Source of the DNA: Gemmatimonadota bacterium
GTDB lineage: Bacteria > Gemmatimonadota > Gemmatimonadetes > Gemmatimonadales > GWC2-71-9
Length of the DNA stretch: 64,000 nt
Assembly (NCBI GenBank): GCA_039588295.1
Contig: JBDHAB010000005.1
Location: forward strand, 1 to 64,000
Reading direction: 5' to 3'
Positions 1-64,000 of the stretch are shown here, piece by piece; within the stretch, counting starts at the first letter, position 1, and each line of letters opens with the position of its first letter. The position numbers were made by a program, and so were the translations under genes. The notes under the pieces were generated by a model. That model was not told where the DNA came from and did not search any database. It was given only the letters and a program-made list of their open reading frames with translations.

Positions 1-211
1 TGGCATCATCCGACGAGCCCCAGCTAAACGTCTCGCCCACCACCGCATTGCCGTTGGCATCCTGCGCCTCCGCCGCCAACTGCACCGTCTCATCGATCGC
101 CGTCAGCGTCGACGACGCAGGGGACACCGTCACCTCGGCGATCCCAATGGGTTCCGTTCCGCAGCTGCCGGTCGCCAGGAGGACGGCAAGGAGAACGCCA
201 ACGAAACGCAT
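1..211 (-). CDS. Partial (runs off window start) lipoprotein with bacterial Ig-like (Big_2-like) domain
   Basis: Manual translation from ATG at 211: MRFVGVLLAVLLATGSCGTEPIGIAEVTVSPASSTLTAIDETVQLAAEAQDANGNAVVGETFSWGSSDDA. Signal peptide with lipobox-like Cys, then a V.VSP...V.L.A...DA.GN...W.SSD pattern typical of Big_2. Not in the ORF track because the stop lies outside the window. Confidence 0.75.
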   Translation of the reverse strand, partial: MRFVGVLLAVLLATGSCGTEPIGIAEVTVSPASSTLTAIDETVQLAAEAQDANGNAVVGETFSWGSSDDA

Positions 212-1125
212 CAGTCGGTTCACTGTTGCTCGCGTACAACGTGTGTGTGCGCGGAGGGCGGGCTGCTGCTGATCCGAAATCAACGGAATCTCATGACTAG
301 ACACTTGCGGGCCTTTCGTTCGCGCTGGGTGCCAGGTACGTCAAGCATCGGAAGAGCCTTCTGACCGGCGTTCAAACTCAGTAGCACCGCCGACTTTCCT
401 AGCTAGATGCAAAAACCGAACCGGAAACGTCATCACTCGTCGGCATCCCTTTCGATTGGCGAGGCCGACAGCCTCGCTTCGCAAGCGTGCTGCGAACACG
501 ATCGGTCCTGGACTCGCTGTTCAGATCGCCCGAACGTGTGGGAGAAGCGCGACACGTTACCAGACTCTCAGTCAGTATCGGGTATTCGCTGTTGCCTTCC
601 GCCGACAAATGTAAGCAGAGTGGACCAGCAGGAAGTCGCTCTTCGTCGTCCTTCCTCTGCAGGACGAGCCTGCCTCTTGCCGTTGTTGCGGTGGATTCAG
701 TCTTGATGCGCGGTTTGAACATCCAGCCGTTTCCGGCACCAGTACTGTCTGGCGGCGGGGTCGGCGCGTCGCGGCAGATTCAGAGGTGTTGGGATCTCCT
801 GTTGCTTCTTCTCCTACTGGCGTTGACATGCAGAGAAGAAGCAACCAGGACAAAGAGCTGATGATATCCCACCCGTAGGTGGCAGTTCCCGAAGCGCCAA
901 AAGGAAAGTGGCGGCTCCCCGGATGCCCGATCGCGGGATAGGATCGGGTACGCAATCACCATCCTGACGAACCGAGCCACCACCAATGTCTGCTCGAAGA
1001 CCCTCCCCGAAAATGCCGCTGAACAAGGACGTGCTCCGGCACGCGTCGTGTCGCGACGGACAACGGCGTGCAGGCGGACACTCCCCTCCCCCTCACAGAC
1101 CCTCTCTCACTTTCCCACTCCTGCG

Positions 1126-3372
1126 CTAGACCTCGTCGAGCGCATCCAACCCAGTCAGGATCTCCCGCGGCTTCGACCCGTCCGGCGGTCCCAGGATCCC
1201 CGCCTCCTGCAGCTGGTCGATAATGCGCGCCGCGCGGCCGTACCCGATGCGCAGCTTGCGTTGGAGCAACGAGGTCGAGCCCAGCTGGTTGTGAATGCAG
1301 ACCTCTGCCGCCTCGCGGAACAGCGGGTCACGATCCTCGAGCGCACCCGGACGCTCGGCACCCGTCGAATCCGCTTCCTCCATTGCCTGGACGGCCTCCA
1401 GGATATCCGCCTCGAGCTCCGGCACCAACCCCTCCTGCCCGCGTTGCGCCTCGTGCTCCGCCACCCGCTCCGCGTACCACTTGGTGAGCGCCTCGGTGTC
1501 CTCCGTGGAAATGAAGGCGCCCTGGACGCGAACCGGCTCGCTCTTGCCCGGCGGCAAAAACAGCATGTCACCATTGCCCAGCAGGGTCTCGGCACCGTTC
1601 TGATCCAAGATCGTCCTGGAGTCCACCTTCGACGCCACGCGGAATGCCACGCGGCAAGGGAAGTTGGCCTTGATGAGTCCGGTGATGACGTTCACGCTGG
1701 GCCGCTGCGTGGCGAGGATGAGGTGAATCCCCGTGGCCCGCGCTTTCTGCGCGAGGATTGCCAGCGGCTTCTCCACCTCACTCTGGACCGTCATCATGAG
1801 GTCGGCCAACTCATCGACGATGAGCACGATGTATGGCAACGGGCCGCTTTCGTATGGAAGCGGGAAGCCCAACGTGCCGTCCCCGTCCTCACGATGGACC
1901 TCGTCCTCTCTCCCCCCCCGCTCACCCTTTGCCACGTCCACCAATCCCCGCCCCTCCGTCACGAACCGGTTGAAATCCCCCATCCCTCGCGCCTTGTTCG
2001 CATGAAACAACTCGTACCGCCGCTCCATCTCCATCATGATCCATTTGAGCGCCTGGGCCGCCTGTTTGTTGTCCGTGACCACCGGATGCCGGAGATGTGG
2101 CAAGGCGTTGTACAGTGATAACTCGACCATCTTGGGATCGATCATCAACATCCGAAGCTCGCGCGGCGAGTAGCGGTAGATCAGGCTCGTGATGATCGAG
2201 TTGATGCAGATCGATTTCCCCGTTCCGGTGGCACCGGCAATCAGGAGGTGCGGCATTCTTCCCAGGTCGGCGACGATGGGCTTCCCCTCGAGGTTTCGAC
2301 CCAACGCTACCGGCAGCGTGCCTCGCGCGTGGTCCCACTCCGCAGTCTCGAGCAGCTCTCGCAACGTGACGATGCGAGGCTTCGGATTGGGAACCTCGAC
2401 ACCCACGGCCCCACGGCCCGGAATTGGCGCCACGATCCGAATCGATTGTGCCCGCATCGCCAGCGCGAGATCGTCCGCCAGTGCGGCGATACGCCCGACC
2501 TTGACGCCAGGCGCGGGGGCGACCTCGAATTGGGTCACGACCGGTCCTGTGGTGCGGCCGACGATCTTTCCCTCGACCCGGAAGGTGGCCAGCGTGTCGA
2601 TCAACACGTGCCCCTGATGCGCGATCGCGTCTTCCCAATCCTCCACCTCTTCGCGCCGGGGTGCCGTGAGCAGATCGACGGGCGGAAGCTCGTCCACCAC
2701 GTCTTCCCGGTCTGTCGCCGCGCGGCGGGCGCGGAAACCCCCGAGTCCGCGCCCCTTCAGACGGGCCGGTTTCTCCTCTCCGGCTTCGCGCTCACCACTT
2801 TCCTCCCACAGGTCGAGTGGGGGCTCGGGTGGCTCCGCTAAGGCAGGCGGGTGGACCCGGCGCTTCTCGCCCTCGGCGGGCGTCAACCGCCGGAACGGAT
2901 GCCAATCCAGGCTGTAGATGGTGAGTGCCGAGATGGCGAGCAGGCCGATGATGACCGCTCCCGCCGTCCCAACCACCCCGGAGATGCCGACGGCGAGGGC
3001 CGCAGGCACGATCCCGGTCAGACGCTGTGGGGTGGTCCAGTCCTGATAGTCCGCGGGGAAATCGCCTGGCGCACGAGCCCCGGTCACAACGGCGATGGCA
3101 AAGGGAACGAGGACGATGAGACCCACGCACAGCACCGCGACGCGCACGATGTCGAACCGCGGGAGGCGGCCGAAGGCGGCAAGGCCGACACCCAGGCCCA
3201 CCAACGGAATCGCTGCAGTGCCGACACCGAGGTAGCGCCAGAGCAGGTGGCCAACCCAGCGTCCGAACGGGCCCGTGATATCCCACGGAAGGAAGGTCAA
3301 GGCAACGAAGACGCCAGCCAGGAGCGCCCCGATCGCGAGCAGTTCCTGACGGTGGCGCGGCGTCAACATCAT
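1126..3372 (-). CDS. ftsK: DNA translocase FtsK/SpoIIIE
   Basis: N-terminal TM segments; PHLLIAGATGTGKS Walker A; IDPKMVEL; IVDELADLMM; ATQRPSV; C-terminal gamma domain STSLLQRKLRIGYGRAARIID. Confidence 0.97.
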   Translation of the reverse strand: MMLTPRHRQELLAIGALLAGVFVALTFLPWDITGPFGRWVGHLLWRYLGVGTAAIPLVGLGVGLAAFGRLPRFDIVRVAVLCVGLIVLVPFAIAVVTGARAPGDFPADYQDWTTPQRLTGIVPAALAVGISGVVGTAGAVIIGLLAISALTIYSLDWHPFRRLTPAEGEKRRVHPPALAEPPEPPLDLWEESGEREAGEEKPARLKGRGLGGFRARRAATDREDVVDELPPVDLLTAPRREEVEDWEDAIAHQGHVLIDTLATFRVEGKIVGRTTGPVVTQFEVAPAPGVKVGRIAALADDLALAMRAQSIRIVAPIPGRGAVGVEVPNPKPRIVTLRELLETAEWDHARGTLPVALGRNLEGKPIVADLGRMPHLLIAGATGTGKSICINSIITSLIYRYSPRELRMLMIDPKMVELSLYNALPHLRHPVVTDNKQAAQALKWIMMEMERRYELFHANKARGMGDFNRFVTEGRGLVDVAKGERGGREDEVHREDGDGTLGFPLPYESGPLPYIVLIVDELADLMMTVQSEVEKPLAILAQKARATGIHLILATQRPSVNVITGLIKANFPCRVAFRVASKVDSRTILDQNGAETLLGNGDMLFLPPGKSEPVRVQGAFISTEDTEALTKWYAERVAEHEAQRGQEGLVPELEADILEAVQAMEEADSTGAERPGALEDRDPLFREAAEVCIHNQLGSTSLLQRKLRIGYGRAARIIDQLQEAGILGPPDGSKPREILTGLDALDEV

Positions 3373-3373
3373 G

Positions 3374-4117
3374 TCAGGCTCGGTTGGGAACCGTGATCAG
3401 CCGCTTGGCAAAATGCGGCACCGCGGTCTGGGAGTCGAGGTCCGTCGCCGTCGCGACATCGGCCCGCAGCGCGGTTGCCTTGAGCGCGCGGGCGGCGGCA
3501 CTGGCGGTGATCGCACGCTTCCACTTGTCACCGTAGCGTCGCACCAGCTCCAGCGCCGCGATCGCACCATCGTTGAGGCTCGCCGACCGACGCTGCGGGC
3601 CAGGGATGAGCGCGTGCGCAAACCGTCCAGCCGCATACGCGTCCTCGAGGGCGAACATCCGTTCGCGGCCACTGCACAGAATGCTGATCTCACCGTGCTC
3701 TTCGAATGCCGCCCTGGCCTCTTCGACCACCGCGGAGAAGTTGGTCACGGCCCCGATCAGCACGGGATTCCCTGCCTCGACGGCGGTGATGGCGGGGGTA
3801 CCGTTCGTCGTCGCCATGACCAGGGTCTTCTCTCGGACCACAGCTTCCGTCATTTCCCGGGGGGAGTTTCCCAGATCGAACCCCGGAATCGGCACCATAT
3901 CGCGCTCACCGCAGAGCAACACGGCATCCCGCTCGAGATTCTGCGTGATGCGAAGCGCGTCGTCGGCCGTCGCCACCGGCAGCACCGCTTTCGCACCGTT
4001 CGAGAGGGCCGCGACAATCGTCGTCGTGGTTCGCAACACGTCCACCACCAGCACCGGCTTCCCGCTGATCTGGTGCGGCGTGACGCCCAGCGGAGTGAAA
4101 TAGACTGAGAGCTTCAT
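3374..4117 (-). CDS. comB: 2-phosphosulfolactate phosphatase (ComB) family protein
   Basis: [40 protein letters not shown] motifs; ATG at 4117 overlaps the accC stop (ATGA), so the ORF-track N-terminal extension was trimmed. Confidence 0.88.
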
Positions 4118-5472
4118 GCCGCCGGCTTGAAGAGCTCTTGTTCCCGCTCCAGGAACTTCGTATCCACCGCTCCCGATTGGAAGTTCGGATGCTCGATGAT
4201 CCGCTGCAGGAACGGGATATTGGTCGTGATGCCCTCGATGATGAACGAGTCCAACGCCTGATGCATCCGGATGAGCGCCTCGTCTCGCGACCGTCCGTGC
4301 ACGATCAATTTTGCGATCAGGGAGTCGTAGTACGGCGGGACCGTGTACCCCGCATAGATGTGCGTGTCGACCCGCACGCCGGGACCTCCCGGCGGATGAA
4401 ACGCCGTGATGGTACCGGGTGACGGCTGGAAGTTGCGGAACGGATCTTCCGCGTTCACGCGGCACTCGATGGCGTGGCCCCGGACGCGGCTGCCCTTGAG
4501 GTTGAGGCCCACCCGTTCGCCGGCCGCGACGCGGATCTGCTCCTTCACGAGATCGAAGTTGGTGACCATTTCGGTTACCGGGTGCTCGACCTGGATTCGC
4601 GTGTTCATCTCCATGAAGTAGAAATGGTCGGCCGGATCGAGCAGGAACTCGACCGTTCCGGCTCCGACGTAGCCGATCTGATGCGTCATGCTGATGGCCG
4701 CCTCGCCCATTTGCTCGCGCAGTGCCTGCGTCACCGCAGGACTGGGAGCTTCTTCGATCACCTTCTGATGGCGCCGCTGAATCGAGCAGTCGCGCTCACA
4801 CAGGTGTACGACTTTGCCGTGCCGGTCGCCCATGACCTGGATCTCCACATGCCGCGGCCGTTCGAGATACTTCTCGATGTAGACGTCGGCCGACCCGAAC
4901 GCTGCCAGCGCTTCGTTTCGGGCGAGCGAGAACGACTGCTCGAAGGCGGCCGCCTCGGCCGCGACACGCATGCCTTTCCCACCTCCACCGGCAGCGGCCT
5001 TGATGATCACCGGGAACCCAATCTCCTGAGCGACCCGCCGCGCGTCCTCCGTGCTCTCGATCGTCCCTTCGGACCCCGGGACCACCGGAATGCCCTGCTC
5101 CTGCGCCAGCTTCCGGGCCATGGCCTTGTCACCCATGAGCCGGATCTGCTCCGCGGTGGGACCGATAAACGTGATGTTTGAGGCCTCGCACGTCTCGGCA
5201 AACTCGGCGTTTTCGGCGAGAAACCCGTAGCCGGGGTGAATCGCGTCGGCTCCGGTGATCTCGGCCGCCGCGATGATATTGGGGATGCGCAGGTATGACA
5301 ACCGACTGGGTGGCGGGCCGATGCACACATCGTCGTCCGCGAACCGGACGTGCAGTGCATCGCGATCCGCCTCGCTGAAGACAGCAACCGTCTCGATCCC
5401 GAGTTCTCGGCAGGCTCGGATGACCCGTAGGGCTATTTCCCCGCGGTTCGCAATCAGGACTCTCTTGAACAC
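4114..5472 (-). CDS. accC: Acetyl-CoA carboxylase biotin carboxylase subunit
   Basis: [54 protein letters not shown]. Confidence 0.97.
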
Positions 5473-5475
5473 GTG

Positions 5476-6651
5476 CTACTGGGTCAGCCCTTCCAGCCCC
5501 GCTTCCTCCTCCCTGTCCTTCTCCATGACCTCGTCGGCGAACGTGCGATCTGAGGTCCCCTCGATCCCCGACACGCGCAGCGCGAACTCGTTCGGGTTCG
5601 TGGAGTAGAAGAGGGCCATCTCGTAGCTAATCTTGCCCTGCTGAAACCACTGCATCAGGGACTGATCAAAGGACTGCATCCCGTATTGGATGGCTCCTTC
5701 CTTGATCAGATCGGGGATGTTGAGCGCCCGTTCTGCATCGCGAATGTTGTCTCGCACCGCGGCGGTGTTGATCAACACTTCGACCGCCGGTACCCGGTGC
5801 TTCCCGTCCTTCGTGGGCACCAGACGCATCGAGGTCACGGCCTCGAGTGCCGTCGCCAGGAGGGAGCGGACTGCGGTGTGTTCGTGCGGCGGGAAGAACG
5901 AGATCACACGGTTGATCGTCTGCGTCGCGTCGGTCGTGTGGAGCGTCGAGAACACTAGATGGCCCGTATCCGCCGCCTTCATGGCAGTATCGAGTGTGAC
6001 TCGGTCGCGGATCTCACCGATCAAGATGACGTCGGGATCCTGACGCAGGACGTGTCTGAGCGCGGCTTCGAACGACAGCGTGTCGGACCCGACTTCACGC
6101 TGGGCGACATTGGCAATACCGTCTCGATGGAGGAACTCGATTGGGTCCTCGATGGTGATGATGTTGCAGCGACGGCGCTGGTTGATGTGATTGACCATCG
6201 CCGCGAGCGCCGTCGACTTGCCCGATCCCGTGACACCCGTGACCAGCACTAAGCCACGGGGCTTCATGGATACCGTCTCGAGGACTTTGGGAAGGTTGAG
6301 CTCCTGGAGGGTCTTCACCTCATACGGAATCGATCGAAAGACGAACGCCAGCGTGCCACGCTGTTGAAACACGTTCGTACGAAACCGTCCCACCCCTGGC
6401 ACGCCGATCGCGAAATCCGCCTCCTTGTGCTCGGCGAACTCTTTGACCTGACGTGGGGTCATGAGCTGTTCCGCCAACGCCTTGAGTTCCTCCGGCTTGA
6501 TCGGCTGCTGTGCAAGTTGCACGAGCTCACCTGCCACGCGCACCGTCGGGGGGCGGCCGACCTTGAGATGGAGGTCGGAAGCGTCCATCTGCACCATTTC
6601 GGTGATGGCGCCTTTGAAGTTGAACGTTGAGGCGTTCGCTGCTTCAGCCAT
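5476..6651 (-). CDS. pilT: PilT/PilU family type IV pilus retraction ATPase
   Basis: [15 protein letters not shown] Walker A, TIEDPIE Asp box, LRQDPDVILIGEIRD, TGHLVFSTLHT His box, AVRDNIRD (AIRNLIRE-like), GMQSFDQSL; start placed at MAEAANA. PilT versus PilU is not resolved. Confidence 0.9.
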   Translation of the reverse strand: MAEAANASTFNFKGAITEMVQMDASDLHLKVGRPPTVRVAGELVQLAQQPIKPEELKALAEQLMTPRQVKEFAEHKEADFAIGVPGVGRFRTNVFQQRGTLAFVFRSIPYEVKTLQELNLPKVLETVSMKPRGLVLVTGVTGSGKSTALAAMVNHINQRRRCNIITIEDPIEFLHRDGIANVAQREVGSDTLSFEAALRHVLRQDPDVILIGEIRDRVTLDTAMKAADTGHLVFSTLHTTDATQTINRVISFFPPHEHTAVRSLLATALEAVTSMRLVPTKDGKHRVPAVEVLINTAAVRDNIRDAERALNIPDLIKEGAIQYGMQSFDQSLMQWFQQGKISYEMALFYSTNPNEFALRVSGIEGTSDRTFADEVMEKDREEEAGLEGLTQ

Positions 6652-7159
6652 TGGGATCCACCCTGAAAAGCACGTGTCCAAATTCCACGGGCTGCGTATC
6701 CTGCACGCAGACTTCCTTGATCACCCCCGTGATCTCGGCATCGATCGGGTTCATGATCTTCATTGCCTCGATAATGCAGAGCGGCTGTCCCACTCTGATG
6801 CGGGAGCCGACCCGAACGTAGGGCTCTGCACCCGGCTCCGGCTGCGCGTAGAACGTCCCGACCATCGGCGATTTGATCTCCTGAAGATTCACCGGACTCG
6901 GTGCCTCCGGTTCCCCATGGGCCTCTGCCGGAGGGGCCGCCGACGCCGGCGGGGCCACCGCACTCGGATTATCGGCCGGTGGAGGCACCGCAGCTGCGGG
7001 AGCCGCGACCTGATATGTCACCGGCCCCGAATTCGACAGATGCGTGTCCTTCGACACCCGGATCGTCGTGCTCCAGAGATTCTTCTTGACCTCGATCGCT
7101 CCGGCACTGGTGGAGTTCAGGAGCTCGAGGAGCTTTTCCAGAAACTTGAGATCGATCAT
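6644..7159 (-). CDS. accB: Biotin carboxyl carrier protein
   Basis: SPMVGTFY and IIEAMKIMN biotinylation motif after an Ala/Pro-rich linker. Confidence 0.96.
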   Translation of the reverse strand: MIDLKFLEKLLELLNSTSAGAIEVKKNLWSTTIRVSKDTHLSNSGPVTYQVAAPAAAVPPPADNPSAVAPPASAAPPAEAHGEPEAPSPVNLQEIKSPMVGTFYAQPEPGAEPYVRVGSRIRVGQPLCIIEAMKIMNPIDAEITGVIKEVCVQDTQPVEFGHVLFRVDPNG

Positions 7160-7716
7160 ACGCGCTCGAGGTACTTGTCTTCGCGTCGGTCGACGCGGAT
7201 AATCTGGCCCTGCTCGATGAAGAGGGGCACCTGTACCACCGCACCCGTCTCGAGCTTCGCCGGCTTCGTTCCACCCTGCGCCGTATCACCCCGCACCCCA
7301 GGGTCGGTCTCGACCACTTGAAGCTCAATGAAGTACGGCAGCTCGATCATCAGCACCTTGTCATCATGGACCAGTCCAGAGCACTCCATCGCCTCCTTCA
7401 GGTACTTGAGCTGGTCCTCGCCAATCACATCGTCGTTGATCGGGATGTCCTCGTACGTCTGCATGTCCATGAAGTGGTAGAGATGCCCGTCGTGGTACGA
7501 GTACTGTACGGGCCTCCGCTCCAATCGCACTTCCGTCACACGCTCGCCGGCGTTCCAGGTGCGGTCGAGCACTGCGCCCGTCTTCACGTTCTTGAGCTTG
7601 CTCCGGACAAACGCACCGCCCTTACCGGGTTTCACGTGCTGGAAATAGACAATTTGGAACAGCTGTCCGTCAATCTCGAGCACTGTGCCGTTCCGGAAAT
7701 CTGCCGTCGATGCCAT
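7156..7716 (-). CDS. efp: Elongation factor P
   Basis: HVKPGKGGAFV loop, PGVRGDTA, KPAKLETG, VPLFI. Confidence 0.97.
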   Translation of the reverse strand: MASTADFRNGTVLEIDGQLFQIVYFQHVKPGKGGAFVRSKLKNVKTGAVLDRTWNAGERVTEVRLERRPVQYSYHDGHLYHFMDMQTYEDIPINDDVIGEDQLKYLKEAMECSGLVHDDKVLMIELPYFIELQVVETDPGVRGDTAQGGTKPAKLETGAVVQVPLFIEQGQIIRVDRREDKYLERV

Positions 7717-7718
7717 CG

Positions 7719-8810
7719 CTACCGTAATTCTCTCAGTTCGATCTGCCCGTCCGACAGGAGCTCGGACCCATCCGGCCCCAGGAACACATCATCCTCGAGC
7801 CGCACCCCGCCCCACCCTGGAACGTAGACGCCGGGCTCAATTGTCACCACTGCCCCGCTCGGGAGCGGCTCGGCGCTGGTGCGGCTCACGCGCGGCGCCT
7901 CGTGCACCTCGAGACCCAGCCCGTGACCCAGCGAGTGCCCGAACGCGTCTCCAAAGCCTCGGGCCTCGATGAGGGAGCGCGCGAGCCGATCGACATCGCA
8001 CGCGATCATGCCGGCCCGAATGTTCGTCCTGGCAGCAATCTGCGCCTCGCGCACCAACTCGTAAACCGTCCGCTGCCTGTCATCCGCAGGCGCTCCAACG
8101 ACGACGGTCCGCGTGATGTCGGCGCAGTATCCGTCCACCTGAGCCCCGAAGTCAAGCAGCAACCAGTCGCCGCAACCGATCACGCGTGTGCTGGCTCCCG
8201 CATGCGGCAGGGCCGCGCGCGGTCCCGAGGCCACGATCGTGGGGAACGGGTGCCATTCACTGCCCCGCTCCCGCAGTGCCCGTTCGAGCTCGGCCGCGAC
8301 GTCGATCTCGCGCTGCCCCACCCGCACGTGCTCGAGCGTGGCGGCATATGCGTCCAGCGCGATGTCGGCCGCTGCCCGAATGGCACGGACTTCGGATGGG
8401 TCCTTCTGTACCCGCAACCCTTCGACCACGTCGGCCACCGGCTCGAGCAGCGGCTTCATGAGCTCCGCGATCCGCTCCGCCTGCTTGACGGTACACGCGT
8501 GCGACTCGAAGCCCAGGACCTCTACCCCCGCATATTCCCCCATGAGGCTCCCCACCCGCTCCCAGACGTCCGACGGCGCGATCTCGATGCGGGCGTGATC
8601 GTTGATCTCCTCGTGGGCCTGCGCACGGTACCGGAAGTCCGTCACCACGATCGTTTCTTGGCGCAGCACCACGGCCACACCCGCCGTGCCGGTGAACCCG
8701 CTGAGATACCGCACGTTCGGGAGGTGCGTGACGAGGAGTCCGTCCAACTCGCGCTCTTCGAGGACGCGAAGGAGCGCGGCGCGCCTGTCATCGCGGTGAT
8801 CAGTTCGCAT
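7719..8810 (-). CDS. Xaa-Pro aminopeptidase (M24B) family peptidase
   Basis: NVRYLSGFTG, PH, LDFGA..DGYCADITRT, HSLGHGLGLEVHE, TIEPGVY, GGVRLEDD. Confidence 0.93.
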   Translation of the reverse strand: MRTDHRDDRRAALLRVLEERELDGLLVTHLPNVRYLSGFTGTAGVAVVLRQETIVVTDFRYRAQAHEEINDHARIEIAPSDVWERVGSLMGEYAGVEVLGFESHACTVKQAERIAELMKPLLEPVADVVEGLRVQKDPSEVRAIRAAADIALDAYAATLEHVRVGQREIDVAAELERALRERGSEWHPFPTIVASGPRAALPHAGASTRVIGCGDWLLLDFGAQVDGYCADITRTVVVGAPADDRQRTVYELVREAQIAARTNIRAGMIACDVDRLARSLIEARGFGDAFGHSLGHGLGLEVHEAPRVSRTSAEPLPSGAVVTIEPGVYVPGWGGVRLEDDVFLGPDGSELLSDGQIELRELR

Positions 8811-8869
8811 GATCGGGGAGCGCTACGAGGCCGCCAACTCCGCGCTCGAGTCGCTCACACAGGGCCCAC

Positions 8870-10480
8870 TTACGTCTTGAGCCCTTTGAGCCAGGAGCGG
8901 AACTCGTCCTGCGAGTCGTCGTCCGGACCCTCCGACTCCTGCGGCGTCTCCGTCGTCTCGTCCGCCGAGGGTTCCTGCCCGCCGCCAAAGAACTCGTCGA
9001 ACGAGAACCCGCGCCGTGCTTCGTCCACGTCCTCGGGAATCGGCGCCGCCGCGGGTTCCGGGGACGAGTCGGGGGTGCGCCCCGCCACCTCGGCTTGGGT
9101 GGGTTCTGCCGTGGCACCAGGCCGGGCCGCGGCGAGCTCCCGCAACAGCATCCGTACCGACAGTCCCCCGGTTGCCGCCGCAGCAAACCGATCCGACTTC
9201 TTCGAGTCCACGGCGGGAACGCCCCTGGGCTCCTTTTCCGCCAGCTCGGCCAGGCGCGCCGTCAGTCGCGGATCACCAGGCCGCTCCGCGAGCAGGCTGG
9301 CGTAGACGTTTCGCGCCTCGCGATAGAGCCCCTGCTTGGCGTACAGCTCGGCCATGGTCTCCGTCACCACGGGCTCGAGCCGGCCGGCCTCTTCCTCGGT
9401 AGCCTCGGCCGCATCACCCATCTCCTGGTCCGGCATGATGAGCGGCAGCTCCTCCCGGGTTTCCTCGGCAGCGGGCGACTCAGGAGCCACCCACACTTCG
9501 GGTGGCGTTTCTGGCGCCTCGGGCTCCTCGACGAACACGACCTCCTCATCCCCGGTCACGCGTGGCACCGGCGGCTCGAACGCACGAAACGCCTCGTCGA
9601 GCGCGGCGGCTTCCGCAGCCTCGGGTGGCTCAACGACCGGAGCCTCGTCCGCGGGAACTGCCTCCGCAACGGCCGATTCCTCGGCGGCGACCTCCTCCTC
9701 CTCCGCCCCGCCGATCTCAAACGCGGTGGCCCCTTGGTCGTGCGGGATCGGCTCGTCCGTTACCCATGCTCCCGGTTCCTCCGCGGGCGCGAGCCCCTCC
9801 ACCGACTCGACCGCTGGCTCGTCGTCGACCAGCTCCAGCCCCGCACCGTATGGCTCGAATCCCGAGGGCGGCGGAGCGGTTTCCACTTCAGGGGCCTCCG
9901 GCACCACGTCCTCCGACACCACGTCCTCCGGGACCACGTCCTCGGCGTCCGGCACTTCCGACTCGGCAGTGCGCACCAATCCAAACGGCACCTCGTCGGG
10001 AGCCTCCTCTTCGGCCATCTCGAAGGCCACCGGCTCAGGGGGATGTTCGACCGGTACAGCTGGCGCGACCTCAGCTTCGGCGGGCGCACCCAACTTCTCT
10101 AGCGCGGCCTGCGCGTCTTCGTTCATGGGATCGACGTCGAGGAGCTGCTCGAGCCACCGTCGCGCCCCATCCACGTCGCCTTCGTGCTCGGCGATTTCCG
10201 AGAGCGACTTGAGCGCGATGATGTTCTCCACATCGAGCTGTAGCACGGTCTCGAACGCTCGCGCAGCACTGGCGTGCTGCTCTTTGTCGAGCAAGCAGCG
10301 CCCGAGCACGATGTGACCGCTTGTGTAATTGGGCCGCTTGTCGATCCACGCGTTGAGAACTTCGAGCGCCATATCGAGATCACCGGCCTTGCGGTAGGCA
10401 TCTGCAAGGGCTGCGAACCACTGCTCCGGCTTCTCGCGGAAGCGCTGTTCGAGCTTCTCGATCTCGCTTTGATAGGCCAT
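8870..10480 (-). CDS. TPR protein with long acidic Glu/Pro/Ala-rich linker and C-terminal TETMAELYAKQG TPR-like unit
   Basis: N-terminal TPRs (FAALADAYRKAGD..., GHIVLGRCLLD...), low-complexity acidic middle, C-terminal FRSWLKGLKT; start placed at MAYQSEIE downstream of a sigma70-like promoter. Confidence 0.8.
   Translation of the reverse strand: MAYQSEIEKLEQRFREKPEQWFAALADAYRKAGDLDMALEVLNAWIDKRPNYTSGHIVLGRCLLDKEQHASAARAFETVLQLDVENIIALKSLSEIAEHEGDVDGARRWLEQLLDVDPMNEDAQAALEKLGAPAEAEVAPAVPVEHPPEPVAFEMAEEEAPDEVPFGLVRTAESEVPDAEDVVPEDVVSEDVVPEAPEVETAPPPSGFEPYGAGLELVDDEPAVESVEGLAPAEEPGAWVTDEPIPHDQGATAFEIGGAEEEEVAAEESAVAEAVPADEAPVVEPPEAAEAAALDEAFRAFEPPVPRVTGDEEVVFVEEPEAPETPPEVWVAPESPAAEETREELPLIMPDQEMGDAAEATEEEAGRLEPVVTETMAELYAKQGLYREARNVYASLLAERPGDPRLTARLAELAEKEPRGVPAVDSKKSDRFAAAATGGLSVRMLLRELAAARPGATAEPTQAEVAGRTPDSSPEPAAAPIPEDVDEARRGFSFDEFFGGGQEPSADETTETPQESEGPDDDSQDEFRSWLKGLKT
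9902..9946. repeat. Three tandem 15-bp in-frame repeats (EDVVP/EDVVS/EDVVP)
   Basis: caccacgtcctccga / caccacgtcctccgg / gaccacgtcctcggc. Confidence 0.8.
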
Positions 10481-10520
10481 GGCCCGGCGCTGGTGGAAGG
10501 TGAGTGGAGGTAGCCGCAGC

Positions 10521-10550
10521 AACTTAGCGAAAACTCGCGACGGCTGTCAA
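10521..10550 (-). promoter_or_regulatory. sigma70-like promoter for the TPR-pepP-efp-accB operon
   Basis: Minus strand TTGACA-N18-TAAGTT about 40 nt upstream of ATG 10480. Confidence 0.55.
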
Positions 10551-10572
10551 CAGAAAATTCGACCCGTCCGGG

Positions 10573-10601
10573 TTGAGATTCGGCGTTGCCGCACTTAGAC
10601 T
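10573..10601 (+). promoter_or_regulatory. Divergent sigma70-like promoter for the SurA/PpiD-like gene
   Basis: TTGAGA-N17-TAGACT on plus strand. Confidence 0.5.
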
Positions 10602-10730
10602 TAGCGCTCCTTGGGACCTCGGTGGGACCCACCCCATTCGCACGCGCCCCCGACGGCTGATGCGACCGGATATCCCCGGTGGGGGTCGCCCCTCAGGTCG
10701 AGCCGCACGTGAACGGAGGTAACTGGCTCT

Positions 10731-12584
10731 ATGATGCGAACCATGCGCTCGATTGCGCCGTGGATCATGCTCGTAGTGGCGGTCGCATTCGTGGGCTGGA
10801 TGGTGTTCGACGTCGGGATGGACATCCAGGGCCGCGGATCCGGCGCCGCCGACGAGGTCGCGCGGATAAACGGGCGGAAGATTGATCAGCAGACGTTCTA
10901 CGCTGCCGTGCGCAACACGCAGGAGCTGCAGCGGCAGCAGGGCGTTCCCGCACCACGGACGATCGAGGAACAGCGCGAGCTCGAGACCGCCGTCCTCGAG
11001 CAGTTGATTCAGGACGTCCTGCTCAACGACGAATACCGCCGAAGGGACCTCGGTGTCAGTGACCGCGAGGTACGGGACGCGCTGATGAACTCCCCGCTTC
11101 CAGAGATTCAGAGTATTCCCGACTTCCAAACCGAGGGTCAGTTCGACCTCGCCAAGTATCAGCGCTACCTGCAGGCGGACCGCTCCTTCGCCTTGGCACT
11201 CGAGGCGCGATACCGTGAGGAGATTCCACGCATCAAGTTCCTCGACCGTGTCACCGAAGACGTGTACGTGTCGGACGCCAAGCTGTGGCGGATCTTCCGT
11301 GACCAACACGACTCGGTGACCGCGGACATCGTGGCGCTTGTTCCTTCGGTGGTCGTCCGCCAGGAGACGGTCTCGATCACGGATGAGGAAACCGAGCAGT
11401 ACTACCGGGAGCACCGTGACGACTTCGACCGCCCGGCCCGTGCCTTTCTGAGCTTTGTCGCCCTGTCGCGCCGCCCCAACGCCGCGGACTCGGCAGCGGC
11501 GTTGAGGCGCGCCCAGGCGCTGCGTGCTGAGATCGTCGGTGGTGTGGATTTCGCGGAGGTGGCCCTACGCGAGTCCGCCGATTCCATCTCGCGGGAGAAC
11601 GGGGGTGACCTCGGCGAAGTGGCGCTCGGCCGATTCGTCCCCTCCTTCGAGGAAGCGGCATTGGCACTCCGGCCCGGACAGATCTCCCAACCGGTGCTGA
11701 CGGACTTCGGCTACCACATCATCCGGCTCGAATCGAAGCGCGATACCAGCTTCCAGGCTCGTCACGTCTTGGTACCCATCGAGCTGTACGGTGAACACCT
11801 CGATGAGGTGGATCGCCGCGCCGATTCGCTGGATCTGTTTGCTGCGGACCTCGACGACCCCACGGCGCTCGATACCGTCGCACACCGGTTGGGAATCGAC
11901 GTCGCGGCGGCACCCGTGTTGACAGACGGTAATCGGTTGCAGCTCGGTCGCTTTGTGGTCCCCGATGCGCACATTTGGGCGTTCGAAGCCGCCGCGGGGC
12001 AGACGTCGCCCATCATCGAGACAGACTGGGCCTATTACGTCTTCCGCCTCGACAGCCTGGTCCCGGCAGGCGTCGCTCCGCTGGAAGAGGTTCGGGAACA
12101 GGCACAACGGTTAGCCATATCGGACGAACAGTGGAATGGGGCGCGTGGGCTCGCGACGGAGATCCAGGACGCGATCGCTCGAGGGTTGGATCTCAGACAG
12201 GTCGCCGACTCATTCAGCCTGCGCGTTGAGCGGCAAGGCCCGTTCACACGGGTCACGCCGCCGCCCGCGCTGCGTGATATCCCCGATGCCATCGGGGCGG
12301 CGTTCGGACTCCCCCTCGCACAGCCGAGCGGTCCCTACGAATCCGAGTTCGGCTTGTTCTTCGTGGAGCCGCTCCGCAAGCGATTTGCCGACAGCACGGC
12401 GTTCCTTGCCGCCAAAGACTCGCTGCACGCCGACCTCATCCAGCAGGCTCGGTCGGCGCGGGTGCAGCTGATTATCTCCTCACTGCGCGAGGAGGCATCG
12501 GTCGTGGACCGTCGAGAGGAACTGGAGCGGGCCCGACGGCAGGCGGAAAACCTCCCGGTCCCGGGGTCGCCCCTCGGATTCTGA
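10731..12584 (+). CDS. PpiD/SurA-like membrane-anchored periplasmic chaperone / parvulin PPIase
   Basis: N-terminal TM anchor, SurA_N-like region (VARINGRKI...LEQLIQDVLL), rotamase motif FAEVALRESAD...GGDLG...FEEAA...GQISQPVLTDFGYHII; GGAGG SD upstream. Confidence 0.88.
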   Translation: MMRTMRSIAPWIMLVVAVAFVGWMVFDVGMDIQGRGSGAADEVARINGRKIDQQTFYAAVRNTQELQRQQGVPAPRTIEEQRELETAVLEQLIQDVLLNDEYRRRDLGVSDREVRDALMNSPLPEIQSIPDFQTEGQFDLAKYQRYLQADRSFALALEARYREEIPRIKFLDRVTEDVYVSDAKLWRIFRDQHDSVTADIVALVPSVVVRQETVSITDEETEQYYREHRDDFDRPARAFLSFVALSRRPNAADSAAALRRAQALRAEIVGGVDFAEVALRESADSISRENGGDLGEVALGRFVPSFEEAALALRPGQISQPVLTDFGYHIIRLESKRDTSFQARHVLVPIELYGEHLDEVDRRADSLDLFAADLDDPTALDTVAHRLGIDVAAAPVLTDGNRLQLGRFVVPDAHIWAFEAAAGQTSPIIETDWAYYVFRLDSLVPAGVAPLEEVREQAQRLAISDEQWNGARGLATEIQDAIARGLDLRQVADSFSLRVERQGPFTRVTPPPALRDIPDAIGAAFGLPLAQPSGPYESEFGLFFVEPLRKRFADSTAFLAAKDSLHADLIQQARSARVQLIISSLREEASVVDRREELERARRQAENLPVPGSPLGF

Positions 12585-12602
12585 GCCAGCTCTCCCCGAA
12601 CG

Positions 12603-12646
12603 CCAACGGCGCCGCGAGGATTTCGTCAATCCAGCGGCGCCGTTGG
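12603..12646. terminator. Hairpin between converging surA-like and tatA genes (likely bidirectional terminator)
   Basis: ccaacggcgccgc (12603-12615) / gcggcgccgttgg (12634-12646), a perfect 13-bp inverted repeat, plus inner ggatt/aatcc pairing. Confidence 0.7.
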
Positions 12647-12684
12647 TATGTGTCGCCCTCCAGTCTACCCGCTACTCCCTTCCC

Positions 12685-12930
12685 TCACTCCGATAGCTTC
12701 TTCGGGTCACCCCCACCCGACTCGCCGGACGGTGCGTCAATCTGGCGTGGCGACGTCCCGCTATCGTCTTCCTTCTCGATGCCGTCTTTCATGTCGCTGA
12801 TGCTGCGTTTGAACTCGCGAATCCCCTTACCCATCGACGACCCAATCTCCGGCAGACGCTTTGCGCCAAACACCAGCAGCGCCACGAGTAAGATGATGAG
12901 GAGTTCGGTCATCCCAAGATTGAATGGCAT
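12685..12930 (-). CDS. tatA: Twin-arginine translocase TatA/TatE subunit
   Basis: LGMTELLIILLVALLVFGAKRLPEIGSSMGKGIREFK. Confidence 0.95.
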   Translation of the reverse strand: MPFNLGMTELLIILLVALLVFGAKRLPEIGSSMGKGIREFKRSISDMKDGIEKEDDSGTSPRQIDAPSGESGGGDPKKLSE

Positions 12931-13029
12931 ACATGCCTCACACGAATGTCAGATGTCAGTCCCGGACTGCGTGCTGGGCGCCGAACCCTGCCCCCCCAAA
13001 CGTCCGGACACGTGATTCTGACCTGAACG

Positions 13030-13302
13030 CTAGAACAGCGACCGTGCCAGCAAGTACGCCAACACGATCCCAACGAGGCCCAGTAGAGAGACCTGCAGCG
13101 CCACCGGCCCTACTGTGAAACTGAAGATAATCAGGTTCAGGTGCAACGGGCCGATCGATGGCGTCACGGTCCAGGTGAAGAACTCCTTTGCCGGCCCGTC
13201 CGGCAGGAATTGCTCGAGCAGAGCGGAGAGGAATCCTCCAATGACAAAGCCGACCGCCAGGACTCCGATGTAGAACAGCGGGCGCCGCGGACCGATTGCC
13301 AT
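13030..13302 (-). CDS. Small membrane protein, DUF4321-like
   Basis: 90 aa, two hydrophobic segments, P.HLNL.IFSFT.G....VSLLGLVG pattern; 3 nt downstream of the polyprenyl synthase stop. Confidence 0.7.
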   Translation of the reverse strand: MAIGPRRPLFYIGVLAVGFVIGGFLSALLEQFLPDGPAKEFFTWTVTPSIGPLHLNLIIFSFTVGPVALQVSLLGLVGIVLAYLLARSLF

Positions 13303-13305
13303 GGC

Positions 13306-14295
13306 CTAGCTCCGCCGATCGACGACGTACGCGATGCAGTCCCGCAGCGCGTCGCGCGCCGGATTGTCGGGGACGCGCTCCAGCTCCACCTCCGCGAGGA
13401 GTGCAAACTCCTGCGCCCGCGACTGGGCCGCCACAATCCCGCCGCGGCGCTCTACACACGCGATCACGTCGCTGATCTGGGCATCCGATGGCTCGGGATC
13501 GGTCATGAGCCCGCGAACCGTGTGCCGCTCGTCGGACGACATCTCAGGAAGCGCGGCAATCAGGGGGAGCGTGATCTTGTGCTCGCGAAGATCCTGACCC
13601 GCGGGTTTGCCCGTAACCTGCTCCGAACTCGTGTAGTCCAAGAGATCGTCTACGATTTGGAACGCCACTCCCAAAGCCCGGCCGTAGCGCCGCAGTGGTT
13701 CCCGATAGGCGCTGTCGCCTTCCAACGCACCGACCTCGCACGCCCCCGACATGAGCGAGGCGGTCTTTGCGTCGATCAGTCGATCGTAGTCGTCGGTCGA
13801 GAAATCGAGAATGTCGTGCGCCTCGATCTCACGCATCTCCCCGACTGTCATTTCGTTCGTGACCCGGGCAATGACCTCGAGCGGCGCGAGATCTCCGTGC
13901 GCTACGAGTTCAACCACGGCGCGTGAATACAGAAAGTCGCCCATGATGACGGCCGTCTGGTGACTGAACAAGGCGTTGACAGTCGGCTGCCCACGTCGTA
14001 GGACCGAATGATCGATCGAGTCGTCGTGAATCAGGGTGGCCAAGTGAATCAGCTCCACGACCGCAGCCAGCATGGTGCTGCGCTCACGGACCCCGCCGGT
14101 GGCCCGCGCCGACAGCAGCAGCAGGGTCGGACGGAACATCTTGCCCTTGATCTGGAGCAGATGTCGGTTGACGTCCTCGATGAGCCGAAAGTCCGACCTG
14201 ATGATACGACCCAGCTCTTCGAACGACCGATCCAAATCCCGCCGAACCAGCTGCTGGATGGATCGCAGGGTCACCGGGGCGACCTCGGAGCGCAT
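13306..14295 (-). CDS. Polyprenyl diphosphate synthase (IspB/HepT-like)
   Basis: GKMFRP, ELIHLATLIHDDSID (FARM), RRG, GD, KTASL, AFQIVDDLLD (SARM), GQDLREHKITLP. Confidence 0.93.
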   Translation of the reverse strand: MRSEVAPVTLRSIQQLVRRDLDRSFEELGRIIRSDFRLIEDVNRHLLQIKGKMFRPTLLLLSARATGGVRERSTMLAAVVELIHLATLIHDDSIDHSVLRRGQPTVNALFSHQTAVIMGDFLYSRAVVELVAHGDLAPLEVIARVTNEMTVGEMREIEAHDILDFSTDDYDRLIDAKTASLMSGACEVGALEGDSAYREPLRRYGRALGVAFQIVDDLLDYTSSEQVTGKPAGQDLREHKITLPLIAALPEMSSDERHTVRGLMTDPEPSDAQISDVIACVERRGGIVAAQSRAQEFALLAEVELERVPDNPARDALRDCIAYVVDRRS

Positions 14296-14299
14296 GCGC

Positions 14300-17035
14300 T
14301 CAGTTCCCGGTCCCGGCAAGCCCCTTCACCCGTTCACCGACGTCCTGGAACCCGATGTCGACAGCGAAGACCCGCTGATAGTGCATGATGGCCTCGGATC
14401 GCCTCCCCTGCTCCTCTTCGCACCTCCCGAGCCAGTAGAGCAACCCGACCTTTGCCTCGTCCGTGCCTAGGTCCGAGTCCACCGCTCGTCGCAACACGGT
14501 CGAGCCGACGGAGTATTGGCCCTTCTCGAAGAAGCACGTGCCCAGTGCTTCCGCCGTCTGCAAGCGACCTTGCGGCGAGCGGAGCGCCTTCTGGAATTCC
14601 GAGATGGCCTCGTCGACCAGACCCATCTCCTTGAACGCCACACCGAGGTCGTAGTGCGCCTGCCAATCTTCGTCGGCGAGATTGGCTTCAATGCCACGCT
14701 TGAATTGCGACAACATCTCCTGAAAGTCGCGTTCCTCGTCGCCGGTCGGTTCCTCCTCTTCGATACGCATGCGCGTATCGCGCACGATCTCTTCGTCCTC
14801 CTCGAGGATGAGGGCGCCGAGATCGACGAAATCACCCTTGGGGGGTGTTTGCTCGACTTCCCTTCCAACCGCGACCGGCACCATCTCGGCTTCGGGTTCA
14901 GCGGGCTCCAGCGTCTGCAGCCCGATCTGCGCCTGCTCGTTGTCGGGATCGTGCTCAAGCACCCGCTGGTAGACCGCCCGTGCCCGTTCCGCTGCGCCAC
15001 TGCGGAACAGCGCGTCGGCCAGACCGAGGTACGCCTCGGCCAGGGCTCCCTTGTGGCTCCGCAGGAACGCGAGCTCGACACGCTTCTGGTGGTGCCGCAC
15101 GCTGTTGGGATCGAGTCGCAGGATCTCGACGACCACGCCGTCCGCGCGGGCCCAGTCCTCACTGGATTCGTGCATCCGCAACGCGATGTCCAGCTCCTCG
15201 AGCCCGCGCTGCCGATCGCCTGACTCGATCAGGGCTTCGGCGAGGGAACGGTGGAGATCGGCGTTGTCCGGATCGTCGGCTACCTGAGTCTCGAGCGTGT
15301 CAATGTCAGGCGGCGCGACGTCGAGTTCCGCGACTTCCTCCGCATCAGCCGGAGCTTCGAGCACGGGTAGGAGTTCTACCGATCCCTCCTCGGGCTCGAC
15401 CTCCACAGCCTCCGGGACCACCTCTTCCCCGACCGGCGCCTCAGACTCCGGCAAGAGTTCCATTGGTGCTTCCCGTGATGCCTCGGGGACGGCAGCGATC
15501 TCTTCGGCGGCATCCGGGGCCTCAATCACCAACTCGCCGCTCGGCGCTTCTTCCAAGCCGAAACCACCCAGATCGAGCTCAGGAACCTCTAACGCGCCCA
15601 CTTCGGTCTCGTCCCAAATCGCGCCTTCGGTGACAATCTCGACGTCTAACGTCTCCTCGGGCTCGGACAGCTGGAGATTCTTCCGGTCCTCAACCTCGAT
15701 GACGAACTCTTCTTCAACCTCCTCGAGCACATCGAACTCCGGCTCCGCCGGCTCAACGGGGCCAGGTATTTCCGCTTCTTCCCGTTCCGCCGGAGCGGGA
15801 ACCTCGAACTCGAGGTCCGCGACCGCGAGTTCTTCCTCAGCAAGCTCCAGAAACTCGGTCGTCGACACGCCGGCAACCTCGGCAGGTGGCTCGACGGCGG
15901 TCACCGCCTCGTCTTCGTGCAGTTCCGCAGGCTCGGTTTCCGCCAACTCCGGCTCCGGGGCCTGCATCGCAGTGGGCTCGATCTCCACGCCCTCCACCTC
16001 GGCGGCCGAGGGTGGCTCGAATTCGACTTCGACGTCCAGGCCCTCCAACATCTCCACCTCGGACTCGTCGATGCTCAGGTAATCCTGAGACGCCCGCTCG
16101 ACGGGTAGCTCCCGGGCTGCTTCGGTTTCCTCCTCGAACGACGTCGGCTCGATCTCGAGTGCCTGGACTTCACCCGCGTCCTCGAGGTAGTCGTCGGTCG
16201 CCGCAGCCACCTCGGCCGGCGGCTCCTCGAACGACGTCGGCTCGACCACGAGTGCCTCGGCAGGCAGCGTGGGCGCCGGCACGACCGGCTCCACCACTGC
16301 AGCCGGTGTCGCTGGCGGTTCCTCCACCGTCTCCGGCGCGGGTTCGTCGCTCAGGTCGAGGAAAATCAAGTCCGACGTCTTCGACTTGGGCTTGATCTTG
16401 GGCTTTGGGGCCGCCTCGACGTCGTACTCGGGGTCGATGGCCTTCATGCGCTCCAGCGTCGCTCGAGTCCGCCGCGCATCACCAGCGGCTTCGACTTCGG
16501 CATAGAGCTTGGCCAGCTGCTCGCGTGCCTCGTCCGTCCGGGCTGCAGCCTTGAGCTGCTCCGCCAGCATGAGGCGGATCTCCTCGTTCTCCGGCGAGAG
16601 ATCGGCAAACTCCTTGAGCGCCCGAAACGCCTCCTCGAGCTTGCCGGATTTCTGCATGCGCTCCGCATACTCGAGGAGGTTGCGCTTCGCCTCGGCAACG
16701 AAGCCGCACTCAATCATCAACTTCGCCAGCTTCAAGTAGATCGGGGTTCGACCCGGCGCATTGCGCAGGATCTTGTTGCACAGCGCAATCGCGTTGTTGG
16801 GGAATCCGGAATCGGCATACCGGTTGACGGCCTTTTCGTACGTCTCGACGCCGGACGTGACGTTGCCGACCTTGATGTAGAGGTCGCCGATCTTGTTGTA
16901 GAGCGAGAGCTCGCTGTCGGCCGACGGGGTACCATCGACCTCATCAACGATCTTCTCGTACTGGGCGATCGCCTTGTCCCAGTTCCCCTTCGACTCGAAC
17001 CTGCGGGCCCTGTCTTTGGCTCTCTCGATGTTCAG
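14300..17035 (-). CDS. Large TPR protein (about 911 aa) with acidic linker; probable CTG start
   Basis: The frame stays open 100 codons upstream of the ORF-track start (LNIERAKDRARRFESKGNWDKAIAQYEKIV...LYNKIGDLYIKVG...NAIALCNKILR, TPR-like). GAGGT SD 5 nt before CTG at 17035. C-terminal HYDLGVAFKEMGLVDEAISEFQKA TPRs. Confidence 0.82.
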   Translation of the reverse strand: MNIERAKDRARRFESKGNWDKAIAQYEKIVDEVDGTPSADSELSLYNKIGDLYIKVGNVTSGVETYEKAVNRYADSGFPNNAIALCNKILRNAPGRTPIYLKLAKLMIECGFVAEAKRNLLEYAERMQKSGKLEEAFRALKEFADLSPENEEIRLMLAEQLKAAARTDEAREQLAKLYAEVEAAGDARRTRATLERMKAIDPEYDVEAAPKPKIKPKSKTSDLIFLDLSDEPAPETVEEPPATPAAVVEPVVPAPTLPAEALVVEPTSFEEPPAEVAAATDDYLEDAGEVQALEIEPTSFEEETEAARELPVERASQDYLSIDESEVEMLEGLDVEVEFEPPSAAEVEGVEIEPTAMQAPEPELAETEPAELHEDEAVTAVEPPAEVAGVSTTEFLELAEEELAVADLEFEVPAPAEREEAEIPGPVEPAEPEFDVLEEVEEEFVIEVEDRKNLQLSEPEETLDVEIVTEGAIWDETEVGALEVPELDLGGFGLEEAPSGELVIEAPDAAEEIAAVPEASREAPMELLPESEAPVGEEVVPEAVEVEPEEGSVELLPVLEAPADAEEVAELDVAPPDIDTLETQVADDPDNADLHRSLAEALIESGDRQRGLEELDIALRMHESSEDWARADGVVVEILRLDPNSVRHHQKRVELAFLRSHKGALAEAYLGLADALFRSGAAERARAVYQRVLEHDPDNEQAQIGLQTLEPAEPEAEMVPVAVGREVEQTPPKGDFVDLGALILEEDEEIVRDTRMRIEEEEPTGDEERDFQEMLSQFKRGIEANLADEDWQAHYDLGVAFKEMGLVDEAISEFQKALRSPQGRLQTAEALGTCFFEKGQYSVGSTVLRRAVDSDLGTDEAKVGLLYWLGRCEEEQGRRSEAIMHYQRVFAVDIGFQDVGERVKGLAGTGN

Positions 17036-17094
17036 GGTGAACCTCGACCGACTGGAAAGTGGAGACTGCGTGGACGACGGCTACTGCAAATCGT

Positions 17095-18360
17095 TCAAAC
17101 TAAGAAATTTACGGATCCCGCCCCCGGGTGACAAGCCACACCGGCCACCCAAACGGTAGTCACCAAGTTCGCACCGTACCAGTATACCAGTTCGCGCCAG
17201 TCCCGCACCGCCACCAGCGTGAGATCGGCACGGAACCCGGGCGCAATCTGCCCTCGCGTGTGTCCTTCCCCAACCGCCGCCGCACCGTTGGCCGTCATCG
17301 CGATCACGGCCTCTGCGGGAACCAGACCCGCCTGGGACACCGCAAGCGTGGCCATCAACGGCAAGCTCATTCCCGGCGAACTGCCCGGGTTGAAATCCGT
17401 CGCCAGCGCGACCGCGGCTCCGGCATCCACGAGCCGTCGTGCAGGGGCCTGGCGCCGTTGACCCAGGAACATCATCGTGCCCGGGAGGAGAACCGCAACG
17501 GTCTCGCTGTGCGCCAGGGCGGTGATGCCTGCCTCGGAGATTGCCGCCAGGTGATCGGCGCTCACCGCGCCCAGCACCGCCGCCAGCTCGGCCCCACCGG
17601 ACGGATCGAGCTCGTCAGCGTGAATCTTGAGCTCCATCCCGTGTCTCAGCGCGGCCTCTAGCACACGGCGCGACTGGTCCACAGTGAATACACCCGGTTC
17701 GCAAAACACGTCGCAGTACCGGGCGATGCCCTGTCGCTCCACGGCCGGAAGCATCTCGCGGACCACCAGATCCACGTACTCGTCCGGATGGCTCCGGTAC
17801 TCAGCCGGAACCTCGTGGGCGCCCAAGAACGTGGGAACGACCGACGGGCCGCCGTTGGAGACCGCCGCCGTCACCTCGAGCTGTTTGAGCTCCGCATCCA
17901 CGGCCAGGCCGTAGCCCGACTTGACTTCGACCGTGGTCGTCCCGAGAGCGAGCAAGTGGTTCAACCGCCGACGCGTGAGATCGGTCAGCTCATCGGGAGA
18001 ACGCTCGCGGACATCGCGCACGGACGAGAGAATACCGCCGCCGGCCGCCGCGATCTCCTTGTACCCGACTCCGTGAGCGCGGCGCTCATGGTCGGCGAGC
18101 CGTGCCGCCCCGAACACCGCGTGCGTGTGGCAGTCGACGAAGCCCGGAAACAACACGCCATCGACGTCCACCACCTGTGCATCCGGATGAGCTCGCCTGA
18201 GATCCCGCGTGGCGCCGACAGCGCCAATGCGGCCATCATCTGCAAGCAGCACGGCCCCGTCATCCAGCACGTCAAGCTCGCGCATCTCACTGCCGCGCCG
18301 AGCCCGGGCTGCGCCACGACAGGTCACCACCTGACTCGCACCAACGAGCAGCGTAGTCAG
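17095..18360 (-). CDS. hutI: Imidazolonepropionase
   Basis: [67 protein letters not shown]. Start likely CTG at 18360 overlapping the hutU stop; GTG at 18330 is the alternative. Confidence 0.95.
17106..17134 (-). promoter_or_regulatory. sigma70-like promoter inside the hutI 3' end, upstream of the large TPR gene
   Basis: Minus strand TTGTCA-N17-TAAATT. Confidence 0.5.
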
Positions 18361-20030
18361 TCCGCCCCCTCATGCATGGGAAGGTCGAGCCCGTGGCGGC
18401 GTGCTGCATCGACGGCCTCGGGATACCCGGCGTCCGCATGGCGCACAATGCCGATCCCGGGATCGTTGTTGAGCACGCGCCCCAATCGCTGCGCCGCCGC
18501 AGGCGTTCCATCCGCCACGATCACCTGACCGGCGTGGAGGCTGTTGCCGATCCCCACGCCACCGCCATGGTGAAACGACACCCACGACGCTCCTGAGACG
18601 GCATTGAGCAGCGCGTTCAGAATCGGCCAATCCGCAATCGCGTCGGACCCGTCGCGCATCCCCTCGGTTTCACGAAACGGAGACGCCACGGATCCAGTAT
18701 CGAGATGGTCACGGCCGATTACGATCGGTGCCGTAATCTCACCACGCGCCACCAATTCATTGATCGCAAGGCCGAACCGCGCGCGCTCACCCATGCCCAG
18801 CCAACAAATCCGTGCGGGTAGCCCTTGGAACGCGACGCGCTCGCGTGCCTTGCGGATCCACCGGGTGAGGACCGCGTCCTCGGGGAACAGCTCCAGCACC
18901 AGGTCGTCGGTCCGATAGATGTCTTCCGGATCGCCGGAGAGCGCGACCCACCGAAACGGCCCACGCCCTTCGCAGAACAGCGGTCGGATATACTCGGGGA
19001 CAAAGCCCGGGATGTCAAAGGCGTCCGCCACACCGGCGTCCTGTGCCTCGGCACGAATGTTGTTCCCGTAGTCGAACGCAACGGCGCCCTTCCGTTGCAG
19101 CTCCAGCATTGCCCGGACATGAGCCGCAATGGACTCCCGCGCCCGGCGAACGTATTCGGCCGGATCGGCAGTTCGCAGCGTCGCAGCTTCCTCGAGCGAT
19201 ACGCCGGCGGGAACGTACCCGTTCAGCGTGTCGTGAGCCGAAGTCTGATCGGTGACTACATCCGGCACCCACCCCCGCTCAGCCATCTCGGGCAGGACTT
19301 CCGCACAATTGCCCAATAGGCCGACGGAGATTGCCGTGCGCGACTCGCGTGCGTTCGACACGAGGCGCCACGCTTCATCCAACGAATCGGTCATGACACC
19401 TAGGTACTTCGTGTCCAGCCGCCGCTGGATGCGGGTGGGATCCACCTCGACGGCGAGAATGGCACCGCCGTTCATCGTCGCCGCAAGCGGTTGCGCACCA
19501 CCCATCCCACCGAGGCCACCGGTGAGGACGACTCGGCCTGCGAGCGAACCGTCGAACCGGCTGCCCGCCACGGCGCCAAACGTCTCGTAGGTGCCCTGGA
19601 GAATCCCCTGGGTTCCGATGTAGATCCAGCTGCCGGCAGTCATCTGCCCGTACATGGTTAAGCCGGCCCGTTCCAATTCCCTGAACGCGTCCCACGTGGC
19701 CCAGCGACCCACCAGGTTGGCGTTCGCGATCAGCACGCGCGGGGCATCCGGATGGGTGGGGAACACACCCACGGGCTTTCCCGATTGGACGAGCAGCGTC
19801 TCACCGTCCGCCAGCCGCCTCAGTGCCGCACAGATGGCGTCGAACGCCTCCCAACTGCGTGCGGCCCGGCCGGTGCCTCCGTAGACGATGAGATCCTGCG
19901 GCCGCTCCGCCACATCCGGATCCAGGTTGTTCATCAGCATGCGCAGGGCCGCCTCCTGGATCCAGCCGCGACACGAAATCGTCGAGCCGCGTGGAGCGCG
20001 CACTTCCCTGCTCGCTGCTGCCGTTGTCAT
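18357..20030 (-). CDS. hutU: Urocanate hydratase
   Basis: [71 protein letters not shown]. Confidence 0.98.
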
Positions 20031-21568
20031 ACCAGTGCCTCCTGGGCAAGCACGGCGGTCACCCGTTCAAGATCTGGCGTCAGCGGGCGATCGGCTTCCA
20101 GCGCCGGGACAAGCTCGCGAATGAGTCCATGGAGCAGCCGCACGCCCCGGCCTGGCTTGAGCGGGTCGCGGAAGTCCAGTGCCTGTGCCCCGGCGATGAG
20201 CTCGCCCGCCACGACCCGTTGGGCATTGCGCAGAATGCGGCACGTCTTGGACGCCGCCGCCATGCCCATTGGTACGACGTCTTCCTGGTTGCCGTCCGTG
20301 GGGATCGATTGCACGCTGGCCGGCGTGCACAGCGACCGCGACTCCCCAACCAAGCTCGCCGCCGTGATCTGCAGCATCATGAGACCCGAGTGGAGCCCAG
20401 CGTTCGGTGCCAGAAACGCAGGCAGTCCCTGAGACAGATCGGGGTTCATCATGCGGTCCACGCGCCGCTCGGCCAGACCCGCGAGGGTGGTCAGCGCAAT
20501 CGCCAACACGTCGTGCGCCATGGCAACCGGCTGGCCGTGAAAATTGCCGCCCGACAGAATCTCATCGCCGAACACCAGCGGGTTATCGGTCGACGCATTG
20601 AGCTCGATGTCGACAATCCCGGCTGCGAACTCGATGGCATCGGCCACGGCACCCAAGATCTGCGGTGTACACCGCAGGCTATAGGCGTCCTGCACGCGCG
20701 GGTCGTTGTCACGATGTGATTCACGGATCTCGCTCGCCGCCAACATCTCACGCAACAACTCGGCGGCGCGTACTTGTCCCGGGTGCGGACGGGCGCGCTG
20801 AATCCGCTCGTCAAACGGAACCGGCGTCCCGAGCAGCGCCTCGACACTCATTGCCGCGGCTCCCACGGCCGTCCGCCAGAGGTTCCGGGCATCGTGCACA
20901 ACGAGGGTCAGGATGGCGGTCTGCGCCTGCGTACCGTTGATGAACGCGAGCCCTTCCTTGGCTTGAAACTCGATCGGCGTCATTCCAGCGTTCCGCAGCG
21001 CGGCGGCAGCCGATACTGTGCCGTCTGCCCCGCCGTCCGTTGCCTGCGCGGCGGAGCCGGGGACCGGGGGCCGGGAGACCTCCCCCCCACCCATCATGGC
21101 ATGGGCGATATGCGACAGCGGCGCCAGGTCACCGCTCGCACCAACACTACCCTGCTCCGGGACGATCGGGTGAATGCCCGCATTGAGCATGTCCGCGATG
21201 TGCCGCACCACGAGGGGACGAACGCCGCTCGTCTCCCGGAGCAACACGTTGGCTCGGAGCAACATCGTGGCGCGTACGACATCCACAGGCAGGGGATCCC
21301 CCACCCCAGCCACATGGCTTACGATCAGGTTGCGCTGCAGCTCGAGCAGTTGGTCCGATGGAATACGCACGTTTGCGAGCCGACCAAAACCCGTGTTTAC
21401 TCCATAGATCGGCCCACCCTCTGCCAGCATCGCCTCCACCGCCTCCCGCGACCGCTCGGCACGCGCCGCCGCCACGGCGCTGACGTCCACCCGCACCTGC
21501 TCCCGCGAAACGGCGACTACGTCGCCAACATGCAGGGAATCGCCCGTGAGCGTGACTGTGTCCGTCAT
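20027..21568 (-). CDS. hutH: Histidine ammonia-lyase
   Basis: [22 protein letters not shown] (MIO triad ASG), [29 protein letters not shown]. Confidence 0.96.
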
Positions 21569-21575
21569 CCGGCGA

Positions 21576-21581
21576 AATATA
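21576..21581 (-). promoter_or_regulatory. -10 element 7 nt upstream of the hutH ATG (possible leaderless promoter)
   Basis: Minus strand TATATT-tcgccgg-ATG; no SD visible. Confidence 0.45.
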
Positions 21582-21598
21582 GGTGGGGTGGAAGTGGG

Positions 21599-21828
21599 AA
21601 GGGATAAGGGACAGGCGAAAAGTGAGAAGTGAGTAGGAAGACGCGTCTGGCGACAACAGAAAGGGACAGACGGGAAGACGGCGCCGTCGGGCAGGAAGTC
21701 CTGATGTCCTGCGCGCCACGACGCCGTCTCACCCCATCAGGGAGCTTGGTTTCCCCCCGGTCCTTCGCCTTCCCTCCTGTCCCTTATCCCTTACCCCTTA
21801 TCCCTTATCCCTTATCGCTTGCTTATCC
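21599..21828. repeat. Heptamer (CTTATCC)n tandem array plus 17-bp long-range inverted repeat
   Basis: About 7 units of cttatcc/cttaccc at 21776-21828; aagggataagggacagg (21599-21615) is the exact reverse complement of cctgtcccttatccctt (21776-21792). Confidence 0.85.
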
Positions 21829-22989
21829 CTACTTCCGCTTCACGATGATTCCGGTGTCACCCGCCGTGAAGATCCCACCGCCAACCGAGAGCTCCGGGTT
21901 CCCCGGATCCGTCTGGTAACTCCACGAAAAGATCATGTAATTGGTGCCGACGTGGGTGACGTGCACTCCACCAAACCGGGCGAACCCATCACCGCCATCC
22001 ATCTCGAAGACGTAGCCGTACAACGGCAGGGCCGGAATCGCCGCTGGCGAGAAACCCGTTTCCGGTGCGACGTCGATCGAGGTCAGGTCGTCAATCGGCC
22101 CGCTGCCGTACGGCGCCACCGTGGTTCCCGCGCGAATCGGCAGCAGGAAGAAGTTGTCGTTGGCGTCTCGCGTCACGAGGAAATCGATGTCGGTTCCCGT
22201 CGCGCTCACGACTCTGCCAAGCTCGTTTGGACCTGCCAAACCGTCGTTATTCAGATCTTCGAAGAACCGAAAGCCGGCGGAGTCCGTCCTGAACTCAAGC
22301 GCCGTCATGATGACGTTGCGGGCGTCCGGCCGTGGCGTATCGGCACGAATCGGCGACCAGAGGCTCTCGAAGCCCTCAATGCTCTCGGCCGAAACACCGA
22401 AGCAGCGCGGCTGTCCGTTTTCCAGCACTCCAGCCAGAAACTCGGGCGCGACGGTCGTTCCCTCGAGCGACCAGAATTCATCGCACAGGTTGTCATCCAA
22501 CGAGTACGCCGCACTGTAGACACGGTACTGCTTGAAACCTTCGGGAGCCGTGGTGAACGCGTTGTCCGCCCACGCGAGATGGATCGCCCCATCCAGACTG
22601 GTGCTCAGCAACGATGCTGGGCTCTCGAGTCGCAGTCGCTCGTCGACCACCACGGCGTCGCTCGGCGGGCTCTCCACCCCATCGACATTGACGGACACCA
22701 CGTAGTACTCAAGGTCGGGTTGCCCACCGTCGTGGAACGTGTTGGAGGTCGTCTCGCCGCGGAGTCCGAACCCCGCCGCGTTGTCCGGACGCGAGTAGAT
22801 GCGGTAGACCTCAAGGTTCCCATCCTGTACGGCGTCCCAGAACAGGAGAATCCCCAGCGGGAGATCAGGATCTCCACTGGGTTCCAGCTCATAGCCCAGG
22901 TTCTGGGGCGTCTGAACTGGGGGCGCAAGCGGGTCGTCGCAGGCGACGACCGCGAGAGCCACGAGCAATCCGACGGCTATGCGTCGCAT
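21829..22989 (-). CDS. Hypothetical lipoprotein with fibronectin type III-like repeats
   Basis: MRRIAVGLLVALAVVAC lipobox; P.NL...ILLFWD.....YRIY and YYVVSVNVDGVES..S pattern, repeated (IHLAWAD...YRVY...VSAESIEGFES). Confidence 0.75.
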   Translation of the reverse strand: MRRIAVGLLVALAVVACDDPLAPPVQTPQNLGYELEPSGDPDLPLGILLFWDAVQDGNLEVYRIYSRPDNAAGFGLRGETTSNTFHDGGQPDLEYYVVSVNVDGVESPPSDAVVVDERLRLESPASLLSTSLDGAIHLAWADNAFTTAPEGFKQYRVYSAAYSLDDNLCDEFWSLEGTTVAPEFLAGVLENGQPRCFGVSAESIEGFESLWSPIRADTPRPDARNVIMTALEFRTDSAGFRFFEDLNNDGLAGPNELGRVVSATGTDIDFLVTRDANDNFFLLPIRAGTTVAPYGSGPIDDLTSIDVAPETGFSPAAIPALPLYGYVFEMDGGDGFARFGGVHVTHVGTNYMIFSWSYQTDPGNPELSVGGGIFTAGDTGIIVKRK

Positions 22990-23028
22990 GTCAATATCCC
23001 TCGGGCGAGTTCTCGGGGAGCCCAAAAG

Positions 23029-23044
23029 TGCACGGAGCGTGCCG
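23029..23044 (-). promoter_or_regulatory. Putative sigma54 (-24/-12) promoter upstream of the lipoprotein gene
   Basis: Minus strand cGGCACGctccgTGCA = GG-N10-GC, 40 nt before ATG 22989. Confidence 0.5.
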
Positions 23045-23172
23045 CGTCGGTCATATGGTCTAAGCCGTTGTCTAGTAGTCAATTACGTTGCTGCAGCTGT
23101 GCCCCGAAGTGTCACCCATTGGGGACAGACCGGGCACTCGGGCTCGCCTCGGAGGCGCGCGAGGATGCGATG

Positions 23173-26100
23173 CTACCCGCCCTGGCGCACCGTCCGCTGG
23201 TCGTATTGGAGTTTCAGCTCCGGCTGGTCGGTCAGCGAGATGTAGAAGTTGAACGCGAAGTTCCCGTTCGGGGCCTTGAGAAACGCAAACGTGGCGCGCC
23301 AGCGGTGGAGATCGCGGTCGAGTCGAACCACGTGCTGGCCAAACCGGTCGAGCGTGAAGTTGTACTGCGTACTCCACGACACCGACCAATGGCTGGTCGG
23401 TGAGAACCCCAGGGTGAGCCCGACAGTACGGTTTCCAGGGGTCTCGATCAACTCTCCCGCGGCGTCCTGTCGCGGCCGGCTTCGTTGATCGTCGAAGGTG
23501 ACCGATGCCTGAAACCCACGACCTCGCCGCGTGGGCACTTGGTCGAAACTCCGATCCAGCCTCGTGGGTGGTCCGAGCCCGGACCCCAGCGGCATCACGG
23601 GGTCTTCGGGATCGACCACCTCAAGGTCCTCGGGATCGGACGGCGGCGGGGTGTCACCGCCCGTGAGCAACGCGAAGATGGACGCGAAGGTCGCAGCTGA
23701 CAGACTGAACCGAGCCGACAGCGACGTCAGGAACGGGTCGAAACCGGTCGTGTCGAAGCCGACCTGACCGTCCCACAGGTCGTGTGACGTCGAGAACGAG
23801 AACCCTGGCAGCAGATCGCTGGTGAACCGATTCGTGAGACGTTGCGTGGTCCAGCCCGTGCGTCCTGGCTCTTGCGCCTGCTCGAAATCGTACTCGATGG
23901 GCGAGGTCTGAATGCTCAAGAGTTTCCGCTTCTGTGCCTCGCGGCCGCCGGTGGTGTCGCCCTGAGCCGGCCGCATCTTGCCTTCGAACGTCTGCGACAG
24001 CCCCAGGCCAATTCGGTGCAGCGCCGGACTCTCGCGGACAGGGTTCAGCCCGGTCGGATCGAGCGCCCGCGCGTACGCCTCAGGCACCGTCGCGGACGGG
24101 GCAAAGGACCAACTGACCAACGGTGACACGGCGTGACGGATGCGGCTCAGGGGCCCGAACCCGGGGAAGAACCCGAAGAACGTCGGTGACAGACTCGCGC
24201 TGAACGACAACCGTTTCCCCTGCGCCACGAAGTCGCCACCGGAGAAGCGATTCCGGAGCAGGAATGCTCCTCCCGTCGTGTTCCGGATCCCCACCGTCGG
24301 CTGGAGCTTCCAGCTCGACGGAAACAGAATGGGCAAGTTAATGCCCGTATTCCAGTCGATCTCGGTCCGGAAGTCCTCGCTATAGTACCGCGTCACCGAA
24401 TCACCGGGGGTTGCCGAGTCCGGCAGCACGAGCGGTGCCGGTGGCCGAGAAGTCCAGAAATCGGAGACGGTGAAGTCGTTGGCCCAGTTCCACCGACCGA
24501 CCCGAAGCGGGGTACGGAACGACAACGTGGTCGTGCGCGAGTCGATCAGGAGCGTGTCAAAAATTTCCTCACCACCAACTGGAGGCTGGGGAATCGCGAT
24601 TCCCGGGCCTTGGTCCAGGGTTCGTGAGTTCGTAAGCGAGAGCGCTGGTGACCACGTCACGTTCCGCGCGATCGAGATCGGGGTGGGCGTCAGGCTCAGG
24701 CTAGGCAGGGTCTGCGTGGCGGTGCCGTTGCTCAAGTCCTGGGAGTGGTTTCCCCCGAGCGTGACCGTACCCCACGAGAACTGCTTGCTGAAGTTGACGC
24801 GGCTCGAAAGTGTCGCCGTCTGGAGAAACGGGTCCACGGAATTCCGTTGGACCACCCGTGCACTGGTGGCGTAATCGACGTTGGCCGTGAGTCGGGTGCG
24901 TTGGTCAAAGCTCTGCTGGTGATTCCACTGCAGCCGCATCGACCGGCCACCGGGTTGGTCACCCTCGCCGTTCTCGAAGATCCAGGAGGCCGCCACACCG
25001 CCTGAGAGGAACCGGTTCAGCCACCGATAGCGCAGTTGGCCGTTGAACCCCACGTAGTTCCCCGAGAACCAGTCGATGGACGCCTGAAAATCCGTGTATT
25101 GGCTGATGGCGAAGTAGTACCCGATGTTCGAGATGTGGCGGCGATAATTGTCATTCGGGCGCACGAGATCGTTGAATCCGAACCGCGGCACGAGCATGCC
25201 GCTTCGCCGCCCGGGCCGCACGTCCTGAAACAGGAAAGGAAGCCATAGGACGGGAACGTCGCGCACGTACAGCACCATCGGCCGCGCGACCATGATCGTG
25301 TTGGTCACCCATTTCACATTGCCCGCGGTGATGTGATAGTGCGGCGTCGGGTGATCACAACTGGTGATCTCGTTCTTTGCGCCGTATATCCGCGTGGAAC
25401 CGGAATCGACTTCCAGACCGCCGCGCAAATACCACGTGACACCGGACTGCACGAAGCTGGTGAGCGCGCTCGGGACGGTACCGCGGTGCTCACAGGTGTC
25501 GTACCGCATGTCCTCTCCGACGAGCACCGTGCCGGCGTCAAACAGGGTGGGCTTCGGCGTGCCGCCGGCGACGAGGCGACAATCCGACTCCTGGAAGCTC
25601 ACCGTTCCCGCCTCGAGCGTGCTGCCTTCCCGATCGACCAGGGCCGAGCCGACGAGAACGACCTCGCGCCGCTCACCAAAGAGCGTAATGCTGTCACCGG
25701 CGTACCGAGTGATGACGTAGCCGGAGGAGCTGAGCAGCGCCTGAATCACCGAGTCGGGACTGGGGAATCCACGACTGGGTTTGGTGGGCAGGCCGAGGAG
25801 ACGCGCCGCCGCCGTGTCGACCGGCTGAAGGACGCTGTCTCCCTGCACACGGGCAAGCGTGTCGCGCACCGCCACGCTGTCGCGGCGCGGGCGCCGCAGG
25901 CGCTCCTGAGCCTCCGCACCGGCACTGACCACCATGAACAGCAGCACGACCGACGCCGTCCTGCCGATCGTCCCGCCGGCCCGGCGCTTGAGCAGGAGGC
26001 GCGACGTCAGTATGCCGAGCTCGTAGAGCAGCAACAGCGGCCCCGTCATCATGAGCATCGAAAGGGGGTCGGGCGGAGTGAGCATCGCGGCGACGATGCA

Positions 26101-26718
26101 GGCAAGCACGAGCGCAATCGGACGTTGCTTGGCAAACGTCCGGGGAGTCACCACGCCCAGCGTCGAGAACAGCACCATGACGATCGGAAGTTGGAACATG
26201 ATCCCGAACGCCAGGATCATCTGCAGGGCGAATCCGAAATACGCATCGGCCGTGTAGATGTACTCCAAACCGCCAAGTCGCTCCCCGAACGCGGTCAGGA
26301 TGCGAAACACCGCGGGCAGGACCCAGAGGTAGGCCATGAGCACACCCGCCAGGAACAGGCCAAGGCCCGCGATCAGGGTCGGCACGATAAAGCGCTTTTC
26401 GTGCTCATACAGCGCCGGCGCAAGGAACCGCCACACCTGCGCGAAGATCACCGGCGAGGCGAGGATCACGCCGATGCTCAGGGCGAGTTTGAGCGTGATG
26501 ATGAAGGGGTCGGTGGGGCGGGTGACAAACAGCCTCCCTTCCGGGAGGTACGGCGCGATCGGCGCCTTCATGAGATCGAAGATGTCGAACTGCTGCAGCA
26601 GGAAGAACCCCACCACGCTACCGGCGACGAGCGCAGCCAGGCTCCACAGGATACGCCACCTCAGCTCTTCGAGGTGATCCAGAAAGGGCATCTCGCCCTT
26701 GGAGATTTTCGGTCTCAT
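23173..26718 (-). CDS. tatC: Fusion ORF: TatC (aa 1 to about 245) + internal signal-peptide-like segment + LptD-like LPS-assembly outer-membrane protein (aa 271-1181)
   Basis: TatC motifs EMPFLDHLEELRWR, QVWRFLAPALY.HEK, FQLP, TPPDP, LYELGI. LptD-like motifs TSCDHPTPHY, PMVLYVRDVPVLWLPF, RRSGMLVP, GYYFAISQYTD, C-terminal RDLHRW...FNFYISL. One uninterrupted frame. Confidence 0.88.
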   Translation of the reverse strand: MRPKISKGEMPFLDHLEELRWRILWSLAALVAGSVVGFFLLQQFDIFDLMKAPIAPYLPEGRLFVTRPTDPFIITLKLALSIGVILASPVIFAQVWRFLAPALYEHEKRFIVPTLIAGLGLFLAGVLMAYLWVLPAVFRILTAFGERLGGLEYIYTADAYFGFALQMILAFGIMFQLPIVMVLFSTLGVVTPRTFAKQRPIALVLACIVAAMLTPPDPLSMLMMTGPLLLLYELGILTSRLLLKRRAGGTIGRTASVVLLFMVVSAGAEAQERLRRPRRDSVAVRDTLARVQGDSVLQPVDTAAARLLGLPTKPSRGFPSPDSVIQALLSSSGYVITRYAGDSITLFGERREVVLVGSALVDREGSTLEAGTVSFQESDCRLVAGGTPKPTLFDAGTVLVGEDMRYDTCEHRGTVPSALTSFVQSGVTWYLRGGLEVDSGSTRIYGAKNEITSCDHPTPHYHITAGNVKWVTNTIMVARPMVLYVRDVPVLWLPFLFQDVRPGRRSGMLVPRFGFNDLVRPNDNYRRHISNIGYYFAISQYTDFQASIDWFSGNYVGFNGQLRYRWLNRFLSGGVAASWIFENGEGDQPGGRSMRLQWNHQQSFDQRTRLTANVDYATSARVVQRNSVDPFLQTATLSSRVNFSKQFSWGTVTLGGNHSQDLSNGTATQTLPSLSLTPTPISIARNVTWSPALSLTNSRTLDQGPGIAIPQPPVGGEEIFDTLLIDSRTTTLSFRTPLRVGRWNWANDFTVSDFWTSRPPAPLVLPDSATPGDSVTRYYSEDFRTEIDWNTGINLPILFPSSWKLQPTVGIRNTTGGAFLLRNRFSGGDFVAQGKRLSFSASLSPTFFGFFPGFGPLSRIRHAVSPLVSWSFAPSATVPEAYARALDPTGLNPVRESPALHRIGLGLSQTFEGKMRPAQGDTTGGREAQKRKLLSIQTSPIEYDFEQAQEPGRTGWTTQRLTNRFTSDLLPGFSFSTSHDLWDGQVGFDTTGFDPFLTSLSARFSLSAATFASIFALLTGGDTPPPSDPEDLEVVDPEDPVMPLGSGLGPPTRLDRSFDQVPTRRGRGFQASVTFDDQRSRPRQDAAGELIETPGNRTVGLTLGFSPTSHWSVSWSTQYNFTLDRFGQHVVRLDRDLHRWRATFAFLKAPNGNFAFNFYISLTDQPELKLQYDQRTVRQGG

Positions 26719-26745
26719 GTGGAAGACGGCGGGAAGACCCGCGCC

Positions 26746-27513
26746 TCAACGATCGGGATTGCCGAGCTTGGTCCGTGCGAGCTGCGCTTCTTCCGACCGC
26801 GGATAGCCCGCGATCACCCGTTGGTAATACACCTCCGCCGCCCGCTGGTCCCCACGCCGTTCGGCGATGAGCCCCAGCCGGTAGAGTCCCGTCGGAGCCC
26901 TGCGCGAATCGGGATAGTCGCGTACAACCCTCTCGTACGCCCGCGCCGCCGAATCCGGATCGGTCGCTTCCCATGACTCGCCCAGGAAGAACCTCGCGTC
27001 TGCGCTCAGAGGATGGCCCGGGAAATCCTCCAAGAACTTCTGGAATCCGGCCCGCGCCGTGGCCGGGCTGCCGCGCCGCAGCTGCTCCAGCGAGAGATCG
27101 TACAGCTCCTGCGACCCAATCGCTCCGCCCGCCGCCGGGGCCTCCGCGCCGGCGGGGACAGCGGCTCCAGCCTCGCGTAGCCGCGTGTCGACCTGCGCTC
27201 GTAGGTCCGTGAGCCGCTGCTGGCTCTGGCCCGTCAGTTCCTGGATCTGCACGAGCTGTCGCTGCACATCGGTCATGTCGCTGCGGACGTCACCCTGGAA
27301 CGCGGCGAGCCGACGCTGCAGGAGAGCCAGGGAATCGAGCACTTGCTCCTGCTGGGCAAGAATCTGATCGAGCACGACAGCCCGCACCGAATCGGTGCGG
27401 GCTGTCTCCGCTTGCATCTCTTGCAGTCGCTCCTCTACACGCCGCACATCGCCCTTGAGCGCACATGCGCCGAGGGCAAGGGTTGCCGCAGCGAGAAGCG
27501 AGAGCTTCGTCAC
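26746..27513 (-). CDS. cpoB: Tol-Pal system protein YbgF/CpoB (lipoprotein, coiled coil + TPR)
   Basis: LGAC lipobox, coiled coil, LYDLSLEQLRRG...FLEDFP...ARFFLGE TPRs; immediately downstream of pal. Confidence 0.85.
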   Translation of the reverse strand: MTKLSLLAAATLALGACALKGDVRRVEERLQEMQAETARTDSVRAVVLDQILAQQEQVLDSLALLQRRLAAFQGDVRSDMTDVQRQLVQIQELTGQSQQRLTDLRAQVDTRLREAGAAVPAGAEAPAAGGAIGSQELYDLSLEQLRRGSPATARAGFQKFLEDFPGHPLSADARFFLGESWEATDPDSAARAYERVVRDYPDSRRAPTGLYRLGLIAERRGDQRAAEVYYQRVIAGYPRSEEAQLARTKLGNPDR

Positions 27514-28133
27514 ATGCCAGCCGGCTTCACCAACGCGTCTCCGCCACCCGTGATGCCAAACGCGTCGCGACGGTTCGCCGCCCAGGCGTCCTCATTGCTG
27601 CCCGGGTCGACCGGCATCTCCTCGCCCATCGAGCGGACGGTGATCCGCCCATCGGCGATCCCGCGGTCCGTGAGCCACTGCTTGGCCGACAGCGCACGAC
27701 GCATGCCGAGCGCCATGTTGTACTCGTCGGAGCCGCGCTCGTCGCAATGACCGGTGATCTCGATTCGCAGCGCCGAGTTGGCCTGCAGAATGGCCAGCTT
27801 CTGCTGCAGCATGTCGGTGTCTCGGCCCGGACGGATGTCCGACCGGTCGAAGTCGAAGTTGATCACGCTCGAGAGCATGCTGCGGACCTCAGCCGTGATC
27901 GCCGCCGCGCGTCGAGCGGCCTCCGCTCGCTCGCGACGGATGCGCTCCTCTTCCGCACGAGCGCGGGCGATACTGTCTTCGCGCGCGCGGCGCGCCGCTT
28001 CGGCTCGTGCGATCGAGTCACGGATCGCTGCCGAATCCACGGTGGGCATGACCACCTCAGGCTGGCCGCCACCGCACGCCGCGGCAACTACCATCGCGCC
28101 GAGACCCAGTGTGAGTGCGAACTTGAATTTCAT
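27510..28133 (-). CDS. pal: Peptidoglycan-associated lipoprotein Pal (OmpA_C)
   Basis: AAAC lipobox; INFDFDRS, GHCDERGSDEYNMALGMRRA, S.GEE.P, WAANRR. Confidence 0.92.
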   Translation of the reverse strand: MKFKFALTLGLGAMVVAAACGGGQPEVVMPTVDSAAIRDSIARAEAARRAREDSIARARAEEERIRRERAEAARRAAAITAEVRSMLSSVINFDFDRSDIRPGRDTDMLQQKLAILQANSALRIEITGHCDERGSDEYNMALGMRRALSAKQWLTDRGIADGRITVRSMGEEMPVDPGSNEDAWAANRRDAFGITGGGDALVKPAGM

Positions 28134-28152
28134 TGTTGCTCCATGCTAGGGC

Positions 28153-29529
28153 TTACGGTTGTGTCGGCTCCGAAATGCGAGGCGACCATGCCGGCAATCT
28201 CGCGTCCCCGACGGTCGTGAGCTGACGGACTCTTCCAGTTTCGATATCCATGACCCAAATCTGACGCCTTCCCGTTCGACTCGAAATGAACGCGACGTGC
28301 CTCCCATCGGGCGCCCACGTCGGATCTTCGTTGCGACCCGCGCTGGTCAGTTGACGGACCACCCGAGAGCGCGTGTCCATCACGAAGACCTGCGGACTTC
28401 CGGCGACGTCGCGGTGAAAGGCGAGTTGCATACCGTCCGGCGACCACTCCGGCGCATTGGAGCTGCCGGTTACTCCGTAGTCGAACGGCGCGAACAGCTC
28501 CTGACCCGTCCCGTCCACCGACATCACATAGATCTGCGGAAGCCCGACCCTGTTCGACACGAACGCAATCTGGCGTCCGTCCGGGCTGAACGTGGGAGAT
28601 AGGTTATCGGAAAACCTCCCTACCGTCAAGCGCTCTAAGCAACAGTCACGTGCGAGGTTATAGCGATACACGTCGGTCCCCCCCTCGCCACTGCGCGTGA
28701 ACGCGATGCTCTCGCCGTCCGGGGCGAAGGCCGCGGTGTAGTTGAGGAGCTCCGCCGTAGGGCGCACGGTGCGCTCGGAACCCGTGCCGACCCCGTGCAT
28801 CACGAGCCGACCCCAGCCACTCGCCAGCGCGGTATAGACGAGCTGAGCTCCCGACGGGTGCCACGCGGGCGAGAACGCGGTCACCCCCGCAGGGGAAACC
28901 GCCGTGAGCGCCGCACCGTCCGCATCGATGCGGTGCAGGGTGCCATGCTGAATGAAGAGGAGGCGGGAAGCGGCAAACCCCGGCTCGCCCGTCGCCGCCC
29001 GCAGGACCTCGTCGGCCGCCCGATGCACCGCCAGGCGGAACGCGGGCGCCGACGGATCGGTCACCGTGAGCGGGATCCGCCCTCGCTGAGTTTCCCCACG
29101 GACGTCATAGACCGTCACGGCCAGCTCGCTGGAATCCCGCCCTGGCAGCACCGCCACCGAGAAATCGGCCCCGAGGGCAATGTACAGCGAGTAGTTGACG
29201 AATACGTCGTCGGTCGCGCTCACCACTGGTCCGGCGGCCCCCCCGCGCGTGGCCGAGACGCCCAGCACGATGCTGTCGCCACCCGGCAGCGTGATCATCT
29301 CGAACTGATCACTGTAGTCCAAATCACGGCGCAGGATTGCGCGCACGGAATCCAAGAGCGCCGTGCGCGCTCCGCCCAGCACCAGCATTCCGGGACGCAT
29401 CCCAGGCGTGTAGGTAATGCCGATCCGCACACCCTGCTCGACCGGAGGTACCGTGTCTTGCGCCAGAGCGAGACCGGGCACTGCCAGCAACCCCAGCAAG
29501 ACAAACGACCGAGTGAGATAACGTGTCAT
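28153..29529 (-). CDS. tolB: TolB-like beta-propeller periplasmic protein
   Basis: Signal peptide ALA-Q; ILRRDLDYSDQF TolB_N-like; repeated P.FSPDG/P.WSPDG PD40 repeats; ATG 29529 overlaps the upstream stop. Confidence 0.9.
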   Translation of the reverse strand: MTRYLTRSFVLLGLLAVPGLALAQDTVPPVEQGVRIGITYTPGMRPGMLVLGGARTALLDSVRAILRRDLDYSDQFEMITLPGGDSIVLGVSATRGGAAGPVVSATDDVFVNYSLYIALGADFSVAVLPGRDSSELAVTVYDVRGETQRGRIPLTVTDPSAPAFRLAVHRAADEVLRAATGEPGFAASRLLFIQHGTLHRIDADGAALTAVSPAGVTAFSPAWHPSGAQLVYTALASGWGRLVMHGVGTGSERTVRPTAELLNYTAAFAPDGESIAFTRSGEGGTDVYRYNLARDCCLERLTVGRFSDNLSPTFSPDGRQIAFVSNRVGLPQIYVMSVDGTGQELFAPFDYGVTGSSNAPEWSPDGMQLAFHRDVAGSPQVFVMDTRSRVVRQLTSAGRNEDPTWAPDGRHVAFISSRTGRRQIWVMDIETGRVRQLTTVGDARLPAWSPRISEPTQP

Positions 29530-30230
29530 CGGACCTTGGATGGGTCGAAGAAGAAGCTCACTGGCAGCACATCGGCGGGATACCCCTCGGGAAGGGGACC
29601 GAACGCATTGGCGTTCGCTGCTGCCTCGATCGCGCCCTGTGCCTCGAGGTCGAAGCCAAAGCTTCCGGATCGGGTGAGGAACTGGAAATTGGAGATGGAA
29701 CCGTCGCGGTGAATGAAGAACTGCACCTCGGCCCGGAGCGAAACGTTGCCCTCGGGTCGCCGCCAGCGGCGATGCACCTGAGCGACGATGTTTCGCAAGT
29801 ACTCCGGATGCTGAAAGTCGATCCCGCTCGTGCTGACCGTGACCGGATCGGAGCCGGTGGAGGGCTCGACGTCGGGTGCCGGTTCCTCCGGCGGCGTGGT
29901 GCGTGGCGCCGGTTCTGTCTCGTCCGGTTGCAGCGTCGGCGGTGGTGGCGTCTCCGAGACCGATGTCCGGCGCGGGCGCTCGGTCGCGACCGGGGCCGGC
30001 TGCTCGGCGGGGCGTTGCACCGTCTCGGGCGCCCGGCGGCGCTGCGGCTCGGGCCGCGGCGCCGCGACGAGTTGCACCGCATAGACCGGCGGGGCGACGC
30101 GTCTCACCAAGGAAGGGGAGGAGAACAGCCCCGCGGCGGCAACGACGTGAATCCCCAGCGTGGCAGCCACGGCGGCACCAGCCGAACCATCTCGCCGCCG
30201 TCGCCGTCGACTCGTCCGCCGGAGCCTCAT
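29526..30230 (-). CDS. TolA/TonB-like energy transducer
   Basis: TM helix with His (TLGIHV), Pro-rich spacer, TonB_C-like C-terminus (YLRNIVAQVHRRW, FFIHRDGSI, SGSFGFDLEA, FGPLP). Confidence 0.85.
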   Translation of the reverse strand: MRLRRTSRRRRRRDGSAGAAVAATLGIHVVAAAGLFSSPSLVRRVAPPVYAVQLVAAPRPEPQRRRAPETVQRPAEQPAPVATERPRRTSVSETPPPPTLQPDETEPAPRTTPPEEPAPDVEPSTGSDPVTVSTSGIDFQHPEYLRNIVAQVHRRWRRPEGNVSLRAEVQFFIHRDGSISNFQFLTRSGSFGFDLEAQGAIEAAANANAFGPLPEGYPADVLPVSFFFDPSKVR

Positions 30231-30646
30231 CGCCCGATCTCCTCCGCCTCCGCCACAAGCCCCACATTCTGAATCCCCGCAGCTCGAATGACCGCAACGA
30301 CGCGCAGGACCTGTCCGTAGTTCGCACGTTCGTCACCACGAACGTACACGCCCTCTGGCTGGCGGGCGGCGACCATGGCCGGAAACGCGGCCCGGAAGTC
30401 CTCATACGAAAGCGCGGTCTCGTCCACGAAGATCTGCCCGCTCCGATCGACGGACACCCACAGTCCCTCCCTCGGCTGCAGCGGCCGCGCCTCTGCTCGC
30501 GGCAGCTGAACGTCGACACCACCCTGCATGATTGGCGCGGTGATCATGAATATGATGAGGAGGACGAACGCGACGTCGACCAGCGAGGTGACGTTGATGT
30601 CTGACGTAGGCTGAAGCTGCCCGCGGCGAAATCCGAGGCCACGCAT
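30227..30646 (-). CDS. tolR: TolR/ExbD family protein
   Basis: INVTSLVDVAFVLLIIFMITAP, VDVQLP, VRGDERANYG. Confidence 0.92.
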   Translation of the reverse strand: MRGLGFRRGQLQPTSDINVTSLVDVAFVLLIIFMITAPIMQGGVDVQLPRAEARPLQPREGLWVSVDRSGQIFVDETALSYEDFRAAFPAMVAARQPEGVYVRGDERANYGQVLRVVAVIRAAGIQNVGLVAEAEEIGR

Positions 30647-30647
30647 C

Positions 30648-31361
30648 CTAGACCCTCCCTTCGCGCGCCATCGTCCCGACAATCTCCTGCGCAAACCCTT
30701 CGAGCTCGCCGGTGAACACTCCCAGGCGGCTCACGAACAAGTTGTAGGCAATGACCGCGGGAATGGCGACGGCGAGCCCCACCACCGTTGTCACGAGTGC
30801 CTCTGCGACGCCGGGCGCAACGGCCGAGATGTTCCCCGAACCTCCCGCGGCAATTCCGATGAACGCGTCCATGACGCCAAGCACGGTCCCCAGGAGCCCC
30901 AGCAGAGGACTGACCGAGCCAACGGTGGCCAACCATGTAATAAACCGCGCCATGAGATCGCGTTCCGCGCTGACCTCCTTTGCCAGCATCATGCGGAGGA
31001 CTTCGAGTTGGGTCGGGCTGAGCGCCGCAGCTTCAGCCCCCTTTGCTTCCTTGAGCGCCCCGGGGCGGAGCTCGGAGAAAAAGTTCACTCCCTCGCGCAG
31101 CAGCCGCCCGTACGGCGATGGCGGCAGCTTCATCACCGCGTGGTAGGCATCCTCCAAACGGCTCGTGCGCTCCAACGCGTCGAAGAACTTGTCCCCCTGC
31201 TTCCGCACGACACGGAACTGGGCCATCTTGAGCACGATCAGAAACCAGCTCACGAGCGAGAACAGGATCAGCACGCCAAGTACCGCTTTCGTTGCGCCAC
31301 TCGACGTCGTCACGAGCTCCCACGGGCTGGTTGGGAGCGCACCTCCCACCTGCAGGATCAT
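30648..31361 (-). CDS. tolQ: TolQ/ExbB (MotA family) proton channel
   Basis: LATVGSVSPLLGLLGTVLG, VAPGVAEALVTT..GL.VAIPA...YN. Confidence 0.92.
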   Translation of the reverse strand: MILQVGGALPTSPWELVTTSSGATKAVLGVLILFSLVSWFLIVLKMAQFRVVRKQGDKFFDALERTSRLEDAYHAVMKLPPSPYGRLLREGVNFFSELRPGALKEAKGAEAAALSPTQLEVLRMMLAKEVSAERDLMARFITWLATVGSVSPLLGLLGTVLGVMDAFIGIAAGGSGNISAVAPGVAEALVTTVVGLAVAIPAVIAYNLFVSRLGVFTGELEGFAQEIVGTMAREGRV

Positions 31362-32308
31362 GCCGCTTCCTCCCGGATCCACTCATACGTTCGCCTGAGT
31401 CCGTCTTGCAGCTGCACCTCGGGCCGCCATCCCCAGGCGCGGCCGGCCTTTGCCACACTCACCGCACTGCGCTGGAGCTCCCCGGCTCGAGCCGTAGCGT
31501 GCCGGATGGGGCCGTCGGTGCCGGCCGCCGCGAGCATGGTCGTTGCGAGCTGCTTCACGCTCGTCTCGACCGCAGTTCCAACGTTGAAGGCCGTGTCGTC
31601 CACCGACTTCACCGCGGGAGGCATCCACGCAGTCGCCGCAAGGTTGGCGTTCACCACATCGTCCACATAGACATAGTCCCGCGTCTGGGCTCCATCTCCG
31701 AATATCGTCAGGGGCTCCCTGCGGCGGATCCGGTTTCCGAAGATTGCCACGACCCCAGCTTCACCGTGTGGATTCTGCCGCGGTCCGTACACGTTAGCAT
31801 ACCGCAGCGATACCGTGTTGAGACCGTGGAGTTGGGCGTAGACGGCCAGGTAGTACTCGGATGCGAGCTTGCTCACTCCATATGGGGATACCGGAAACTT
31901 GGGGGCGCCCTCCGGGTGTGGCAGATCTTCACTCTCCCCGTACACCACCCCTCCCGACGAGGCGAAGATAACGGCCCGTACCCCACCCTCCCGGGCACCC
32001 TCGAGGAGATTTAATAGGCCAAGCTGGTTGGTCCGTGCGTCAAACGTCGGATCCGCCACCGACGCGCGGACGTCCATCTGCGCCGCGTGATGATTGAGCA
32101 CCGAGAAGCCACCGTCGGCCAGCAGCTTCCTCGCCGCCTCGGAACCTACATCGGCCTGCACGAACTCGGCAGCTTCGGGGACGTTCTCGAGCCGTCCAGA
32201 GGAAAGGTCGTCGAGCACGGTGACCCGAAACCCCTCGGCTAGGTACCGATCCGCCACGTGCGAGCCAATGAAGCCCGCACCACCCGTAACCAGGACTCGC
32301 TCAGTCAT
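31358..32308 (-). CDS. galE: NAD-dependent epimerase (UDP-glucose 4-epimerase-like)
   Basis: TGGAGFIGSH, HHAAQMDVR.SV, SSGG, YGVSK, RYANVYGPRQ, RDYVYV. Confidence 0.85.
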   Translation of the reverse strand: MTERVLVTGGAGFIGSHVADRYLAEGFRVTVLDDLSSGRLENVPEAAEFVQADVGSEAARKLLADGGFSVLNHHAAQMDVRASVADPTFDARTNQLGLLNLLEGAREGGVRAVIFASSGGVVYGESEDLPHPEGAPKFPVSPYGVSKLASEYYLAVYAQLHGLNTVSLRYANVYGPRQNPHGEAGVVAIFGNRIRRREPLTIFGDGAQTRDYVYVDDVVNANLAATAWMPPAVKSVDDTAFNVGTAVETSVKQLATTMLAAAGTDGPIRHATARAGELQRSAVSVAKAGRAWGWRPEVQLQDGLRRTYEWIREEAA

Positions 32309-32385
32309 GTCGTGTCAGAGTCTCCCGTCACATCCTCATCTCGCCGCCGCTGCGCGGACACGGGGTTTCGTGAGAAGAATCTAGC

Positions 32386-32500
32386 CAGGACCTCGGGATT
32401 CGCGCCCGGACCATCGAAACGGGCAGACAGCGGAACGGCCGCGAATGCGGCCGTCACGCTGTCTGCTCTTGGATTGGCCGTCAGGAACCCGGCGGCCCTG
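32386..32500. other. About 115-nt extended rod-like inverted repeat between the LysM gene and galE
   Basis: Core GCAGACAGCG-ga-ACGGCCGC-gaat-GCGGCCGT-ca-CGCTGTCTGC (32423-32466) with further flanking helices. Confidence 0.6.
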
Positions 32501-32511
32501 AACGGGCCCGG

Positions 32512-33693
32512 TCACGACGGCATTTTGCGGATCAACTGGACCGGCGCACCCGCCTCGATGCCAAGGTCCATGATATTCACGATGAAACCAGTGCTGGACT
32601 GATCCCGCACGTGGACGATGCGGAGGTATGCCACAGGCTTGGGTGACGCACCTGCCTCAACACTCGGCTTCAGGACCACGAACACATCGCCGGTCGTGAC
32701 GCCCGCCGCGCGCCCGAGATCGAGGAACACGAGCTGCTGCTGATTCGCCAGCACGTTGCGCTGCCGCAGGTCGATGATCGCACCCATCATGCCGTTCTCG
32801 ACGGGCACCGGCATCACGTCTCCCGGATCGGGGAAGGCCTCGATCGGAAGAACCACTTGCCCGTCCGTGACCTGCCCGAACTGGGCAATCACTTCGGCAA
32901 CCGCACCGGTAGAGGTGATCTCGGTGACTCGGGCAATTCCGCTCGGCACCACCACCTCGCCCCAGCCAGCCAGGCGCCGCGGGAGAGCTGCGATCAGCAG
33001 CGAGTCACCCAGTTGGTACGTCGCGCCTTCAGGTGGGTAGATCGCGATCCGATCGAACATCTGCGCGAACGAACTCGCCTCGATGTTGCGCAACACCTGC
33101 TGGCCCACTCTGCCGATGACGCTTCCGAAGGGCAGCGCCTGGTCTTCGGTAAGGAAACCGGAGGAGTGGAACTCGTAGCGTCGGACCGCCCGCCGGCGGT
33201 ACGCCTCCACCCCGATGACCTCGGCGGCCATGGGTCCGCGCCGCCGGGCAAAGATCGTCGGCGCATCAGATGACGGCGGCGGCGGTGGTGCGACCGGAGG
33301 CGGCAGTGCTTCCACCCCTGGCACCTGCTCGGGCGGCCGCTCGCCGCGGAGCGCTTCAGGGACCTGCTCGACACCCGGCTCAGCCCCGATGGGCTGCCCG
33401 GGCTCCATCCCGGCTGCCATCAACGCGTCGAGCCGCAGCTCCTCACCGGGGAAGATCCAGTGCGGATCCTCGACGATGGTCGTGTTGATCCGATAGATCT
33501 CCGGCCAGAGAAACGGATCGCCAAAGTACCGAGATGCCAGATCCCAGAGCGTCTCGCCCTCGACCACGACGTGGACCGATGGCCGCTCCTGCGCGGGGAC
33601 CTCCTGCGCCCACGCCGCACCCGCAAGGACGGATGCTGCCACGCAGTACCCCGCGATCTGGCTAGAACGGAAGATCATCCTCTTCCTCATCAA
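32512..33693 (-). CDS. LysM domain protein with FlgT-C-like C-terminus (TsaP-like)
   Basis: Signal peptide AWA-Q; HVVVEGETLWDLASRYFGDPFLWPEIY..N...EDPHWIFPG; C-terminal VFLDLG..AGV..GD.F.V; start overlaps the ssb 3' end and the exact Met is uncertain. Confidence 0.78.
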   Translation of the reverse strand: MMRKRMIFRSSQIAGYCVAASVLAGAAWAQEVPAQERPSVHVVVEGETLWDLASRYFGDPFLWPEIYRINTTIVEDPHWIFPGEELRLDALMAAGMEPGQPIGAEPGVEQVPEALRGERPPEQVPGVEALPPPVAPPPPPSSDAPTIFARRRGPMAAEVIGVEAYRRRAVRRYEFHSSGFLTEDQALPFGSVIGRVGQQVLRNIEASSFAQMFDRIAIYPPEGATYQLGDSLLIAALPRRLAGWGEVVVPSGIARVTEITSTGAVAEVIAQFGQVTDGQVVLPIEAFPDPGDVMPVPVENGMMGAIIDLRQRNVLANQQQLVFLDLGRAAGVTTGDVFVVLKPSVEAGASPKPVAYLRIVHVRDQSSTGFIVNIMDLGIEAGAPVQLIRKMPS

Positions 33694-34135
33694 GCGCCTC
33701 CGGGAAGTCGTTATAGGACTCTGACGCCCCCTCAGCAGCGGCCGGCTGTGCGGCTCGATGCCGAGCGACGTCAGCGTCTTCCCCCCCTCCTCGCGGCGTC
33801 AACATCAAGAGCTCTCGAGCATTGATTTCCGTCGTATACCTGGTCTTGCCGTCCCGGTCTTCCCATGTCCGATACTCGATTCGACCCTCGATGTACACGC
33901 GGTCGCCCTTCTTGACGTACTTCTCCACCACGTCCGCGAGCTGCCGGGCGCGGCTGTTCCAGACCACCACCCGGTGCCACTCCGTCTTCTCCTGGCGCTC
34001 TCCGGCCTGGTTGGTCCAAGAGCGGCTGGTGGCAACCGACAGTGTTGCAACCCGAGCCCCATTGGCTGTGCTGCGGACCTCAGGATCGGCCCCGAGGTTA
34101 CCGATCAGCATCACCTTGTTCAGACTACGACTCAC
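33662..34135 (-). CDS. ssb: Single-stranded DNA-binding protein
   Basis: LNKVMLIGNLGADPE, TEWHRVV, KKGDRVYIEG, acidic tail EEEDDLPF; GGAGG SD before GTG 34135. Confidence 0.97.
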   Translation of the reverse strand: MSRSLNKVMLIGNLGADPEVRSTANGARVATLSVATSRSWTNQAGERQEKTEWHRVVVWNSRARQLADVVEKYVKKGDRVYIEGRIEYRTWEDRDGKTRYTTEINARELLMLTPRGGGEDADVARHRAAQPAAAEGASESYNDFPEALDEEEDDLPF

Positions 34136-34179
34136 GCCAACCTCCAAAACGCTGGGGGGTGGGACCCGGACCGGCCCAT

Positions 34180-34208
34180 ACTATAGGTGCCGCAAGTCCT
34201 TTTGTCAA
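34180..34208 (-). promoter_or_regulatory. Near-consensus sigma70 promoter for ssb and downstream genes
   Basis: Minus strand TTGACA-N17-TATAGT. Confidence 0.75.
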
Positions 34209-34271
34209 CCAAACATACGCCACTCGGACCAGGTTTTTGCATGCCTAAAAATCCCCGTCTCTGGCCGGCCG

Positions 34272-35888
34272 TTACCGACCGTCCAGAACCGAGAGTACCT
34301 CCCCGGCTTTCTGGCCAGCGCGCTGGGCGAGTGACTCCGCCTCCTTTCGCATGGCTTCGGTGTATCCTCGGTCCTCCACCTCATCGAGGTTGGTGAGCAC
34401 ATTTCGGTACGCGCCCCAAATGCCGCCCTCGAGCGCCCTGGCTCCCACCTCAAGATCGGAGCGCATCGCGACGCTGCCGTGGTGGGCAACCTCCACCATC
34501 GCGTCCCAACACCGGTCCGCGACTCGCATGGTCGCCAGCGGAATTTCGATCGCCTGTTTCAGACCGGTCTGCAAGGCAGCCTGCCGATCCCGCTTCTCCT
34601 CGTCGGTGTCGTGCGGCATACCCATCGCCTTCATGTAACCGCTGAACGCGTTGGTGTCGGCATCAATCATGGGAACGAGGTCCTGCATGGCGCGGTACAG
34701 CGGCGGGATGTTCTTTCGCATGACGCCATCCTGCGCCTCGAACTTCCGCCGACCAAAGGTCATCCGACCAACCATGGCACCCAGTGCCGCACCCATGGCG
34801 GCGATCAACGCGGACGCTGAGCCACCCCCAGGAGCCGAGCTTCTGGCACCCAGTTGCGCCACAAACGCGCGAACCGTCGAGTCGGCCAGCGGTTCATTCC
34901 CCCGATCGGCAACCAGGTACTCGATGATGCGTTGCCTGGGTTCGAACGGTGACAGCGAACCGAGCCCCAAGCGCTCGACCGCGAGGCGAATCTTCTGTTC
35001 CTCCTCGAGAATGAACAGCTGCTCCCTGTCGATGTAGAACTCTGCCGCCATCAGCATCGCTGCGAGTGGCACCAGACCCACGAGCTCCGACCCGGCCACC
35101 CCAACATGCAGGGCCTTTGCCCGCGTGACGCACGCCTCGAACGCCACGTGCGGGGGCGTAATACGGTAGTCGTCCAGGTTCATCGAGACCTGCGCAAGTT
35201 CGTACTCGTCGACGTACCAGCCGATCCCCTTGACCGCCCGGAGCATTCCCGGTTGATCGGGGCCGCGCCCCTGCTCGCGGACGTCCAGCGCGATCCGATG
35301 CGCCTGCTCCTTGGTGCCCAATACATTCACGTTGTAGGCAATCAGGAAGAACCGCGCGCCCGCCGCCGTGGCACCCCAGCGGGGCACAAACTCGGCTGGA
35401 CCGTAATCGGGTGTCCACTCGGGCTGCGTGATCTTCTCCGCCAAACCTTCGTACTCCCCGGCTCGAATGTCCTTCAGACTCTTGCGGTAGTCCCGGTCCG
35501 AGGCCGCCTCGTACAAGTAGACCGGGACGCCTAGCTCCGTCCCTGCCCTCCGACCGAACTCGCGGGCGCACGCAACGCACTCGTCCATCGACACGTTGGC
35601 GACGGGCACGAAGGGGCACACATCCATGGCGCCCATGCGTGGATGCTCGCCCCGGTGCTGGCGCATGTCGATCCGTTCCTTCGCCACCCGACCGGCCGCG
35701 AGCGCGCCTTCCACCGCCGCCTCGGGGGCACCGACGAACGTGTACACGGTCCGGTTGGTGGACCGACCGGGATCGACATCGAGCAACGAGCACCCAGGCG
35801 TCTCTCGAATCGCGTCCGCGATCGCGTCGATGACGTCCTGTTTTCGACCCTCCGAGAAGTTCGGCACGCACTCGACAATCTTCTGCAT
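34272..35888 (-). CDS. ftcd: Bifunctional glutamate formimidoyltransferase / formiminotetrahydrofolate cyclodeaminase
   Basis: VECVPNFSEG, GEHPRMGAMDVCPF, QVSMNL, SELVGLVP; C-terminal cyclodeaminase APGGGSASA...DADT.AF, SDL.VG. Confidence 0.95.
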   Translation of the reverse strand: MQKIVECVPNFSEGRKQDVIDAIADAIRETPGCSLLDVDPGRSTNRTVYTFVGAPEAAVEGALAAGRVAKERIDMRQHRGEHPRMGAMDVCPFVPVANVSMDECVACAREFGRRAGTELGVPVYLYEAASDRDYRKSLKDIRAGEYEGLAEKITQPEWTPDYGPAEFVPRWGATAAGARFFLIAYNVNVLGTKEQAHRIALDVREQGRGPDQPGMLRAVKGIGWYVDEYELAQVSMNLDDYRITPPHVAFEACVTRAKALHVGVAGSELVGLVPLAAMLMAAEFYIDREQLFILEEEQKIRLAVERLGLGSLSPFEPRQRIIEYLVADRGNEPLADSTVRAFVAQLGARSSAPGGGSASALIAAMGAALGAMVGRMTFGRRKFEAQDGVMRKNIPPLYRAMQDLVPMIDADTNAFSGYMKAMGMPHDTDEEKRDRQAALQTGLKQAIEIPLATMRVADRCWDAMVEVAHHGSVAMRSDLEVGARALEGGIWGAYRNVLTNLDEVEDRGYTEAMRKEAESLAQRAGQKAGEVLSVLDGR

Positions 35889-36031
35889 GACACCTCTCAC
35901 CGCTGCACAGCCGCCCAGGACGACCGATCTTAATACGGTATTGGGAGACGGGGTGAAGTGAACTTCGTCACGAAACCGCTGTCAACCGAGCGCACGGGTC
36001 TGGATTCAGTGCCCGAACGGAGGGGTGGTCC

Positions 36032-36466
36032 TCAGCGCCGGGCGAAAACCAACGCGTCTTCTCGGGGATTGCGATAGTACCCCTGCCGGCGCCCCACCTC
36101 ATCAAAGCCATTCTTGCGATAGAGTGCCTGCGCGCCCTCATTGGACGCTCGGACCTCCAGGAACAGGGTCTGGACCCCACAGCCCCTGAGTCGCACGCAG
36201 CCCTCGGCGAGCAGCGCTTCTGCAATCCCCTGGCGGCGGTGATCCGGGTCCACGGCGAGGTTCAGGATCTCGCCCAAGTCGGCAGCCGCACGCGCAAAGA
36301 AATAGCCAATCACCTGCCCCGACGATTCGGCAACGATCGCGAGGTCCGAGAGGATGTGGCGGAAGCTCTCGGGCGACCACGGATCGGAGAATATCCGCCG
36401 CTCGAGCGCCGCGACCGCCGGGACGTCAGCCTCCCGAGCGGTTCGAATCCGGCAGGGAACGGCCAT
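36032..36466 (-). CDS. rimI: Ribosomal-protein-alanine N-acetyltransferase RimI-like
   Basis: DPWS, EILNLAVDP.HRRQGIA, LEVRASN..AQALY...GF..VGRR.GYY..P.EDA. Confidence 0.9.
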   Translation of the reverse strand: MAVPCRIRTAREADVPAVAALERRIFSDPWSPESFRHILSDLAIVAESSGQVIGYFFARAAADLGEILNLAVDPDHRRQGIAEALLAEGCVRLRGCGVQTLFLEVRASNEGAQALYRKNGFDEVGRRQGYYRNPREDALVFARR

Positions 36467-37154
36467 GAGTCGTTTCCCAACGGTCCTCGGCCGCGGCGCG
36501 TCGGCCATAGGTCGGCTCGAACGCCTCCGCGTCCTCGACAACGCGCGTCGTGCCGGGGAGTCCAAGTAGCTCAAGCAGAGCCCGTGCGCGCGGGGCTCCT
36601 TCCGGCGGCCCAACCGGCTTCCGGCCAATCCACCGATGCACCTCGGCTGCGAAGGCGACCGCCCCGTCACCGACGGCACCGGCTGGCGTGACCGCGGTCT
36701 GCTGGATCAAATCGGTGATGGCGCCACAGCCCGGGGGCACAAGCGCGCGCATCGTGCCCTCGTCGGCGTGGTACACGGCGCCAAAGACCTCACCGCGGTA
36801 CGCATCGTACAGCGCAGCCACCGGTCCGTCGAAGAACTGCTGCCCGATCCACGCCGCGGCCATCAGCGACGGGGCCACACGCAGCACCAATTCCTCGCGA
36901 CCGGCGAGGATTCCTTTGGCGGTCGCCAGACCAATTCGCAGCCCGGTGAAGCTGCCCGGGCCGTCTCCGAGTACGACGCCGGCCAGGTCCGTGAAGTCAG
37001 CGTGGGCGAGGCGCAGCGCCTCCATCACGGCCGGCACGAGATCCGCAGCGTGGCGCCGGTCCGTGAAACCGACTTCGCTCCGCACCCGTCCGGGTGCCCC
37101 GACGGCGACGCTCCCGGCATCGGTCGCCGTCTCGATGGCGAGGTACAGGCTCAC
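36426..37154 (-). CDS. tsaB: tRNA t6A biosynthesis protein TsaB
   Basis: YLAIETAT, RHA..L.P, GPGSFTGLRIGLATAKG, DAYRGEV, EPTY; GTG overlaps the tsaE stop. Confidence 0.92.
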   Translation of the reverse strand: MSLYLAIETATDAGSVAVGAPGRVRSEVGFTDRRHAADLVPAVMEALRLAHADFTDLAGVVLGDGPGSFTGLRIGLATAKGILAGREELVLRVAPSLMAAAWIGQQFFDGPVAALYDAYRGEVFGAVYHADEGTMRALVPPGCGAITDLIQQTAVTPAGAVGDGAVAFAAEVHRWIGRKPVGPPEGAPRARALLELLGLPGTTRVVEDAEAFEPTYGRRAAAEDRWETTHGRSLPDSNRSGG

Positions 37155-37561
37155 CGGACCCGCTCCAGCCACCGTGTGGCCGAGTCGTCCGCATGCGCCA
37201 GCGCCACGTGCGCATCCGGCGGCGGCGCGAAGCGGCCCGCACGTTCCGGCCACTCGATGAGTAACAGGCGCGCATGACGCTGGAGGTTCGGGAAGTCGAG
37301 GTCCACTGCTTCCTCCGGCTCGCGCAACCGGTAACAGTCCGCGTGAACCAGCGTGCCGTGAGGTGATGCATACTCGTGGACGAGCGCGAATGACGGACTC
37401 CGCGCGCGGTCCGCTTGCGCCGCCGCCGCGACGGCTTGGACGAAGGTGGTCTTCCCCGAACCCAGTTCCCCAGTCAACCAGATGACCGATCCAGGGGCGA
37501 GTTCATGCCACAACTGAGCCGCCTGCGCTCGCAGGCCGGCCAGCGAGACCGGCTCACGCAC
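37151..37561 (-). CDS. tsaE: tRNA t6A biosynthesis ATPase TsaE
   Basis: [34 protein letters not shown]. Confidence 0.92.
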
Positions 37562-39608
37562 GGCGCTGTGCACGTCTCGCTCCCGACCGAACCCCGGTCC
37601 TCCCGGTCTGCGGCGCACGGCGCTGCGGATCACCCTCGGCTCGCAGTTCGAAGAGCTGGTCCCGCAACTGCGCAGCAAGCTCATAGTCGAGCTCCGCGGC
37701 CGCCTCGCGCATCTGCTGCTCGAGCACCTCGATGAGCCCTTCGCGATCGAGCCCCGATGCGGGATGGGTCGGGTCTGCCGCCGCCGGCTGCTCCGCCCGG
37801 GCATCGGCAACCCGCGTCACGAGCCGGACATGATCCACGGACTTGCGGATCGACACGGGAATGATCCCGTGAGCACGATTGTGGTCTTCCTGTAACCCGC
37901 GGCGGCGGCTCATCTCGGCAATGGCCCGTTCCATCGACCCCGTGACCCTGTCGGCATAGAGCACCGCCCGCCCGCGCTCGTTCCGCGCCGCCCGTCCAAC
38001 CGTCTGGATCAGCGATCGCTCGGACCGCAGGAACCCCTCCTGATCCGCGTCCAAGATGGCCACCAACGCCACCTCCGGAAGGTCCAGGCCCTCTCTAAGC
38101 AGGTTGATGCCGATGAGGACGTCGAAGTCGCCGAGCCGCAGGCCCCGCACGATCTCCATGCGCTCGATCGCGTCCACATCCGAGTGCATGTACCGAACCC
38201 GGACGCCCATCTGCTGAAGGTAGTCGGTGAGATCCTCGGCCATGCGCTTCGTCAACGTGGTGACCAACACCCGTTCGCCGGCAGCCTCGCTCCTGCGAAT
38301 CTCGGCCAGCAGATCGTCCACTTGGCCCCGAACCGGTCGCAGTTCCACCACGGGATCGACCAGCCCCGTGGGTCGGATGATCTGCTCCACAACCACCCCT
38401 TCGCTGAGCTCGAGCTCGAAATCACCGGGGGTAGCCGATGCGAACATCAGGCGCGGTGTGAGTCGCATGAACTCGTCGAAGTTGAGCGGACGATTATCCA
38501 ACGCCGACGGTAGCCGGAACCCGTGCTCGACTAGCGTGAGCTTGCGCGACCGATCGCCATGGTACATGCCACCGATCTGCGGAAGCGTCACGTGTGACTC
38601 ATCGATGATCGTGAGGTAATCGTCCGGAAAGTAGTCCAGCAGGCACGCCGACCGCTCTCCCGCACTGCGGCCGGTCAAGTGGCGGCTGTAGTTTTCGACG
38701 CCGGCACACCTTCCGATCTCCAACAACATGTCGACGTCGAACATCGTGCGCGACTCGAGCCGCTGTGCCTCGAGCAGTTTTCCCTGCGAGCGGAACTCCG
38801 TGAGGCGCTCCTTCAGCTCCTCACGAATGGCGCGCGCGGCGCGCTCCACCGTGGGCCGTCGTGTGACGAAGTGGGTCGCCGGATAGATGGCACAGCGGGG
38901 CAGCTCGGCGATCTGATTGCCGGTCAGTGGATCGATCTTCGAGATGCGCTCGACCTCGTCTCCCCAAAACTCAATGCGAACCGCCTGCTCCTCGTATGCC
39001 GGGAGAACCTCCACCGTGTCCCCGCGAACGCGGAACGTCCCGCGTTCGAGGACCACGTCGTTGCGGTGGTAGTTGATCCCCACGAGCGCCTCGAGCACCG
39101 CATCGCGCGGCCGCTCTTCGCCGGCGTCCACCGTGACCATGAGGGCTCGGTACTCGACCGGGTCGCCCAGGCCGTAGATCGCACTCACCGTCGCAACGAT
39201 GATGACGTCGTCGCGCTCGACCAGACTCGACGTAGCCCGGAGTCGCAGCGCGTCGATATCTTCGTTGATCGACGCATCCTTCTCGATGTACGTGTCCGTC
39301 GCCGGCACGTACGCCTCGGGTTGATAGTAGTCGTAGTAGGAGATGAAGTATTCGACGGCGTTTCCGGGAAAGAACGTCTTGAGCTCTCCGTAGAGCTGGG
39401 CCGCGAGCGTCTTGTTATGTGAGAGAACCAGCGTGGGCCGACGGCCCGCCGCGATCACGTGCGCCATCGTCACGGTCTTGCCCGATCCCGTGACCCCTAG
39501 CAGCGTCTGATATCGATCGCCGCGCTCGAAGCCTGCTACGAGCTCTGCGACCGCTCTGGGCTGATCCCCGGCAAGCGAGAATGGCAGCGTGAGATCGAAC
39601 TCAGGCAT
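37554..39608 (-). CDS. uvrB: Excinuclease ABC subunit B
   Basis: [47 protein letters not shown]-terminal UVR coiled coil. Confidence 0.98.
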
Positions 39609-39658
39609 CCACCGCTACGGGCATCCAACTTCGGAACTCGGGTTGCTGATCCCCCATA

Positions 39659-41821
39659 TCAGCTTCGCGTCGGCTCACGCCGCTCCACTCCCGAGACTCC
39701 TTTGACCCGGCGCATCGCCCGCATCGCTTTCGCCAAATGGGCGTGATTCTCGACTTCGACCAACACCGAACCGAACATCGCGCCGTCCTTGCTCGAGAGC
39801 TCAGCACTGCGGATGTTCGTGCCCGTGCCGGAGACCGCCTCCATCAGGTCAGCGTACAGCCCACGCCGATCTTCGCCGCTGACGCCGAGACTCACCACGA
39901 ACACCTCACCTTCGACGGTCTGCCAGTCGATCTCGACCCGCCGCTCGGGGTCCGTGGACATCGTGAGCAAGTTGGGGCAGTCCGCTCGATGAATGGAGAT
40001 GCCTCGGCCCTTCGTCACGAACCCCACCACGGGATCGCCAGGCACCGGCTGACAGCACTGGGCGTAACGAACCATGAGCCCATCCACCCCATGGACTCGG
40101 ACCCCGCGTCCCATCCGGATGCGATCGATGACGCGTCCAAAGCGGGTCGGCTTGGGCGCCTGGAGCTCCCCAGGGGAGCGGCTCGGGAACAGGGCCTTGA
40201 TCACCTGCCCAATCGGCGTATCCCCGCGTCCGACCACGGAGTACAGGGTCTCGGCGCTACCCAACGACAGCCGTTCGGCCGCGGCCCGCAGGACGTCGTC
40301 GCCCGGCATTTCCAGTCGGCGGCGGCGCAGCTCACGCTCGAGGATCTCCCTGCCGACTGCTGCGCTCCGCTCTCCCGCTTCCTTGTTGATCCACTGGCGG
40401 ATCTTGTGGCGCGCACGCGCGGTGTGGACGTGATTGATCCAATCCTTGCTAGGCCGCGCAAACGGACCGGTGAGAATCTCCACCGTGTCACCGTTCCGAA
40501 GCGGGCGGTGCAGCGGGGCGATGCGCCCATTCACCTTGGCTCCCTGGCAGCGCAGCCCAACCTCGGTGTGCACCGCGAACGCGAAGTCGATCGGCGTCGC
40601 CCCCGCGGGAAGCCGTTTGACGTCGCCACCCGGCGTGAACACGAAGATCTCATCCTGGAACAGGTCGATCTTGAGGAACTCGATGAACTCCTCGGGGTTA
40701 TGCGCATCCTGCTGCAACTCGAGCAGCTGGCGAAACCACTCGAACCGGGTGTCGAGCTCGTCTCGGGAGCGTTGCTCTTTGTACGCCCAGTGCGCCGCGA
40801 TCCCGTACTCGGCGGTCCGGTGCATGTCGCGGGTGCGGATCTGGATTTCGTACGGCTGCCCACCGGGCCCGAAGATCGTCGTGTGAAGCGACTGGTAGCC
40901 GTTGGACTTGGGCGAGGCGATGTAGTCCTTGATCCGTTCCTGCAGGGGCGTCCAATGATGGTGGATGACACCGAGCGCATGGTAGCAGTCCGGCACCGAG
41001 CGTACGAGCACCCGGATCGCCATGAGATCGTAGATCTCTTCAAACGGACGATTGCGGAGCCGCATCTTGCGGTAGATCGACCACAGGTGCTTCGAGCGTC
41101 CGGTCACCTCGAACTCATCGATGCTGGCGGCTCGCAGCGCGCCGTCGAGCGGTACCCGAAGCCGGTCGATCATCTCTTCCCGCTCGCTCCGTTTGGCCTG
41201 CACCTGGGTTTCGAGGGACTCGTAGTCCTCCGGCTCAAGGAACTTGAAGGCGAGGTCCTCGAGTTCCGTCTTGATCCCCGCCATGCCGAACCGGTGTGCC
41301 AGCGGCGCGTAGATCTCCCGCGTTTCGAGCGAGATACCGTGCCGCCGCTGCTCGGGGAGATGCTCCAGCGTACGCATGTTGTGGAGGCGGTCGGCGAGCT
41401 TGACCATGATCACGCGAGCATCCCGCGCGATGGAGAGCAGCAGCTTGCGGTAGTTCTCGGATTGCTCCTCGGCAGCGGAGCGGAAGGTCAACGTGGAGAT
41501 CTTGGTGAGACCGTCGACGATGTCGCCGACCTCATCACCAAACTCCGAACGGATTTCACCGAGGGATACGTCGGAGTCCTCGGCAACGTCGTGTAGGAGC
41601 GCAGCGGCAACACTCACGGAATCGAGCTGCTGCCCGACGAGAATTTTCGCCACCTCCACCGAATGGGAGATGAAGTCGTCCCCAGACAGCCGCTTTTGGC
41701 CACGGTGCGCCGTGGAGCTGACCTGAAACGCCCGCGTGATGAGATCCAAGTCGAGGCGATCCTCACGGTCGGCCAGCGCCCGAGCAAACTCGGCGTCGAC
41801 AATCTGGAGCACACTGGTCAC
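39659..41821 (-). CDS. rel: Long RelA/SpoT homologue, bifunctional (p)ppGpp synthetase/hydrolase
   Basis: HD hydrolase ALLHDVAED; KLADRLHNMRTL; KDYIASPKSNGYQSLHTT; TGS (TPIDFAFAVHT); CC (AQCCQPVPGD); ACT domain. Confidence 0.96.
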   Translation of the reverse strand: MTSVLQIVDAEFARALADREDRLDLDLITRAFQVSSTAHRGQKRLSGDDFISHSVEVAKILVGQQLDSVSVAAALLHDVAEDSDVSLGEIRSEFGDEVGDIVDGLTKISTLTFRSAAEEQSENYRKLLLSIARDARVIMVKLADRLHNMRTLEHLPEQRRHGISLETREIYAPLAHRFGMAGIKTELEDLAFKFLEPEDYESLETQVQAKRSEREEMIDRLRVPLDGALRAASIDEFEVTGRSKHLWSIYRKMRLRNRPFEEIYDLMAIRVLVRSVPDCYHALGVIHHHWTPLQERIKDYIASPKSNGYQSLHTTIFGPGGQPYEIQIRTRDMHRTAEYGIAAHWAYKEQRSRDELDTRFEWFRQLLELQQDAHNPEEFIEFLKIDLFQDEIFVFTPGGDVKRLPAGATPIDFAFAVHTEVGLRCQGAKVNGRIAPLHRPLRNGDTVEILTGPFARPSKDWINHVHTARARHKIRQWINKEAGERSAAVGREILERELRRRRLEMPGDDVLRAAAERLSLGSAETLYSVVGRGDTPIGQVIKALFPSRSPGELQAPKPTRFGRVIDRIRMGRGVRVHGVDGLMVRYAQCCQPVPGDPVVGFVTKGRGISIHRADCPNLLTMSTDPERRVEIDWQTVEGEVFVVSLGVSGEDRRGLYADLMEAVSGTGTNIRSAELSSKDGAMFGSVLVEVENHAHLAKAMRAMRRVKGVSGVERREPTRS

Positions 41822-42504
41822 AGCAGTCCAGCCTCCGCAAAACTGAAGTACTGATCCCCGGCTACGATCACGTGATCATACACCGGAATGTCGAGCAGGC
41901 CTCCGCCCTCCACCAGCTGCCGGGTCACGGCCCGGTCATCCGCCGAGGGCGTCGGATTGCCACTCGGATGATTGTGCACCACGATGACGGCTGCCGCCGC
42001 CTCCGCAATCGCCGCACGAAATACCTCGCGCGGATGTACCAGCGAGCTGTTGAGGATGCCGCGAGTGATGAGGAGATCCCGAGTGACTCGGTTCTGCGTG
42101 TCCAGCGTGAGCACGTGGAACTCCTCGACCGTCAGATCGCGGAGCCCGGGACCACACCACCGATGGATGTCCGCCGGCGAGCGTACCTCAAACCCTGACG
42201 CCACCCCCTCCCCCGCGAGTCGCCGGCCCAACTCAAGCGCCGCAGCCACCCGCGCCGCCTTCGCTCGGCCCATGCCCGCCACCTGCACGAACTCCCCCAC
42301 GGGACGCCGCGCGAGCTCCCGAATGGACCCTCGTCCGAGTCTGAGAACGCCTCGCGCAACTTCCAATGCATCCCCGCTCGACGTCCCCGCACCTATCAGA
42401 ATGGCGAGAAGCTCGGTCAGCGTCAACGACGCCGACCCCAACGAGAACAGCCGCTCCCGCGGCCGATCGGTGGAGCAGACCTCCGCCAGGCGGCTGGATG
42501 CCAT
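41818..42504 (-). CDS. radC: RadC family JAB/MPN domain protein
   Basis: DRPRERL, ELLAILIG.G, G.G.AKA, HPREVF, HNHPSGNPTPSADD, DHVIV; start placed at MASSRL. Confidence 0.93.
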   Translation of the reverse strand: MASSRLAEVCSTDRPRERLFSLGSASLTLTELLAILIGAGTSSGDALEVARGVLRLGRGSIRELARRPVGEFVQVAGMGRAKAARVAAALELGRRLAGEGVASGFEVRSPADIHRWCGPGLRDLTVEEFHVLTLDTQNRVTRDLLITRGILNSSLVHPREVFRAAIAEAAAAVIVVHNHPSGNPTPSADDRAVTRQLVEGGGLLDIPVYDHVIVAGDQYFSFAEAGLL

Positions 42505-42585
42505 GGGACCGAGCATACTGAGCTTCCCGCTCACGGCGGTGCCCAAACTACGCAGGAGGAGCGAAATCGGTGAGTCGGGGAGCCC

Positions 42586-45500
42586 CTATCCCTTCACCCC
42601 GTGGCACTTCTTGTACTTCTTCCCGCTGCCACACGGGCAGGGATCGTTCCGTCCCACCTTCGGCACGCCGCGGCGTTGTGGCCGGTTGACGACGTCACCG
42701 CCCTCCCCATGTGATGCATGGAGGCTTGCGGGCGCCGGAGCGGCAGCCGTGGCACCCACCATGAGGTCGGCGTCGGACGCGGCGGCCGCAGGCTTCATTT
42801 CCCGCGTCTCCACGGTACGGGCCGGCCGCTGCAGCTGCGGCGGGCCCGCGGAGATCTGAACCTGGAATTTGAAGAACCGCTCGGTAAACGTGGATCGGAC
42901 GTCGTTCATGAGATCCACGAACATGTCGAACGCTTCCTTCTTGTACTCGATCAGCGGGTCCTTCTGTCCCCACGCGCGATACTGGATACCGGTTCGCAGG
43001 TGATCCAACTCGAACAGGTGGTCCTTCCACTTCTCGTCGAGCACCTGGAGCATGACGTGCGACAACAACCGCTCGGCCAGCTTCTCCGCGTTGTGCCGAT
43101 TCCCCAGCTCATCCCAGGAGTCAATCTTCGTGCGGAACGCTTCTCGACCCGCGTGCTGCAGCATCGACTCGAGCGCTTCTTGGTCGGGGATCTTGTCGGC
43201 ATCCTTGATATCCGGGGCGGAAATCAGGTACCGCATGAGCAGCTCGCTGGCGATCAGCTCGCGGTCCCATTGCTCTGGCAAGTCCGCGCTTTCGTCCCGC
43301 GAGAATCGCTGCAGGGCCTCGTCGATCATGCGAACCGCTTCGGCCTTGAGTTCCTCCCCACCTTCGAGCGCGAACAGCCGAAGCGAGTAGAGCACCTCAC
43401 GCTGCTGGTTCATGACATCGTCGTAATCGAGCAGCCGTTTCCGTGCTTGGAAATTCTGGTACTCGACTCGCTTCTGTGCGCTCTCGATTGCACGCGTCAC
43501 GAGCGGGTGCGTAATCACCTCGCCCTCTTCGGCGCCGGACCGCTCCATGATCTTGGCGACGCGTTCCGACCCGAAGAGCCGCATCAGATCGTCCTCGAGC
43601 GAGAGAAAGAACACGCTGACCCCGGGATCGCCCTGCCGCCCCGATCGGCCACGGAGCTGCCGGTCGATTCTGCGAGATTCATGGCGTTCCGTTCCGATCA
43701 CGACGAGCCCGCAGGGTGGGTCCTCGTTGCAGCCACGCTTCTTGATCTCCCCATCGGAGAGGTCGGCCGACTCGGCGACCTGACCGAACGGTGCAAGTCG
43801 CGATTTGATGCCGCACACCTGGCACTGCTTGACGCCGGATCCGAGTTTGATGTCGGTCCCCCGACCCGCCATGTTCGTCGCGATCGTGATGGCACCCGCG
43901 CGCCCAGCAAGGGCCACAATCTCGGCCTCTCGCTGGTGGTATTTCGCGTTCAACACCTCGTGTTTGAATCCACGACGCTTGAGCATCCGCGCGAGCGTCT
44001 CGGACACTTCCACGCTCGTGGTACCGACCAACACTGGAATCCCACGCTCGTTTTGGCGGATAATCTCATTCAGGATGGCGTTGTACTTCTCGCGCCGCGT
44101 CTTGTGGATGAGATCGTGCTGATCCACTCGGCGTACGGGTCGGTTGGTCGGGATGACCATGACCTCGAGCGAATAGATCTGAAAGAACTCGTGCTCCTCA
44201 GTCTCCGCCGTGCCCGTCATGCCGGCCATCTTGTCGTACATGCGGAAGTAGTTCTGGATCGTGATGGTGGCGAGCGTCTGCGTCTCGCCCCGAATGGTCA
44301 CACCCTCCTTCGCCTCGATCGCCTGATGGAGGCCGTCCGACCAGCGCCGTCCCGGCATGAGCCGGCCGGTGAACTCGTCCACGATGAAGACCTGGCCGTC
44401 CTGCACGACATACTCGACATCCTTCTCATACAGCGCGTGGGCCTGCAACAGCTTGTGGATGATCTGCAGCTTCTCGCTCTTCGAAGCGTATTCGCTCTCG
44501 AGCACCTGGCGCCGCTCGAGTTTCTGCTCCGCCGAGAGCCCGTCGTCATGCTCGATCCGGCCGAACTCCTCCGAGATGTCGGGCACGATGAACAAATCGG
44601 GATCGTCCGGACTCATCCGCTCAACACCCTTGTCGGTGAGATGCACCGAGTGGCCGCGCTCATCCAGCACGAAGAAGAGATCCTCTTCAATCTTGCTCAA
44701 TCGCCGCTGAGTGGCCGGCAGCTTGCGATCGGCAACCCGATCGAGCTCGATGCGCTGCACCAGCTGTTTCACGCCGGGCTCTTGCAGACACTTCATGAGC
44801 TTCTTGTTCTTGGGCATGCCGAGCTGCGCCTGGAACAGCTTCACACCCGTATCGTAGTCAGGTTCGCCGTCGTTCATCTGTCCTTCGACCTCGGCGAGGA
44901 TCTGATTCACCGCCGCTGTCTGCTTACGCGCGAGCTCGGAAACCTGCGCATTGAACTCCGAATACTTTAGATCCGACTCGTTCCCGACCGGTCCGGAGAT
45001 GATGAGCGGTGTTCGCGCCTCGTCGACGAGAATACTGTCGACTTCGTCAATGATCGCGTACACATGCTCCCGCTGGACCCGTTGCTCCAGAGAGAACACC
45101 ATGTTGTCTCTCAGATAGTCGAATCCGAACTCGTTGTTCGTGCCGTAGGTGACGTCGCATTCGTATGCCGCCCGTCGTTCGGGCGTCGAGGGCTCGGTAT
45201 CGTCGAGACAGCCCACGGTGAGCCCCAGCCACTTGAAAAGATGCCCCATCCACTGTGAGTCGCGGCGCGCGAGGTAGTTGTTGACCGTGACGAGATGCGC
45301 ACCGCCACCGGACAGGGCGTTGAGGTAGAGCGGCAGTGTCGCAACCAGCGTCTTGCCCTCGCCGGTGGCCATCTCCGCGATCTTGCCCTGGTGCAGCACA
45401 ATCCCGCCGATGAGCTGGACGTCGTACGGCACCATGTCCCACTCGAGTTCGTGCCCGATAACCACGACCTTCGTCCCCAGCAGTCGACGACACGCCTCCC

Positions 45501-45843
45501 GCACGGTGGCGAACACCTCGGGCAGCAAATCGTCCAACGCGGTGGCCGTCTCTCGCTTGAGCTGCTCCTCCAGCTCGTGCACCTCACGGTTCAGCTCATC
45601 TCGTTCCGCCGGGTCCGCACAGTCATGCCGCGCCTGCTTTCGGTCTGCAAGCCGGGCTCGGAGCGTTCCCAGCTGTTCCTCGAGCGTCTCGCGGAACTTG
45701 GCCGTCTGCGCCTGGATCTCCTCCTCCGGCAGCGTACCCAGTCGCTTCTCGTGCCGGAGGATCTCATCGACGATCGGCTGGATGCGCTTCAATTCCCGCT
45801 CGAAACGCGTCCCAATGACCTTCGTTACCAGCTTCTTAAGCAT
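42586..45843 (-). CDS. secA: Preprotein translocase ATPase SecA
   Basis: [63 protein letters not shown]-terminal [23 protein letters not shown]. Confidence 0.98.
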
Positions 45844-46417
45844 CGGAGTCTACGCGATACAATCCATGTGATTCGATGTACTCCGCCACGGTTGGCGGTA
45901 CGAACTCGTCGATTGACTCGCCACGCTCCACCCGCCAGCGAACTGCGGTAGCCGAAACCGCTACCTCGGGAACGTGGAGCAGCTCGCCAACCGGTAGTGC
46001 GACGCCGGCGTCCGCGCCCGGCCGGGTCAGCACCACGATTCGAGCCAACTGCCGAATCCGGTCGGGGTCCTTCCACATCGGGAAGTCGCCGGCCGCATCC
46101 AGTCCAACCAGTAAACATAACCGGTCATCACGGAATTCCGCCTTCATCTCCTGCAAGGTGTCGACGGTGTAGGAAACGCCGGCCCGTCGGATCTCGCGAG
46201 GATCTGCGACAAACCGTGGATCCTCCGCGGCGGCCAGGCGCAGCATCGCGAGCCGATCTTCAGGGGACGCCCGATGGCTCCCAGCTTTGAACGGTTGCTG
46301 CCACGCGGGGACGAAGTGGACAACGTCGAGCGCGAGTTGATCCGCAGCGGATCGAGCGACGACCAGGTGCCCGACGTGAATCGGATCGAACGAGCCTCCA
46401 AAAATCGCGCGGTGCAT
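45836..46417 (-). CDS. nadD: Nicotinate-nucleotide adenylyltransferase
   Basis: [13 protein letters not shown] (HxGH), [21 protein letters not shown]. Confidence 0.93.
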
Positions 46418-46481
46418 AGCACGGGTCAAAGACTCGGGGCGAAGGGACAGTGGCCGCTTCGACCGACCGCCCACACCCGCG

Positions 46482-47228
46482 TCACCCGATCCCGGAGATC
46501 TCACGCTGGCAGGCTTCGCCGGCCCCCTCCGTCCCCGGATAGTATTGCTGGAGGTGCAGACACATCGCCTGCTGGTCGTCCTGATACCCGATCCGGTCAT
46601 AGGCCTCGATCAGCCGCACAACGGCCCTCGGCGCATAGCCACTCTGCGGGTACTTCGCCACGACGTCCTTGAAGTAGATGATTGCCGAATCAAAGGCACG
46701 AAGCCGCAGATAAAACACACCAGCCTTGTACGCCTTTTCGGCAAACTTCTCATTCAGCTCGGTGATGCGCAGCTGCGCCCGATCTGCCCCCGGGGTGCTC
46801 GGAAACCGCCCCAGCAACTCCGCATAGGTCGCGACAGCGGTTTCCCCGTAGGTCGGGTCGAGCTCCGGGTCTCTCCACAACTCCGCGTACGCGTCCCCCG
46901 CACGAAGCAAGGCGTCGGGAGCCAGGCGATGCCGCGGGAACTCATCGGCCACCCGACGGAATTGCCGCGCTGCTTCCAGCTCCTCGTTCTGGTCCAGCAT
47001 ACACTCCGCCAGATAATATCGGACCTCCGCGTGACGCTGGTCGCGTGGCGGGAGCTCGAACGTGAGACGCTGAAACCCCTGACGCGCCACCCCACAGTTG
47101 CCGGCGCGAAAGGCGGACATCGAGGCATCAAACAACGCTTCAGGCGTCGGATACAGCGCGGGATCCAGCCTGTTCCCACACGCGGTCACGACGAGGACCG
47201 CCAGCACGGCTACGGAGGCACGTATCAT
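46482..47228 (-). CDS. bamD: Outer-membrane protein assembly lipoprotein BamD
   Basis: VTAC lipobox, TPRs, L..K.AEK.YK.G.FY.R...DSAIIYF..V...YP. Confidence 0.85.
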   Translation of the reverse strand: MIRASVAVLAVLVVTACGNRLDPALYPTPEALFDASMSAFRAGNCGVARQGFQRLTFELPPRDQRHAEVRYYLAECMLDQNEELEAARQFRRVADEFPRHRLAPDALLRAGDAYAELWRDPELDPTYGETAVATYAELLGRFPSTPGADRAQLRITELNEKFAEKAYKAGVFYLRLRAFDSAIIYFKDVVAKYPQSGYAPRAVVRLIEAYDRIGYQDDQQAMCLHLQQYYPGTEGAGEACQREISGIG

Positions 47229-47319
47229 CGCCGCTTTAGTACCCGCGTCCACGACGGTGTTCCCCCACGGGAGCGCGCGAGCATCACCCCGCGGCACGCC
47301 CCGTGCACCTGTCCCAATC

Positions 47320-48237
47320 TCACCGCACCCTCATATCCGGCGCCGCAATGCGATTGAGCCGCTCCGACACGATTGCATAGACCGAGTCCCCTGGTCGCAG
47401 TCCGACGCGCGCCCGTTCGTAGGCCTCGATGGCGCCTCTCACGTCCCCGAGCGCGAAGCGGACGTCTCCCAGCCCCAAGTAGGCGCTCCGAGTCTCCGGC
47501 GTGTTCCCTCCGCTGGTGGCTGCACGTTCGAACCACTGTTCGGCCAAACTCGGCTGACCGCCATCGAGGGCCCGCTGCCCGATCGCCAGCGCGCAGCGAA
47601 CGAGACCCCATCGCGCGTCCCGGGTGATCATGGGATCTCGCTGGCGGCGCACCAGACTCTCAAACACGTCAGATGCCGCTTGGCAGCGTCCCAGGCGCCG
47701 GAGCACCGAACCATAGGTATACATGACCGAGTCCTGGCTCCGCGCGTTTGGCGCCGCCGCCGCCGCATAGATCAGCACCCGCAGGGCCTCAGGTGTTCGC
47801 GCGACGTCACCCGCGGTGGCGGCCATCTCGCCAGCGAATGCACCAAGCGCCCGTCCGGGGGCCACCGTCTGCAATCCACCCAGGGCTGCCGCCAGCGCGA
47901 CTTGATCGCCGCGGCCGATTGCGGCGTGGGCCACCCGAACGAGACCATCTGCCGCCTCGTCGGCGGCAGATTCGCTCCCCTCGGCTCCCAGTGCGGCAAA
48001 CTCCGCCGCAGCGTCCTCGAGTGCACCGGCCTTCAGGGCAGCGGCAGCGGCCTTTCGACGGAGGTCCACGGTTGGTGAGCCGCCGACAAACGCCAGCCGA
48101 TACTCTACGAGCGCGTCGGCGTAGCGACCGTCGGCGTAGGCTTCGTCCGCGATCGACTCGTGTTCGGCAGCGGCCCCGACGCACGCCGAGAGGAGTACGG
48201 CTCCCCCGAGGATCGTGAGCGAGCGACGCAGCGTCAC
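47320..48237 (-). CDS. Hypothetical TPR lipoprotein
   Basis: GTG start MTLRRSLTILGGAVLLSAC lipobox; Ala-rich TPR-like helices (AYLGLGDVRFALGD..GAIEAYERA). Confidence 0.72.
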   Translation of the reverse strand: MTLRRSLTILGGAVLLSACVGAAAEHESIADEAYADGRYADALVEYRLAFVGGSPTVDLRRKAAAAALKAGALEDAAAEFAALGAEGSESAADEAADGLVRVAHAAIGRGDQVALAAALGGLQTVAPGRALGAFAGEMAATAGDVARTPEALRVLIYAAAAAPNARSQDSVMYTYGSVLRRLGRCQAASDVFESLVRRQRDPMITRDARWGLVRCALAIGQRALDGGQPSLAEQWFERAATSGGNTPETRSAYLGLGDVRFALGDVRGAIEAYERARVGLRPGDSVYAIVSERLNRIAAPDMRVR

Positions 48238-48247
48238 AGCCGGGCGG

Positions 48248-48955
48248 CTACCCGCCAAACCGCTCGAGCATGCTGAGGTAGGCGGTCGCGCGCCGGTCTT
48301 GTGGATGATCTTCGGCAACCGCTTCCCAGATGCGCCGCGCGCTGCGGGGGTCTCCCGACAAGTAGCACGCCAAGCCGAGCGCGGCCCGCGCCTCGACCAT
48401 GTCCGGTCTCGCTTCTGCGACCTGCTCCAACTCCTCGCGTGCCTCCAGCGACCGACCTGCATCCAGCAGCACTCGGCCAAGACGGTATCGCACATCGTGG
48501 AAGTGTCGACCCAGTTCCAGCGCTCGCTGGTACTGCTCGACCGCGCGGTTGAGCGCCCCGGCCAGGGCATACGCTTCGCCGAGTTCCGCGTGCTTGTTGG
48601 CGAGTTTCGCGGCATGGTGGGCTGGCAGTCCACCCCAATCCTCACCGCCCGACGCCTTGGCCTCGGCGAATGCCAGAGCGGCATCCTGTTCGCGGCCGAG
48701 CCTCGCCAGCACGATGCCACGATGCATGTGCGCTTCGACGTAGCGCGGATTGAGTTTCAGCGCCGCGTCAAACGCCTCCAGGGCCCTCTCCGGCTGGTCG
48801 ACAAGCTCGTAGGACAGACCGATGATGTGATAGGCATCGGCGAACGCCCGGCCTTGCTCCACCAACTCCTCGACCAGATGGATGGTCCCGTGGTAGTCCT
48901 GGAGCGCGAAGCGCTCCTTGGCTAGCTCAAGTTGCTGTCGGGGACTGACGTCCAT
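48248..48955 (-). CDS. TPR protein
   Basis: FADAYHIIGLSY, ALKLNPRYVEAHMHRGIVL, LGEAY, YRLGRVLL repeats. Confidence 0.82.
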   Translation of the reverse strand: MDVSPRQQLELAKERFALQDYHGTIHLVEELVEQGRAFADAYHIIGLSYELVDQPERALEAFDAALKLNPRYVEAHMHRGIVLARLGREQDAALAFAEAKASGGEDWGGLPAHHAAKLANKHAELGEAYALAGALNRAVEQYQRALELGRHFHDVRYRLGRVLLDAGRSLEAREELEQVAEARPDMVEARAALGLACYLSGDPRSARRIWEAVAEDHPQDRRATAYLSMLERFGG

Positions 48956-49910
48956 AGGTGTCCTCGTACCATTTGACGAATGCAGGGATCCCATCCTCAA
49001 TCTTGACCGTTGGCGCGTATCCGAGAACCGCTCGTGCCTTGCCGATATCGGCGAACGTGCGTTTCACATCGCCCGGCTGCGGCGGAAGCACCTCGATGCG
49101 CGGGGGGAAGCGTAGGGCAGCACCAATCAGCTCGATCAAGTAACTGAGCCGAACGGTTCGCGACACTCCCAAGTTGAAAATCTCGTGCGCCGCCTCATCG
49201 GGCTCGGTCCACGTCACTGCACCCAGCACCCCTTGGACGATGTCATCGATATGGGTGTAGTCCCGCTCAGTCGAGCCATCACCGAACTGCTGAATCGTCG
49301 ATCCTTGCTTCAGCAGCCGGGTGAACCGATGGATGGCGAGATCGGGACGCTGGCGCGGCCCATACACGGTGAAGAACCGAAGCGAGGCTATGCGCAATCC
49401 GTAGAGGTGCGTATACACCTGGCAGAGTAACTCGCCAGCTCGCTTCGTGGCGGCATAGGGAGAAATGGGGGCGAGCGCGGGCTCGTCCTCACGAAACGGG
49501 ACGGGAGTAGCATCGCCGTAGACGGACGAGGAGGAGCCGAAGACGAAGCGCCGAATTCCCGTTTGCCGAGCTGCCTCTAAGAGCTGTACCGTACCTTCCA
49601 CATTGATCGAACTGTACAGCATCGGCTGCTCGATACTTGGTCGCACGCCCGCCCGTGCCGCCAAATGCAGAATCACGTCGACCCCGTCGAGGAGGCTGGG
49701 AAACACACCGGCGTTTCGTATGTCGACCTCGATGAACGAAAATCCCTTGCGCCCAGAGAGTTCCGCGATCGCTTGCTCTTTGATCGTTCGATCGTAGAAC
49801 GGATCGAAATTGTCCACGCCAAGGACTTCATACGCGTTGTCCAGCAGCGCTCGGCAGCAGTGACCACCGATGAAGCCTGCCGCTCCCGTAACGAGCACGC
49901 GCTGCGTCAC
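48927..49910 (-). CDS. NAD-dependent epimerase, UDP-glucuronate 4-epimerase (CapI/WcaG)-like
   Basis: [51 protein letters not shown]. Confidence 0.88.
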
Positions 49911-50842
49911 TGTCCGACTCGCTCTCTGAAGTACGCGATCGTCCGCCGCAGTCCCTCCTCCAACTCGATCTGGGGCTCCCAGCCCAGCTGGTCCATTGCC
50001 CGGCTAATGTTGGGCTGTCGCTGCTTGGGATCGTCGGTTGGCAGCGGCTCAAACACGATCTTCGAAGTGGAGCCGGTCAGGCGCTGCACGATCTCGGCCA
50101 GTTCCACGACCGTGAACTCCACTGGATTCCCGACGTTTGTGGGTCCCGCTTCCCCGTGCTCGAATAGCCGTACGATACCTTCGATAAGGTCCTCCACGTA
50201 ACAGAACGACCGAGTCTGTTCCCCGTCCCCGTACACGGTGAGCGGCTCGTCTCTGATCGCCTGCACGATGAAGTTCGAGACCACGCGGCCGTCGTTGGGT
50301 CGCATGCGCGGACCATACGTGTTGAAGATGCGAACAATGCGGGTGTCGAGACCGTGATAGCGATGGTACGCCATGGTCATGGCCTCGGCGAATCGCTTCG
50401 CCTCATCGTACACGCCTCGAGGGCCGATCGGGTTCACGTGTCCCCAGTACGTTTCGGGTTGCGGATGTTCCTGAGGATCACCGTACACCTCCGAGGTGCT
50501 GGCGAGCAGGAATCGCGCACCCTTTGCCTTTGCCAAGCCCAAAGAGTTGTGCGTGCCCAATGACCCGACTTTGAGCGTTTGGATCGGGAGTTGCAGGTAG
50601 TCAATCGGACTCGCCGGGGACGCGAAGTGAAACACCCCATCGACCTGTCCGTCCACGTCGATGAATTTCGTTACGTCGTGCCGGACGAACGAGAAGCGCT
50701 CGCCACGCTCCAAGTGGGCAATGTTGGCTAGACTCCCCGTGATCAAGTTGTCGATCCCAACCACCTCATGTCCGAGGGCAATAAGCCGATCGGTAAGGTG
50801 CGATCCGAGGAACCCCGCGGCTCCGGTTACGACGATACGCAT
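49907..50842 (-). CDS. uxs: UDP-glucuronate decarboxylase (UDP-xylose synthase) family
   Basis: [63 protein letters not shown]. Confidence 0.92.
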
Positions 50843-52149
50843 CAGGCCGCCCCTCGACCGAGCCCGTAGTACGTGAACCCGAGATCAGCCATCTTGCGTG
50901 GGTCGTAGAGGTTGCGACCATCCACCACCAGCGGACGCTGCATCAACTCCTTCATGCGCCCGAAGTTGGGATTGCGATATTCCATCCACTCCGTCACGAT
51001 CACCAGCGCATCAGCGCCCGCCAATGCATCGTACATATGGTCGGCGTACGCGATGCGGGCCCCGAAGAGACGACGCGCAGAACCAAGCGCCTCCGGATCA
51101 TGCGCGTGGACCTGTCCCCTGCCCGTGAGGATCGATTTGACCAACGGGATCGCCGGGCTCTCCCGCATGTCATCGGTCCGCGCTTTGAAGGCCAGCCCCC
51201 AGACTGCCACCTTCTTCCCCGCAACGGTTCCACCCATTGCCGCGGTGAGTTTCTCCCCAAGTTTGTGCTTCTGACGGTCGTTCACGGCTTCGACGGCCTT
51301 GAGGATGTCGAGCGAAACGTTACGATCGCCCGCCGTCCCTATCAGCGCCCGCACGTCCTTCGGGAAGCAGGAACCGCCGTAGCCAGGGCCTGGAAACAAG
51401 AAGGCCGATCCGATTCTGGCATCGCTGCCGATGCCGCGACGCACCAGCGTGATGTCGGCACCGACCTCCTCACACAGCTCGGCCATCTGGTTCATGAACG
51501 AAATGCGGGTGGCCAGCATGGCATTGGCTGCGTACTTCGTGAGCTCGGCTGACGCGATATCCATGAAGATGATTGGATTGCCCGTGCGCACGAACGGAGC
51601 GAATAGCTGGCGGAGAACCTCCTCTGCCTCCGGGGAATCGACCCCGATCACGACTCGATCCGGCTTCATGAAGTCTTCGACCGCAGCACCCTCCTTGAGA
51701 AACTCGGGGTTGGAGCAGACATGAAACCGCTGGGAGGTCCGGGCAGCGATGGTCTCACGAACCTTCGCCGCCGTCCCGACCGGCACCGTGCTCTTGGTGA
51801 TCACGACTTTCGCGCTGTTCATGTGATCGCCGATCAGCTCTGCGACGGCCACCACATGTTGGAGATCCGCGGAACCGTCCTCGTCCGGCGGCGTCCCAAC
51901 CGCAATGAAGACCACGTCGGACGCCTCGACCGCGGCACTGACATCAGTGGAGAACGCCAGCCGTCCCGCCGCACGATTGCCCGCAACCAACGGTTCCAAC
52001 CCAGGTTCGTAGATCGGGATCTTGTCCCGGTTGAGATCCGCTATCTTGTTCGCGTCGACGTCGGCACAGATCACATCGTTCCCGGTCTCCGCTAGACAAG
52101 CTCCGACGACGAGACCCACGTATCCGGTGCCGATCACCGCGACCCTCAT
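50842..52149 (-). CDS. ugd: UDP-glucose 6-dehydrogenase
   Basis: [56 protein letters not shown]. Confidence 0.95.
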
Positions 52150-53438
52150 TTCGCTTCCTTCCCTTTCAACGCGTTACGCGTGTCCACGACCCGCCTCGCC
52201 TGCCTCGACAGCATGTCGTAATCGAGGTTCGTGTGATCGGTGGCAATGACTACGCAGTCGGCCGCAGCGACGATGTCGGGCGTCAACGCGACACTCGAGA
52301 GATCGATCCCGTCTTCGCGAAGCTGCTCCACATACGGATCGTGATAGGATACGTTGGCTCCCTGAGCGAGAAGGAGTCGGACGATATCCAACGCCGGACT
52401 CTCTCTGACATCGTCGATGTCCTTCTTGTACGCCATACCGATGAGGAGCACGCGAGATCCCCGAACCGCCTTGGCATCCTCGTTCAGCCCTTCCGTGACC
52501 TTCCGCACCCAGAACGCCGGCATCTCGGAGTTGACCTCCCCGGCTACCTCGATGAACCGTGTCTTGTAGTTGAGCGCCCGCATCTTCCACGCGAGATAGT
52601 GCGGATCAATCGGGATGCAGTGTCCGCCCAGTCCCGGACCGGGCGTGAATTTCATGAAGCCAAACGGCTTGGTGGCGGCTGCATCGATGACTTCCCACAC
52701 GTTCACACCCAAGCGATCACACACCATCGCCATTTCGTTGACCAGGCCGATGTTCACACTACGGAACGTGTTCTCGAGCAGCTTGACGAGCTCCGCGGCC
52801 TCCGGTGAAGAAACCGGCACGAGTGTGTCGAACACGGGCTCGTAGAGGGAACGCACGACTCGACGGCATGCGGCGGTGACACCCCCAATCACTTTCGGCG
52901 TGTTGCGGGTCTGCCACGTCGGATTGCCCGGATCCACCCGCTCCGGACTGAACGCCAGGAACACGTCCGTGCCGACCTCCAGACCTTTCACCTGGATCCT
53001 CGGCAGTAGCAGTTCCCGTGTCGTCCCGGGATACGTTGTGCTCTCCAGCACCACCACCTGACCGGCACGCACCGTGCTGGTGACCGATTCGCCGGCGGCC
53101 AGTACAAAAGACACGTCTGGGTCCTTTGTCTTGGAGAGCGGAGTGGGAACGCAGATCGCGACGACATCCACCTCGCTCAACCGCTCCATGTCCGTGGTCG
53201 CGCTGATTCTTCCGTCCCGCACGAGCGGGTTGAGCCGGGCCGTGGGGACGTCCTGGATGTGGGATGTCCCACCATTGACGCGGTCCACCACGGCGTCTTT
53301 GACGTCGAATCCCAAGACGCTGTATCCGGCGTCCGCCACCTCGACCGCCAAGGGCAGTCCGACGTAGCCCAGGCCGACGACGCCAAACACCGCTGATCGG
53401 TCCGCCGCCTTCCGGAGCAACTGTTGCTCAGCGTTCAT
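52146..53438 (-). CDS. wbpA: UDP-N-acetylglucosamine 6-dehydrogenase (WbpA/WecC family)
   Basis: [56 protein letters not shown]. Confidence 0.85.
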
Positions 53439-54465
53439 GGTGTCCTGCACCAGTTGTGGATGCGATCGGCACCCCCACCCCACCATTTGCCATTGACTCC
53501 GTTGCTGCCTCCAAGATTCGTACCACGCTGACCCCGTCCCACACACTTACCCGTGGTTTCGCCTCGCCGCGGGCCACTTGCACGAAGTGGCTCAGCTCAG
53601 CACTCAAGGGCTCCACATTGGGCACGCGGGGGATCGTGATGTCGCCCTCGCGGATCGCCAGGCTCTCGCCGTACGATGCATATTCCGGCGGCCGGTCCAC
53701 TCCCTTGTTGTAGATCCGGAGTTTCTCCCGAGCCTCCATGTCGTCGAACACGACCATCTTCTGTGAACCTACGACCGTGAGCCGCCGCTCCTTACGCGGA
53801 TCGAGCCACGACATCTGGACATGCGCGATGACTCCTGAGGCAAATTCCATGGTCATGAACACGACGTCCTCGATTCCAGGCTGGAGATAGCTCTTCCCCT
53901 GCGCCGTGACTCGTACCGGCAATTCACCCAACAGATCGAGCGCGACCGAGATGTCGTGTGGCCCGAAACTCCACAGCGCGTTTTCGTCGGGCCTCACTTG
54001 GCCGAGATTCACACGTTGGCTGTACAGGTAGTACGGCTCGCCCAGGTCACCCGCCTGTAGCATCCGTTTGAGCCGCTCGACGGCCGAGTGGAACACGAGG
54101 AGGTGCCCCACCACGACGGGAACCTTCTTCGAATCGGCGAGCCGTGCCACCTCGATTGCCCTCCCACTCGAGAGGGCAAAGGGCTTCTCCACCAGGGCCG
54201 GTAGCCCTCGCTCGATCGCCCGCGCAGTCAGCTCAGCATGCTCCGCCGCGGGCGTTGCGATCACAACCGCATCTGCACGATCGAACGCCTCGTCGGCTGT
54301 CGCGACCAAGGGCACTCCGGGATAGCGGCGCCCCACAGCATCCAGCTTCACGCGATCGACGTCACAGATGGCCGTCAACTCGGCATCGGCGAGCGCTGCC
54401 ACCGTGCGGACGTGATTGCGTCCCCAGTTCCCCACCCCGATTACCGCCACACGTAGCTTGGTCAT
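53428..54465 (-). CDS. Gfo/Idh/MocA family oxidoreductase (WbpB-like position)
   Basis: GVGNWGRNH, EKP, VGH, HDIS; lies between the DegT aminotransferase and the WbpA-like dehydrogenase. Confidence 0.85.
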   Translation of the reverse strand: MTKLRVAVIGVGNWGRNHVRTVAALADAELTAICDVDRVKLDAVGRRYPGVPLVATADEAFDRADAVVIATPAAEHAELTARAIERGLPALVEKPFALSSGRAIEVARLADSKKVPVVVGHLLVFHSAVERLKRMLQAGDLGEPYYLYSQRVNLGQVRPDENALWSFGPHDISVALDLLGELPVRVTAQGKSYLQPGIEDVVFMTMEFASGVIAHVQMSWLDPRKERRLTVVGSQKMVVFDDMEAREKLRIYNKGVDRPPEYASYGESLAIREGDITIPRVPNVEPLSAELSHFVQVARGEAKPRVSVWDGVSVVRILEAATESMANGGVGVPIASTTGAGHHER

Positions 54466-55577
54466 GAAAAGAACTCCCGCACCGCCCCGATCACGTAGTG
54501 CTGCTGGTCCTCCGACAGCTCGGGGTAGACCGGCAGGGACAGAACCTCTCGGCACGCCCGCTCAGCCTCCGGCAACTGCCCTTCGTGGTAGCCCAGCGGC
54601 GCAAAACACGGCTGCAGATGGAGGGGCTTGGGATAGTACACCGCACTCCCAATGCCTTGCTCCGTCAGGTGCCGCTTCAGCTCATCACGGCGCTCGACGC
54701 GAAGCGTGTATTGATGAAACGTGTGTTCGTTGGCGTCGTCGCTTGCCGGCGTCGTCACCCCGTCCAGTCCGCCAAACGCTGCATTGTAGCGGTGCGCATT
54801 GGCCCGCCGCGCGGCGTTCCAATCGTTCAAATGCGCGAGCTTGACCAGCAGCACGGCAGCCTGCAGCGTGTCCAGCCGACTGTTGATGCCAACTTCTTCG
54901 TGATGGTACTGCTTGGCACCTCCGTGCGTCCGGAGCCGCCGCAACCGCTCAGCGCGCTGCACGTCTTGGCACGCGATCATGCCGCCGTCGCCCCATCCGC
55001 CGAGGTTCTTGCTGGGGAAGAACGACAGCGCCCCCGTTGCCCCAAGCCCACCCGCTCGGCACCACGTGCCTTCAATCTGACGCCGTGCCCCGATGGCCTG
55101 CGCCGCGTCCTCGATGATCGCTAGGCCGTGGCGCTCGGTGAGGGCAAGAACCTCTTCCATCGCCGCCATCTGCCCGAACAGGTGCACAGGGACAATCGCA
55201 CGCGTACGCCCCGTGACGGCGGCCCGGGTCTGCTCAAGGTCCAGGTTGAAGTTGTGGGGATCGATATCGACGAACACTGGCGTTCCGCCCGCATTCACGA
55301 TCGCACCGGCTGTGGCGAAGAATGTGAACGTCGATGTGATCACCTCGTCGCCGGGCTCGAGATCCAGCGTTTTGAGCGAGAGCAAGAGCCCATCGGTCCC
55401 GCTGGCGCAGGCAATTCCCTCGCGCGCGCCGCAGAATGCCGCAACGGCGTTCTCCAATCGCTTCACCGGCTCGCCCATGATGAACTGCTGCGACTCGACG
55501 GCGTCGAGCAGCGCCGGCACCACCTCGTCGCGTATCGCCTCGAGCTGGGCCCGAAGGTCCAGCAGGGGAACCTGCAC
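54462..55577 (-). CDS. wbpE: DegT/DnrJ/EryC1/StrS aminotransferase (WbpE-like)
   Basis: SGTDGL, PVHLFGQ, EDAAQA, SFFPSKNLG..GDGG (PLP Lys), NSRLDTLQAA, LSLP. Confidence 0.88.
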   Translation of the reverse strand: MQVPLLDLRAQLEAIRDEVVPALLDAVESQQFIMGEPVKRLENAVAAFCGAREGIACASGTDGLLLSLKTLDLEPGDEVITSTFTFFATAGAIVNAGGTPVFVDIDPHNFNLDLEQTRAAVTGRTRAIVPVHLFGQMAAMEEVLALTERHGLAIIEDAAQAIGARRQIEGTWCRAGGLGATGALSFFPSKNLGGWGDGGMIACQDVQRAERLRRLRTHGGAKQYHHEEVGINSRLDTLQAAVLLVKLAHLNDWNAARRANAHRYNAAFGGLDGVTTPASDDANEHTFHQYTLRVERRDELKRHLTEQGIGSAVYYPKPLHLQPCFAPLGYHEGQLPEAERACREVLSLPVYPELSEDQQHYVIGAVREFFS

Positions 55578-55605
55578 ACCTCTCTCCAAGTTCAGGAAAC
55601 GCAAA

Positions 55606-55634
55606 AACTTACGCGATAGCCTACCGGGAGGCAA
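55606..55634 (-). promoter_or_regulatory. Possible internal sigma70 promoter upstream of the aminotransferase
   Basis: Minus strand TTGCCT-N17-TAAGTT. Confidence 0.4.
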
Positions 55635-56196
55635 TCGGTGCCAGTTGGCCGGCGGCCTCGCGGTAGCGCGAGCCACACCGATCGCAGATACCCGCGCCTC
55701 CACTCACGTGAAGCCGCTCACCACACTGGCACATCCAGCCCACACGCCGAGCCGGCACACCAACCATCAAGGCATAGCTCGGTACGTCCGAGGTGACCAC
55801 GGCTCCGGCTCCGACGAATGCGTATTCCCCGAGCGTGACGCCACACACGATCGTGGCGTTGGCGCCAACGGCGACCCCCCGCCGGACCAGCGTGGGCTGG
55901 TACTCCTGCTTGCGCGACACGTGGCTCCGCGGCGTCGACACATTCGTGAACACGCACGACGGTCCGCAGAACACATCGTCTTCAAGGGTCACGCCTTCGT
56001 AAATCGAGACGTTGTTCTGGATCTTGACATTGTTGCCGATCTTCGTCCCGGGCATCACGACGACGTTTTGTCCAAGGCTGCAACCCTCCCCGATCACCGC
56101 CCCGGCCATGACGTGACAGAAATGCCAGATCTTGGTGCCGGTGCCGATTCTGGCACCGTCGTCGACGTAGGCGCTTTCGTGGGTGAAGTAGTCCAT
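55621..56196 (-). CDS. wbpD: Hexapeptide-repeat N-acetyltransferase (WbpD/WlbB-like)
   Basis: [58 protein letters not shown]. Confidence 0.9.
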
Positions 56197-56200
56197 AGCG

Positions 56201-56263
56201 TTGTCAGTTGTCGGTTATCAGGCTTCGGCTGTCAGTTGTCAGCTGTCAGCTATCGGCCGTCAG
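56201..56263. repeat. Nine tandem degenerate heptamers (approx. YTRTCRG)
   Basis: ttgtcag ttgtcgg ttatcag gcttcgg ctgtcag ttgtcag ctgtcag ctatcgg ccgtcag. Confidence 0.88.
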
Positions 56264-56300
56264 CGTGCCGGTCCCCGTTGACCACTCACTTTCTTTGTCC

Positions 56301-56342
56301 CATTCACTTTTCACCTTTCACTCTTCACTGCTCACAGCTCAC
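56301..56342. repeat. Six tandem degenerate heptamers (NNYTCAC) overlapping the murB stop
   Basis: cattcac ttttcac ctttcac tcttcac tgctcac agctcac. Confidence 0.8.
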
Positions 56343-57258
56343 CAATGATTTCCACTTCCAGCTCCAACTCCACTCCGTACTCCTTCATCACCTTCTCCCG
56401 CACCACGGCGATTATCGCCACCACGTCGCTGGCCGTCGCATACCCCGTGTTGACGATGTAGTTCGCGTGTACGGTCGATACCTCCGCACCGCCGACCCGG
56501 AACCCCTTGAGTCCGAGGGAGTCGATGAGCTGCCCCGCCGACCTGGGGGCGCCGGTGCCACTCGGATTGCGGAAGACGGAACCGCAGCATGGCTCATTGA
56601 ACGGAGTCCCGGCCTTGCGCCACCGAAGGTGCTGTCGGATCTCTCGCTCCAGCTGACGTGGATCGGCGGGCTGGAGCTCGACAGTCGTCCCCACGACGAC
56701 CGCATTATCGAGTCCACTTCTTCGATACCGCCACGCAATCTCGCTGCCATGCAAGACCCCGACCGACCCGTCAGCCCGCACCACATCTACGGTCCGCACC
56801 ACCTGCGAGAAGTCTTGCCCGTGGGCGCCGGCGTTCATGAACACGCCGCCTCCGACCGTGCCCGGTACGCCTACCAGCCGCTGCATGCCCGCCAGACCCG
56901 CCTTCGCCGTTCGCCGCGCCAACCGGGGCGTGGGAAGACCCGCTCCGACACTCCACACGGTCGGGTCGCCCCCGATCTTCTGCGCGATGCGATCGAGACC
57001 TTGTCCCAGCCGGAGGACGATGCCATCAAACCCCTGATCTGCAATCAGCACGTTGGAGCCCAGTCCCAGCGCGAGCCAGCGCAGCCCGGTCTCGCGAGCG
57101 ACACCAAGCGCCGCGGCCACGTCCTCGGTATCCACCGTCTGCACCAACGCCGCCGCAGGGCCGCCAATGCGGTAGGTTGTGTACTCCGCGAGCGGCTCAT
57201 CAAACCGCACCTCTCCGCGGACACGCGCAGCCAGCTCCTGCAAGGCCGTGGTGTTCAC
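56332..57258 (-). CDS. murB: UDP-N-acetylenolpyruvoylglucosamine reductase
   Basis: TTYRIGGPA, GLGSNVL, GVPGTVGG.VFMNAGA, YRRS, GSVFRNP, HANYIVN.G.ATA.DV, LELEV. Confidence 0.96.
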   Translation of the reverse strand: MNTTALQELAARVRGEVRFDEPLAEYTTYRIGGPAAALVQTVDTEDVAAALGVARETGLRWLALGLGSNVLIADQGFDGIVLRLGQGLDRIAQKIGGDPTVWSVGAGLPTPRLARRTAKAGLAGMQRLVGVPGTVGGGVFMNAGAHGQDFSQVVRTVDVVRADGSVGVLHGSEIAWRYRRSGLDNAVVVGTTVELQPADPRQLEREIRQHLRWRKAGTPFNEPCCGSVFRNPSGTGAPRSAGQLIDSLGLKGFRVGGAEVSTVHANYIVNTGYATASDVVAIIAVVREKVMKEYGVELELEVEIIGEL

Positions 57259-57312
57259 GTGCGGGCGCCTGCGCTTGGACCCATTTCGCCGGTTCCTCCG
57301 TTCACCCTCCGC

Positions 57313-60300
57313 TCACGCTTCTTCGACCGATCCGGGTTCCGTCATCTCATACCACTCCTGCAGACACCTCACCATGCTCCGTCTGCTCTTGAGCGCGAGC
57401 ACAGCGTCACATGCAGCACTCGCGGCCGACATGGTCGTGATATATGGGACGCGGTGCTGCACGGCCGAGCGGCGAATGAGGTAGTCGTCTTTCTGTGTCA
57501 GCTTGCCGAGCGGCGTATTGATGAGGAGCTGTACCTCACCGGAGACGAGCAAGTCCACAGCGTTGGGGCGACCCTCGTGCACCTTGGCAGCCAATTTCAC
57601 TGCAATCCCACGCGATTTGAGATACCGGGCAGTGCCCTCCGTGGCCATGATGTGGAATCCCATCTCATGAAACCGACGAACGATGGGCAGGACGGTTGGC
57701 TTGTCATTGTCATTGACGGTGACGAAGATCGTGCCCTCCAGCGGCAGCGCATCACCGGCGCCTACCTGTGCTTTGGCAAACGCCATCCCGAAGCTGTCGG
57801 CCACGCCCATGACCTCCCCTGTCGAGCGCATCTCAGGACCCAGCTGCACGTCGGCGTTGGGCAGCTTCGTGAATGGGAAGACCGCCTCCTTGACCGCAAC
57901 ATAGGAGATGGCCGGCTCATCAGTGACGCCAAGTGCCTCAAGCGACCGTCCGACCATCACTCCAGCCGCGAGTTTCGCCAGCGGGACCCCCGTGGCCTTG
58001 CTCACAAACGGAACGGTGCGCGACGCGCGCGGGTTCACCTCCAGCACGTAAACGACACCTCCTTTGACGGCGTACTGCACGTTGATGACACCGACCACAC
58101 CGAGCCTCTCCGCGAACCGTCGCGTATGCTCGCGCATCTGCTGCACTGCGCGATCATCGAGTAGGTAGGGCGGCAGCACACATGCGGAGTCACCCGAGTG
58201 CACCCCAGCATCTTCAATGTGTTGCATCACGCCCCCGATCACGCACCGATCGCCGTCGGAAATGGCATCAACATCCGCTTCGAATGCATCCTCCAGAAAC
58301 TGGTCGAGCAGCACGGGGTGATCCGGTGACACCTGAACGGCACGGTGGAAGTATTCCGCCAGTTCCTTTTCGTTGTACACAACTTCCATCGCTCGTCCGC
58401 CGAGAACGTAGGAAGGCCGAACGAGAATGGGGTAGCCGACCTCCGCGGCCACCTGCACCGCTTCCTCCACGGTCACGGCGGTTCCGTTGGGCGGCTGCGC
58501 CACACCCAACTCTCGCGTCAGCTTGTCGAACCGACGACGATCCTCGGCAAGATCGATTGCCTCCGGGCTCGTCCCGAGGATCGGAACCCCGGCAGCCTCG
58601 AGACCCTTGGCCAGCTTGAGCGGGGTCTGTCCGCCGAGCTGCACCACCACGCCCATGGGTTGTTCGAGCCGCACGATCTCGAGTACGTCTTCGAGGGTCA
58701 GTGGCTCGAAGTACAGCTTGTCGGAAATGTCGAAGTCGGTGGAAACCGTCTCCGGGTTGGAGTTGATCATAATCGTGCGGAAGCCAAGCTCCCGGAACGC
58801 GAGGCCGGCCCGCACGCAGCAATAGTCGAACTCCACTCCCTGCCCGATCCGGTTGGGGCCACTCCCCAAGATCACGACGCCACGGGCACCAAGCGACTCC
58901 GATTCGTTCTCCTCCTCATACGAGGAGTAGTAGTACGGCGTGGCCGACGGGAACTCGCCTGCGCACGTATCAACGACCTTGTAGCTCGGATGCACGCCGA
59001 GCTTCCAACGGAGTGTTCGCACGGCGTGCTCGGTTGTCCCACGCAGCTCAGCCAACTGGCGGTCTGAGAATCCCAACCGCTTCATCGACCTGAGCTGCGT
59101 GGCGTCCAGCGATTCCGCAACTCGGAAGCGCCGCTCGGCCTCCAGCAGATCCTCGAGTTGAGCAAGAAACCACCGATCGATCCCCGTGAGCGTCGCGATT
59201 TCAGCCGGCCGCACCCCTCGGAGGAGCGCCCGCTTGATCTGGAACGTGCGTTCCGGCGTGGGCGTGCGCAGCGCGACCCGCAGCTCGTCGTCGTCGCCGA
59301 GTTCAAGTCCGTCGTCAGTCAACGTGCCATACACCCACCCCGGCCGATCGATTTCGAGCGACCGCAGCCCCTTTTGAAACGCTTCCTTGAACGTGCGTCC
59401 GATCGCCATGGACTCACCCACCGACTTCATCTGGGTCGTGAGCCGTGCGTCGGCCGAGGGAAACTTCTCGAAGGCAAACCGGGGAAACTTCACCACGACG
59501 TAGTCGAGCACCGGCTCGAACGACGCTGGCGTCGTCTTGGTGATGTCATTGGGCAACTCGTCGAGCGTATACCCGACGGCGAGCTTCGTGCCGATACGCG
59601 CAATGGGGAAGCCCGTTGCCTTCGACGCCAACGCCGATGAGCGGGACACACGGGGATTCATCTCGATGGTGAGCATCTCACCAGTTTCAGGGTGCAGCGC
59701 GAATTGGATGTTACACCCACCGGCATCCACACCGATCTCCCGAATGATCGCGATCGCCGCATCGCGCATCACTTGATACTCACGGTCGGTCAGCGTCATC
59801 GCCGGTGCAACGGTGATCGAATCACCGGTATGCACGCCCATCGGATCCATGTTCTCAATGGAACAGACGATGACAACGTTGTCCCGATGGTCGCGCATGA
59901 CCTCGAGTTCGAATTCCTTCCACCCCAACACCGACTGCTCGATGAGCGCCGAGCCAACTGGTGACAGGTCCAGCGCCCGACGTACCAGCTCTTCGTATTC
60001 TTCGAGGTTGTATGCGACACCCCCTCCGGTGCCACCCAGTGTGAACGACGGTCGAATGATCGCGGGATAGCCGGTGTCCTCGATAAGTGTGAGCGCTTCA
60101 TCGCGCGAATTCACTACCGCGCCCCGCGGTACGGCAAGGCCGATCCGTTTCATCGCGGCCGCAAACTCCTTGCGGTCCTCGGCCATGCGAATCGCCCGCT
60201 CATCCGCACCGATCAACTCCACTCCATGGCGTTCGAGCGTCCCGTCCATGACGAGCGCCATCGCCACGTTCAGCGCGGTCTGTCCACCCATGGTCGGCAG

Positions 60301-60541
60301 GAGCGCGTCCGGACGTTCCCGCTCGATCACTTGCGTCACCCACTCGGGGGTGACGGGCTCGATGTAGGTCCGATCTGCCAACTCGGGGTCGGTCATGATG
60401 GTGGCCGGATTCGAGTTGACGAGAATGACGCGATAGCCCTCTTCCTTGAGCGCCTTGACCGCCTGGGTACCGGAGTAGTCGAACTCGGCAGCCTGACCGA
60501 TAACGATCGGGCCGGACCCGATGAGCAGGATGCTCTCGATG

Positions 60542-60558
<17 letters not shown>
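57313..60558 (-). CDS. carB: Carbamoyl-phosphate synthase large subunit
   Basis: [24 protein letters not shown], two ATP-grasp halves ([19 protein letters not shown]), [13 protein letters not shown]-like C-terminus. Confidence 0.98.
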
Positions 60559-62460
<1,902 letters not shown>

Positions 62461-62499
62461 TCAGGCCTGTGGGGCGGCATCATGGGCCGGCCATTGGGG

Positions 62500-62528
62500 T
62501 TGTAGGGAGCCATCGGTGTCGTTAGTGT
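62500..62528 (+). promoter_or_regulatory. Possible sigma70 promoter of rpmB
   Basis: TTGTAG-N17-TAGTGT. Confidence 0.4.
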
Positions 62529-62577
62529 TCTATGCTTCATTCCCGAGTATCTTGGACCAGCACCGAACGAGTTAGCC

Positions 62578-62796
62578 ATGGCACGTGTCTGCGATATCTG
62601 CGGCAAGGGACCGAGCTTCGGCCACAACGTCAGCCACGCCAACAACAAGACCAACCGGCGGTGGTACCCGAACCTTCAGCGGGTGCGGGCGCTCGTCAAC
62701 GGTGAGGTCAAGCGGATCCGCGTGTGCACGCAGTGTATCAAATCCAACCGGGTTATGAAGGCGCCACGGAGACCGTCGTCCATACCGACCCAGTGA
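62578..62796 (+). CDS. rpmB: 50S ribosomal protein bL28 (Cys-containing form)
   Basis: [31 protein letters not shown]...RVCTQCIKS. Confidence 0.96.
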
Positions 62797-62821
62797 CCGT
62801 GCCGTAGCGTCGATAGACCTC

Positions 62822-62852
62822 AAAAAAACGGGGACCAAGAGGTCCCCGTCTT
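62822..62852 (-). terminator. Rho-independent terminator of the rpoA-rplQ transcript (possibly bidirectional)
   Basis: acggggacc-aaga-ggtccccgt hairpin flanked by A7 on plus, i.e. a U-tract on minus. Confidence 0.8.
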
Positions 62853-62878
62853 GCGTTCGCAGTGCTTGCGGCAGGACC

Positions 62879-63235
62879 TCACTCACCGAGCAATTCGATC
62901 CGCGCCAGCTCGGCCCCATCGCCCGGCCGGTGTCCAATCTTGAGAATGCGGGTGTACCCACCGGGCCGGCTCGCGAAGCGCGGTCCGATCTCGCCAAACA
63001 GTCGGCCAGCAACTTCGCGGTCCTTGATGTGCCGCTCGACTTGCCGGCGGGCGTGCAAGTCGCCCCTCCGAGCCAACGTGATCAGGCGCTCGGCGAACGG
63101 CCGCAGTTCCTTGGCTTTGGCGTTGGTTGTCACGACACGCTCGTGACGGAATAACGACGTGGCCATGTTTCGCAACATGGCGCGCTTGTGCGCCGTCGTC
63201 CGGCTCAACTGCCGGCCCTTGTTGCGATGCCGCAT
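62879..63235 (-). CDS. rplQ: 50S ribosomal protein bL17
   Basis: MRHRNKGRQLSR...HKRAMLRNMATSL, TT..KAKELR, RPGGYTRILK.G.R.GD.A. Confidence 0.97.
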   Translation of the reverse strand: MRHRNKGRQLSRTTAHKRAMLRNMATSLFRHERVVTTNAKAKELRPFAERLITLARRGDLHARRQVERHIKDREVAGRLFGEIGPRFASRPGGYTRILKIGHRPGDGAELARIELLGE

Positions 63236-63240
63236 GAGCC

Positions 63241-64000
63241 CTAGCCCTCGACCGGCTCGTCGGCAGGCATGTCCGCGGCGGCACCGGCGATGGCCACAGG
63301 GGCCGTCCCTTCGCTCACCACGACCAGCTCGCCTTCCTGCTCCTCAAACGCCATTCCGAAGTTAAGCCCTTCGCGCCGCAGCATATCCGCAATCTCGCCC
63401 AGCGCCTTCTCGCCGACGTTCTTGACCTTGAGGAGGTCTTCCTCGGTGTAGCACACGAGGTCGGCGAGAGTGCTGATGCTCGAGTTCTTCAGCGAATTGA
63501 TCGACCGAACCGACAGTCCGCAGTCATCAATCGCCTTCGCCAGGAGTTCGCGGAGCTGCGACCCGTCCGGACCCGGTGCCTCCGCTGGAGGCTCGCCGGG
63601 AACCAACGGCAGCTGGCCGAAGTCGATAAAGAACCGGAAGTGCTCCTGTAACAGTGCCGCCGCGTAGGCGACCGCGTCCTCGGGGGGGACCGCACCGTTC
63701 GTTTCCACAGTCAGATTGAGGCTGTCGAAGTCGGTGCGCTGTCCCACGCGCGTCTCGTGGACCGTGAAATTCGCGCGTCGCACTGGATTGTAGACCGCAT
63801 CGATGCGCACCAGATCCACTGGGAGGGATCGGTCGGCCTCGTGCTGAGCTGCCTCGACGTAGCCGCGGCCTTTGCGCACATACAGTTCGCCCGTGACCTC
63901 GCGGTCTTCCTGTAGGGTGAAGAGCGCGTGTTCGGGATGCACGATTTCCACGGCCGCGTTGGGAACGATGTTGGCTGCCGTGACCGGCCCCGCCTTCTCC
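63241..64000 (-). CDS. rpoA: RNA polymerase alpha subunit (partial; 5' end beyond the window)
   Basis: GRGYV.A, IDAVYNPVRRANF.V..TRVGQRTDFD.L.L.VETNG, alpha-CTD LSVRSINSLK...KNVGEKAL.EI. Confidence 0.96.
   Translation of the reverse strand, partial: EKAGPVTAANIVPNAAVEIVHPEHALFTLQEDREVTGELYVRKGRGYVEAAQHEADRSLPVDLVRIDAVYNPVRRANFTVHETRVGQRTDFDSLNLTVETNGAVPPEDAVAYAAALLQEHFRFFIDFGQLPLVPGEPPAEAPGPDGSQLRELLAKAIDDCGLSVRSINSLKNSSISTLADLVCYTEEDLLKVKNVGEKALGEIADMLRREGLNFGMAFEEQEGELVVVSEGTAPVAIAGAAADMPADEPVEG

Follow-up and report, generated by a model that had tools for sequence, protein, structure and literature searches.

A TatC-LptD fusion in a family of Gemmatimonadota as a probable membrane polyprotein with an internal signal peptide

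The reverse strand of the window (the whole 64,000-nucleotide stretch analysed here, from contig JBDHAB010000005.1 of a Gemmatimonadota bacterium) carries a single stop-free reading frame of 1181 codons that opens with an ATG, closes with a stop codon at 23173-23175 and encodes a TatC region, a short junction and an LptD-like region in one chain (Table 1). A first-pass annotation had described one uninterrupted frame of this length; the frame is present, and an HMM scan places the domain borders where they had been drawn (Pfam accessions PF00902 and PF19838). The true start is probably M10 rather than the first ATG, since all 105 fused homologs share this methionine, public gene calls give a product of 1172 residues, and the alignment with the Aquifex TatC begins there. 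An AlphaFold model of the protein has a mean pLDDT of 79.5.

Table 1. Features of the TatC-LptD locus and related genes in the window
Feature	Position	Strand	Evidence or remark
TatC, junction and LptD-like region, whole ORF	23173..26718	-	1181 codons
M10 codon, probable true start	26689..26691	-	invariance, gene calls, Aquifex TatC alignment
TatC domain, residues 14-227, six-helix core	26038..26679	-	PF00902, TIGR00945, fold
Last part of TatC helix 6 plus a predicted cytoplasmic basic cluster, residues 228-253; putatively doubles as n-region	25960..26037	-	
Predicted h-region and c-region of internal signal peptide, residues 254-270, ending A-E-A	25909..25959	-	
Q271 codon, proposed first residue of mature LptD, pyroglutamate candidate	25906..25908	-	
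Arg/Pro/Asp-rich variable N-terminal segment of mature LptD-like part, residues 272-336	25711..25905	-	
Beta-jellyroll, about residues 337-500	25219..25710	-	model strands, alignment to full-length LptD chains
Outer-membrane beta-barrel, about residues 528-1175	23194..25137	-	PF19838, model, Foldseek LptD matches
tatA, sole TatA/B/E-family match in genome	12766..12918	-	PF02416, E 1.4e-19
ybgF/cpoB, upstream lipoprotein with TPR repeats	26746..27513	-	TIGR02795, 93.1 bits (cut-off 90.1)
Downstream conserved lipoprotein-like gene	21829..23082	-	directly 3' in 11/11 relatives' loci

The ORF had been placed at the end of a tol-pal operon. The gene order TolQ-TolR-TolA-like-TolB-Pal-YbgF-TatC/LptD is confirmed, with the ybgF/cpoB stop codon 27 nucleotides ahead of the ORF's first ATG, but the cluster extends beyond the ORF to another conserved lipoprotein gene. 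This downstream gene, compared across loci L005-L015 (L008 spans query residues 32-176 only), has no Pfam or NCBIfam match.

The N-terminal part is a complete TatC, as first annotated, and scores above the cut-offs of both PF00902 (E 4.6e-64, 216.5 bits, cut-off 25.1) and TIGR00945 (203.5 bits, cut-off 132.7). Foldseek recovers the TatC fold (target TM 0.82 for 4b4a and 0.81 for 9e01_A, at 35-40% identity), model pLDDT is mostly 75-93 over residues 11-246, and TatC residues stay invariant across the fused clade. TatC proteins have six helices and both ends in the cytoplasm. Here the C-terminus is not free after helix 6, and the frame continues into a signal-peptide-like segment and the LptD part. 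The genome contains 99 twin-arginine-like N-termini, 20 of which fit the strict motif, against 4 in a KK control. The gene content thus provides the predicted TatC with TatA and with candidate twin-arginine substrates.

The C-terminal 911 residues, which had been called LptD-like, are supported as such by HMM and by fold. They match PF19838 (LptD_2; E 1.3e-39, 136.6 bits, cut-off 22.5) in two stretches, at 24676-25290 and 23881-24222, the best covering residues 477-680. NCBIfam LptD models match only weakly, on residues 449-617 (E 1.9e-7), scoring 29.6 and 22.1 bits where the cut-offs are 683 and 944. A genome-wide search at E <= 0.001 finds neither PF04453 nor PF03968, and both are absent from the Pfam scan of the protein. 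Among 14 control genomes, PF19838 matched only Bacteroides thetaiotaomicron. The model contains a beta-jellyroll and a large barrel, and its best PDB matches in Foldseek are full-length LptD chains (8h1s_A, E 1.4e-26, 936 aligned columns). The protein thus shares with proteobacterial LptD (PF04453; 4q35, 5iv9, 8h1s) an N-terminal jellyroll followed by a very large C-terminal barrel, in a host that likewise encodes LPS synthesis and LptF/G; it differs in its Pfam family and in its 9-12% identity in structural alignments. Both halves are needed: they represent the sole TatC and the sole LptD-type gene found in the genome (96% complete), which also encodes TatA, twin-arginine-type N-termini, LpxC and LptF/G.

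A draft genome of 160 contigs, whose junction is covered by public contigs in short pieces only, could in principle have lost a stop and a start codon through an assembly or sequencing error, or through a recent inactivating mutation. The chance of this is very slight. The short contigs cross the join without indels, and pieces from two runs span it gap-free (X1 record 2, 25795-26010, 0 differences; X3 record 7, 25925-26166). Of 72 genomes sampled from the family, 62 share the stop-free junction, among them G000 and the unpublished G084; 60 of these are continuous matches, and the other two, G094 and G069, were confirmed at the DNA level. The junction is also present in 2 of 31 genomes of a sister family. 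Of the 120 best public homologs, which come from many sources, 110 combine PF00902 with PF19838. Both halves are moreover strongly constrained, with many invariant columns, and are the genome's only TatC and LptD-type genes found. Judged from these sequences, the fusion is real and old and not an artefact.

A comparison with relatives reveals what the fusion joined. Most of the family carries the fused gene, and sister families (f2 and f3, and likewise an f10 genome from another class) keep adjacent separate genes for the same proteins, in the same order and on the same strand behind tol-pal/ybgF. In these the same basic cluster follows TatC helix 6, but TatC then ends at a stop codon after a tail of 15-35 residues and LptD has a separate start codon; frequently the two reading frames differ or the genes overlap as ATGA (G006). 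The LptD-like proteins of 17 separate-gene relatives each begin at a start codon of their own with a hydrophobic stretch that resembles a signal peptide and in most cases ends in small-x-small followed by Q. A single in-frame stop alone parts tatC from lptD in G040 and G064. On the LptD tree, the fused and separate states have switched at least 4-5 times, including reversions to separate genes in G004, G006, G009 and G018. Such repeated switching is expected if the products are equivalent; the reversions could mean that the fusion carries some cost.

The junction peptide KRRAGGTIGRTASVVLLFMVVSAGAEAQERLRR and the Q271 CAG codon (25908-25906) are present as first described. K244, R245, R246 and R253 form a basic n-region, followed by 17 uncharged residues up to the putative cleavage site, A268-E269-A270 | Q271. 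This predicted signal peptide thus sits internally (residues 244-270) behind a complete TatC instead of at the N-terminus of a precursor. The first residues past the proposed cut are Arg-rich in the window's gene, a feature shared by separate-gene relatives; over the first 12 residues net charge ranges from -2 to +4 among the 105 homologs (median +1). An Arg-rich start after the cut hinders Sec export in E. coli and to that extent weighs against export and cleavage here. The KRR of the basic cluster had been suggested as a vestigial twin-arginine element, a suggestion we drop given that the same cluster follows TM6 in the stand-alone TatC proteins of separate-gene relatives and the LptD signal peptides of these relatives have no twin-arginine motif.

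We considered whether LptD arises mainly from a gene nested within the fusion, by initiation at an internal GTG or ATG near the join that yields its own signal peptide, with read-through as a tolerated by-product. As had been noted, the stretch from the end of TM6 to R253 has no in-frame ATG, GTG or TTG. In-frame start-type codons at the join are limited to GTG V258, which has an AGGA 11 nucleotides upstream, ATG M262 and GTG V263. All lie inside the h-region, where they would give a 13-residue peptide without a charged n-region. Elsewhere, 55 of 70 fused junctions have an in-frame ATG, GTG or TTG that precedes the h-region and is followed by one or more K/R, which could give a full signal peptide and make additional initiation possible there; in the congeners G001, G002, G003 and G008 an ATG stands just ahead of the h-region and is itself preceded by the purine-rich codons of the basic cluster. 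Yet chance alone would give 62.4 such junctions, and GTG makes up 0.59 of Val codons at the junction and 0.62 in the rest of TatC, which gives no sign of selection for an internal start. A start codon is conserved in no column of the alignment, any linker Met at all occurs in just 27 of 105 fused proteins, and the remaining 15 junctions, the window's gene among them, lack a usable start altogether. Because TatC has no stop codon, ribosomes that make the genome's only TatC always make the LptD part, and the full-length chain must still be dealt with. We thus regard a nested gene as improbable.

Conservation at the junction bears on the fate of this chain. Across 105 fused proteins, 3-7 K/R fall within the first 22 residues past the E233-equivalent, -1 is A, G or S in 104, -3 is A, L, G, V, S or T in 105, 102 have P or G within -7 to -4, and Q occupies +1 in 104; position -2 is free to vary (14 different residues). 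The uncharged stretch has a median length of 17-18 residues, which is more signal-peptide-like than anchor-like. These patterns speak against an uncleaved fusion, in which a permanent seventh transmembrane helix and a disordered Arg/Pro-rich linker would tether TatC to the LptD jellyroll and barrel. The hydrophobic stretch is indeed followed by some 65 residues with little conservation (about residues 271-336), which could be a tether; model pLDDT is below 50 over residues 248-301, too low for the model to inform on the join. It occurs in separate-gene relatives too, however, so it is not specific to the fusion. An anchor, moreover, would need neither small residues at -1 and -3 nor a P/G breaker nor Q at +1, and still each of these is conserved in 102-105 of the 105 proteins; the 17 residues from R253 to the site are short for an anchor, and the repeated switches argue for the same mature products from both gene arrangements. 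We know of no precedent for BAM assembling a barrel that is still covalently held in the inner membrane. There is accordingly little likelihood of a lasting tether.

The glutamine at +1 provides a further connection to cleavage. Using home-made heuristics for signal-peptide calls, we found Q right after the first c-region AxA in 85 of 206 predicted signal peptides of the genome (41%), against a background of 3.1% for Q after the same motif within mature regions. In these predictions Q at +1 is the host organism's own mark of cleaved substrates, and the candidate motif at the junction matches the host consensus for such substrates and has remained constrained after the genes fused. The genome has a single SPase I gene and also encodes a glutaminyl cyclase of the PF05096 type. 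In Bacteroidetes, the Q-rule holds that SPase I substrates carry Gln at +1, which is cyclised to pyroglutamate (PMC5837995, PMC10653852). The available text of the first of these describes the rule for Bacteroidetes, says that it does not hold throughout the FCB group and has 0 occurrences of Gemmatimonadetes (PMC5837995). The strong enrichment of Q after predicted SPase I sites, the near-invariant Q271 and the encoded cyclase resemble the Bacteroidetes situation; pyroglutamate is here a prediction, and the cyclase is of the PF05096 type. The enrichment suggests that the Q-rule extends to Gemmatimonadota, and that Q at +1 can be used to recognise real cleavage sites from sequence alone.

We propose that the TatC-LptD product is a membrane polyprotein that is probably cut by signal peptidase I. 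All the sequence-level predictions of the first-pass annotation were borne out, which supports its interpretation that an internal signal sequence lets SPase I release LptD. The six TatC helices would insert and leave the C-terminus in the cytoplasm, and the hydrophobic residues 254-270 would then enter the Sec translocon N-in/C-out in the manner of a signal peptide, with the Arg/Lys cluster behind TM6 of TatC acting as n-region. This orientation would be expected from the known topology of TatC and from the basic residues ahead of the h-region. The LptD part would be threaded to the periplasm and cleaved by SPase I between A270 and Q271. Mature LptD would proceed to the outer membrane, its N-terminus probably converted to pyroglutamate by the genome's glutaminyl cyclase, and TatC would retain the signal peptide at its C-terminus as a seventh, short hydrophobic segment. 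The fusion probably originated when an adjacent tatC-lptD pair, as in other Gemmatimonadota, lost its stop codon, intergenic bases and start codon, and it is presumably tolerated because its end products are the same as those from separate genes.

Selected 1:1 synthesis of TatC and LptD, a side idea of the first-pass annotation, is not supported; because the fused/separate state has flipped so often, we go no further than to call it possible. The broader notion that the fusion is a selected device, combining forced co-translational export of the barrel, 1:1 output and a seventh helix that modifies TatC, seems unlikely. Were it correct, a co-translationally inserted TatC would force a barrel precursor of about 900 residues into co-translational export, this would be the first natural bacterial polyprotein with products sorted to different membranes, and outer-membrane growth might be coupled to Tat export sites.

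Should the proposed cut take place, one translation product would supply an entire bacterial family with two essential envelope machines, the Tat receptor of the inner membrane and the LPS insertase of the outer membrane. It would also offer a clear example from nature of a housekeeping gene of a cell with an internal signal peptide, with bearing on how freely Sec signal peptides work inside a chain, on the co-translational export of a giant barrel precursor and on the tolerance of TatC for a permanent extra helix. A literature search found no paper describing a TatC-LptD fusion. Public records label these 1170-residue proteins simply "TatC", and the organism's only LptD is thus overlooked.

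Known polyproteins provide partial parallels. The Bradyrhizobium japonicum FbcH protein, reportedly described by Thony-Meyer, James and Hennecke in about 1991, is a polyprotein of cytochromes b and c1 that is divided at an internal signal peptide, and its cleavage is said to be due to signal peptidase. As is predicted for TatC-LptD, it joins a polytopic inner-membrane protein with a cytoplasmic C-terminus to a signal-peptide-like segment and an exported protein in one chain. The two FbcH products share one inner-membrane complex, whereas TatC and LptD would end in different membranes as parts of unrelated machines (Tat export and LPS insertion). In flavivirus-type polyproteins, host signal peptidase cuts at internal signal sequences within a chain of alternating membrane topology. 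Internal signal sequences there likewise direct the splitting of one chain into several proteins, but within the eukaryotic ER and from viral genomes, whereas the fusion described here involves a cellular housekeeping gene pair.

The TatC/LptD ORF was confirmed as a single stop-free frame, as described in the first-pass annotation, and an HMM scan placed its domains in the order claimed there: a complete TatC (PF00902-type; Pfam, residues 14-227, E 4.6e-64) followed by a C-terminal part that matches LptD_2 (PF19838; E 1.3e-39) in two stretches. Among the NCBIfam models, the tatC equivalog scored above its cut-off and LptD models gave weak matches. The peptide joining both domains is KRRAGGTIGRTASVVLLFMVVSAGAEAQERLRR. 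A full-length AlphaFold model generated from 105 homologs (mean pLDDT 79.5) contains a confident TatC and, in the LptD part, a beta-jellyroll (~337-500) and a very large barrel (~528-1175). Residues 248-301 at the join have pLDDT <50, and the model neither supports nor contradicts a packed seventh helix there. The best PDB matches in Foldseek were full-length LptD chains, with 8h1s_A matched over 936 columns (E 1.4e-26), which bears out the LptD-like assignment of the C-terminal part, and the TatC chains 4b4a and 9e01_A (target TM ~0.8). M10 (26691) is probably the true start: this residue is invariant in 105/105 fused homologs, the alignment of Aquifex TatC begins at it, and public gene calls give a product of 1172 aa.

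Coordinates of the TatC/LptD ORF and associated features
Feature	Position	Strand	Remarks
tatA, sole TatA/B/E-family gene	12766..12918	(-)	~13 kb from tatC, not adjoining
513-aa ORF	20027..21568	(-)	translation has A-S-G-D-L-A-P-L stretch
Lipoprotein-like ORF, 417 codons	21829..23082	(-)	downstream of TatC/LptD ORF; lipoprotein-like N-terminus
TatC/LptD ORF, single and stop-free, 1181 codons	26718 to 23173	(-)	ATG start
Residues 271-336	25711..25908	(-)	Arg/Pro/Asp-rich; predicted start of mature LptD-like protein
Q271 codon	25908-25906	(-)	CAG
TolB ORF	28153..30522	(-)	in-window example of Q after predicted SPase I site

Upstream of the ORF and on the same strand lie genes for TolQ (MotA_ExbB), TolR (ExbD), a TolA-like TonB_2 protein, TolB (PD40 repeats), Pal (OmpA domain) and YbgF/CpoB (TIGR02795 above cut-off). 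The lipoprotein-like ORF on the other side has no family match in Pfam or NCBIfam scans, and its counterpart stands directly 3' of the LptD-like gene in 11/11 relatives' loci (L005-L015). Its product is possibly a partner of this type of LptD, with an LptE-like role. Further downstream, the A-S-G-D-L-A-P-L stretch of the 513-aa ORF resembles the ammonia-lyase (HAL/PAL) active-site motif.

The genome assembly comprises 160 contigs and is 96.3% complete; we searched all of it for related components. The sole TatC match and the sole LptD_2 match are both inside the ORF. Classical LptD (PF04453) and LptD_N (PF03968) have no match across the genome. The genome further encodes one TatA (located in the window), one copy of SPase I, LpxC and LptF/G, and it contains 99 twin-arginine-like N-termini, compared with 4 in a KK control. 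With one TatC and one LptD in a genome that retains TatA, twin-arginine N-termini, LpxC and LptF/G, both halves of the ORF are therefore presumably needed.

A comparison with relatives establishes that the TatC-LptD fusion is real. Of 40 same-order relatives, 31 have both parts on one contig, and in all of these the parts adjoin on one strand; junction DNA from these 31 and the window's own genome is fused (in frame and stop-free) in 15 cases and separate in 17. An even sample of 151 genomes from the phylum, in which the count for the window's family (GWC2-71-9) takes in the window's genome and the unpublished G084, yielded a stop-free match across the join in 60/72 family genomes. Two others, G094 and G069, proved fused by junction DNA, their matches having split owing to long diverged linkers; the family total is therefore 62/72, and the architecture that the first-pass annotation described for the window thus recurs in relatives. 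Two of 31 genomes in the sister family f2 are fused (G035 and G116), and the other 48 sampled genomes gave no continuous match in a test that may miss fusions with diverged linkers. Both Pfam domains also occur in 110 of the best 120 public homologs, which are labelled Gemmatimonadota/Gemmatimonadales and mostly named just 'TatC'. A stop-free junction arising as an assembly artefact or within a pseudogene is hardly credible given its presence in 62 family genomes and given short public contigs from two runs (Logan) that cross the join gap-free, each covering part of the 1001-base stretch.

Two genomes with a fused gene, G035 (L028; C2:141617-142330) and G076 (C1:2128335-2128634), carry an additional TatC that stands alone. 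In the remaining 59 of the 60 family genomes whose junction match is continuous, the probe gave a single TatC-containing match per genome.

The nearest known arrangement is the separate tatC-lptD gene pair of sister families. Separate-gene TatC carries the same basic cluster past helix 6, followed by a 15-35-residue tail and a stop. The separate LptD-like gene has a start codon of its own, and the N-terminus of its product is hydrophobic, resembles a signal peptide and in most cases ends small-x-small and then Q. Because this cluster is part of TatC in these relatives, we reject the suggestion that the KRR is a vestigial twin-arginine element. Most fused forms have lost both the TatC tail and the LptD n-region, and TatC's basic cluster leads straight into the h-region. 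Longer linkers persist in G035, G094 and G069, whose fusions look younger or less extensively trimmed. The two genes of G040 (L024) and G064 (L090) share a frame and are parted by one in-frame stop only, so that a single point mutation would be predicted to fuse them. G064 is from another class of the phylum.

On a tree built from the LptD parts, the fused/separate state changes at least 4-5 times. Within the clade of the window's family, 14/18 are fused with separate forms nested among them, and G035 represents an independent fusion. At the join, the separate forms G004 (L010) and G006 (L011) are longer than their fused congeners by 35 and 26 bases, respectively, and this extra DNA contains the TGA stop codon and the ATG start codon, which in G006 overlap as ATGA. 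The genes may have been separated again by an inserted 35-/26-nt segment, or the fused congeners may have undergone deletions independently, and the tree has open forks at this point (SH-aLRT 88). An R-x-I/L-G-T/S motif is present in both the TatC tail and the LptD signal peptide of G004, a repetition that hints at a small duplication.

We next turn to the join itself, which was compared across 105 fused proteins: the window's own and 104 of the 110 two-domain homologs (alignment A1 leaves out P0002, which is the window's own, and P0017, P0046, P0091, P0097 and P0121, of odd length). Position -1 is A in 84, G in 15 and S in 5; position -3 is A/L/G/V/S/T in 105/105; P or G occurs within -7..-4 in 102/105; and position +1 is Q in 104/105. 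Position -2 takes 14 different residues, the h-region sequence varies freely and the uncharged stretch spans a median of just 17-18 residues. Judged by sequence, this conserved geometry is the pattern that SPase I imposes. It also bears on whether TatC and LptD might remain one uncleaved chain, an alternative we regard as improbable, since a permanent anchor would not need to retain an SPase I pattern down to ~45% identity.

The Q at +1 fits a genome-wide tendency. With signal peptides called by our own heuristics, Q comes next after the first c-region AxA in 85/206 predicted signal peptides (41%), and it accounts for 15.4% of the residues that follow any small-x-small motif in the same c-region interval, against a background of 3.1% after the same motif in mature regions. 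The genome encodes a glutaminyl cyclase (PF05096). This enrichment agrees with the Q-rule described for Bacteroidetes and looks like that rule in a Gemmatimonadota genome; the Q-rule paper (PMC5837995) makes no mention of Gemmatimonadetes. A crude scan of the whole genome for signal peptides placed internally, behind a membrane-rich N-terminal part, returned six candidates, among which the TatC/LptD ORF alone has a textbook AxA followed by Q. The other five look like ordinary transmembrane segments.

An Arg-rich mature N-terminus hinders export in E. coli, and the predicted mature N-terminus here is Arg-rich, which is a caveat to the proposed export of LptD, although the feature is common to separate-gene relatives. 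The Arg/Pro/Asp-rich stretch of residues 271-336 is poorly conserved, contains repeated D-S/D-T motifs, has pLDDT <50 through residue 301 and is found in fused and separate forms alike.

LptD might instead be translated from a start inside the ORF near the join. The first-pass annotation saw no start codon with a Shine-Dalgarno sequence just ahead of the n-region, and indeed the window's gene has no in-frame ATG, GTG or TTG between helix 6 and R253; its sole start-type candidates near the join (V258, M262 and V263) all fall within the h-region. A start-type codon that would allow a complete signal peptide is present at 55/70 fused junctions, a set that leaves out L066 (G141; site unparsed by the pattern) and L090 (G064; in-frame stop). 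However, 55 is fewer than the 62.4 expected from codon frequencies in the TatC part, Val is not preferentially encoded by GTG at the junctions (0.59 vs 0.62) and 15/70 junctions have no usable start-type codon. These sequences thus show no sign that an internal start has been selected for, and we consider internal initiation unlikely. Since no stop codon ends TatC, each TatC molecule is synthesized within the long chain.

The reading we favor, and consider likely, is that an internal signal peptide allows SPase I to split the TatC-LptD chain. The C-terminus of TatC is cytoplasmic. From the observed anatomy, conservation and distribution of the fusion, we infer the following course of insertion and cleavage and the following fate of the products. 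TatC would insert with this topology, residues 254-270 would serve as an internal signal peptide and engage the Sec translocon, and SPase I would cut between A270 and Q271, freeing LptD to the periplasm and then the outer membrane and leaving a short seventh hydrophobic segment on TatC. A literature search by titles and abstract openings found no description of a TatC-LptD fusion. TatC/LptD would be a signal-peptidase-split membrane polyprotein with products bound for two different membranes, and the nearest mechanism is that of FbcH of Bradyrhizobium, reportedly a cytochrome b-c1 polyprotein.
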